DNA of 64,000 bases from Phaeosaccion multiseriatum (lineage: Eukaryota > Protista > Ochrophyta, other classes), in NCBI GenBank assembly GCA_965112735.1, contig OZ218952.1, positions 4,836,001 through 4,900,000 on the forward strand, in the 5' to 3' direction. Of this stretch, positions 1 to 64,000 are shown in pieces (the first letter of the stretch is position 1; every line of letters starts with the position of its first letter). A program made the translations under genes and the position numbers. Below the pieces are notes generated by a model. It had not been told where the DNA came from, ran no database searches, and was given only the letters and a program-made list of their open reading frames with translations.

Positions 1-542
1 CCTGTGATGCCCATCGCGAACGATTGAGCAGGGGAAGGCCCCTATTAGGCCTCAAAGGGGGGGGAATTTTGAACCTGCCCTTGATTGGGCCCCTTCTCTC
101 CTCCTGGCCCTATTCTAGACTGAAGACTTGGCGAAAGTCCAGCGGAATAGTCCCTGCGGAGGAGATGAAAGTCCTTTGGTCACATCACTAGCAAGCGAAG
201 TGGCAAAAAAAAAAAGGGAAGAGGAGAAATCTGAAATCCAGGGAAGGTGGAGGTTTGCGATTATTATACGCCGTTTCTTCCTTTCGCGGGTTGCCGTGAT
301 GGGTGAGGGATGAGGGGGGCTCATGAATTCAAGGAATGGCCTCAGATCTTCAGTAGAGATCTTCAGTAGCAATCGGTTCCCCGATGAGCGGCCTCAGAGG
401 CCTCAGAGGCCTCAGATCTTCAGCGGCCGGTCATTCAAAGGGAAACTGGCACACGCACGCACGAACACTCAGCTCCTCAATAGCTCAATAGCTCAATAAC
501 TCAATAGCTCAATAATAGCTCAATAGTGTAAAAAAGGAAAGC

Positions 543-7193
<6,651 letters not shown>

Positions 7194-7385
7194 TGGCCCA
7201 GAAGATGCACGAGCTTAGCCCCTAAGACGCCATGTAGATCCCATGTGCAATGGAGAAGAGAGGAGGAAAGGGGATCGAAAGGGACGAGATTGGAAGATAT
7301 GCGTGTTGGGTCTCCAGAGTCATCTCACAGATGGCTAGCATCTGTATTTTCTCCCTCTTCCTCCCCCCTCCCATCCGACTCTCCC

Positions 7386-7838
7386 ATGAGCTTCTTTGCT
7401 CAGAGACCACCGGGAAGAGTGGACACCCAGCAGAGGGAGGCGGAAGTCAAAGATGAGGTGGCCAATATAAGTGAGAGGTGAGGAAAGGGGGAAAAAAGGA
7501 AAGCAAGGTGAGGCGAAACTGTCGCGCCCCCCCTCTCACCCGCTCTGCGTGGTTCTCACCAAACGCGCGCACGCTGTGTTCTGTTTTGCAGAATCGCTCT
7601 GGAGCTGAAGGAGAGGATGGTGAAGGAGGGAAAAAAGGAGGCCCTGAAGGTCCACTTCAAGGGGGTTATGAAAGAACGGGGCGACTTCAACCTATCGGCC
7701 TCGGAGCTTGTGCGAGCCCTAAGGGAGCAGGGGAAGCCTCTAGTCCTCTCAAGGAGCTGCAAGAGGATCTTAGCAGAGAGGGCTGGGGCAGCGGCAGCTG
7801 CCTCAATACGTGCATCCCCCTCCCCCTTTTCTCCTTGA
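7386..7838 (+). CDS. ENY2/Sus1-like small protein (SAGA/TREX-2 component-like), 2 exons
   Basis: Exon 1 7386-7477 (GAGAG|GTGAGG) joins in frame to exon 2 7592-7838 (ttttgcag|A ATC). LKERMVKEGKKEALKVHFKGVMKERGDFNLSASELVRALREQGKPLV resembles the ENY2 core as I recall it ([47 protein letters not shown]). Confidence 0.6.
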
Positions 7839-8790
7839 TGACCATAGCCGCGATGGACCACCCGATTCGAGCGATTTTATTGAAGGCGCGGGTTGCCAGC
7901 ACCTACACGATCTTGATGGCTGCAGTCGCAGGGAGTGCACGCAGCGTGAAGTGGCGCTCATGGGGCGCGCGGCGCTAGACCGCAGCGGTGCGGCCCATCG
8001 CCTCCTCACCACCAAAGAACGTGGCTGGGAAGAGAGGAGGCAGAGAGGCGGGGAGAGGCGAGAGATCGGCAAGACAGGCACAGAGAGGTGCCCGGCACTT
8101 GGTCCTCAGTGGACGCCACCGTCCTCTCATCATCTCGCTACTTGTGACCCTTTGACTCTCGTCTCGCTCAGAGCTCAGAGGGCACCACTGGCCACCAGCA
8201 CCAAGCGATGGAAGTGATCGCACACTGGTGGGCATTTGCATCATGAGCAGAGGCGAAGTATAGCATGCACCATCGTCCGTGCCGGGACAAGTGTGCGGGC
8301 TATACTTTGGTCTAGCTCATGATGCAAATGTCCACGTGTCGGGCATCAGCGAGTCGTTCGTGCTGTGATGTATCAGCGAATCGTTCCTGCGTGATGACAC
8401 CCAACCACTACCCTGTGCGTACTTGGAGCGGCGAAGGGCTGGGAGGGGGGGGCTGTGGGTCCTCTCCCCCGCGGAGGCAGGACGTCGAGCTGCGCATGGT
8501 GCGAGGCAGAAGAGGGGGGCGGAGAACTGTTGTCTGGTCTCGCTCTTTTCTTTTCACCTTCGACCCCCTCTCGCTCTTGGTATGAATGTGGTTCGCAAAG
8601 GGGCCGGCAAGAAGAGGCAGGAACAGCAAACTTGTCCTGCATTATTTAAAGACATATTCTAACAGAAAAGAAGAAGGGATGTTGCCCGCCCCCCCCCCTG
8701 CCGTCCCTGCTTCCGACTGATCTAGGGCTGCCACTGAATCACCAACCTGCCGCGCCTATTGCGCCCCCTCCCCTCCCACTCCCCCTTCTA

Positions 8791-10890
8791 TTATGCCGCA
8801 GCGAGGTCCCTGATTTGCATGAGCTCAGTGCGAAGCATCTGCAGCTTCTTGGATATCACCTCCAGCCCCTGAGGGAGGGAGGGAGGGAGGTAGGGAGCGG
8901 GGCAGGAGAGAGTGTGAGTCACGGACGCGGACAGACACTGTGGTACCTTCGGTAGCCCTGACAAACTCACAGATCATTACCAACTCTCTTAGCCCTGACA
9001 AACTCACAGATCATTACCAACTCTCTTAGCCCTGACAAACTCAAACTCACAGATCATTACCAACTCTCTTGGCCGACAGATGCGTTAACTCCATCACGAT
9101 GTGTACACACAAACACCCAACCCAACCCCCCAAGCACACCCACCTGAATGACAACGTCTTCCGCGCTCATGGAGCCATTGGTCTCCACCGAGAAGATGAA
9201 GCGGTCCTCGCTGTGCCTCACAGACACTGCGTTTGTGTCCTCCTTGCGGGCCTTGAAGCTCTCCGCCAGGTACACGCAATCCAGGCAGTACATGCACATC
9301 TCGGGGTTCTTCACCACGAGGTGGCCTAGGCGGTCCATCTCGTACACCTGCGGTCGTTGGTGATACGGTGAGGACAGGCCACAGGAAGGGCGGCAGTTGG
9401 TTATACAGGAGGAGCAGAAGCAGGAGGAGGAGGAGAAAGAGAAAGCGGAGGAAGATCCCCAATGAGCATACTGATGTGACTTCAAGGAGCGTACTGATGT
9501 GTCCTCTTGACTTCAGGGTGGTCCTGGCCGCTGCCACGGACAGGGGAGGGCGGCTGCTACCTACACGCGATGCCCTCCAGCCCCACCACACCAGCCCCAG
9601 ACGGATGGACGGGACGCACAGCACGCACCTTCGTCGGGCAGCTGGCGCACAGCTGCTCCCTCTGCTCAACGCTGAGCTTGTCCGCCTCCTCCTTGTTGAC
9701 CGTCACGATGGGGTCGAACTGGTACGTTGCCACCGCGCAGGGGCTCCACTTGGCATGCTCCTTGCCGATGCCCTTCTTGGCGATGGCGGTGAGCTGAATG
9801 CACTGCCCCTTGCTGAGCTTGGCTATGGTGATGCCTGTGTCCTGGATGTGGTCAAGGTCGTCGCTAGCAGTGAACTTCACGGGGTCCACGCGCGTGTCCT
9901 GGCAGCGCAGGTGGGCAGAAGTGACGACAATGGGCGTGTCCTTCTCGTCCTCCTCCGTGCGGTGCTTGGCCATCTCCTCGTAGCTGGCGTCCAGCGTTAA
10001 AGTCACACTGTGTGTGGTGGTGTGTGGGGCGTTGGTTTGGTTGGGCATCGAGGAGGTTTGGTTGGGCATCGAGGAGGGGGAGGGGGAGGGGGCAGTGTCA
10101 GAGTACATTCCGATGGTGTGGGTGTGTAAGGGGGGGGGGTTGCCTTGTGGATGGGCGGGAGGAAGGGAGTCTTTTCGTCGGCCGGGCTCAACCGGTGTTG
10201 AGACAAATCGATGTTCGACACTGGATATCGATCTCTATATCGCTGGTACATATCTGTTCACTTCTCTTTGTACTCTATGTAGCTAATAAGACGCTTTCCC
10301 ACAACCCGTACACTCCCGTTGCTGAGCGTTGCTGTGCTTTGCATTGGCGGGCATCGGGGGGAGCAAGAGGCCCTCCCTTCCCCTCCTTTGTCTCATCTCA
10401 CACCAGGCAAGGCAAGGGGCAGCCATCGAATCGATCTAGCGTGTGCCTCCATCGCCCTGTCCATTGATTCAACCGCCCAGCGTCCATTGGTTCACGCATC
10501 CCGGACGACTTGCCTGTCCCTCTTCCTTTCCTCTCTCCAGCCAACCAATCAAACAAGCCGTCTGCCAAGAGACCAAGGGAGACCGCCCGCCCTCTCTCAC
10601 CTGCACTTCTGACAATGGTCCTCGCAGTCGCAGTCAAAGTTGAACTCAAAGTCCGCCCCTGGCACCGTCCTCAGCGGAATGAGGCCCAATCGGTGCGCCA
10701 AGAACTCGTCCTGCAAGGCGCTGCTGTTCTGGTAGATGGTGATTAGGTCCATGGCCATCACCGGCACCTCTGCGATCATCACGCGCCGCAGAGCATTGGC
10801 CACGCTCGTGTCCGTGTCGCTCAGCACGAACTTTACAAAGTCATCACGCAGCTCCTTAATCTCTACCTTCGGCGCACGGATATTAGGCAT
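8791..10890 (-). CDS. RPB3: DNA-directed RNA polymerase II subunit RPB3, 4 exons
   Basis: Exons 10890-10601, 10007-9629, 9347-9144, 8868-8791. Motifs VANALRRVMIAEVP, DEFLAHRLGLIPL, Zn motif CDCEDHCQKC, KGIGKEHAKWSP, FIFSVETNGS. Confidence 0.95.
8954..9070. repeat. About 37-bp tandem repeat x3 (AGCCCTGACAAACTCACAGATCATTACCAACTCTCTT)
   Basis: Three direct copies in the last RPB3 intron. Confidence 0.9.
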
Positions 10891-11256
10891 GCCAGCCTCC
10901 CTCTATTCGACGCCCCTCGCGCCGGAGAAGGGGGGGGGGGGCTGCCTCTCTACTGCCAAGGCGACTCCGCCAGAGGAGAGCAGGAGGGAAAGAGGGGCAT
11001 CAACTCCTTTCGATGGCCGCTTTTCCTGACGAGGAGCCACTGCTTGCTGCTCACGTTGCTTCCCTTACTTGTGAAGCCAGATGATGATATCGCCGATCTT
11101 ACGTAACTTGTTGACTTACTGATCCTGGGCGACAAACAACGCCGTCGGGCTTGCGGATCAGTGCAGGCAAGAGGGTGAGGCTTGGCTGTACGTGGTGGCC
11201 TTGCTGCTACCGCTGCTGCTTCTCCTACTCGCGACGCTGCTCCACTAGCGCGAAAC

Positions 11257-14200
11257 ATGGAGAAGGAGGCAGCCGCGCTGGTCCTGGAGGCAGCACCTTC
11301 CTCTCCATTTTCAGCTTCTGTCTCACCTACTGCCAAGGAGGCCTCTTTAGCCAGGGCTGCGGCAGCTGCAGCGGCTGCCGCAGTCTCGCCTTCTGATCGA
11401 TCCAGGCCCCCTTCGCCTGCGGTGGATGACGCCGACGCGCCTCCTCCTCACCCTCCTGCCCTCCCTCCGAGGGACAAAAATGCCACCTCCCCTCCACCGA
11501 CAGGCAGCAGCAGCAACGGCGGCAGTCGGCAGCCGACGCCAACCGCAGCAGGAGGGGGAGAGGACGGGGGGCAGAAACCGAAGGTTGTGGTCGACGATGA
11601 TGACAGCGACATGCACATGCCAGTCCTCCGCTTGTTCGACCCGGAGCAGCTGTGGGGATACGTCGAGCTTCCTCTGCAGCTGTACATGCCCCTGCGCAAT
11701 CTCACGCTCAAGAGCTCCATGACCGACGCCCCCATCCTCATTGAGGAGCTGCCTGTCAAGTGGATCGTGCACCGCTCGCAGGCCTCGCAGCGGCTCGCCA
11801 TGAAGGCCTGCTCCCCGCCTTCGGAGTGGCACAAGGCGCCCTTCGCCCACATTTACCTCATCACCGCGGAGAGCCAGGAGCACTACAAGAGCAGCGTCAG
11901 GCCAAAGCTCAGGGAGTGGGTGGACGGCATCAACGAGCGCGTGCACGGCGGCTGGCTCATCGTCTACGTCAACTTGTCCAGCGGCCCCAAGCAGGCCGAC
12001 ACCGCCGAGCAGGCGGACATGCACAGCAAGGTCTACAGCTTGCTCAGCGCAGACTTCAATTCCCGCTCCCCCGGCGACAGGAGCAGCTTCGTGACCTTGC
12101 TCATGGGGGATAGTGAGAAGCGGACCTCCTCTCCGCGCAAGACAGCAGATGGCGCCGCCGACGGTGGGACCGGTGCACCGAGGTCAGGCACCGCCGTGTG
12201 TGGGGGGGTACGGGTGGTGTCATGCCAGCCACCTTCTCTCTGTGTCCATCGTGTGTGCAGGTGTCTTGTTTGGGGCTGGTTGGCCCCTGGTTGGACTTGG
12301 ACCTTCTTGACCCGCTTTGCATCTCTTGCATCACAGTACCCACCACCCCATTGGAGCGAATGACTGACTGACTGACTAACTGACTCCGCGGCCCCCCACC
12401 CCCTCCTCCCCCAGTGACGGCAAGAAGCCCGCCCCGAGCATGCGGCACTTCCCCCGCCAGTGGACAGACGACCTCATGGCCAAGCTGGGGCAGACAGTCG
12501 TGGAGACCTTCGACGTGAAGCGTATGCTCTTCGAGGAGGAGCTCAGGCGCCTCGAGTCCAAGCGTCAGACGAGCGCCTGGGACTTCTCCACCTTCTTCGT
12601 GGTGAAGGAGGGCCTGGCGCTGACGTACCACTCGCTGCAGCTGCCCGGGGAGGCCCTAGTCAAGTATCAGGAGCTGGCGGTGCACATTATGGAGGTGTGT
12701 GTGTGTGTGTGGGGGGGGGGGGGAGGGGTGTGCTTGTGTGTGTATGGGAGAGAGAGACTGGATACTCTGTGGCTGAAGCATTCTCGAGACGGAGAGGACG
12801 GCACGCCGTATTTCTATTGGTCTCCTGTGAGTAATCGCTCGACAAGGGTTGTCGGACTGGAGTCCCTCGCTTGCAACCCCTTCCTTTCCGCGACTGGATT
12901 GACTTCCCTCTCCTCTCACCCTCTCTCTCATCCCACGCCATCGTCACAGGTGGGCGATGACCTTGTGGCAGAGGAGAAGAAGAACACGGACGCGGAGAAA
13001 CTGATGCTGGGTCTTCCCTCCGCCGTCGCCACGGGCCAGAGGGACACCAGCGCGGGGGCGGGGGTTTCGAACGGCTTCTTCGGGAGGTGGGGGGCGGACG
13101 ACAGCGCCGACAGCGGAGGAGGAGGGGGAGTGGTGGCAGGGGGTTCGGAGGTGCCCTCTGTGTTGGACTACTCGAGGCTGCGCTTCCGGCAGCGGCTCAA
13201 GGCCAACCAAGTGGCCAACACCGTGCTGGAGATGCAGCTGTACATCTTCGTGAGGGAATGCGACCTCTTCTTCGACCTGCACAAGCCCGACGATGTGGCC
13301 AAGTGCGCGCTGGCCTTCATCCCGGCCTACTATACTGAGCTGTCGGTCATGCCAGGCCTGTCGGGAGGGAGCGTGGAGCTGTGGGCCGTGAAGGCATGCT
13401 GGGATGTCACTAAGGGGCTCATGCAGTACTGGAAACAAAGGGACGCAGATCGAGCAGCCGAGGCGGATGAGGCCGCTGCCTTGGAGGAGGCTCGGGGCGG
13501 GGGGGGCAATACTGCTGCTGCTACTGCTGCTGCAGAAGGAGGAGGAGGAGGAGGAGGAGGAGGGGGCGCGCCTGGAAGGGAGAGGGCAACAGCAGCAGCA
13601 GCAGCAGGAGGAGGAGGGTCCAACAGGGCACGCTCGCTCTCTCCCAGGCACACCAAGGCGTCCGCGGCGGCTGCCGAGAAAGTGGCCCAGAGCAAGGCGA
13701 AGGAGGCCAAGAAGGACCTCGTGGCGTCGGGCAAGCTTGCCGTGCTGCTCTCCTTCGCGGCGGCGAGGCTCAAGGCCTACGCCAAGAGACTGTACGGCTC
13801 AGAGACGCTGGCGGCGGAGTCGGGGCTGTGGTCGCTGCAGCGCTACGGCCTCATACCGTATCTTCAGAGGTGGACGCCGCCCCCTCGGGGAGGGACGGGA
13901 GAACGAGGAGGAGGAGGAGGAGGAGAGGGAGAAGGGCGAGTCATGTTTTGGGATAGTGACAACGAGGGAGAGGAGCTGCAAGCGTGGACAGGGAGGGAAG
14001 ACGGCAGGAGTGGTAGCAGTAGCATCAATGTCGAGGGGCGTGATACTGGCCACGGTGATGGCAACCCGAACCCCATTCTCCGGCTGGCGACGGACGCCGC
14101 TCGGCCGTCCATCGTCTCGCTGGACCTCGCTTACCAGCAGCTCACGCTCGCGTGGGTGCAGCATCAAAAGAGGCTTGGCAGACGCCGATTTGTGTGCCAC

Positions 14201-16841
14201 ATGCAGCGCCTGAGAGCGGAGCAGTACCTGCACCTGGGGGAGTACAGCATGGCCGAGCAGCTCCTGGGGGGCAGCGATGTGCAGGGTGTGTTCGAGGCGG
14301 ACGGGGGGTGGAACGCGCCTTTGTTCTGGAGCCTGCACCGCCGGGCCATGTGCTACTGGGAGATGCGGCGCTGGGGCCCTTACGTCAAGTGCGTGTTGGG
14401 GATGGGGCAGGCGGCAGAGGGGCTGCTGCCGGTGGTGCCCACGGGGAACTCTTCTTCTTCGACGAGTAGCCGCAGCCAGGACGGGCTGTCGGCCATCGGC
14501 GGTCACAAAAACGTCAGCGGCGAAGAGGTGCTGCGCAGCTTGGCAGGGGACGTTGATGCGCTACTGCAGGGGGGGGAGGGGCCGCAGATGGCACTTGATT
14601 TGGACAGCGTGGGCACGCTCTCGTTGGCGATGGGTCCCTTGCACAGCAGCGCCCAACGAGAGGACAAGGCCGCACTGTTCCGGGCCATGAGCGCCGGCAG
14701 CACTGCGGCGGCCCCTCTCCTCTCTGCTGGGGCAGCTGGTGGGCCCACCACGAGCGGCGGGGTTGTCCCGCTCCGAGTGGGGCAGGAGATGGAGGTGACG
14801 TGTGAGCTGGACTTGTGGCTGCCGCTCCCCATTACCCTCAAGGATGTCGAGCTCACTCTCGCCCCCAGGGGGAGGAGCAGCAGTAGAGCCACAGAGAAGG
14901 CGAGGGAGAAGGAGGAGGGGGGCGGAGGTGGTGACACAGGAGCAGCAGGGACAGCAGCAGGGACAGCAGCAGGGACAGCACCAGGGGCGTCTCTATCGTG
15001 CTCTCTCTCCATGCGCAAGACGAGTGTCGTGGGCCGGCCTGCCCCTCCGGTCCCGCTGTGTCGAGCCTCCTTGGCGGAGGTGAAGCTTGAGCCTGGCCCC
15101 AACCGAATGCGCTTCCTCTTTGTGCCGCACACGGCCGGAGACTTGGAGCCCAAGAGCATGCGTGCCACATGGGGCAGCGTCACGCTCGAGAAAGAGTGGC
15201 CCCGGGGGGGAGGGGCAGAGGGCGGCGGCGGAGGCGATGGCAGTGGAAGGGTGGGTTGGGGTGGGCAGCAAGACAAAGCAGGGGATGGGCCATCATCCGA
15301 AGGCGGCGGCGGATCTCCTCGAGATGAAGCGGCGTTACAAGCACCGTTACCGTCACCTTCTTCTTCGTCTTGTTCTCCGCTGCTGCCGCTGCCGTCGCCA
15401 TTGGTGAATGTGCTGCCCTTCAAGCCCACCTCTGCAGTGTCCATCGTGGTGCCGCCCTTCCTCCCCGTGGGGCAGGAGGGGTTGTTGAAGGTGGTGCTGT
15501 CCACGGGCAATGATACGCTGCACGAGGGGGCTTTTGTCAAGCTTGCCCTCACTCCGGAGCTGCTCAGGCTCAGCGGCACCTCGCCCATACGGGCCACACG
15601 CAAGAAGAGAAAAGGCAGCAGTAGTAGTAGTAGTAGTAGTAGCAGTAGTAATACCAGTAGAGGGTGGTTCGGTGGCGGGGGTAAAGTGGACAACGGGGGC
15701 GGAGGAGCAGGCGACGATGTGCAGATCGAGGCCACCCCCTCAGCAGCGTGCACGGCGGGAGAAGCCACCCTTGCTCTTCCCTGGGAAAGGCTGGAGAGCG
15801 GAGAGGAGGTGGTCATGTCCATCCCCTTTGTCTCGCTCTCCTCCTCAACCTCAGCAGTTGGTCATACAGCATCTTCACATCGCTCCCCGACTAGATCCGG
15901 CAGGCGCCGCAGCAGCCCGGGAACGCCCTCCCTCTCTCCCCCACCCCCTGGAGGAGCCGGAGCCGGAACCGGAGCCGGAGCTGAATCAACGCCAACGAGG
16001 GCGGAAATGAACAGTCCTGCCCGCCGCCAGAGTCGCCAGGGCGTGGAGATGAGTGGGCCCAGGGCCAAGGGCAAGAGGATGGCAGTCGATGGGGGCGGGC
16101 AGGGCGGGCAGCAGTGGGGCGTGAATATGCTGGGAGCGGTGTCTGTGGAGCTCGTCGCTCGGCACAGCGGAGAGGACTCCGCGCCGGCGTTTACAGGGCT
16201 GCAGTGCGAGACGAGGGCGGCGGCGGTGGTCAACGTGTGCGAACCCTTCGTGGTGGAGCTCAGCAGCCGCATACAGCCGCAGCCACAGCAGTTGGTCGTA
16301 CAGCCTCAGTCGGCGCCGTCGACGAACCCCTTTGTGTTTGTACAAGGCTGTCTCACGTGCGGGGCGCCCATTCCGCTGCGGCTGTTGTCGTACGCGTGCC
16401 ATTTGAGGGCGGACTTGGAGGCGGTGGACGACCCCAACAGCCTGCTCGAGGGGCAAGTGGTCAGACCAGGGCAGCAGGTGCGCGTCAGCCTCAGGGTAAG
16501 GGCGAAGGAGGGGGCAGGGGGAGGGGGGGGGGAGGATGGGGAGGAGGAGGGGGCGTCCTTCGGGCAGTTGCGGCTGGGCTACGCGATGGAGTGCTCGGAG
16601 GAGGGGGAGGAGGGGGGGCAGCCCCAGCCCCTGCGGACGGAGGCGGAGCACTCCTTCTCAGTGCAGCTCGAAGGGCTTGTGGCCCCCACCTTGCCCCCAG
16701 CCACCCTGTGCGTGACCCCCTTCATCGACTTGACGCCTGTTGCTGTATCACCAACTGTTGGTGGTGGTGTTGACGGTGAGGAGGACGACAGCCGGCGCCT
16801 AGTGACGGGCGAGCCTAGCAGCTTTGACCTGTGCATCAAGG

Positions 16842-16902
<61 letters not shown>

Positions 16903-17287
16903 GCAGCAAAGTGCGGCCTCTGCCTCCCTCCCTTCCCTGCTGGTGACTTACACCCTGCAGGTCAACCCCCTCGACTGGATGGTGGGCGGCAAGAGCAGAG
17001 CCACGGTGGAGTGTGTGCGCGTGGGCAGCGGCAGCAGCGAAGGCGATGGCTATGACGATGGCAGCTCACAGGCTCGGCTCCTCATGGGGCGGGTGGAGCT
17101 TATACCTCTGCGGTGCGGGCGGCTGTGTCTACCCAAGATCGGCGTGTCTGCCCCTGTGCCGTCGTCGTCGTCGTCGGATCCGCTGCGCAAGTTGGTGGTA
17201 TGGCCGCAGGCGGAGCGCCATGTGAGCGTGCTGGCCCCGGGGGAGGCGACGTGCTTGTACCACCTAAAGAGGCGGGACGTGGCCTAA
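11257..17287 (+). CDS. TRAPPC10: Trafficking protein particle complex subunit 10 (Trs130), 3 exons
   Basis: Exons about 11257-12182, 12415-12694, 12950-17287. Motifs PLRNLTLKS, PFAHIYL, YKSSVRPKLREW, WLIVYV, EEELRRLESKRQTSAWDFSTFFVVKEGLA, EALVKYQEL, and C-terminal DWMVGGKSR...LIPLRCGRLCLPKI. Confidence 0.88.
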
Positions 17288-17410
17288 GGGCGTGCCCTAG
17301 CTTAGCTTAGATCCTTGGCTTCTTGGGTAGCGAATTGCTCTCGTTGCTCGAGCTCCTTGCTCTTAAAGCTCAGGCACTTCATGCTGAGACCGTTGAGTAC
17401 AGATAGAAAA

Positions 17411-17677
17411 TCAACCCCTGATACACTATCCGCTATCCGCTATCGCCGGCGCCAGCCGGCGGCACGCTATCCGCTATCGCCGGCGCCAGCCGGCGCGCTA
17501 TCCGCTATCGCCGTCGCAGCCGGCACGCTATCCGCTATCGCCGGCGCCAGCCGGCGCACTATCCACTATCGCCGTCGCAGCCGGCACGCTATCCGCTATC
17601 GGTCGGCGCCAGCCGGTGCGCTATCCGCTATCGGCCGGCGCCAGCCGGCGCGCTATCCGCCGTGTATCAGGGGTTGA
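17411..17677. mobile_element. Putative non-autonomous (MITE-like) element with 16-bp terminal inverted repeats and an internal 30-31 bp tandem array
   Basis: TCAACCCCTGATACAC (17411-17426) and GTGTATCAGGGGTTGA (17662-17677) are exact reverse complements. AGAAAA flanks both sides. The interior is 7-8 copies of CGCTATCCGCTATCGCCGGCGCCAGCCGGCG variants. Confidence 0.6.
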
Positions 17678-18086
17678 AGAAAAAGTAAAGACGTTTTGAA
17701 AGAGGATGGCACTTGACGGGAGAGGATGGCACTTAACACTTGAGGAAAGAATTTTTTTTTTTTATATTATAAGAACACACCAAGCCCTATTGCAGCTATT
17801 AGCAGCCACGCTGCTGAGTTTCAAGGAGGGGGAGGTGAGAGACGGCTGCGGTCTCCCCGGCCTGCAGCAGGGAGCAGCAGCCCCAATGCAAAACTAAAAT
17901 GCTCTCCCCTCCCACATCTTCTTCGTCTCCACCAACTGTCTGCCCTCTCTCTTTTTTACCCGCCTCTTGGATTATCGTCATTGCTTACGCCTACCTCCTT
18001 CTCGCTGTCTTTCTCCTCCTTATCGTCTTCCTGGCACCCTGCCTGGATCGATCAAATGTGGGATTCGATTAGAGGGTGACGGCAAG

Positions 18087-19151
18087 ATGAGCGAAGAGCG
18101 AGGAGGAGGTGGCGACAATACAGAGGAGCGGCCGCTGGTGGCCCCCCGCGGATGGAGAGGCGAGAGGGTGAGCGGGGGGACGAAATGGCATACTCCTACA
18201 GCCTCTACGGACAAGACAGTGGGGGGGAGGGAAACAAGGAGGAGTCTTGGAGGGACAGAGGTAGCGTGGACACCGGTTCCAGGGTCTCCTGTCGCGGCGG
18301 GGAAGAAGAGGTATGGACGGGCTTGGAAAACTGACTTTCCTCCCCACCTCTCTCATATTCTCTCCCCTTTCCCCGTCTTTCTTAGCACCAAGACGGACCA
18401 CATGGCTTCCTTCAACGCCAAGGTATGGGGCTTGGGAGGTGGAGCTCTCGCCAAGGGGAGGTACCACGCCCACATGGTGGCAAGGGAGGAGCGCCAAGTG
18501 GACGAGACAATGGCGGAGGTAGTGAGCAAGCTTAAGCTGGAGCAGGAGGAGCAGGACAGGCGGCGGAAGGAGGAGAGGGTGAGGAAGAGGAGGCTGGAGA
18601 GCGAGGAGAGCGAGCAGAGCGAGCAGAGTGCTGACAATTCCGCGCTGAGCAGAAGCGAGGGAAGTTCGGGATATAGCAGCGCCGGTTCGAGCCGGGTGAG
18701 CAGCGCGGGCGGCAGCGTGGACAAGGACTTGGCTGGTTTGGCCGCGGCCCTCCCCATCAAAGTCAAGCATGCACAAGCAGCAGGAGTTGGTGATACAGCA
18801 GCAGCCGCAGCAACGGGAGAGGGAGGCATTCGCGCAGGAGTGGCGGCGGCGGCAGAGCGGGACCGCGTGAGGCCAGTAACGACCGAGGACCTCGACATCT
18901 CCCTCTGCAGCTACACGAGCCAGGACTACACCAGCCAAGGCTATAGCAGCAACGGTCGCCCCGGCTCGCCCAGGAAGGAGCCCCGCACGCCCCGAGCGTA
19001 CCTCAGGAGTAAGCACGGATCGGGTAAGGGTAAGGGTGTGTGGAAGGGGCGTGCATGTGTGGGTGCGTGCGTGCGTGCGTGCGTGCGTGCGTGTGGCCGT
19101 GCGGGGGCGCATGTGGGCACAGCAGGAGGAATAGCGGCCGTACCGTGGGTG

Positions 19152-19227
<76 letters not shown>

Positions 19228-20614
19228 GTTGTTTGTGTGTGTGCTTGTGTGTGCTTGTGTGTGTGTGTGTGTTTGACCGTTCCTTTCCTCTTGGTACGGC
19301 CTCACACACTTCACCAAATCATCTTCTTTGTTTGCTTTGTTTGTATGTTTCGTGTATTTATCCCCTCGCTCACTCACTGTCGCCTGAACTAAACACTGCA
19401 CCGACCCACTTACCAACCGACTCACCCACCCACCCACCCGCAGTCTCCCCCCGGCGCGGCAGCCGTCTGCAAGACAGCCCCGCTTACCGACACGGCCTCA
19501 AGGATTACAGGGGCCTGGGTAGGGCGGCCAAGGAGGGGGGGGGAGGGGTGCCCACCAAGAAAGCTAACCCCACCATGCTCACACATACACTGGCCGAGCT
19601 GCACGCGAGGAGGGACGGCAAGCTGCTGCTGGCAATGGTGGGGCTGCCGGCGAGGGGCAAGACGTTCATCGCCAACAGCATCACACGCCACTTGGTGAGT
19701 GGAGGCCGTGTTGTGTTGTGTTGTCTTGTGTTTGTCTCGAGTTGGGCTCGTCTTTGTCTCGTGTTTGTCTTGCCCTCTTCGCTATGCTCACCCCCTCACT
19801 CGCTCACTCACTCACCCACTCACTCACTCACTCACTCACTCACTCACTCCCTCACCCACCCACTCACTCACTGCAACCCCCCAGGCTTGGCTGGGCTACA
19901 AGGTCAAAATCTTCAATGCCGGCAACTACCGCCGGAAGGTCAAAGGGCAGGTAGCCTCAGCGGACCTCTTCGACCCTGGTGAGTGAGTGAGTAAGTCAGT
20001 GGAGTGAGTCTGTTACATGGACTCCATTTTTGGTCTTCATAAACTGAAAACTGAAAACTGAAAACTGAGTGAGTCACACACGTACACCGGCCGGAAGGGG
20101 TCGGGAGGGGGCTGTCGGCCAAAGGGGTAAAGCGCTCCTCGCACCCTATGGCACCCTAGAGAAGCTTCCCAAGCAGCGCATCAGTACTCATATTCAGGTG
20201 CAGCGCATTAGTACTCATATTGAGATCCTTAGCTCCACGCGCTCATCTCCTCTGCTGCTTCTCCTCTCTCCACTGTCGTTTCACTGGCGTTACACTGGCG
20301 TTACACTGGCGTTACACTGGCGTTACCTGCTGCCCCCGCCCCCCCTTGTGCCTTGCCCCTCGCTATGCGCAGACAATCCGGAGGGCAAGAGGTTCCGAGA
20401 CAAGTGCGCGGAGCTCGCCCTTCACGACGCGCTGCAGGTGCGTGACGAGAGGCTCTGCTATACCCAAGTAGGCCCAACTTGGCCAAGCTAGAGGCCCAAC
20501 TATACCCAACTACGCCCAACTAGAGGCCCAACGAGAGGCCCAACCAGAGGCCCAACGGTCCTCTTGCATTGCGTTCTCACGGGTCCACCCCCTTGGCAGC
20601 CCCGTCTCTCTCTC

Positions 20615-20661
<47 letters not shown>

Positions 20662-21886
20662 CAGCCCCCCATTCCCTCCTCTTGCCCCTCTTGGGTACCC
20701 TATGCAGCTGACTGACCCCATCCCTCACCCCCACCCCGTTCTGGGACTGATCCGCGATCTTTCTACGCCCTGTCTACACCCATTGGTCGTACGGCCACTC
20801 GGCTCACAGGCCCTGCATGCAGACGAACTAGACATCGCGATTTTCGATGCGACGAACACAACGAAGAGCCGCAGAGCCTGGCTAAGAGATTCCATCGAGC
20901 TCAGCAACAAAACCTTCAAGGAGGAGCTCGGGCTGCTGGCCACCGGGGAGCTGCAGACCGGTCACAAGGGTAGGGAGGAGGAGGGGGAGGAGGAGAAGGA
21001 GAAGGCTAAGAAGGAGGGGGAGACGGTGGTCAAGGAGGGGGGGGGGAGGGAGGAAGGGAGTGGCGGCGGTGGAGGCGTTACAGAAGGCGCTGCGGAAGAA
21101 GATGCTGAGGAAGGAGAAGAGCCTTTCTTGGCCGCCAAAAATGCGGCCAGGAAAATTGTGGCCGGGGTGCCGGGGGTGGAGGAGGAGGAGGAGGAGGAGG
21201 AGAAGGAGGAGGAGGAGGAGGAGGAGGAGGAGGAGGCTGCCGCGGACAAGGTGAACGGAGAGGGAGAGGGAGAGGGGGAGGCTGGGGGAGCGCAGCTGCG
21301 GAAGAAGCGAAGCGGCATTGCCGGCAAGCTCTGGGCTCGCAAGGACCCGCTACCTGGTGTCGGGGCCGACAAGGGACAGCCTCCCAAGACGGAGGACCAA
21401 CTGGCGGACATGCGCCAGTCGCGGCTCAGTCGCCATTTGAGCAACGTGGAGCGCTGGAAGGAGGAGCAGAACGCTGCGTCTATGGTGCGCCTCGTGTTCT
21501 TGGAGAGCGTGTGCGATGATGAAGAGAAGGTGAGACACACACGCACACACACGGACACGCACACACACACGCACATACAGAGAGAGAGACACGGACACAC
21601 ACACACACAGAGAGACACGGACACGCACACGCACGCACACACGCACGCACACATGCACACACACATGTACAAGCACGCACATACAAACACACACACACAC
21701 ACACACACACAGAGGCAAGCACACTCATGCACTGCCATCCTCTGCCCTCAGGTGTGGTCCAACGTGCGAGACGCCAAGATGAGCAGCCCCGACTACCTGG
21801 GGTGGAAGCCCGAGGACGCCATGAAGGACTTCATGGAGAGAATCAACATGTACAAGAGAGTGAGTGTGTTTGTCTGCGTAATAATC

Positions 21887-21937
<51 letters not shown>

Positions 21938-24042
21938 TGTCTGTGCAAAGAGCTACAACTTGAAGTGGCGTGCAAATCCATCGTTTATTTGCCGTCAACG
22001 ATGGTGAGCCTCGAGGCAAGTCAAGCCCCAAGCTTCATCTTCCATCTTTTCTCATTAGGTGCTTCCCTCCCTCCCTTCCCTCCCCTCCCTTCCTCCCTCC
22101 CCTCCCCTCCCTCCCTCCCTCCCCCTCCCCTCCCTTCCCTCCCTCCTGCAAAGGTGTACGAGCGGCTTGATGAATCCGAAGGTCACTCCTTCATCTGCCT
22201 CGAGAACGCGGGGGAGGAGTGCGAGAAGCTTGTGTCGTACAAGTCCAAGGGCTACTGCATGGGCCGCATCATGCAGCTGCTCACCTCCACCAACCTCATC
22301 CTCAGACCCATCGTGCTCTCCAGGCACGGCGAGTCGCTCGCCAGCAGCCAGGGCAGGTGAGGAGGAGAACGACGTAGGGTAGGGTAGGGTAGGGTAGGGT
22401 AGCAATAGTAAGGGAGGAGAAGGGAGAGGAGGCGAATGTATGTGTGGCGGGAGGAATAGCGCGGGTAGTCTCTCCCCATCCAAAGAGTGCCGTCACCAAC
22501 GCCCACCGAAGCGACCCCTCGAGCAATCGAATCAGGCCGTGCTGCGCTTGGGTCTTGTTGGGCCTCCTGGCGTGTCTTGTTGGGCCTCCTGGCGTGTCTT
22601 GTTGGGCCTCCTGGCGTGTCTTGTTGGGCCTCCTGGCGTGTCTTGTTGGGCCTCCTGGCGTGTCTTGTTGGGCCTCCTGGCGTGTCTTGTTGGGCCTCCT
22701 GGCGTGCTTGCTTGCCTTGCATGTCCCTAATTGATGCTCTGTAAATATCTGCTCGTGCTGTGCTGTGCTTTGCTTTACTTGTGCCTGGCGCTGTGCTGTA
22801 TCACCAACTGCTGTATGTGCAGGCTCGGTGTGGGCCACTCGGAGCTGACAGCGAACGGCCTCCTCTACGCCAAGAGACTCAGAGGTATATGGGCAGACAG
22901 GCAGGCAGGCGGGCAGGCATATGGGCGTCCGGGCCAGTGGGGGCACAAGCTTTCCCGCGGGGTTGTGCAATCCCCCCTTGTACCACTCACTCACTCACTC
23001 ACTCACTCACTCGCTCACTCACTCAATCACTGATTAACGAACGAAGTCGCTCACCCACCCACTCATTCACTCACCACTCATTCACTCACCAACCCACTCA
23101 CTCACTCACTCATCCACCCACTCATTCACTCACTCACTCACTCACTCACTCACTCACTCACTCACTCAATGTCCCCTCTCCCCTCTCGCCTCTCCCCCCT
23201 CGCTCCCCTGTCCCTGGTCACAGATGGCATGGAGTGGTTCAGCAAAAGGAGCAGGAGGACGCTTGTACTCACAGGCGACACCTACCAGGTACATAAGTCA
23301 ATGGGTGTCTCTCTGTCTCTCTCTCTGTCGCTCTGTCTCTCTGTGTGTTTGTATATTCTCTCTCTGTGTCGGTGCTTTTTTTGTCCCCTGTCCGTCCTGG
23401 GAATATTTGTGAGACCTTCAACCCCACAATCTCAAACAGAAACTGAGACTGAGAGTGAAACTGCCTTTTTGCTCCTCCCCCTGCCCTTCCCTTCTCTCCC
23501 CCCCAGGCGTCCCAGGTCGTTGACATAATCTCCGACCTGGACCGCACCGAGTTGCACCAAACTCCGGCCCTGAACGAACTCAATCCGGGCATCATGGCCG
23601 GCATCACATACAAACAGTTCGCAGAGCAGGTGAGGGAGTGAGGGCGGGGGGGCATTTATTGACTTCATAGGAATCACCTAAGAAAAAAAAGGAGAAATGG
23701 CGTGAGGGAGGGGGGGGGGTGTGAGGTTCTATCAAAATATCAGTTTCAGTTTCAGTTGGAGGGTAGGTAGGGCCTTGCCAAATGAGCCCAGCGGAGCGGC
23801 GGCAGCTCAGGGCATTCCGTGTGTAGGAGTGGAGTGGAGTGGAGTGGAGTGGAGTGGAGTGGAGTGGAGTGGAGTGGAGTGTGTTGGGGGGTGGTGGATG
23901 CTGCTGGTGTGTGTGTGCGTGCGTGCGTGTGCGATTGTGTTGGTGAGTCATTTTCTCGTCTGTCCTGTGTGACTTCCTCTACCCTCCCATCCTTCTGACG
24001 CCATACCCTCTCTCTCTCTCTCTCACACACACACTCTCTCTC

Positions 24043-24089
<47 letters not shown>

Positions 24090-24375
24090 CTCCGACGTCC
24101 TTTCCCTGCCCTCCCCTGCCCTGCCCTGCCCTGCCCTGCCCTGCCCTGCCCTGCCCTGCCCTGCCCTCGCAGTTCCCAGAGGAGTGTCTGGCGAGGTCCC
24201 TGAACAAGCTCGAGTACAAGTTCCCGGAGGTAAGTACGTCATGCTTACGTAAGGGTACGGTGTCCATCAAAGGAGACGCAGTTGTTGCTTATTGCTTGGT
24301 CCAGAGGCTGCGGGTTGAGGAGGGGCAGGGGCAGCGGCAAGGGCGAGGTGGGAGGAAGAGGAAGAGAGAGAGGGA

Positions 24376-24451
<76 letters not shown>

Positions 24452-24803
24452 GAGAGAAGAGAGAGAAGAGAGAGAGAGAGAAGAGAGAGAAGAGAGAGAA
24501 GAGAGAGAGAGAAAAGGGGAGGCGCACGCCCTTGACTATTGGAATGGGGCGGGGCACTGGGGGGCACTGACAGCCGAGCGCTGTGGAGAGCCCCGCCACC
24601 TCGGGATACATGCTAAAGAATCGAAAAGTATCGCTCCCCTCCCCGTTCCCTTCCCAACCCTCTGCCCTTTCTCCTACCCCCATCTGCTCCTCCCGTCATC
24701 CCTCGCCCCCAATTGTGCCTGCCAACCGACTCGCGACTTCCCAACATCACACGCCTCGACTTCCGCCAATGTCGAAACTATCGATGCTCTAAATGGATGC
24801 ACA

Positions 24804-24842
<39 letters not shown>

Positions 24843-25081
24843 AGGGAGAGAGCTATGTGGACGTGTTCCGTCGGCTGGAGCCCCTTATCCTCGAGATGAT
24901 CTCCTCGAGCGAGCCTCTCATGATCCTCACGCACACGCCCGTGATCCGCGTCATCTACGGCTACCTGCTGGGCAAGGACCCTGCGGAGTGCTGTGACATC
25001 GACATTCCTCTCAACTGCTGCATTCGACTCGTGCCCGAGGGCTACGGCTATCGGGAAGATCGCTTCTACCCCATCGAGTGA
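18087..25081 (+). CDS. 6-phosphofructo-2-kinase / fructose-2,6-bisphosphatase family protein, about 13 exons
   Basis: Exons about 18087-18309, 18386-19008 (or 19023), 19444-19694, 19885-19978, 20373-20437, 20810-21529, 21752-21859, 22154-22356, 22823-22883, 23224-23288, 23507-23629, 24172-24229, 24845-25081. Motifs [10 protein letters not shown] (P-loop), [52 protein letters not shown]. Confidence 0.93.
22552..22705. repeat. 22-bp tandem repeat, about 7 copies (GTCTTGTTGGGCCTCCTGGCGT)
   Basis: Near-perfect copies in a PFK-2 intron. Confidence 0.92.
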
Positions 25082-25663
25082 GGGTGGCAGTGGATGGCAG
25101 TGGATGGCAGTGGATGGGAGGGGGGAGAGGAGGGCCCTACCCCCTCTACTCTTGAGCGAAGCGTGAGGAGTGAGGAGTGAGGGGAGAGGGGAGAGGGGAG
25201 AGCACCGGCCTTCTACTCTTACGCCATGCAGCGAGGCGTGAGGACTGACGAGACGAGTGGTGGGTCGTCGGCCCATCATGGCGGAAGAGAGAGGGCGAAA
25301 CGCTTAGAGAGGGCGAAACCCTGCCCCTTCCGCCTCTCCCCGCCCCTCGCCCGCCGCGTCTCCACGAAGTGTGCTCTACTGTAAGATTACGTATCCATAC
25401 ATGTGCGCACGGTATGGCTGTATGGAGGTGTGTAGGCAGGTATGTTTGTGTCGTCCCACTGGCCGCTATGACAGGTGCCCGCCGCGTAGAGCAGCGCTCT
25501 GTGCAATCGTGTGTCAGGGGTTCGAAAACGCATTCATCGCCACCATTTAAATGAGTATCATAAATCTGAGTGTTTTTTTTATTGATTATGAGGATGTAGG
25601 GCGGTGGTCATGACTGACGAACCGAACGAAGCGAACGAAGCGAGCTCAGCTCAAGTCCCGTCT

Positions 25664-26166
25664 TTAGCGGCCCGTGCTGCCGCGCGCTGCTCCTCCCTTC
25701 GCTCCCTTCTGCTTGGAGGCAGAGGGCTTGGCGCCCGGGCCTCCTCCGCCAGCCTTGGCCTTGGAGGCCTTCTCCTTCTTCTTTGCCTTGACCTGTCCAG
25801 CAGAACAGAGTGTCAAGCAGAGTGTCAAGCGGAGTGTCAGGCAGAGGGAGGGCAGTGACGTCAGGGACGTCAGGACAAGGGTCCGGGGGGGAGGGAGAGG
25901 CGGCGGGGTGGGTGGGCAGAAACCAACGCAAAAAGGAACGAATGAGGCTCGGGAAGGGCAAGGGTCGCAGCCTCAAGTGTGACGTCCTGACCCACCCCTC
26001 CCTTGTCTTGCTTGCGGCTGGGCCCAACTCGACTCTCACCTCCTTGAGGGCGGCGTCCCTCTGCAGGCTGCGGTACTCGGGCTTCTGCTCCCTCTTCTTC
26101 TTGATCTCCTCCAGAGACACTCCCACAATGGCACGCTGGAACTTCGTCGACTTGCGCGAGCTGTGC

Positions 26167-26197
<31 letters not shown>

Positions 26198-28012
26198 TGA
26201 GAGCAGGTCAGTGTCAGTGTCAGTGTCAGTGTCAGTGTCAGTACTGACAACTCTCAAAGGGCCGGTAACTGTCGTAACTGTCTAGCGCGATGGGGACTTT
26301 TCTGTACCCCCTCCCTCCATGCCTATAGAGACCCCTCTCTCTGTGACGTACGCACCGCTTCTTGGTGACCTCCTCAGACTTCATCTTCTTGTTAAGACGC
26401 CTCCATGCCTAAGGCAACAAACAGAGGGGGGGAGAAGGTAAACAGCGGGAGGGGGGGGGGGTTGAGCGACTACTCAAACAACACGGGGAGGAGCAAAGCG
26501 CTGCTGACTGCCACAAAGCAAAGTGCTGCATACATGCACTCCATACATGCATGAGAAAGGACGCCGAAGCAGCCTCTTCCACGGCACAGCACAGCACAGC
26601 ACCGCACCGCCCCGCCTAGCAGTCCTACAGAGAATCGCCGTAGCCGTCGCCACAGCCCCTGCGCGGCTACTTGTATAGCGCCTCTCCTCTCTCTGCCACT
26701 GTCCGCCATCCTACACATTCCGATCCCCGCTGTCCAAAGTTTGCTCTCCGTTCTCGCTGGCAATGGGTCAAACCACTGTCTCTCCTAATCGCACGAACAC
26801 CCCCTGTGGGCAGACGCCATGCCCCCCCCCCCACGCCCTGCTCCAGGCTCTGTGAAGCGAAGCACCACCTCGCGTAGCAACCGTTCTTTGGCCAAGCACT
26901 GCTCGAGCGCCTGTCCTAGGCTATGCCCTTGCCCTCGGCTACTCCCTAGGCCCAGTTCAGCCGCTCAGCACTATGGTCAATTCGGCTCAGAGTGGCCCGC
27001 CCCGCGCTTTGGCCCATCAGCAGACTCGAGGGTTTCTGAGCTGTGTTGGTTGTCTCTCATGACGCTGGTGCTTTCTGCTTGCTGCTACCCGTGCTGCTGC
27101 AAAATAAGCCTCCCCAGTCAACCTCCGTCCCTCTGTTGGGGGGGGACCAGACGAGATCCAGCATAGACTGCCTGCTGTCTCGCACTGCCTCGTTGCATCA
27201 AGGCTGCCAACAGAGGGCACAGCTGCCCTCCTCTGTTGCCGCTCGCCTCGCCCTCTGACCCGTTCCTCCACCCCCCCGAACCCAGGCTCCAGCTGATGAC
27301 ACTTGATTTCCACACACGCAACCATGCGGATGCTCTCACGTCTTCGCCAGCTCCTTCTTCCTTTCCTGTCGTCCACCCCCCTCTCGCCCAAGCTCCTCCA
27401 TCTCTCTCTCTCCATCTCTCGCTGGCGAGTGCAAGTGCATGCCTGCGCCTCTCGCCCCGGTCCTCATGGCTTCTAAGTCGCTCCTGACAAGCGGGATGAT
27501 TGAACTCCACACACACGTACCTGTGTCCAAGTCAGCTTTGCGGGCTTCTTGCGCTGCAGGTACAGGCTCTTGCACTTGGCGGAAGAGAAGTTGACAAGCT
27601 GGGAGAGAGCAGGCAACAGTATGCACACGGAGGGAAGACATAGGACGGAGAGGGTTCAGAGGAAGGGGAGCAGGGGTGGGAGGGAGGTGACAAGAGGAGA
27701 GAAGAGGATCGAGGAGGGAGGAGGGAAGGGAGGGAGGGAAGGGAAGGGCAGGGGATCGCTGGGTTACAGGAAGGGCGTGGGAGTAGAGAGAAACACACTG
27801 CATCGACAGCAAGCAGAGAAACCGCCACCGCCAAGCCGACGCTGCTGCCCGTCGCTTGCCGGAGATGGTCTCCTCTCCCCCTATCCTCCTCCTCCCTCCT
27901 CCCTCCTGCCGCTGCTTTTTCTTACCAGGCCATTGGTCCTGACGAACTTGGAGCCGTGCCCAGGGTAGATCCTGAACTCCGAGAAGGCGCACGTCTCCGT
28001 CTTGATGACCAT
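25664..28012 (-). CDS. RPL24: 60S ribosomal protein L24 (eL24), 5 exons
   Basis: Exons 28012-27926, 27598-27521, 26408-26356, 26160-26040, 25792-25664 give MVIKTETCAFSEFRIYPGHGSKFVRTNG...KCKSLYLQRKKPAKLTWTQAWRRLNKK...FQRAIVGVSLEEIKKKR... Confidence 0.97.
26851..27238 (-). ncRNA. Candidate structured intronic RNA(s) in RPL24 intron 2, family unassigned
   Basis: Nested inverted repeats form a rod of about 230 nt (26851-27080) and a three-stem element (27127-27238). The region is high-complexity, unlike the microsatellite-filled introns nearby. No known family motif was recognised with confidence. Confidence 0.35.
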
Positions 28013-28324
28013 CCTTGCCGCTATTAACACACCCTCACCCTCAAACTAACACCAACCCTTAGCCCAGCAATAATCCCCGAGGGGGACATTTGGGGGACTA
28101 TGGGCTGGTAGAATACGAGTTTCAGTTTCCGGTTGTGCATTTTTTTTTCTTCCCATTTTTTCATTTTTTCCTTCTTTTGTTTTGCCTGCATTTCTATCTA
28201 CCTTTCCGCCGCATTTCTATAGCTAAGTAGAAGCACGTCAAGCTCCTCGTCCCCATCAACCACTAGCTCACCCCGGCACGGCACTGCACTGCACGGCACT
28301 GCACTTGACAGGCAGGTCAGGTCC

Positions 28325-29688
28325 TCACAGCCCCTCTGCAGGCCCCTCCCCAGGCCCCTCTGCAGGCGCCACGAACACCTCACACAGCGCGCGGAACTCC
28401 TCCTCCGCAATGCCCAGGGCTCGTACAGAGGGAGGCGGGGTGAGAGCACCAGTGCCACGCACGCCCCCACCCCTCACGTCGTCCTCGTCGTCGCCCCCCG
28501 TGACCCCTCCTCCTCCTCCTCCTCCTCCTCCTCCTCCTCCTCCAGCCCCACCCCTGCAGCAGCGCTGGCAGACGGCCACCAGCACAGCGGGCAGCAGCTC
28601 CCAGTGGCGCCCTCCCAGCGGCGGGAAGGGCCGACACAGGTCGAAGGAGTCCACGAGCTGCCCGATGAGCGTGCGAACATCCGCATGCAGCGCTGCGTCT
28701 GCGTGTGAGCCTGCTGCTGACTCTGACTCTGAGTCTGATGCTATCATCTCTCGCAAGGCCCTATCCAAGTTGGCCGACACCATCCCCCCGAGCATTTGCC
28801 GCCGCTGCATGCCATTGCCGTCCAGGTACAGCGGAGTCTTGAGGGGAGGCAAGGCGGCACTCCCTCCCCCCCCCCCCTCCGCCTCTCCCTCCCCCCTGCT
28901 CCCCCCCGGTCCCGTCCTCTTCCTCCTCCTCCTCCTCCTCCTCCTCCTCCTCCTCGCCGTCTCCTCCTCTATGAGTAGTTGGGTATCCAGAGTGACCCAC
29001 TCTGCCAGGGCGTCCCACATGGTGATGAAGAGGCTTAGAGAGGCCCTGAACTCATCCCTGAGGGCTTTATTCTCCATCGTGGCAAAGTCCAGCCCTACGC
29101 CTCGAGCCCCCCGGACCGCCGTCGAATGTCCTCCTCCTCCTCCTCCTGCTGCTGCTGCTCCTCCTCCTCCTCCCCCTAAGCCCTCGTCCTCGTCCTCCTC
29201 GTCCTCCTCATCGGGCATGCCCTCGGTGGAGCCGAACATCTCAATCCAGATTTTCTTGTCCTCCTCCCGCTCCCTCTGCCTCGCTTTAGCCCTCGCCTTC
29301 ATCTCCTGCTCCTCCTGCTCGTCACCGAACACTTCTTCTCCGTCAGTGACTGCCCCCTCGTCGTCGTCCTCCTCGTCCTCGTACCCCGCCCCTTGCGCCT
29401 GCTGCTGCCCCCCCTCCTCCTCCTCTTCCTCCTCCTCCTCCTCCTCCTCCTCCTCCTCCTCCTCCTCCTCCTCCTCCTCCTCCTCCTCCTCCTCCTCCTC
29501 CTCCTCCTCCTCCTCCTCTTCCTCCTCCTTCTCCTCCCTCTCCTCTGCCTCGGCCCAGCCAATCCCAGGCGCCCCTGCTCCATTCCCACTATCGGTACCA
29601 GTGTCAGGCCCACCGGTGCTGCCGTCGAGTCGGATCAATCCCCCCCCGGGCATCCACGCTACCCCTGGGGAAGCGCACAGAGGAGCTG

Positions 29689-29723
<35 letters not shown>

Positions 29724-32046
29724 CCAACTGCAGCTGTATCACCAACTGCCGCTTCTGGCCCGCCCTCTTTCCACTCCTCCTGCCCCATGACCCGGAAGTG
29801 CAGATCCACCTCAACTCCGTCCCTCGCCGCGACCCCTTTCGCTGCCCCCCTCTCTCCCTCCTTGTCCTCTTTACCCGCCCCCTCTATTGCGCCCCCCTTC
29901 TCTTGCTCCACATCCTCTCTAGCCCCCGACTCTGCTGCGGCTGCTCCTCCCTCTGCCGCGCTCCTCTGTCCTCCCTCGCTCTTGGGGGCGACATCCCCGA
30001 CCATCCCTGACTCTGACGATGGTGCGCCTGTTCCTGCAACGCCTGTTCCTGTAACGCCTTTCGGTACCGCTACTCCTGCTGGCGCCATTGGCTCTACCGC
30101 TGCCACTACTCCTGCTGGCGCCATTGGCTCGGACAGTGCTCGAACACCCACCGCCGCCGGAGGAGGAGGAGGAGGAGGAGGAGGAGGGGGAGGGGGAGCA
30201 CGTGATAAAGGAGCCTCCAGCTCCACAGCAGGGAGCCCCGAGGGAGAGGCGGTGGTGGGCAGATGGCCCTCGATGTGGCTCGCGCTCCACCTCGCCAGGC
30301 GCATAGGCCTGGCCCTCTGGGGAGTGCGCTCCGTAACTGTCATCTTCAAGGGACCGCCCTCCCTCTTTGCCCGCCCCTCCTCTCCCTCCTCGTCCTCGTC
30401 CTTAACCTCCCCCTTGTCGTTCTTTTCCTTCTCCTTCATCTTGTCGCTGTTTGCCCTTGTACTCTTGGCAGCCGCTTCGGCTCCAGGTGCAGCTGTCACC
30501 CTCGGCCCCCCTAAGACCTGCTGCTGCCGCCCTCTCCTACTCCTGAGCAGTCCCCGCAACTGCTCGTCCTGCTGGCGTTGCTGCTCTACACCGGTGCTGG
30601 GGTCTGGCAGGCCCAAGCCGGGGGCCTTCCCATCCGCGAAAGTCACACTTCTCTTTTCACTGCCCTTGTACCCCCGTTCTCCTCCTGCTCCTCCTGCTCC
30701 TCCTGCTCCTTGGCCGCCTGCTGTCCCCGGTCTCGCGGCCTCCAGCGCCGCTTTGCTGCTGGCAGAGTCTGCGGCAGCTGCGAATATCGAGCCCACTGCT
30801 GCAGCGGCAACAGCGACAGCAGCACCACCAGCAGCACCACCAGCAGCCGTTGGTGGTACGGCAGCACTAGTGCCCGCAGAACACGCCACGGCATCGGCAT
30901 TCGGTGGACAAGAGGGAGATGGGCGCGCCGTCTCTTGCTCGTTCGCCTCCTTCCCACGCTGCTCCTCCTCGCGTTTCGACACAATGGCCTGTCCAGCGGG
31001 GCCCTGTCTTCGAATTGTGTCTGTCCGCCGTGCTCTGGCGTACACCTTTCCCCCTGTGCTTGCTCCACCGCCCCTCGAGCCCCCACCAGCTGCAGGAGGG
31101 GTGCCTCCTCTCTTGCTCTCCCTCGCCAAGCGGGCCTTCTCTGCCTCCTCCTTCCTCTGCCGCTGCTTCCCCGCTTCCTCCTCCGTCTGTCGCCGCCCAG
31201 CCGCCTCCAGGCAGTGCTGCCGCGTGTACACGCTCTCCTCAGAGACCTCCCTCTCCATGAAGGCGTGTGACTGCATCAAGCAGGTCTGGCTGCAGTAGTT
31301 GTTTTGCTCCGATTGGTCGTACACCCGCTGTTGCTTCAAGGAGATGCGGAACTTGCCGACCCTATAAGTGGGTGGGTGAGTGAGTGCGATTCGAGAGACA
31401 ACACACACACCATACACGTTAGAGACAAAGCACTACTGACGGGGAAAGGAGAAGTCTCTCGTCAGCGCAAATCTTCCGTGCTGAGCAATGAGTATTCTTC
31501 ATTCGTTCTTCACATCCCGCCAGCGCGCTCGCCATCCCCGCCTGCCCGCTAGCGTGCCTGTCTACCTCGGGAGTAGAACGGGCCGTAGACCGACCTCCTC
31601 TTGTACTTTCTCTGCCAGCCTCGTCCTCTCTCAACTCTCCCCCTCCTCCTCCTCCTCCTCCTCCTCCTCCTCACCTCTTCTGCACGGGCTTGGAGCAGCA
31701 CGGCCAGCCGCAGATGGACTCGGACATGGCCCGCTCCTCCGCCACGTCGAGGAAGTGGCTCTTGCGGAAGAACGCGGCGCAGCGCCGGAGGTGGGGAAGA
31801 GAGGCCTCCCCCGACAACAAGGTGCACTGGAGGTCGAAGATCTGCGGCGGGAAGGGGGAAGTTAGAAGCTTTGTTCAGATCAAGGAGGTTGATCAAGGGA
31901 GGTCGTGATTTTTAAAGCACGGACTGTTTGTCGCCATCACCCCTCGAACTGACCTCCTGGTTCACGTGTCGGGTGACGCTATCGTTGGCTATCCTGCGCT
32001 CTCTCTCCACCTCCTGCCTCCGCAGCTGCTTCTCGGCCTGCGCCAT
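28325..32046 (-). CDS. RPAP2: RNA polymerase II CTD phosphatase RPAP2/Rtr1 homologue, 3 exons
   Basis: Exons 32046-31954, 31841-31675, 31361-28325. Rtr1 zinc finger: FLDVAEERAMSESICGWPCCSKP...GKFRISLKQQRVYD...YCSQTC. C-terminal SLSLFITMWDALAEWVT-type region. Confidence 0.88.
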
Positions 32047-32651
32047 CCTCCTCCTCGGGACGGCCAAGCACTCTCAAGATGGCCTCACAAGCTTTGCTTC
32101 CCCCTTCCCGACCCCGTCCTTCTGCTCCACCTAAGCAGAGGCCGGGATGCTCAGGCTTTCCCAGCAGGCACTGCGAATGGGAAGGGGGGTTATCTCTTTT
32201 GATCGGAGGGACTCATCGACTCAGGGGAAGATCCTCCAGATGGCAGCAAATGGCCATCCAAATGGCGAACGTTTCATCCCGGAGCGCGAGGGGGACAGCG
32301 ACAACTAGAGAGAGAGAGAGCCCCGAAACACACTAGGAGTTCCAGCAGTAGTATAAGTCTTCGAGGTCGGGTGGAGAAGATAAGGGAGAGAAAAAAGGAG
32401 AGAGGAGGGAGAAAAGAAGGAAGGGATGGAGGTGTGAAAGGGGACGCAGGCCCCGAGTAAATGAAGTGTAGCGCTCACTCTTGTGGACACCGAAACCGCA
32501 GTGAGAGCTCCAGTGGAGAAAGGAGGGGACCGAGAGCGAGCAACGGGGGGGGCAGCAGCGTAAGCCGCGGAATACAAACAAAGAGGAGGGACAAGGGCCG
32601 GATAGAGAGGCTCCTGCAGGCCCTTGCAGTCCACACGCGGCTCACTGCAGC

Positions 32652-35600
32652 ATGCCGAAAGTAAGCGGCAGCCGGAGTCACGGCTATGGCGGGGGCAAGG
32701 GGGGGAGGGGGGGTGACACAGCCTTCAAAGGCCGGGACCTCAAGGCCATCGATGAGATGCAGGCAACAGTCGGCGGGGCCGTGCCTTCCCGGACGAGCAT
32801 GCCGCAGCGGAAGACAAAGATCCGGACTAGAACGCTGGAGGAGTCGGCGAGGTTATCGGCCATGAGTAAGAGCAACCAGCTCAGCGAGGAGGTCATCGAA
32901 GGGTTGGACCGGCGGACATTGTGCGAGAGCATCTTGTCGGAGGGCTATGTACAGACTTTTGTGGACTTCTTCTACCTCACACATCGACCAGGCCCTATGC
33001 AATGTAAGCACCGGATCGACCAATCTAGACATGTTCCCCGCAAGGGCTTCGCCATGCCTTGGTTTCCCTCTCCCTCGTGTGTCTCGCTCTCGGCGCTCCA
33101 TCCGCGTCCGGCCCCAACCCGCATCTCTTCCCCGATCCTTAACACACCCCACTCCCAAAAACACGCCCCGCCTCATCCTCTCTTCGGCGGCTGCTGCTAC
33201 TGCTGCTACTGCCGCTGCCGCTGCCACTGCCACTGCCCCCACCGCCGGCCCCACCCCCCCCTCTTCCGCTGCGCACCCCCCCTCGTTCCGACAACCACCC
33301 AACCAACCAACCAACCAACCAACCGACCAACCAACCAACCCACCCACCAACCTAACTCACCTCACAACCCACCCAGACAACCTGCCGCTCGGCACGCTTC
33401 CAGTGGAGATCGAGGTGCCCCCGCGGGAGATGGTGCTCCTCAAAGACAACCTCATCGCAGCCGAGAGCGCTCGTCGCAGGGGCGACACCGCCCTCGTGTA
33501 CAGTGCCTACCACACCCTCGCGCAGCACTTTCAGGACATGCACGACCCCAAGACGGGCGTGTACTTTTACGAGAAGTGCCTGGAGATCTCGCGGCTCACA
33601 GCGGACAAGAAGGGAGAGATGAGCGCTAATCACAAGCTGGGCACCGTGTACGAACGGATGGTGCGTGCGTGCGTGTGTGTGTGTGTGCGTGTGTGTGTGT
33701 GTGTGTGCGCGCGTGGGCATGCGTGCCATTTTGTTCTTCTCCTTCTTCCCTCATGGCAGCGCTCTGAGTGTGTGTACTGATGCAAGCAAGAATCACTGAT
33801 GTCGGCTCCCGTGCCTCTCTCTCTCCTCTCTTCCCCTCCCCTGCTTGTCCCACCCCACCCTATATACACAGGGAGATGTGTCGGAGGCGACTCAATTCCA
33901 CGAGCGGCACGAGCAGCTTGCCCTCGAGCTCGACTCACAAGAGGACGTACAAGCCGCCAACGCTGAGCTCGTCAAGGTGCGTGCGTGAGTGCGTGAGTGC
34001 GAGAGTGCGTGAGTCAGCCCCTAAGAGCAAAAGAGGAACAGCCACTTCAGGCCAGTTAAAGCCAGTTAGGGATGGAGTCAGGCAGAAAGTAAGGAGAGAG
34101 CCCAGTCAGATCCAAGTCCGAGCCAGCCAGCTGCTGTGTCAGAGCCAGCCAGCCAGCTGCTGTGTAGGAGGTCTGACTCGTTCACGGCAGGGGTGTGAGG
34201 GGCGGGTCCAAGCAAGCGATCCACAGCACCGCCCTCCGTCCTTTCTTAGCCTCCAATGTTCCCTCCCAATGGGCCCACGCTGACTTCATCACGGTATTAC
34301 CGCCACCACGGAAGTCGTGTGAACAAAGCTGGCTTGACGACCAACGAACAACCCACTCTTCGCCCTTCTCCCTCCCCCCCCCCTCCCCAGATGTATCGGC
34401 GGATGGCAGTGGAGCGCGAGCAGCACGGAGACTTTGACGGAGCCATCTCCTGCTGGGGCCGCTCGCTGGGGGCCGCCAAGGCTGCCAAGGACCGTAAGGC
34501 AGAGGGGCACGCCTGCTACAGCCTGGGCAGAGCACATGTAGAGCTTAAAGACGCCGAAACCGCCATTCGATACCTCGTCAGCTTCGAGGTGGGTGGATGA
34601 TGTGTTTGTGGGCGTGTGGGTGCGTGTGGGTGCGTGCGTGTGCATGTGGGTGTGTGCGTGGCTGCGTGGGCGGGTGTGTGAGTGTGGGCTGGTGTGGTAC
34701 TGAGGAGGGCACGAGGGAGGGGATGAGGGGGCGCGGGGGTGAGGGGGAGGCGAAGGGAAGACAGAAAGTAGGGGAGGGAGGAGGAAGACCATGGACCTGC
34801 TCTGCCATGGACCTGCGCTGCCCGCTCTTGCCTCGGCCCGCGCTTCTCCGCTCACTCACTGCCCAATTTTCCCAATGCCCAATACCCGTATGGCCCCGTC
34901 TGCTTGCTCAGTCCATCTCCAAGGAGCTTGACGACCTCGAGGGACAGGGGCATGCCTTCGCAGCGCTGGCGTCTGCTCACCAGGTCAGTGAATGAGACAG
35001 GAAGCCCTCTCCTCTCCTCTCCTCTCCTCTCCTCTTCTCTTCTCTTCTCTTCTCTCCTCCCCTCTCCTCTCCTCTCCTCCCCTCTCCTCTCCTCTCCTCT
35101 CCTCTCCTCTCCTCTCCTCTCCTCTCCTCTCCTCTCCTCTCCTCTCCTCTCCTCTCCTCTCCTCTCCTCTCCTCTCCTCTCCTCTCCTCTCCTCTCCTCC
35201 CCTCTCCTCTCCTCTCCTCTCCTCTCCTCTCCTCTCCTCTCCTCTCCTCTCCTCTCCTCTCCTCTCCTCTCCTCTCCTCTCCTCTCCTCTCCTCTCCTCT
35301 CCTCTCCTCTCCTCGTCTCTCATCTCCTCTCCTCTCCTCTCCTCTTCTCTTCTCTCCTCTCCTCTCCTCTCCTCTCCTCTCCTCTCCTCTCCTCTCCTCT
35401 CCTCTCCTCTTCTCTCCTCTCTCTCCTCTCCTCTCCTCTCCTCTCCTCTCCTCTCCTCTCCTCTCCTCTCCTCTCCTCTCCTCTCCTCTCCTCTCCTCTC
35501 CTCTCCTCTCCTCTCCTCTCTCCTCTCCTCTCCTCTCCTCTCCTCTCCTCTCCTCTCCTCTCCTCTCCTCTCCTCTCCTCTCCTCTCCTCTCCTCTCCTC

Positions 35601-36695
35601 TCCTCTCCTCTCCTCTCCTCTCCTCTCTTCTCTCCTCTCCTCTCCTCTCCTCTCCTCTCCTCTCCTCTCCTCTCCTCTCCTCTCCTCCTCTCCTCTCCTC
35701 TCCTCTCCTCTCCTCTCCTCTCCTCTCCTCTCCTCTCCTCTCCTCTCCCTCTCCTCTCCTCTCCTCTCCTCTCCTCTCCTCTCCTCTCCTCTCCTCTCTC
35801 CCTCTCCTCTCCTCTCCTCTCCTCTCCTCTCCTCTCCTCTCCTCTCCTCTCCTCTCCTCTCCTCTCCTCTCCTCTCCTCTCTCTCCTCTCCTCTCCTCTC
35901 CTCTCTCCTCTCCTCTCCTCTCCTCTCCTCTCCTCTCCTCTCCTCTCCTCTCCTCTCCTCTCCTCTCCTCTCCTCTCCTCTCCTCTCCTATCCTCTCCCT
36001 TCCTCCCCCCCCGCGTCCCCCCCTCTTCCCCTCTCCCTCCTCATCCCCTCTCCTCTCCCTACCCCTCTCCTCCCTCTCCCACCCCCACTCTGCCTAACCA
36101 CAGGCCCTCGGTGACGACGGACAGGCCGAAGACTTCCTCCTGCAGCACCTAGAGGTGGCCACCAAGACACAGAACATGTCCGCACAAGCCAACGCCTGCA
36201 GCAACCTCGGCGTGCTGTACAGTCGGAGGCACGAGTACGAACGGGCCCGGGATATGCTCGCGCGCAATTACAGCATCACAAGGAAGATTGCACACGGTGC
36301 CGCTGCGGCAGCCGCGGCCAACGCCGCCGCCACCGCCTCTTCAGGCACCAAGGGCGGAGGAGGGGGAGGGGGAGGGGGAGGAGGAGGAGGAGGAGGAGGA
36401 GGAGGAGGGGGGGGGGCGGGGCAACCGGAGAGACTTGAGCGGCGCCAGCACTACTGGAGGGGCAGGAGGGGGGGCTGCTGGGGCTGCAGCAGGGGCGGGG
36501 GGGGGGAAGGACGGGGACGAGGAGGGGGAGGGCAGCATGACGGGAAGGGTGGACATGGCGAGGGCGGCGGTGGGGGTGGCAGTGGCGCACGAGATGCTCG
36601 ACAGTTACCTCCGGGCGGCGGTGGGGGATCTCGGGGCGCTGCTCGAGTGGAAGAGCGCCAGAGTCGTGCCCAAGCTGCACAAGGCCAAGCCGTAG
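32652..36695 (+). CDS. TTC29: Tetratricopeptide repeat protein 29-like (cilia-associated), about 6 exons; apparent frameshift in a G-run near 36406-36421
   Basis: Exons about 32652-33003, 33377-33660, 33872-33976, 34391-34588, 34912-34983, 36104-36695. Motifs ILSEGYVQTFVDFF, LIAAESARRRGD, YFYEKCL, TPR repeats, ACSNLGVLY, and C-terminal ARAAVGVAVAH...LLEWK. Confidence 0.8.
35006..36000. repeat. About 1-kb (CCTCT)n pentanucleotide satellite
   Basis: Almost pure polypyrimidine tract filling the last TTC29 intron. Confidence 0.98.
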
Positions 36696-37991
36696 CTAGG
36701 GCTACTTTATTGACTTATAGGAGTCACCTAAGCCGTGGGGCCGGAGGGCAAGCAAGGAGCGGTAAAGGAGAGAGAGAGGCCCGTGAGTGGTTGTGGACAT
36801 TTGTCCCTGTGGCTGCGATCAGCCATTGGACGGAAGGAAGGAAGGAAGGGAGGGGCTTCTGGAGTCTGTGGCGTGTGTTTGTACAGTAGGTCGGAAGGCT
36901 TGCTAATTGAAGCTGCGGTTACACGAAAAGGAAAAGGATGTGAAGGCGGTCGAAAGGCGGTGCAGTTGAAAGAGAGACAGCAGCGGCGCCACAGACGAAG
37001 CGAAGGAGAGGGCTTGCCTGTGCCCGCTGGCCTCACTCACTCACTCACTCACTCACTCACTGTGCCCGCTGGCCACAAGGCAGTCAGAGCAGCCCGCTGC
37101 TAACATTAATGCTGTGATATGTGCATTAATGCTATGGTATGTGCATTCATATTAATGCATTAATGCTGTGGTTTTCATCTTAATTTGGGCAGTCATTCAC
37201 CCGCCCGCCCTCTGCTCGCCCTCTGCCCGCCCTCTGCTGACGGACGAACGCACCAATGAAGGCCTCGCGCTTGTGCCCCATGCCGGTGTCCAGTGACGGG
37301 GTAAGTGTTGCGTACACCCATGGAGCAAGGCGGAGGGCCATTCGTAGCCGCGCCGCCTCTCTTCCTTCCTCTCTTCCTTCCACTTCTCTCCATGCACACA
37401 CCAATGAAAGGGTGACTCCGTTCATGTAAATGACACCTCTACCCTGCCCATGCCCTGCCCATACACCTCTACCCTACCCATGGGAAACAAGTGGGGGTGC
37501 GTGCGTGCCCCCTTTCTCCCTCCGTCTCCCTCCGTCCCCCCGTCCTCTTCTTCCCATCGTTCCCTTGAATCGTGCCACAGGCAACAACCAAGCCGAGGAC
37601 CGACAGCTCGTGGAACGAACCGACAGCTCTCTCTCTCTCGAGCGCTCTCCCCAAGAGAGTCTCCCTGCCTGCCCACACCCCCCCCCGTTCCTCTGTAGTG
37701 TAGCTCAACTTCACAGATGGCAGTCCATTCCCCCCCCCCGGTCGGGTCCTCACCGGTTGGTCATTCAGCTCATTCCCAGCACGCAATGGCCAATCCCCTA
37801 TACATGTATCCCCTACCCACCCCCTACCCACCCGAAAGCTCTCCGCGCACTGCTGGCGGTGGCATAAGTCATGATTCTGCCAATCCGCCTTGTAACGACT
37901 ACGATACCTGTCTGCAGATCTGATTCATCAACAGGGAGATATGATAACAGACTGGCAAAAAGGCGGCAGGCAGCAGCCCCCCCCGCGCCTT

Positions 37992-38743
37992 TCAGCCCCT
38001 GGCCGCCATAGCCTTTGCCGTGTAATTGAGCCCCACCCCCGCGTACTTCTCCTTTCGGCTCTTGGCATCCGCCTCATTCGCCTTGAGCTGCGCTTTTCGT
38101 TCACCCCAGTAGCTTTTCTTGCCCTCGCTGAAGGCCGCTTTCCGGATGGCTTCCTCCCTCTCCACCATGGCTGGCGAGGTTTGGTAACGATGCAGCACCT
38201 CTGTTAGAGCTGTGACCCAGCTGTCCCTCTCGCCGGAGCCCGCCGGAGCGTCCAGGAGCTCAATCTCCATGAGCTTGGAGGAGGCGCCTTTCACCAGGAT
38301 GGCACGCTCGCCAACAGGGGCGAACTGCGCGATGTCACTCAGCGGCATCTTCGGTACACAGGAGGGGGGAGGGGGCAAGGAAGAGAAAAATCAGAGGTAG
38401 GGGCTAGGGCAAGGGAGATTGATAGGGAAGAGGTAAGAGGGGAGGGCGTTGGATTCTGAACTGCACCTCTGGCAGAGCCATCTCTCTATCCCCAACCCGA
38501 TCCTGCTGAATGACCCCACAGTCTCACCGAGCCCGAACTTCCTGCGGCTTTGTCTGTCTCCTTCCAGTTGAGCGCATCCTCCGCCTCATTGAGTCTCAGA
38601 AACACTGTATCGGACAGGAAGATGGCCTTCTTTTTGCCGAAGCGGGCGCCTTCCTTCAGCTTTGCGAGGCGCGCTAACGCGTGTTTATCCAAACCTCCTC
38701 CTACTTCCTCCTCCTCCCAAAGGCAGGAGAGGAGCGAACCCAT
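37992..38743 (-). CDS. Small PH-domain-like protein with N-terminal acylation motif, 2 exons
   Basis: Exons 38743-38528 (TCG|GTGAGA) and 38348-37992 (gaag|ATG) join in frame. MGSLLSC N-terminus; VFLRLNEAEDALNW...MPLSDI...ERDSWVTALTEVL fits a PH fold, followed by a charged helix. Confidence 0.7.
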
Positions 38744-39648
38744 TTTGTTTTTTCTCCGTCTCTTCCTGCTTAGCCTCTGCGCTGCTCGTCTCTGCGGTTC
38801 ACAATTTCACACCACTTTCTCTAGAATCTGATCTGGAAGAGGTTCCTCCTTTCTCCGTCTCGTCGCCTGCTTCACCTCTACGTTGCTCGTCTCTGCGGTT
38901 CACACCGCAGCGGATCAACCTTCTCAGCAGCAGGCCATTTCCGTAGTACTGAAGTCGACTGGAGGAAGAGGAGGAGGAAGAAATGTTCTTGGATAAATCG
39001 ATAATCACTCCGGGCTCACCCTCTTCCACACGAGGTGGTAGTCCAAGTGTTCGCCGTCGTCGCCACCCACAAACACCCCTGAGGAAGCGAAGTTTGTTAC
39101 GTGAGAAGAGAGAGGTAAGGGTAAATGAGGCGGGAAGGGTGGGTTCCTCTGCTGTCTGTGGGTGCAAGCTTGTTCCGCTCACTCTACTCCTCTTTCTCGT
39201 GGAAGCTTGTTCTTCTGAAGCCGTTGTTCTCCTGAAGCCGGTGGTCAAAGTTACCGAGCACGGCCGCCCAACGCAGCAGCTGTTGTCAAGGCAGGCAATA
39301 GCGGGACGAAGACCGTTAGTTGTGGTCGGGAATAAGAGGCTTGGGCCGTGTGGGCGAGGGAAGAGTAGAGTGAGCGAAACGCAAAGGAATTTTCGTTGAT
39401 TGAAACAGCTTCCCCGTGTTTGTCTCTTGGCCCTTCCGCGAGCCTGCCCCGAAACAACACCTCGGCCCGCTTTGTACAAAGTGGCCGCGCAGAGATAATG
39501 TGTGTCCCCCGCCCCCCTCACACGTCCGCCTTGCCTTGCTTTCCCCCCTCCACTTTCTGCAGAACGACGTGTTCCTTTGGTTTGGTTTGCTGTGAGGAGA
39601 AGCCCCAACAAGTAGGTCAGCTCAAGTAAGTGCACTCGGGGCTCAAGG

Positions 39649-44667
<5,019 letters not shown>

Positions 44668-45989
44668 GCAGTATGGCAGTGAAAAAACGGGTGGGGAGTA
44701 AGTCAGCGAACAAGCCCCCCCCCCCCCCCCGCCGAGGAGGAGGGTGGACGCAAGAGGCGGAGTAGTGCATTGCCGAGCGGAGGGAGGAGGGGAGGAGGCT
44801 GGACACTGATCACTGATACTGATCACTGCAGTAGAGCGGTGGCTGCTGCTGTATCACCAAGTGCTGCTGCTGGGCTCTCGTTTCAATCTCTCTCCTTGTT
44901 CAGCAGTGTAACGAGTAGCTTTGAGCCTGGCTCTAAATTGCCCTAAAGAAGAATCAAGTAAAGCACATACTACTGAAGTCCCTTCATTCCCACAGTTTCC
45001 ACCCCCTCTTCTCTCCCTTCTCTTTTCACTTTGTACTCACTCTGCCGAACGACTTTGCAAAGGCCCCCTTGTGACTCAATTGATGCATTATTACTGTTAA
45101 AAAGCGTTTCAGAAGCAGTCTCCTGCTGTGTTCCTCCTACACGTGTAATGGTCTGCTGTGCTGCGGCGAGAGAGCATGTACATGAGCTTGTACATGAGCA
45201 TGTACATGAGCTTGTACATGTACAAGGTGGAAGGCGCCTCTCTACGAGAAGGACCACAACGGTACGGTAGGTAGTGAGGACGGCCGCACCCCCGGGGGGC
45301 TGCCCATGCGAGGCCCAGAGGCACAGAGGTGAAGGAGGTGATTGGGTGTCAGAAGCGGGTACCCCAAGCAGGCGCAGAGTCACCCCCCTAAGCTCGCCTT
45401 GCACTGGGGACGACGCATCCAGTCAGGGCCCTGCCGGCTCCTCCCTCTCCTCCTCCTGCCGCTGCTGCTGCTACTCCCTCTCCTCCTCCTGCTGCTGCTG
45501 CTCCTCCTCCCTCTCCTCCTCCTCCTCCTCCTGCTGCTCCTCCTCCTCCTCTTGCTGCTGCTCCTCCTCCTCCTGCTGCTCCTCCTCCTCTTGCTGCTGC
45601 TGCTGCTCCTGCTGCTCAGTCTTTGGTGCATGTGGCAGGAGAGGGCTGCACTGTGAGGGCCAAAACCAAAACAGACCCAACGCAATGCGTGTAACGCCCG
45701 TCTTTGCGGCAGACCTCTCGGGGGGGGGGGGGCTGAGGCAAACAGACTTAAGGCTGTTCACAGACCTCTCGGGCTGTGGCAGAGAGACTTAAGAGACTTG
45801 CGGCAGACCTCTCGGGGGGGGCTGAGGCAAATAGACTTAAGGCTGCCTCGCTGCGCATCCGCTTCCAGGAGAGAGAGAGAGAGAGAGAGAGAGGGGGGAG
45901 GGAGGGGGCCAAGAACTACTCCCTCACCTACCTCCCCTCCCCCCGGCCTCCCTCGCCACTGAGCGGCCGGCCTGCACACCTCCCACCTC

Positions 45990-46643
45990 TCACACAGGGG
46001 CCCTCTGGCCTCTGCGAGACCTGCCGGCGATCTTGTCCACCACCTGCGTCACGCCGGGCAGGTTGAGAAAGTCTCCGAGGATAGGCGTGGTGCGCATGGC
46101 GTCCACGGCAATGGGTATGAAGGGCCCAAACAGGTTTAGGAAGCCGAGGGACTGCAGCACCATGCCTACCACGGCCCAGCGGGCGATGACCAGCATAATG
46201 CCGCCGAAGAAGAAGGCGTTGGCTCGGAGGGGTTTCCTTCGGAAGAAGCCCACCGTGCGCTGCGGGCCTATGGTGAGCGTTATACCCGTCACAATGAGGA
46301 TGTCGCCTGAGGGAGGGCCGCGGCAGGGCAGTGGGGCAGGGACAGGGACATACAGCAAAGGGTTGGCGACGATGAGAGCGGGGAGGGAAGGTGGCGCCTA
46401 CAAGACTTCTTCAGACGGACGCCAGTGTGAGAAACGAGGAACTTCTGAGCGGAAGTAAGTCTCTGCCTCCCACCCGCATCCGCCCCCTCCTCGCTCAGAC
46501 GCGGAGCCGTTGATCCACGTGGAGAGAAGTCACTCACCTATGGCGAGTAGTCCCGAGTCGAAGAACATCATCACTCCGAGGAAGAGGAATACAAAGCCCA
46601 GCACGAGCAGGCCCGTACCTATTTTCCTATTGTCGGACACCAT
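45990..46643 (-). CDS. GOT1: Got1/Sft2-family vesicle transport protein GOT1, 2 exons
   Basis: Exons 46643-46538 and 46306-45990: [57 protein letters not shown]...GFLNLFGPFIP. Confidence 0.93.
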
Positions 46644-46946
46644 CTTTCCGTGTCTGTTGTTCCCTGTCTGCTCCCTGTCTGCAGCTCAAGTCTGACCAGT
46701 CGGATGCCTCAGTTGGGGACGCGCTCGAGTGAGGAGCTATGAGCCCCCGCTTCAGCCCACCAGATGTGGAGGAGAGTCGACAGATACCCTCCCTTCTTCC
46801 CGTTCTCTTCCTCTTTCTCTTCTCCTTCCCTCTCCTCTCTCTGTTCCGCTCTCGCCCTCTCTGCCGCGGTGGTTGTCCCTCTCACCTTGCCTTTGCGAGT
46901 TAGCACAAAAGATATATCTCTGAAGCGCTCTTTCGCCTATTGCACT

Positions 46947-46987
<41 letters not shown>

Positions 46988-47181
46988 GAAGGAGAAGGGT
47001 ACGAGAAGAGGGAGGAAAAAAAAAGGGGTTTCCGGTTCGTGACTTTTGACATCGACTTTTTATTTTTTCTTTCCATGCCCCCTCTTTTCCTCCTCTTTTC
47101 CTTCCCTTGGACGGTGTCCCAGATGCCGTAAAGTAGCGGAGCGGCCGAAGGAGCGCCAGATACAGGTAGAGGGATACCACC

Positions 47182-47548
47182 ATGCCGCTCCCGATCCCTC
47201 CGCCCACCCTGGAGCCTTCCTCCGTGGAGGTATCAGAGGACACGCCCTTCTTCCAGGAGTTCCACAAGTCCTTCAGCGAGGCGCACCTGCATCTCACGCT
47301 GAGGAGGCTCAACGATCTATGCGTGGTGGAGGCGCTCCAGAGGACCATGTATGGCTTCAAGGGCGTCGCGGAGAAGGTGAGCAGGGAAATGCCCTATCCC
47401 TCTCCCCTCCCTCTCTTGCCTCTCTCCCTCCCTCTCTCTGTCTCTCTCTCTCGCCCTCTCTCTCTCCCTCTCTCTATCCCTCTCCCCTCCCTCTCTTGCC
47501 TCTCTCCCTCCCTCTCTCTGTCTCTCTCTCTCGCCCTCTCTCTCTCCC

Positions 47549-47583
<35 letters not shown>

Positions 47584-50524
47584 TTCTTTCTCTCTCTCTT
47601 CTCTCTCTCTCTCTTCTCTCTCTTCTCTCTCTCTCTCCTCTGTTTTTTCTCTCTCTCTGTCTGTCTCTCCCTGTCTCGCTACTCAGCCTGCTCACCCCTC
47701 TCTCTCTTCTCTTTCTCTCTCTCTTATCTCTCTATCACTTTTCCCTCTCTCTCTCTCTTCCCTTCTCTCCGTCGCTCACATCTTCCTGTAACCCCACTCC
47801 TTGCTCGCTCCTTCCTCCCTTGTCTCCCTCTCCTCCTCTCTCCTTCCTCTTCCACACCTCTGACTCCCCCCCCAAATAGGCCGGCGTACCGCTGCGTTCC
47901 GTGGTGACGGCAGTGAACAAGGTCGGGGTGCTGGGAAGTGGGTACGACTCCACTCTCAGCGCCATCAAGGCGGCAGGCAAACCCGTGAGTGATGGAGCGA
48001 GGCGACAGGCAGCAGTGCAGTTCTTGGATTGGACTTGGTCCGTTTGCAACCCCTGAATGGCAGTGCGGGTGCCGCTTTCAGGCCTCCCCTGGGACGCCCT
48101 TCCCTCTGCCCTTCCCTCCTCCCCTCACTGCGGCGTCTCCCCCGCCGATGGCCACCCACCCCACGCACCCACCCCCCCCTGTGCGCAGGTCAGCATCGGC
48201 TTCCGGCAGCTGCACGCCGTGTATGATGGAGGCCCCCTCGGTTCCACACGCTACTGGCAAGGCTACCTCAGGGGCAAGACACAACTCCTGCCCTCCCACA
48301 GCACTACACAGGGCAGGACCGAGGGCAAGGGCCTGGCACAGGGCAAGGGACAGGCAGAGGGGGGTGGCAAGGCAGTGGTGAGTCAGCAGTCTCAGCAGTC
48401 TCAGCAGTCTCTGGCGTGGACGGGACGCTTCTACGTGCTGCGGGCCGACGGATATCTCTACGCTTATGCGGGCAAGGAGCTGCGAGACCGGCCTGTCGAA
48501 GCCATCAGCGTGCAGGAGGCGACACTCGTGTATGGCCAGGGGCTGCTCAAGCAGTTTGCCTCGGCGCTGCTAGAGAAAGAGGCCGCCTCCTGCCCCGAGG
48601 TCTACAAGCACTCCTTCGCGCTGCTAAGGCCCGATGACGTCATTGTGCTCAGGGCCGACAGCGAGGCGCAAATGCTCGACTGGTGAGTCAGTGAGTCAGT
48701 GAGTCAGTGAGTCAGTGAGAGAGTGAGGGAGGGAGTGAATGAGTGGGGGGAGGTGAGTAAGGAAGTCAGTGAGTATTCAGTGGGTGAGTGAGTGAGTGAC
48801 TGACTGACTGACTGGCTGACTGGCTGAGCGAGTGAGTGAGAGAATCAGTGAGTGAGTGAGAGAGTGAGGGAGGGAGTGAATGAGTGGGGGGAGGTGAGTA
48901 AGGAAGTCAGTGAGTATTCAGTGGGTGAGTGAGTGAGTGACTGACTGACTGACTGGCTGACTGGCTGAGCGAGTGAGTGAGAGAATCAGTGAGTGAGTGA
49001 GTGAGTGAGTGAGTGAGTGAGTGAGTGAGTGAGTGAGTGAGTGAGTGAGTGAGTGAGTGAGTGAGTGAGTTGAGAGAGGAGGGAGGAGGCAGCACTTCGG
49101 TAGCTGAGGTGCATCCCTTGGATGGGGCTTTCTTTCCTATGACACGGCAGCGCAGCGCCCCTGCCCCTTTTGCTTGCATGACCTACTCTCCGAGGCTCTT
49201 TCTTACCCATGTGCCTCCATCCCGGGCCTGTTGGTGCTACAGGGTGTGTGCCATTACTGTGCTGGAGCTCGGACTACTTAGCGACAAGCAAGCGGCGGTA
49301 CTGCATGGGTCAAGGCCAGTGGGGGCAATGGCGGTGTCTCCGCCGCTGACCCCCTCGGGACAGGGAGGACGTCCGGCGACGGCGCCTTGGGCGGAAGGGG
49401 GGGGGATGGCAGTGGATGGGAAAGAGCTCAGCACGAGAACGCCGAGAGAGACCTCTTCCGGTTCATTGCTCGGGCCGTCAGGAAGAGGGGGACGAGGAGG
49501 AGGAGGAGGAGGAGGAGGAGGGGGGGGAGGAGGAGGGGGAGAAGGAGGAGACGAAGGAGGGGGGGGCGAGGGGGGGGACAAGCTCCGGAGAGACAGCTGG
49601 AACGGCGCTAGTGCTGCCCCTGTTGTAACCGGCTCGAGGAGGAGACTCGCGTCGGGTGGTGGTGGTGGTGGTGGTGGTGGAGGAGGAGGAGGAGGAGAGG
49701 TGGGGGGGGGAGGAGGCGAAGGAGGAGGAGCAATGAGAGAGAGGCGAGGCAGTGCCAGCGGTACCATTGCGGTGGGGTCGTCAAGGCGGCGGCAGCAGGC
49801 GGCGGTTTGTAAGCAAGGTTACTTGTCCATACGTAAGGGTGGTGGACTTGGAGGGGGGGGTGGGGCGCTCTCCCTCCCATCGGGCTATTGGAGCTGGAGC
49901 CAGCGGTGGGTCGTGCTTCTCGAGGACGGAAGGATGTTGTGGTTCCATCAGATTCCGCACGATGTTGCCGGGTGAGTGGATGGTGGAGGGAGAGAGTGAG
50001 AGGGAAGGAGGCAGGAGGCATATGGGGGGGGGAGGGAGAGGAGATGTTTCATCTTCGTCTGTGCACTTGTTCTTGTCCGCAAGCAGAGAGGTGCCCCTTG
50101 CTCACAAATGATGTACGTTCTGAACAGGGAGATGCCCAATGGCCAGCTCGAGGCGCGGGGCGCGCATGTTATGGTATCTGAAGAGGAGGTCAAGGAGAGA
50201 GGGGAGGAGGGAGGAGGAGCAGGAGGAGGAGGAGAAGGTGGAGGGGGAGGGGGAGGGGGAGCTACGCCTGACGAGCCTGCCCTCAGCAGCAGCAGCAGCA
50301 GTCATGTGGGTAGCAGTAAGAGTTTCGCTTTTGGGCTGAAGACTGCCTCCCGCACGCTCTTCCTACGCGCAAGCAGCCCGGAGGAGAGAGACGAGTGGGT
50401 GCATGTGCTCGGTGGGGTGTTAGGAGACGGAGGAGGAGCAGGAGCAGGAGCAGGAGGGGGAGGAGGAGCAGGAGGAGGAGGAGCAGGAGGAGGAACAGGA
50501 GGAGGAGGGGGAGGAGGAGGAGGA

Positions 50525-50560
<36 letters not shown>

Positions 50561-51757
50561 GCTGGAGCAGTGGCGGGAGGGGCAGCACCAGCACCAGAGG
50601 ACGGCCAAGCGACCAATCAGTCCTTTGTGGCGGCGACGGACACTGTGGCAGCCAGGAGGGCCGCGGATCTGCTTGCCATCAGCGACCATCCGCAGATGCT
50701 GTTCGACGACCCCGCGAGGGCCTACAGCCTCGTGATGGAGGCCTCCCGCGGCGGCGGAGGCATCAGGAAAGATGCCTTCCTGCGCGTAGCGGGGCAGAGC
50801 TTCCTCCCCCTGTGCGATGTATTCACTGCCGAGGCCGTGTTTGATGCGTTGCTGCGGAGGGAGGACGGAGCAGACAGACGTGAGTGCAGCTGGAGTCTTG
50901 CGCGAGGGTTGTTGAGTGAGTGGGTGGAGTGGGTGGGTAGGAAGGGACAGATGAAGGACCGAGGGATGCCTTCACCCCAGCCCCCCCCCACGCCATCCAC
51001 TGCCATCCCTTAAGCTCCCTCTCCATGAGCTCACCCCTTCACCCCTCCCTTCCTTCACACACAGGCGAGAGCAGTAGCAGCTACGGTGCCTCTTCCTCCT
51101 TGTCCTCCTCCCTCGGCAAGAAGGGTTCAGGAGCAGGCAGCGGCTCCTGGGGGGGGATGGCACTCAACGGACTGTGGGGCAGGGGGGGGGCGGCAGCGGC
51201 GTTGTTTGAAGACGTGTTGTCGCACATGTCGACGGTTTCGGGAGTGGACGGTGTCAGGACCCGCACAGTGACCGCAGAGCCGCTGGGAGGGGCCACCAAG
51301 ATGACCTTCGACCTCTTCAACGTAAGAGAGAGGGAGATGGCCTTTGCAGATGCCAGTGGATGGAGAGAGCCGCGAGGGACAATGTCGAGATGGCAGTGGA
51401 TGAGGAAAGACTGTCGAGATGGCAGTGGATGGAGAAGGCCAGGCAGTACGGCCTTGCTTAGGCATTGCCCTCCCCCTCGTGGGACATGAGAGGTCGTGAC
51501 GCGCTGCCCTCCCTCTCTCTGTTTCTGTCTCTTACCTCCTTCTCTCTGCCCATGTGCCTCTCTCTCTCTCGTCCCTCTCCCTCTGCCTCTCTGTGTACCT
51601 CTCTCTTTCTCTCCCTCCCTCTCTCCCTCCCTCCCTCCCTCCTTCTCTCTCTCTATTTCGGCCCATATGACTCTGCCGCAGCGCTATGTGGAGGCCGTGC
51701 AGAGCTGCGCGACGCATCCGCAGTCGTGGACAGACCTTCGCATCCGACTAGGTGGGG

Positions 51758-51807
<50 letters not shown>

Positions 51808-53697
51808 TTAGACATTGGCGTGGTGCACCCCCCCCTTACCCACCCCACCCTTGTATTTCACCCTCCCCTCCCCCCTCCCCCTCCCAAGGCCTGGACCCTC
51901 TGGAAACCCTCGTCATGAACCAAGAACACGTGAGCGAGAAGGCCCCTGCGCTGTTCGGTCTGTCTGACCAGGGCTCCCTGTACCTCACCGACAGGCACTT
52001 GTATCTGCACCTCCCGCTCAAGCAGCTGGTGCGCGTGGTGCCTCTTGCGACGGTGCGGACCGTCAAGGAGGTGTCAGGACAGGGGGGGGGTGTGGCGTCT
52101 TCGCTCACCGAGGCCTTCGAGTTGGGGGGGTGCGACGTGCACACGGTGTCACTGCAGCAGCAGTTGGTGGTACAGGCGGCGCAACAGGGGGACGACGCGG
52201 GGGGGGCAGCGGGGGCGGAGCAGCAGCACAGGGGCGCCACCAGCGCTGCCTCGTGTCAGGACTACAGATTGGGTACGTGTGGGTTACGTGTGGGTCACGT
52301 ATCGGTTACTCAGAGGCTATGTATCTATCATAGCCACCCATCCCGCCCCTCGGGTATCGCTTGCACCCCTCGGGTATCGCTTGCACCCCTCGGGTATCGC
52401 TTGCACCCCTCGGGTATATCTATATATTGCTTGGGGTCAGGGCGGTGCGTGCCCCGACTCTCTGCTGCACTACAAGAGCCAAAGCTGACGATCCATTTGT
52501 GAATGCATGCCCCTGTATGATGAACTGACGCAGTGCTCTCTAAGGTCAAGGGCATGCTCGGGCTGGACGATGCGCACAAGCACGGGGGCCGGAGAAGGGT
52601 GTGGGTGGACTTCCTGGTACGTCCACTTCACGTCACTTTTCTCCACTTCCTCGAGCCAAGTGCGAGGGAGGGAGGGGGGGAGGGAGGGAGGTGAATCGAT
52701 GGGTAGGACTGCACTAGAAGAGAAGTAGAGCTGCACGAGAAGAGAAGTAGAGCTGCACGAGAAGAGAAGTAGAGGGCGTGTCCCCCCCCCCCCAGCGCTT
52801 CCCCTGTCTCCTCTCTCTTGTGCAAAGCTCACGATTCCGACTCCTTTCCCACTCCCCCACGTCGCCCTGCCCATATGCCTGTCCTGCCTGCCTGCCCGCC
52901 TGCCCGCCCATACGCCTTCTCATCCGTCCAGAGGGAGCTCGTCGCGGCGCAGTCCATCACCAACTTGTCTCCCTCCTCCCCTCGGGCCCTCAGCGCCTTT
53001 CTGGCCTCCTTCGCCTCCTCGCCAGACTCGGTGGCTCCGGGGTCGAAACGCCCCTCACCCCACAAGGGCACAGCCCCCTCGGGGCGCTCAATGCCCTCCC
53101 CCGGGGTGCAGAGAGGTGCTTCCCCTTCCCCTGTGCATGGGGCCAATGGGGCCAGCAGGAGCAGGAGTGGCAGCAGCAATAGCAGCAGCAGCAGCAGTGG
53201 TGTTGGCGCAGAGGGTAGGGAGCACTCGTCCGCGACAGCACCAGCAGCATCAGCAGCACCAGCAGCACCAGTGGCACCAGCGGCGGCAACGTCTGGCTCG
53301 GCAGCATCAGGGCAGGGCCTGGGCAGTGCCACCCTAAGGAACTTCACCACCAAGCTCAAACTGCTCGTCAGGGAGGAGGAGCAGGGGCCGGAGGCCTACG
53401 AGGTGGGTGGGATGGCAGTGTATGGCAGTGCATGGCACTGGATGGCAGTGTAAGGCTCTGGATGGTAGTGTGTGGCAGTGTATGGCACTGGATGGCACTG
53501 GATAGCAGTAGAGGGGTGGGCGGGTGGGATGGCAGTGGAGGGGTGCGCAGGCTGGCCTGGCTTGAGTGGGGTGGAACGGAGGGCGCCATGGGCACTCACT
53601 CTATCGTAGCCCCTCTCTCTCTCTCTCGGCCCATAGGCCTCCCTTCTCTCTCTGTCCCAAACCTCTCTCCTTCTCTCGACCTGCCCATGCCCCCCCC

Positions 53698-53755
<58 letters not shown>

Positions 53756-54653
53756 ATGTGTGTGTCGACGGTCGCTGTTCCTGAGTTGAAGGCTGTGCCA
53801 GTGTGCCTCATCCATCCCAGTCACTTACTCTCATGCCCTCTTATCCCTCCATCCACTGCCATCCACTGCCATCCACTGCCATCTTCTGCCATCCCCCCAC
53901 AGGTGCAGCGGAACCGCGTGAGTCTGTGGGTGGCTGCCAACCTCATCCGCACCCGCGCCATCCTGCGGGCCTCCTCTTCCGCCTCCTCCTCCTCCTCCGC
54001 CTCTGCCTCGTCCTCCTCCTCCTCGTCCTCTTCCTCCTCCGCCACCCACACCGATGCTCTCCTGTTGTGCTCAAGGCTGCATCTGCCGCGCTGCAGAGAG
54101 CTGCTGAGGGCCTTCCTGCTCGGGGGGGAGGAGGGAGATGCAGGTGGGTGTGTATGTGTGTTTGGGGGGTGGGGGGGTGCCCAACCAGTGGGAATTTGGC
54201 GTTCGCAATCTTGTCGTAGTGTACAGTCGTCTGACTTGTTGTCTGCTTACCCGCTCTGGTCTTGTGTTCTCGCTGCAGTTTTTTGGGCTGATTGGTATAT
54301 ATCGCCATCCTCCTCACACACCCCCCATCCCTCCTATACCCCCTTGGTGTTGCTGCCGTACCTCCCCGCAGGGGCGGTGCCTCAGGCTTCATCCAGTGCC
54401 GATACAGACGTCAAGAGGGGCCAACAGCAGCTGCAGCAGTTGGTGATACAGCAGCAGGAGCACTTGGTGATACAGCAGCAGTCGTCAGCGAGAGGGGGCG
54501 GATCTGCCATGACTTCTCCCACGGGCTCTTCGTCTCCTCCACGGAGAGGCTCCGAGAGCGCGGGGTCAGCAGCAGCAGTTGGTGATACAGCAGCAGTAGT
54601 AGAGGAGGGGCCGGGAGGGGGAGGGGGAGGGGGAGGGGGCGCGAGAGACGGGC

Positions 54654-54721
<68 letters not shown>

Positions 54722-55221
54722 AAGCAGCAGCAGCAGCAGCAGCAGCAAGCACATGGGCAGCAGCAGGGGAGCTCTCCCTCCTCTGCCCTCCCCTCCCCCC
54801 CTCCCCCTCCCCCTCCCGGCCCCTCCCCCTACCGCATGCGATCCCGTCGCTGGCAGCTCGTGCTGGCCCAGTACATGGCAGGCACGTCTCACTTCAAGCA
54901 GCAGAGAGAGAGGAGCAACGGGCTCTTCACGCCGCACAAGCTCAGGAGCGAGTGGGCGCTGTTCTGGGGAGTGTTGGACCCCGTGCTGGAGGGGGTGGTG
55001 CAGGCGGCCGAGGGGCTGAGAAGGTGGCACAGCCCGCCTGCGAGCTTCGTCGTCATGTGGGGGCTGCTCTTCATCGCATGTACGTGTGGGGTGTACGTGG
55101 GTGTACGCCAGCCTGTGGGGGGTCTTTGGGGTGACTCTGTATGTGTCTCTGTGTTCTCTCTGTGTGTGCATGTCTCCGTGTCTTACTTGCCTGTCTGCGT
55201 GCCTGCTCGTATGCCCATGTG

Positions 55222-55269
<48 letters not shown>

Positions 55270-57087
55270 CCCATATGCCTGCGCTCAGGAGATGAGTATA
55301 TATATTGGAGTGCCTTTGAGTCTTCTCTCTTTTGTATCCTCCCGTCGCTCTGCTGCCGTATCACCAACTGGTGTGCCCCGTGTCCCTGCCGTATCACCAA
55401 CTGGTGTACCCTGTGTCCCATACCCCGCAGACCACGACCTGGTGGGCTACATCATCCCCTGCCTCGGCGCTGCCAACGCCGTGTTCGTCATTTGGCTCGG
55501 CCACAACGTGAACAAGCAGTTGGTGATACAGCAGCAGCAGCAACAACAGCAAGCACATGGCCAGGACCAGTCCCACCCCTCTGGAGCAGCGGAGGGGGGT
55601 GCCAGTGTCGGTGCCACTGCCGTCGGAGCAGCGCTGGACTCGGCTCAGCAGCCCTCCTCCTCCTCCTCCTCCTCCTCTTCCACAGCCGCCAGGCAGCACA
55701 GCCGCCATGCGATGATGTCTTTCTTACATGGCGATGGTGACGAAGGGGGGGGCGGGGGCGCGGCTTCGGTCACCAACACCATCACCAGCACCAGCCCAAC
55801 CCCAATGAGCATTAGTAGAGGTAGTAGCAGCAGCAGCAGCAAGCCTACGGGCACAGAAGGAGGCGCGGGTGGTGGTGGTGTTGGTGGTGGTGGTGGTGGT
55901 GGTGGTGGTGGTGGTGGAGGAGGAGGAGGAGTGAGCGATGCCGGTACCGCAGACGCTGGCACTACCGCTGGTGGCAATAGCGGGGGAGGAGGAGGGGGAG
56001 GAGGAGGGGGAGGGGGAGGCGGGCTCAGCATCTTCTCGCAGCTCAAGGGCATGCAAGCCAGCGCGGGGCGCATGCAGGCAAAGCTCCACGCCTACAACAC
56101 CTTCCTGCTCAAAGTGCACGCCCTGCATACATGGAGAGACCCCACGCGCACAAAGGTGGGAGAGGGAAGGAGGGAGGGAAGGGAGGGAAGGAGGGAAGGG
56201 AGGGAGGGAAGGGAGGGAGGGAAGGGTGGGAGGGAAGGGTGGGAGTGGGAGGGAGGTGGGCAAGCTTGGGTGTCGGTCAGGGCGGGGCAGGGACAGGGGC
56301 AGGAGCCGCGGGCATGGGCAGTCCACCTCCGCACTCCATTGATTGATTGATTGGTTGGTTGATTGATTGATTCCGCTCTGTCCACTTTGTACCGTTGCCC
56401 CCCCCCCCTCACTTCCTTACTGCCTCACTGCCTCACTGCCTCACTGCCTCACTTCCGTACCTACCCACGCCTTGAGTTGACATGTCCTCGTCGCTTGTCT
56501 TGTCCCATGTGTATATCCCTCACCCCTGTCCGCCCATCACCCATGCATCAATGCACCAATGCACCAATCCATCCGATGATCAGGTGTGGATCTTCCTCAT
56601 GCTCGTGCTGAGCGTCGTGCTTTCCACCGTGCCCTCGCGCTTCCTGTGGGCTGTGTTGGTGCTCTACTTCTTCTCTGGTGAGCATCTGTGATCCTCTGTG
56701 ATCCTCTGTGAGCGTGAGCCTCTGTGAGCGTGAGCCTCTGTGAGCCTCTGTGAGCCACTTCAGCAGGTGGTTACCTGTTTCGGGAATGTCCTGCTCCCTC
56801 TGACCCGATCCCTGCTCCCCACCCCTTATCCCCTCCCATCTGCTTGCCCATATGCCTGCCCATATGCCTGCCCATATGCCTGCCCATATGCCTGCCCATA
56901 TGCCTGCCCATATGCCTGCCCATATGCCTGCCCATATGCCTGCCCAGAGCCCCTGCGGCCTGTGGAGCCCACCCTGCCCGAGCTTCTGTGGTTGGACTTC
57001 TGGAGAGGCCTTCCCGTGGAGAGCAGCACACACACCAATTTACAAATGGCGGCAATATACAAAATGGAGCGGCAGAAGCACGAGTAG
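47182..57087 (+). CDS. Large multi-exon protein: two PH domains, a GRAM domain and an MCTP/GRAMD4-like C-terminal membrane region
   Basis: PH1 (WQGYL...[17 protein letters not shown]...[14 protein letters not shown], 48190-48682). PH2 (KQGYLSIR...[17 protein letters not shown]...[19 protein letters not shown]). GRAM ([12 protein letters not shown]...[10 protein letters not shown], about 51889-52272). C-terminus [33 protein letters not shown]...VPSRFL...FWRGLP. Internal exon boundaries are partly uncertain. Confidence 0.7.
48700..49070. repeat. About 140-bp tandem duplication plus (GAGT)n
   Basis: Two copies of gagagagtgagggagggagtgaatgagtgggggg...gagaatcagtgagt in an intron. Confidence 0.85.
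56845..56940. repeat. 12-bp tandem repeat x8 (TGCCCATATGCC) abutting a 3' splice site
   Basis: The array runs into tgcccag|AG at 56947. Confidence 0.92.
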
Positions 57088-57688
57088 AGACGGCGAGAGG
57101 CGCTGCTGTGGCGGGGGTTGACTGAGCGAATCGCCGTCTGTAGATAAAGATAGAAACGTGTAGATAACTCTTCTCTAATTTTAAGTTGATGACATTTTGA
57201 AAGGGAAAGAGGTGAAGAATGGAAGAAAGAATAGAAGACTCAGTAAGGCTGGAGGCAGCCATGAGCCATGTACGAGCAGGACGGGTACTTACTCTGACAC
57301 TCCTTACACTCTGAGCTTCCCTCACGGACTTACTATACTTGCTTGGAACAAAAGCTTTGCCATCGAGTGCCATCGAGTGCCATCGAGTGCAACCCTTGTC
57401 ATGAGAGCGAGTGACAGTGAGACGAGCGGAGACGTCCCCCCCTGGAGCTCTGGACACCCCTATACATGTACTTGCAAGTATTTGGACCGCTGTGACCCCT
57501 ATACATGTACTTGCAAGTATTTGGACCGCTGTGCCGCTCGCCTCTGGCCAGACTTGGCGCTGAGCGGCCTCCTTGCCTGCCTGCCTACCTGCTTACCTGC
57601 CTGCCTACCTGCTTACCTGCCTGCCTACCTGCCCACCTGTCTGCCTACCTGTCCACCTGCCTACCTGTCCACCTGCCTACCTGCCTAC

Positions 57689-60240
57689 CTACGGACTGCG
57701 GTCAGCCTGGTATAGCAGGTGGTAGCAGGCCAACGAGGAGGCGTAGGAGGCGGCGAAGGAGGGCGGGAACTTGAGCAGCATGGGCCACGCCCCTGCGTAG
57801 AGCCTTGTGTACCTTGTGTACAGCCCGAGCACGCCGTTGGCAGCCACCACGGCCCGGACACCTCGCCAAGTGCTGCGCAAGGAGGTGTCAGGACCTTTGC
57901 CCTTGGTGCTGCTGCTGCTGCCCATGTGACTGCCGCTGCCCCCTGCAGATGCAGGCGGTGCCCCTGTTGCTCTTCCCCCTGCTGCTGCTGCTGTCGCTGC
58001 TCCTCCCACTCCTCCTCCTGTTGGTGCTCCGGCTGCTACTGCTGCTGCTGCTCGCTCCCTCCCTCCCGTGGGTGTGTGGGCAAAGGCCTGCAGCTGAGCT
58101 CGCCTTCGAATGCCGTCAAAGGGAAACGCCACTAGTTGGGCCTGAGGGCAGAGGGCAGAGATGGCAGTGGATGGGGAAAGGGGAGAGGGGGGCAATCTTA
58201 CGTACTACTACGAAGTACGGAATAAAGCGAGTGGTCGGAAGGGAGGTGTGTGTAGAGACCAACAGCGCAGCATCGACCACTGCTCCCCCTCACTCACTCA
58301 CTCGCTCATTTACTCACTCATGCACTTACTCACTCACTCGCCTGCTTGCTCACTTACTCACTCACTCCCTCACAATCTCCCTCCGTCCCTCCCTCACTCA
58401 CTCACTCACTCACTCACTGACCCACTCCCTCCGTCCCTCACTCACTCACTCATTCACTTACTCACTCACTCACTGACTCACTGACTCACTGACTCACTGA
58501 CTCACTCACTGACTTACGCACTCTCACCCACTCACTCACTCACTCACTCACTCACTCACTCACTCACTCACTCACTCACTCCCTCACTCACTCACTCACT
58601 CACTCACTCACTCACTCGCTCACTCACTCGCTCACTCACTCACTCACTCACTCACACTCTCCCCCCCACTCATCCACCCACCCACCCACTCAACCCACCC
58701 CTTGACCCACTCACCAGCAGCCCCGCCGCGGCGCCCCCCAGCAGCATGGAGCGGTGGTGGTGCTTGTTGTCTGCGTGCAGATGCAGCAGGTCGCGGTGAT
58801 GGCCATGGTGCGAGTGGGGACGGAGGGCGGCGAGCAGGGATGTGTTGATACCCATGTAGAGAGAGGCCCAGCACACACTGGGGGCGGGCGCACAGAGGTA
58901 GGCGGACAAGGGCATGGGTTTAATTGGAGGTATATGGGTCAGGGCCAACACGAGGGGTAACAGGGCAAGCCCTTTGGCGGGAAAGAAGGCGGCGACATCG
59001 ACTTGGGCAGGGCTCGGGTTCGGTTTCTTCCCCTAGTAAGTCAATAAAAAATTGTGACAGACGGCACTCTCCAGTGTCACTCCTTGTCACTCCTTGTCAG
59101 TCACTCCTTGTCAGTCACTCCTTGTCACTCCTTGTCAGTCACTCCTTGTCACTCCTTGTCATTCTCTATCCTTGTCACTCCTTGTCACTCCTTGTCATTC
59201 TCTATCCTTGTCACTCCCTGTCACTCCTTGTCACTCCTTGTCACTCCTTGTCACTCCTTGTCATTCTCTATCCTTGTCACTCCTTGTCAGTCACTCTGTG
59301 TCAACGTCAACATGCGCTGTACACCCCCCCCCCCCACTCCGCCCCAGAGATTTGCCCTAATGTCGTGTGATGCCCCTCTCTTGTGGCCCCGCCTCTTCCT
59401 CCGCCCCACCCATTGACTTAGTCCCACCCCACCCATTGACTTAGTCCCCACCCCACCCATTGACTTAGTCCCCATTGACATAGTACCCACCTCGCTGGCA
59501 TGCCCCTACAAAGCACGCGCGGCCCCTCCCTCCGCACGAGGCCCCTGAGCTCCAAGAGGCTCTGCCGCACGGGGCCGACTGACCCGTTGGAGCTTCGATG
59601 CCCAGATGGCGACGCCTCCCCCCCCCCTGCACACACAGTCACACGGGAGCGCAGCATCTCCAGGGGGTTCGCCACAGCGTTGGCAGCGACGCCCGCAGCC
59701 GCACCTGCTAGCAGATGGCGAACCTCCAAAGGCAGAGCACCAACACCTCCACCACCGTCGCCATCATCATCACCTCCAGCACCAACATGTCCTCCGTCGC
59801 CTCGGCCGATGTCCCCCCCCCCGGCGGGGTCTCTGCCCAGCCTGGTGAGCAGCCAGCGATAGACCTGCATCTGCACGGCGAGCACAAGTCCGATGCGCAC
59901 GCAGTTGACGGAGTTGCCTCTGAACAGTCCTGACATGCCGTCTCTGCGGACCATGTCCCTCAGCCCAGACAGCACCCCCTTCTTGTTCTTGTTGTTGGTG
60001 TCAGGACCAGCGAGCCCATACGCCTCTAGATACCTGCCCCCCGCCTCGACCTGCCGCAGGATCTTGAGCCGCTCCAGGGGGGCCACGAGCGTCCTGCCCA
60101 CCATAGCGGCCAAAATGGCCACCCCTGTCCACGTATATCGGGACACTTCCCAGTCCGGCCCTTCTTCCACCCCGGGGCCGCTTGGAGCAGGAGGGAGAGA
60201 CGGGACGCTGAAGGCGCTGCTGTAGGATGCGGTTCTCTCC

Positions 60241-60282
<42 letters not shown>

Positions 60283-60414
60283 GCCGCCGCTGGTGTATCA
60301 CCAGCTGCTTTGCTGTCGCCGGGCTCTGGTGTACTCCCGCCGCTGACCCAGCTCCTTGCCGCCCGCCACCACATACCAACGCTACTACTACCACTACTAC
60401 TACTACTACTACTG

Positions 60415-60466
<52 letters not shown>

Positions 60467-62803
60467 CGCTGCTGCTGTTTCTACGACTACTACTAACACT
60501 GCTATTACTGCTGCTGCTGCTACTCATCTTTCTCTTGCGTCCGCTGCGACTCTCCATATCAACAGCCACCCCTCTCTCCACCTCTCTCTGTCTGTCTCTA
60601 TCTGCCTCTCTCTCTGTCTCCACCACCTCTCTCTGTCTGTCTCTATCTGCCTCTCTCTCTGTCTCCACCACCTCTCTCTGTCTGTCTCTATCTGCCTCTC
60701 TCTCTGTCTCCACCACCTCTCTCTGTCTGTCTCTATCTGCCTCTCTCTCTGTCTCCACCACCTCTCTCTGTCTGTCTCTATCTGCCTCCCTCTCTGTCTC
60801 CACCACCTCTCTCTGTCTGTCTCTATCTGCCTCCCTCTCTGTCTCCGCCACCCCGTTGCTGGCTTGTCCGCCCCCCTCCACGCGACTTGGGGGCACTTCC
60901 CGCTGCAGGACGAGGGCACCTCCTTGCCTGATATACACCTCAGATGGCAGCAAACACGCCCCCCCCAAGAGGCGGAGTCGATCGCGAGCGACAGACGACT
61001 GCACAGCAAAGTCCACGGGGAGGTACTCATTCTTCGGTGGGAAGTGCTCGTGCAGCAGGCCGAGGCGCTGGTAAAGGCCCGCCGCCAGCTCACTGCAAAA
61101 CAGGCCTTCTGCGTCTCGCTGCTGCTGTATCACCAACTGATCTAGCTGCCCATCATCCCCAGGCGGGGCGTTCTCGAAGAGGCTCCTCTCTGTGGCCGCC
61201 AATCGCCTCCTGAGCCTGGACAAGCGCTCCGCTCGCTCAGCAGACTGCTCAGCAGACTGCCCAGAAGACTGCCCATATGACTGGTCACATGACTGGTCAC
61301 ATGACTGTCCGTGTGACTGTCCGTGTGACTGTCCGTGTGACTGTCCGTGTGCCTGCCCGGCGTCCTGCAGCTCTACCGGCGGGTGGTAAGAGGAGGAGGA
61401 GGAGGAGGAGAAGAAGGGGTGGGGGAGGAGGAGGAGGAGGAGGAGGAGGAGAAGAAGGGGTGGGGAAGGAGAAGAAGGGGTGGGGGAGGAGGAGGAGGAG
61501 GAGGAGAAGAAGGGGTGGGGAAGGAGAAGAAGGGGGGGGGGAGGAGGAGGAGGAGGAGGAGAAGAAGGGGGTGGGGGAGGAGGAGGAGGGGGGAGGAGGG
61601 GTGGGGGAGGAGGAGGAGGAGGAGGAGAAGGGGTGGGGAAGGGGTGGGGGTGGGGATGGTGTAGAAGGAGAAGAAGGGGTGGGGGAGGAGGAGGAGGAGG
61701 AGGAGAAGAAGGGGTGGGGAAGGAGAAGAAGGGGTGGGGGAGGAGGAGGAGGAGGAGGAGAAGAAGGGGTGGGGGAGGAGGAGGAGGAGGAGGAGAAGAA
61801 GAAGGGGTGGGGGAGGGGATGGTGTAGAAGGAGAAGAAGGGGTGGGGGAGGAGGAGGAGGAGGAGGAGAAGAAGGGGTGGGGAAGGAGAAGAAGGGGTGG
61901 GGGAGGAGGAGGAGGAGGAGGAGAAGAAGGGGTGGGGGAGGAGGAGGAGGAGGAGGAGGAGGAGAAGAAGGGGTGGGGGAGGGGATGGTGTAGAAGGAGA
62001 AGAAGGGGTGGGGGAGGGGATGGTGTAGAAGAGAGACACCCAATCAATCGCCGACAAGCGCTGCACAAGCGCTGCACCAGCCACTCACTCGCGCAGCCAA
62101 GTCCGGTAGCCCGCCTCCCTCCCTCCGCCCGCAGGACCCCCGCTGACGCCCTCTCCGTGCCTCTCCTCCTTCCTTCCTCAAGTCACTCACTCACTCACCT
62201 GCGTGGAGCTTTCTGCGGTGCACCTTGGAAGGCAGCCCATCCGCGGCGGCGTTGAAGAGCTGCCCGAAGGACCCCTTGTAGGGCAAGTGCGACACACTTG
62301 CCACGTACTCTCGAGCTGCGGCGTCATGCTCCCGCCTAAGGGAGGGTGATAAAAGAGCCGCAAAGCGAGGTTAGAGTGCAGAAGAGCGGCAATGAGAGCC
62401 CAACCGTGGCCGCACCTCCACTCGTCGCAGACCGACAGCCTTCGCACGGCGATCTTGTGCGCCTTGCTCCGGAGCAGCCGCTGCCCAAGCTCATAGCACG
62501 TGACTCCTGAGAAGGCCGCCTCTACAAGCCGCTTGGTTCCCGTATCGTCGATGTACACCACGCCTGAGAGGAGGCGACGATTTCAGCTAGGGCCAAACAA
62601 ATCTCTCGCGAGTCGGGCCAAAGTCCCCATATCTTACCGAGATGATCCCACTCTGTGCTGTGCAGGAACTTGGTCGCGAGGCAGATCGCTCCACCCACGG
62701 CACCCATTGAGCCGCACGGCCGACTGAAGAGCACAATGTCTCCAGTGTCCAGTCCGGCGACCACATTCTCCACAATCAACGTCTCACTTCTGCTCCTCTT
62801 CAT
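57689..62803 (-). CDS. Fusion protein: permuted papain-like (YiiX/YaeF, C92-like NlpC/P60) amidase domain plus SLC25 mitochondrial carrier; the 5' end may extend to about 63304
   Basis: Exons about 62803-62638, 62563-62416, 62335-62199, 61372-59491, 58877-58715, 58141-57689. N-terminal LDTGDIVLF...WDHLGVV...IAVRRL...PY...LFCSELAAGLYQRLG...YLPVDF. C-terminal three carrier repeats: APLERLKILRQ / GLFRGNSVNCVRI, NPLEMLRSR, FPFDGIRRRAQ / GVLGLY. Confidence 0.8.
59074..59296. repeat. 10-bp unit minisatellite (GTCACTCCTT)n
   Basis: Many copies in a carrier-gene intron. Confidence 0.9.
60577..60850 (-). repeat. Coding 45-bp tandem repeat x6 (VETEREADRDRQREV)
   Basis: In-frame repeat in the linker between the amidase and carrier domains. 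Confidence 0.92.
61390..62035. repeat. Compound GA-rich minisatellite (GGAGAAGAAGGGGTGGGG / GAG runs)
   Basis: Fills intron 62198-61373 of the carrier fusion gene and generates spurious poly-P/L/S ORFs. Confidence 0.9.
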
Positions 62804-64000
62804 CTGCCTCCCCCCCCTGCTGCTCTTGTGCTGCTACTACTGCTCGTGCTGCTACATGCAGGAAGAAAGGATGCGGAAGAAAGAAGAGAGGGAAGAGAGA
62901 AGAGAGGAGAGTGTGAGATGGTAAGTTAGTGACCTCAACATCCAAACCGCCATCTGTGATGAACCAACTCAGACCGTCCGTGATCAAATTGCCCGATCCA
63001 CCGACATCTCCTTTCTCATGAAATTCAATACTCTACTGCTTGCCTCTCTGAGTGTAGTTGCGCCTCGAGCCGGGTCTGCTTTCGGGATTGGATCTATATT
63101 TGGAATGGGAAACAGGATGAGGTAAGAGGAGGGAGGACAATGGAAAGGCGGGCAAGAGAGCGGGGCAGGGCGGGGGGGGAGGAGGTCAGTTGCAACTGAA
63201 GGAGGTGTGCCCCCTGGAGCCGCTGAGTTGCCTTCTTCCCTTACCAGCGAAGAGAAGGCCCTTGAAGGCCCTGAAGCCCCACTGCCCTGGCCAGGCTTGC
63301 TCATGCAGCGGCCGAGTCTCCTCCCCTCCCTTGTCCCTTGTGCGCCTCGGCCCCGCCGCGTGTGGTGGAGCCAGTCCCGTGCTGCTCCGCACGAGGAAAA
63401 GTTCGGCGACTCGGACAGTTCCAGATGGCCACCCGTCCCGCTTGATTCTGACTCAGTCCGATGTTGTTGTCTGTTGTCTGGTCTCTCAGCTCTTCATCAG
63501 CGTCTTCGAAGTACCCCATCCAGTGTGAGGAGAGTGTTATGAAGCCCAAGGCGCACGGAACTTGCGAGACGCCCGTGCAGCAAAACCTGGTGAGTCGAAT
63601 GGAGAAGCGGGTGGTGGGGCCCGAGAGTTTGAGAGAGACGGATTGTTTTGAGATTGGGTGACATCGATGCAGCTCCGGGAATGCAAAGCCCGACAGCCTA
63701 TTTATACCCGCAAGTACCGGTGTAAACAGCATGCCGCGCAGCTGCTCTGAAAAGTCTCAAAAAGCAGTTGCGGCTTGGACTGTGCAGCAGCACCAGCACC
63801 AGGATAATGGCACCAAGCTGCTCCATCGGCCTTCGCCTCTCTGCCCATTCCCATCTGCCTCTGACCCTCTCCCCTCCCCGCTACCTGTGCTTAACCCCCG
63901 GGTCCTGCCTGCCTTCTTACCTGTGCTGCCGCGTGTGTGTTTGTGTCTCGCGCTCACGTGTGCTCGGACACCAACAACCACCAACAACAACAACAACATC

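Follow-up and report, generated by a model that had tools for sequence, protein, structure and literature searches.

A locus near one end of the window (the whole 64,000-nucleotide stretch of Phaeosaccion multiseriatum DNA analysed here) raises the question of whether a papain-like cysteine enzyme (Peptidase_C92) and an SLC25 carrier are encoded by a single gene or by two neighbors. A sequence-only reading had proposed a fusion gene spanning 57689-62803, and these limits proved correct. We assign a probability of about 0.78 to the interpretation that the locus is a single gene of six exons and 982 codons. It would belong to a widespread, unstudied eukaryotic family with an N-terminal C92 domain and a C-terminal carrier resembling APC/SCaMC.

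Gene model and fusion

The gene is encoded on the minus strand (62803-57692) and comprises 2946 coding bases, followed by a TAG stop at 57691-57689 on the same strand. The model was drawn from genomic DNA, and the four runs that hold the locus are all DNA contigs. All five introns are of the GT..AG type, and the phases add up to the 2946 bases in a splice-site check, and the frame is intact across all codons with canonical splice sites. The features are as follows.

62638..62803, minus strand: exon 1, with the ATG, the GD-IVLF strand, a conserved C-x10-C pair and WDHLG; donor GTAAGA
62416..62563, minus strand: exon 2, beta strands with the Glu (LVEAA) and the IAVRRL strand; acceptor TCTCAG, donor GTGCGG
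62199..62335, minus strand: exon 3, a helix bearing the conserved Tyr (LPYK), and RRKLHA, where a helical insert starts; acceptor CCTTAG, donor GTGAGT
61373..62198, minus strand: intron 3, 826 bases, a purine/pyrimidine-rich array of 55-base and 3-base repeats
60885..61372, minus strand: exon 4, first part, with the HGQS-type repeat, SLFEN, the Cys helix LFCSEL and the end of the C92 domain
60168..60884, minus strand: exon 4, linker, low-complexity repeats between the C92 domain and the carrier
59491..60167, minus strand: exon 4, last part, SLC25 repeats 1 and 2 with Gly/Asp-rich loop inserts
58715..58877, minus strand: exon 5, carrier helix 4 (G-I in YMGIN), followed by a His-rich loop and the beginning of helix 5
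57692..58141, minus strand: exon 6, SLC25 repeat 3, a loop rich in Ala and Gly, and helix 6, which bears the conserved Lys

Exon 4 as a whole (61372-59491) is bounded by acceptor CGGTAG and donor GTGGGT in the correct phase, and exon 5 by acceptor CCCCAG and donor GTGAGT in a compatible phase. The large exon was thus already placed properly by the sequence-only reading, which did not explicitly mention exon 3 and its Tyr motif. Fused relatives matched exons 1, 2, 3, 4 and 6 in collinear order in tblastn searches, including matches of P0004, P0027 and P0010 to exon 6 at 58141-58064. Exon 5 is the weakest exon because it has no significant BLAST match of its own; it aligns with helix 4 of P0004. 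Intron 3 carries tandem repeats at 61390-62036, received no match from any relative in tblastn searches of the locus, and is open in frame only because its repeat lacks stop codons.

Individual exons were compared with the fused relatives by BLASTP. Exon 1 matched P0138 (E 5e-17) and P0027 (2e-15), exon 2 matched P0004 (9e-11), exon 3 matched P0004 (5e-8), the N-terminal part of exon 4 matched P0138 (2e-14) and its carrier part matched P0004 (5e-17). Judged by these alignments, the exon-by-exon similarity is far beyond chance.

The proposed enzyme-carrier fusion is real in that a single uninterrupted ORF (62084-59418, minus strand, 888 amino acids) contains both LFCSEL and two Mito_carr repeats. 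The two are joined by a linker that includes six copies of a 45-base repeat (encoding the 15-residue unit ETEREADRDRQREVV), a poly-Ser run and a poly-Ala run, with tandem repeats at 60578-60852, 60382-60524 and 60242-60292. A Pfam scan of the 888-amino acid ORF identified no cyclic-nucleotide-binding (cNMP; PF00027) or EF-hand domain in the linker, nor any other Pfam match there, and BLASTP found no similarity between the linker and the relatives. Two of the three frames are open across the 45-base repeat, so the open frame of the linker is by itself weak evidence for one gene. Two neighboring genes or transcripts, one for a C92 protein and one for a separate carrier, could have been joined by an accidental open frame through these repeats. 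The purely low-complexity character of the 231-residue linker, without homology, and the Met codons ahead of the carrier (MESRSG, MWWRAA) are consistent with such an arrangement. We nevertheless consider it very improbable, as no stop codon interrupts the frame from the C92 domain to the carrier, both halves share the same fused nearest relative (P0004), and the fusion recurs in the same order in distant lineages.

A search for the architecture across eukaryotes, which the sequence-only reading had called for, recovered at least 14 other database proteins with an N-terminal Peptidase_C92 domain and three C-terminal Mito_carr repeats. They derive from Chrysoparadoxa, Galdieria, Cyanidium, Phytophthora, Lagenidium, Achlya, Mesostigma and metagenomes. 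Two of these proteins, P0138 and P0148, are each encoded by one uninterrupted ORF, of 2619 and 1779 bases, respectively, and this recurrence speaks against the two separate genes that the same reading had named as its own refutation. The fused relatives P0003, P0004, P0010, P0016, P0027, P0028, P0067, P0119, P0138 and P0148 score past the cut-off for PF05708, and an ESM Atlas cluster of 66 combines cNMP, Mito_carr and C92 domains. Most fused relatives carry two to three cNMP-binding domains and an EF-hand between the halves; these are absent from the window gene and three others. The window gene is a short form in which the cNMP/EF-hand stretch consists of low-complexity repeats only. We found no published paper describing the C92-SLC25 architecture. 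Since 14 other proteins with C92 and Mito_carr domains are present in public databases, the architecture is already catalogued there and part of the novelty is lost, as the sequence-only reading had allowed.

The N-terminal papain-like domain

The first four exons can be aligned, in the same order, with YaeF/YiiX-like permuted NlpC/P60 enzymes of a eukaryotic subfamily. The catalytic His lies in WDHLG of exon 1 (codon 62644-62642), the Glu that forms the third triad residue in LVEAA of exon 2 (62522-62520), the conserved Tyr in LPYK of exon 3 (62280-62278) and the catalytic Cys in LFCSEL of exon 4 (61097-61095). His and Glu thus precede Cys, in line with the His-before-Cys order noticed earlier and with the circular permutation; this order and the role of Glu as third residue were defined for the family previously (PMC3142127). 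WDH, LVEA, LPY and FCSEL of the window align with invariant columns of 17 relatives, and WDH, LEA, PY and FCS(E/Q)L are conserved in all aligned members as well as the window protein.

The domain is split over four exons, and PF05708 matched neither the window exons scanned singly nor a six-frame scan of the genome. The C92 part of exon 4 matches P0001, a standalone PF05708 protein, with an E value of 8.6e-4 against 5.8 billion sequences (BLASTP 2e-13). In this exon an HGQS-type repeat replaces half of a helical hairpin, with 12-base repeats at 61235-61359. A genome search indicated that the C92 domain is single-copy in P. multiseriatum.

The predicted structure of the N-terminal domain of the closest full-length relative (P0004, residues 1-285; pLDDT 86.7) has YiiX (2if6) and BcPPNE (3kw0) as its top PDB matches, each at a Foldseek probability of 1.00. 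Structural alignment (VIA) yielded Z scores of 14.8 (2if6) and 14.5 (3kw0) over 152-163 residues. The assignment to the permuted NlpC/P60 enzymes is supported by the fold of this relative, by the end-to-end relatives that pass PF05708 and by the retained His, Glu, Tyr and Cys; the opposing prospect, an N-terminal domain lacking the NlpC/P60 fold, is at odds with the YiiX/PPNE fold of the closest relative.

The domain may be an active Cys-His-Glu enzyme, either a hydrolase or a transferase. By analogy with YiiX, LRAT/PLAAT, LnsA and Tox-Act1, it could form an acyl-thioester intermediate on a fatty-acyl substrate such as a phospholipid, acyl-CoA or acylated protein. Fatty-acyl lipid chemistry is described for the permuted NlpC/P60 family (PMC3142127, PMC7387801, PMC12994826). 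A non-enzymatic C92 domain that senses lipid or acyl-CoA and acts as a regulatory lid, like the EF-hand domain of APC/SCaMC, is quite unlikely in our assessment. It would agree with the bound fatty acid in the YiiX crystal (PMC3142127) and with the position of C92, which lies at the N-terminus, where APC and aspartate/glutamate carriers have their regulatory domains, and is in series with cNMP and EF-hand sensors in the long forms. It would also suit the helix-2 cytoplasmic-gate motif, which is mostly lost in C92-fused carriers but kept in plain relatives. However, the same His, Glu/Asp, Tyr and Cys recur without exception in red algae, a green alga, oomycetes, ochrophytes and the window protein, as catalytic selection predicts.

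The carrier half

Pfam Mito_carr (PF00153) matches two stretches of exon 4 with 63.6 bits (E 1.4e-17; cut-off 22.3), and the carrier part of this exon matches AAC structures in the PDB at E 1e-5. Repeat 3 in exon 6 alone reaches 18.3 bits, below the cut-off. The window total of 63.6 plus 18 bits compares with 150-190 bits in the long forms. The matrix-gate motif PX[DE]XX[KR] occurs in all three repeats.

60080-60063, minus strand: PLERLK, matrix-gate motif of repeat 1
59666-59649, minus strand: PLEMLR, matrix-gate motif of repeat 2
58123-58106, minus strand: PFDGIR, matrix-gate motif of repeat 3

In the alignment, the substrate contact positions are kept as Arg on helix 2, G-I on helix 4 and Lys on helix 6. 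The cytoplasmic-gate motif [FY][DE]XX[KR], which is typical of SLC25 carriers without being a strict rule of membership, is absent from all three repeats, where the aligned positions read YRWLL, LAALR and YHLLY and contain no acidic/basic pair. P0004 has lost it as well; Y[DE]xx[KR] persists in plain relatives and in some of the long forms. In the window protein, helix 2 lacks the Pro of the RI-x-P motif, and a 9-base tandem duplication (YTR-YTR, 57820-57803) falls within the matrix-helix motif [DE]G-x4-[YWF][KR]G of exon 6. The window protein, P0004 and P0138 form long branches in the carrier tree. The carrier half is degenerate, and its predicted transport activity is uncertain because of the low Pfam scores, the missing cytoplasmic motifs and the duplication in a conserved motif.

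These same losses, together with the large Gly/Asp, His and Ala/Gly loop inserts and the long branches, could indicate that the carrier half has decayed to a non-transporting six-helix anchor that holds the C92 enzyme on an organelle membrane. Brown-alga homologues, whose gene models contain C92 alone and for which the 2-3.5 kb downstream yielded no carrier, may do without one altogether. We regard an anchor as unlikely, although less so than a regulatory lid: the three matrix-gate motifs and the Arg, G-I and Lys contacts are kept, and the 982-codon frame is intact with canonical splice sites, all needless for a mere anchor.

By name, the nearest plain carriers are SLC25A23/24/25/41, and the carrier half of P0004 has SCaMC/APC/ADNT1 clusters as nearest structural neighbors, which fits the earlier guess of an adenine-nucleotide-type carrier; the carrier tree gives no clear placement. 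As the Pfam scan identified no EF-hand family member in any exon, we do not class the gene as an APC and describe only its carrier half as APC-like. Both termini of SLC25 carriers face the intermembrane space or cytosol, and the C92 enzyme would therefore be located on that face of the organelle membrane, beside a carrier that may move an adenine-nucleotide-like solute. Cyclic nucleotides and Ca2+ could have controlled this enzyme-carrier pairing in the ancestral long form; the sensors are gone in the window gene.

Significance and comparison with known systems

For the window, the analysis provides the correct gene model and a placement in an existing, unstudied family. This family combines a lipid-type cysteine enzyme with an intact catalytic set and a nucleotide-type carrier in one chain, with cyclic-nucleotide sensors in most members, and this arrangement is conserved across lineages ranging from red algae to oomycetes, among them the Phytophthora plant pathogens. 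To our knowledge, Ca2+-binding EF-hand domains are the only accessory modules of SLC25 carriers. The sequence-only reading had suggested an enzyme-transporter couple or a self-processing carrier, and both ideas are hypothetical. We speculate, with low confidence, that C92-SLC25 proteins constitute a novel type of regulated organelle transporter in which an acyl enzyme gates or feeds an adenine-nucleotide/CoA-type carrier through its acylation state or catalysis, ancestrally under cNMP/Ca2+ control. If so, they would be the first SLC25 members to be coupled to an enzyme and the first to be regulated by cNMP, and the short form of this alga would represent a naturally "sensor-less" variant of the long-form machine. 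Functional coupling would tie organelle nucleotide transport directly to lipid/acyl-CoA status and to second messengers, and it would place the poorly understood YiiX family in a eukaryotic functional context for the first time.

LRAT/PLAAT (H-Rev107), Staphylococcus aureus LnsA and Salmonella Tox-Act1 share the permuted Cys/His core with the C92 domain of the window. They represent other superfamily clades, none fused to a transporter, and the window protein is not placed among them. Escherichia coli YiiX and Bacillus cereus PPNE have the same His...Glu...Tyr...Cys order, belong to the same Pfam family as the eukaryotic subfamily and share the fold modelled for the N-terminal domain of P0004. 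The eukaryotic subfamily differs by an antiparallel helical hairpin of ~75 residues that is inserted ahead of the Cys helix, by the conserved C-x10-C pair and by its fusion to a membrane transporter, whereas the bacterial proteins are standalone and about 200 amino acids long.

APC/SCaMC carriers (SLC25A23/24/25/41) resemble the window gene in having an N-terminal accessory domain before a three-repeat carrier, the helix-4 G-I pair and a basic residue on helices 2 and 6. Their accessory domain consists of four EF-hands, whereas that of the window protein is a papain-like enzyme and its carrier lacks the cytoplasmic network. The long forms of oomycetes (for example Achlya OQR92581.1 and Phytophthora KAE8999091.1), Cyanidiophyceae (Galdieria KAK4524147.1, Cyanidium KAK4534799.1) and Mesostigma have a homologous C92 domain, identical in its catalytic set and insert, and a homologous carrier in the same order. 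Unlike the window gene, they carry two to three cyclic-nucleotide-binding domains between the halves, often together with an EF-hand.

The other short forms, from Chrysoparadoxa australica (CAM9545302.1, P0004, 589 amino acids) and metagenomes (P0138, P0148), have the same two-domain order as the window gene and neither cNMP nor EF-hand domains. In all of them, the C92 domain contains a helical insert and the cytoplasmic-gate motifs have been lost. The window protein differs in its length of 982 amino acids, attained through repeat-encoded linkers and loop inserts, in the HGQS-type repeat that replaces half of its hairpin insert and in its lower Pfam carrier score. P0004 is the best match to both halves of the window protein, with up to 57% identity (exon 1) and 42% over 151 carrier columns, and the Chrysoparadoxa short form is its nearest relative.

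The gene and its locus

The gene under study lies on the minus strand of a repeat-rich nuclear genome (GC about 60%, 67 Mb in 22 contigs) and could be read from the sequence as six exons.

Exons of the Peptidase_C92-SLC25 fusion gene, from the sequence reading
62803-62638, minus strand, exon 1
62563-62416, minus strand, exon 2
62335-62199, minus strand, exon 3
61372-59491, minus strand, exon 4
58877-58715, minus strand, exon 5
58141-57692, minus strand, exon 6, followed by the TAG stop codon at 57691-57689

All five introns are bounded by GT..AG, and their phases sum to 2946 bases or 982 codons. This six-exon reading confirms both the gene limits and the large exon 4 proposed by the sequence-only reading. 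An 888-amino-acid ORF on the same strand (62084-59418) reaches further upstream than the start of exon 4, which is explained solely by intron 3 being a purine/pyrimidine repeat free of stop codons. Since the frame, splice sites, and catalytic residues are all intact, we set aside the possibility of a pseudogene.

Introns 3, 4, and 5 and the 3' flank consist mostly of microsatellite and minisatellite arrays (58289-58655, 59075-59289, 61390-62036, and 57574-57692), whose units include (CTCA) in about 92 copies, 10- and 36-base units, a 55-base purine-rich unit, and TGCCTACC. About 1.3 kb separate the 3' end of the carrier gene from the end of a convergent neighbor on the plus strand (50108-56350). 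This neighboring gene is large and rich in low-complexity sequence; it contains extremely long tracts of poly-Q, poly-G, and poly-S, and its first ORF includes a PH-domain-like stretch.

Among the indexed sequencing runs, which include no RNA run of this organism, the locus occurs only in four DNA contig sets from one sample, and these contigs contain the introns. Apparent joints in these sets were rejected as splice evidence, as they are CTG/CAG-repeat artefacts. The 231-residue linker between enzyme and carrier is open throughout, which is only moderate evidence for a fusion because two of the three reading frames of its 45-base repeat are free of stops. A minority contig in two of the four sets (X2 and X4) lacks one base of this coding minisatellite at 60739. 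If real, the deletion would put enzyme and carrier out of frame with each other; an assembly error within the repeat is more likely.

The comparative evidence from protein sequences is decisive for the fusion, which had been proposed from the DNA alone. A search across databases recovered the same order, Peptidase_C92 (C92, Pfam PF05708) followed by three Mito_carr repeats (PF00153), in at least 14 other proteins. These derive from Chrysoparadoxa (P0004), metagenomes (P0138 and P0148), Galdieria (P0016/P0156), Cyanidium (P0003/P0176), Phytophthora (P0027/P0171), Lagenidium (P0028), Achlya (P0089), and Mesostigma (P0067), and additionally include P0010 and P0119. P0138 and P0148 are each encoded by one unbroken ORF on their respective contigs (2619 and 1779 bases), so that the fusion in these cases is independent of any splicing model. 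The domains cNMP_binding, Mito_carr, and Peptidase_C92 are likewise combined in a 66-member ESM Atlas cluster composed mostly of oomycete proteins. The best matches of the window gene are ochrophytes, and the nearest relative of both of its halves is the same protein, P0004 (Chrysoparadoxa australica CAM9545302.1, 589 aa).

The N-terminal enzyme domain

The exons of the window gene were each examined singly. A six-frame scan of the P. multiseriatum genome with PF05708 returned no match to the N-terminal exons, nor did Pfam scans of these exons at E-values up to 10; taken one at a time, they do not offer the profile enough length and fall below Pfam significance. A PDB sequence search with the N-terminal part of exon 4 found no match, and the leads to PF05708 from a feature search of the ESM Atlas were only weak (scores 0.80-0.82). 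Word-index protein searches with the 888-amino-acid ORF returned nothing when limited to either the C92 part or the carrier part, probably due to the length window and low-complexity words.

The exon 4 piece alone retrieved P0001, a 201-amino-acid marine metagenome protein, at an E-value of 8.6e-4 among 5.8 billion sequences (2e-13 in a pairwise comparison). P0001 itself clearly belongs to PF05708 (37.7 bits in Pfam). An exhaustive search that used the coding portion of exon 4 as query furthermore recovered a set of long eukaryotic proteins whose N-termini align residue by residue with exons 1-4. Exon-by-exon BLASTP matches to these relatives are collinear throughout, with best E-values of 5e-17, 9e-11, 5e-8, and 2e-14 for exons 1 to 4. 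YaeF/YiiX-like permuted enzymes are defined by four residues, a Cys/His dyad, a His-orienting Glu, and a Tyr (Xu et al. 2011, PMC3142127). In the alignment, these are invariant across the family and all present in the window gene, where their motifs are distributed one per exon and in order over exons 1-4 (WDH, LVEA, LPY, and FCSEL). The C92 domain is single-copy in the P. multiseriatum genome.

The N-domain of P0004, the closest full-length relative, was folded in place of the window protein (residues 1-285, with the family alignment as input; mean pLDDT 86.7, pTM 0.79). In the PDB, the six best Foldseek hits of this model all belong to YiiX (2if6) or Bacillus cereus PPNE (3kw0) chains, each with a probability of 1.00. 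VIA-align superimposed 152-163 residues within model residues 7-272 on the two structures (Z = 14.8 and 14.5, respectively). A helical hairpin of about 75 residues (P0004 model residues 127-204) separates the Tyr helix from the Cys helix; it is specific to the eukaryotic C92 subfamily and occurs in all fused relatives. Its helices pack as an antiparallel coiled coil, reminiscent of the arm of seryl-tRNA synthetase or the tower of LSD1. The corresponding insert of the window gene (about 62215-61190) matches that of the relatives in overall length (about 62 residues), and its first half is an HGQS-type tract encoded by a 12-base repeat instead of the hairpin sequence.

The eukaryotic C92 subfamily also possesses a conserved Cys pair, C-x10-C (R-P-C ... 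I-C), just ahead of the catalytic His (62710-62750 in the window, exon 1), whereas the standalone P0001 lacks it. The pair could be a disulfide or a metal site if the domain resides in the oxidising intermembrane space.

The carrier half and variants of the family

Pfam detects Mito_carr in exon 4 (63.6 bits, repeats 1 and 2) and, below threshold, in exon 6 (18 bits). Each of the three repeats retains an intact matrix-gate motif (PLERLK, PLEMLR, and PFDGIR). Three positions that align to nucleotide-carrier substrate contact points are also kept, namely the helix 2 Arg, the helix 4 G-I, and the helix 6 Lys, an assignment we take over from the ADP/ATP carrier. In the alignment, none of the three even helices of the window carrier shows the cytoplasmic-gate motif [FY][DE]XX[KR]. 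Its loops carry Gly/Asp-, His-, and Ala/Gly-rich inserts, and an in-frame 9-base tandem duplication (57803-57820, TACACAAGG twice) introduces YTR-YTR within the conserved matrix-helix motif of repeat 3.

The nearest unfused carriers bear the source names SLC25A23/24/25/41, and by structure the SCaMC, APC, and ADNT1 clusters lie closest to the carrier half of P0004. Both agree with the earlier guess of a carrier of the adenine nucleotide group. In a quick maximum-likelihood tree of carrier halves, the window protein, P0004, and P0138 split from all others (SH-aLRT 93) on long branches, with no resolved order at deeper nodes.

In most family members, the long forms, enzyme and carrier are separated by two or three cyclic-nucleotide-binding domains, frequently together with an EF-hand. 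The window gene, P0004, P0138, and P0148 are short forms without either domain there, and no long-form paralogue was found in the P. multiseriatum genome. Four proteins (P0007, P0054, P0059 from Chromosphaera perkinsii, and P0045), one of them ichthyosporean, combine cNMP-binding domains, an EF-hand, and a carrier without C92. Judging from these sequences, cyclic-nucleotide-sensor SLC25 carriers may be more widespread than the C92 fusion.

The brown-alga models P0084 and P0118 comprise the C92 part alone.

Brown-alga C92 homologues
10268-12582 on Discosporangium contig L010, C92 homologue annotated without a carrier
3271-5761 on Choristocarpus contig L009, C92 homologue annotated without a carrier

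Their last exons run into long low-complexity tails, and no carrier exons were found in the 2-3.5 kb left before the contig ends. Either the fusion was lost in these algae or the models are truncated.

Proposed function and relation to known carriers

Both termini of SLC25 carriers are oriented toward the intermembrane space or cytosol. The enzyme should thus sit on that face, where it would be tethered via the flexible low-complexity linker. Characterized permuted NlpC/P60 enzymes act on fatty-acyl linkages via an acyl-Cys intermediate, for example LRAT and PLAAT, LnsA in lipoprotein N-acylation, and the phospholipases Tox-Act1 and TseH (PMC3142127, PMC7387801, PMC12994826). YiiX was crystallized with a fatty acid inside its S1 pocket, which in this family is narrow and hydrophobic and fits acyl chains rather than peptides (PMC3142127). 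On these grounds, a self-processing protease was set aside.

The architecture and the conserved catalytic set are best read as a putative active acyl hydrolase or transferase beside an APC-like carrier. We speculate that the ancestral form was under cNMP and Ca2+ control and that the window gene has lost these sensors. The enzyme may gate the carrier, condition its lipid or acyl-CoA surroundings, or use it as a mere anchor.

Public database entries label the fused sequences, for example, 'Cyclic nucleotide-binding domain-containing protein', 'Mitochondrial Carrier (MC) Family', or 'hypothetical protein', and the architecture is therefore already catalogued. In the literature, of which our coverage was incomplete, we found no paper joining Peptidase_C92 or NlpC with a mitochondrial carrier and no description of the fusion among work on mitochondrial carriers and cyclic nucleotide binding. 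APC carriers possess EF-hands, whereas the window protein has none and is thus not an APC. Within that coverage, the whole family is an undescribed variant of accessory-domain SLC25 carriers, to which the window gene adds a short-form member that is new and rather degenerate.
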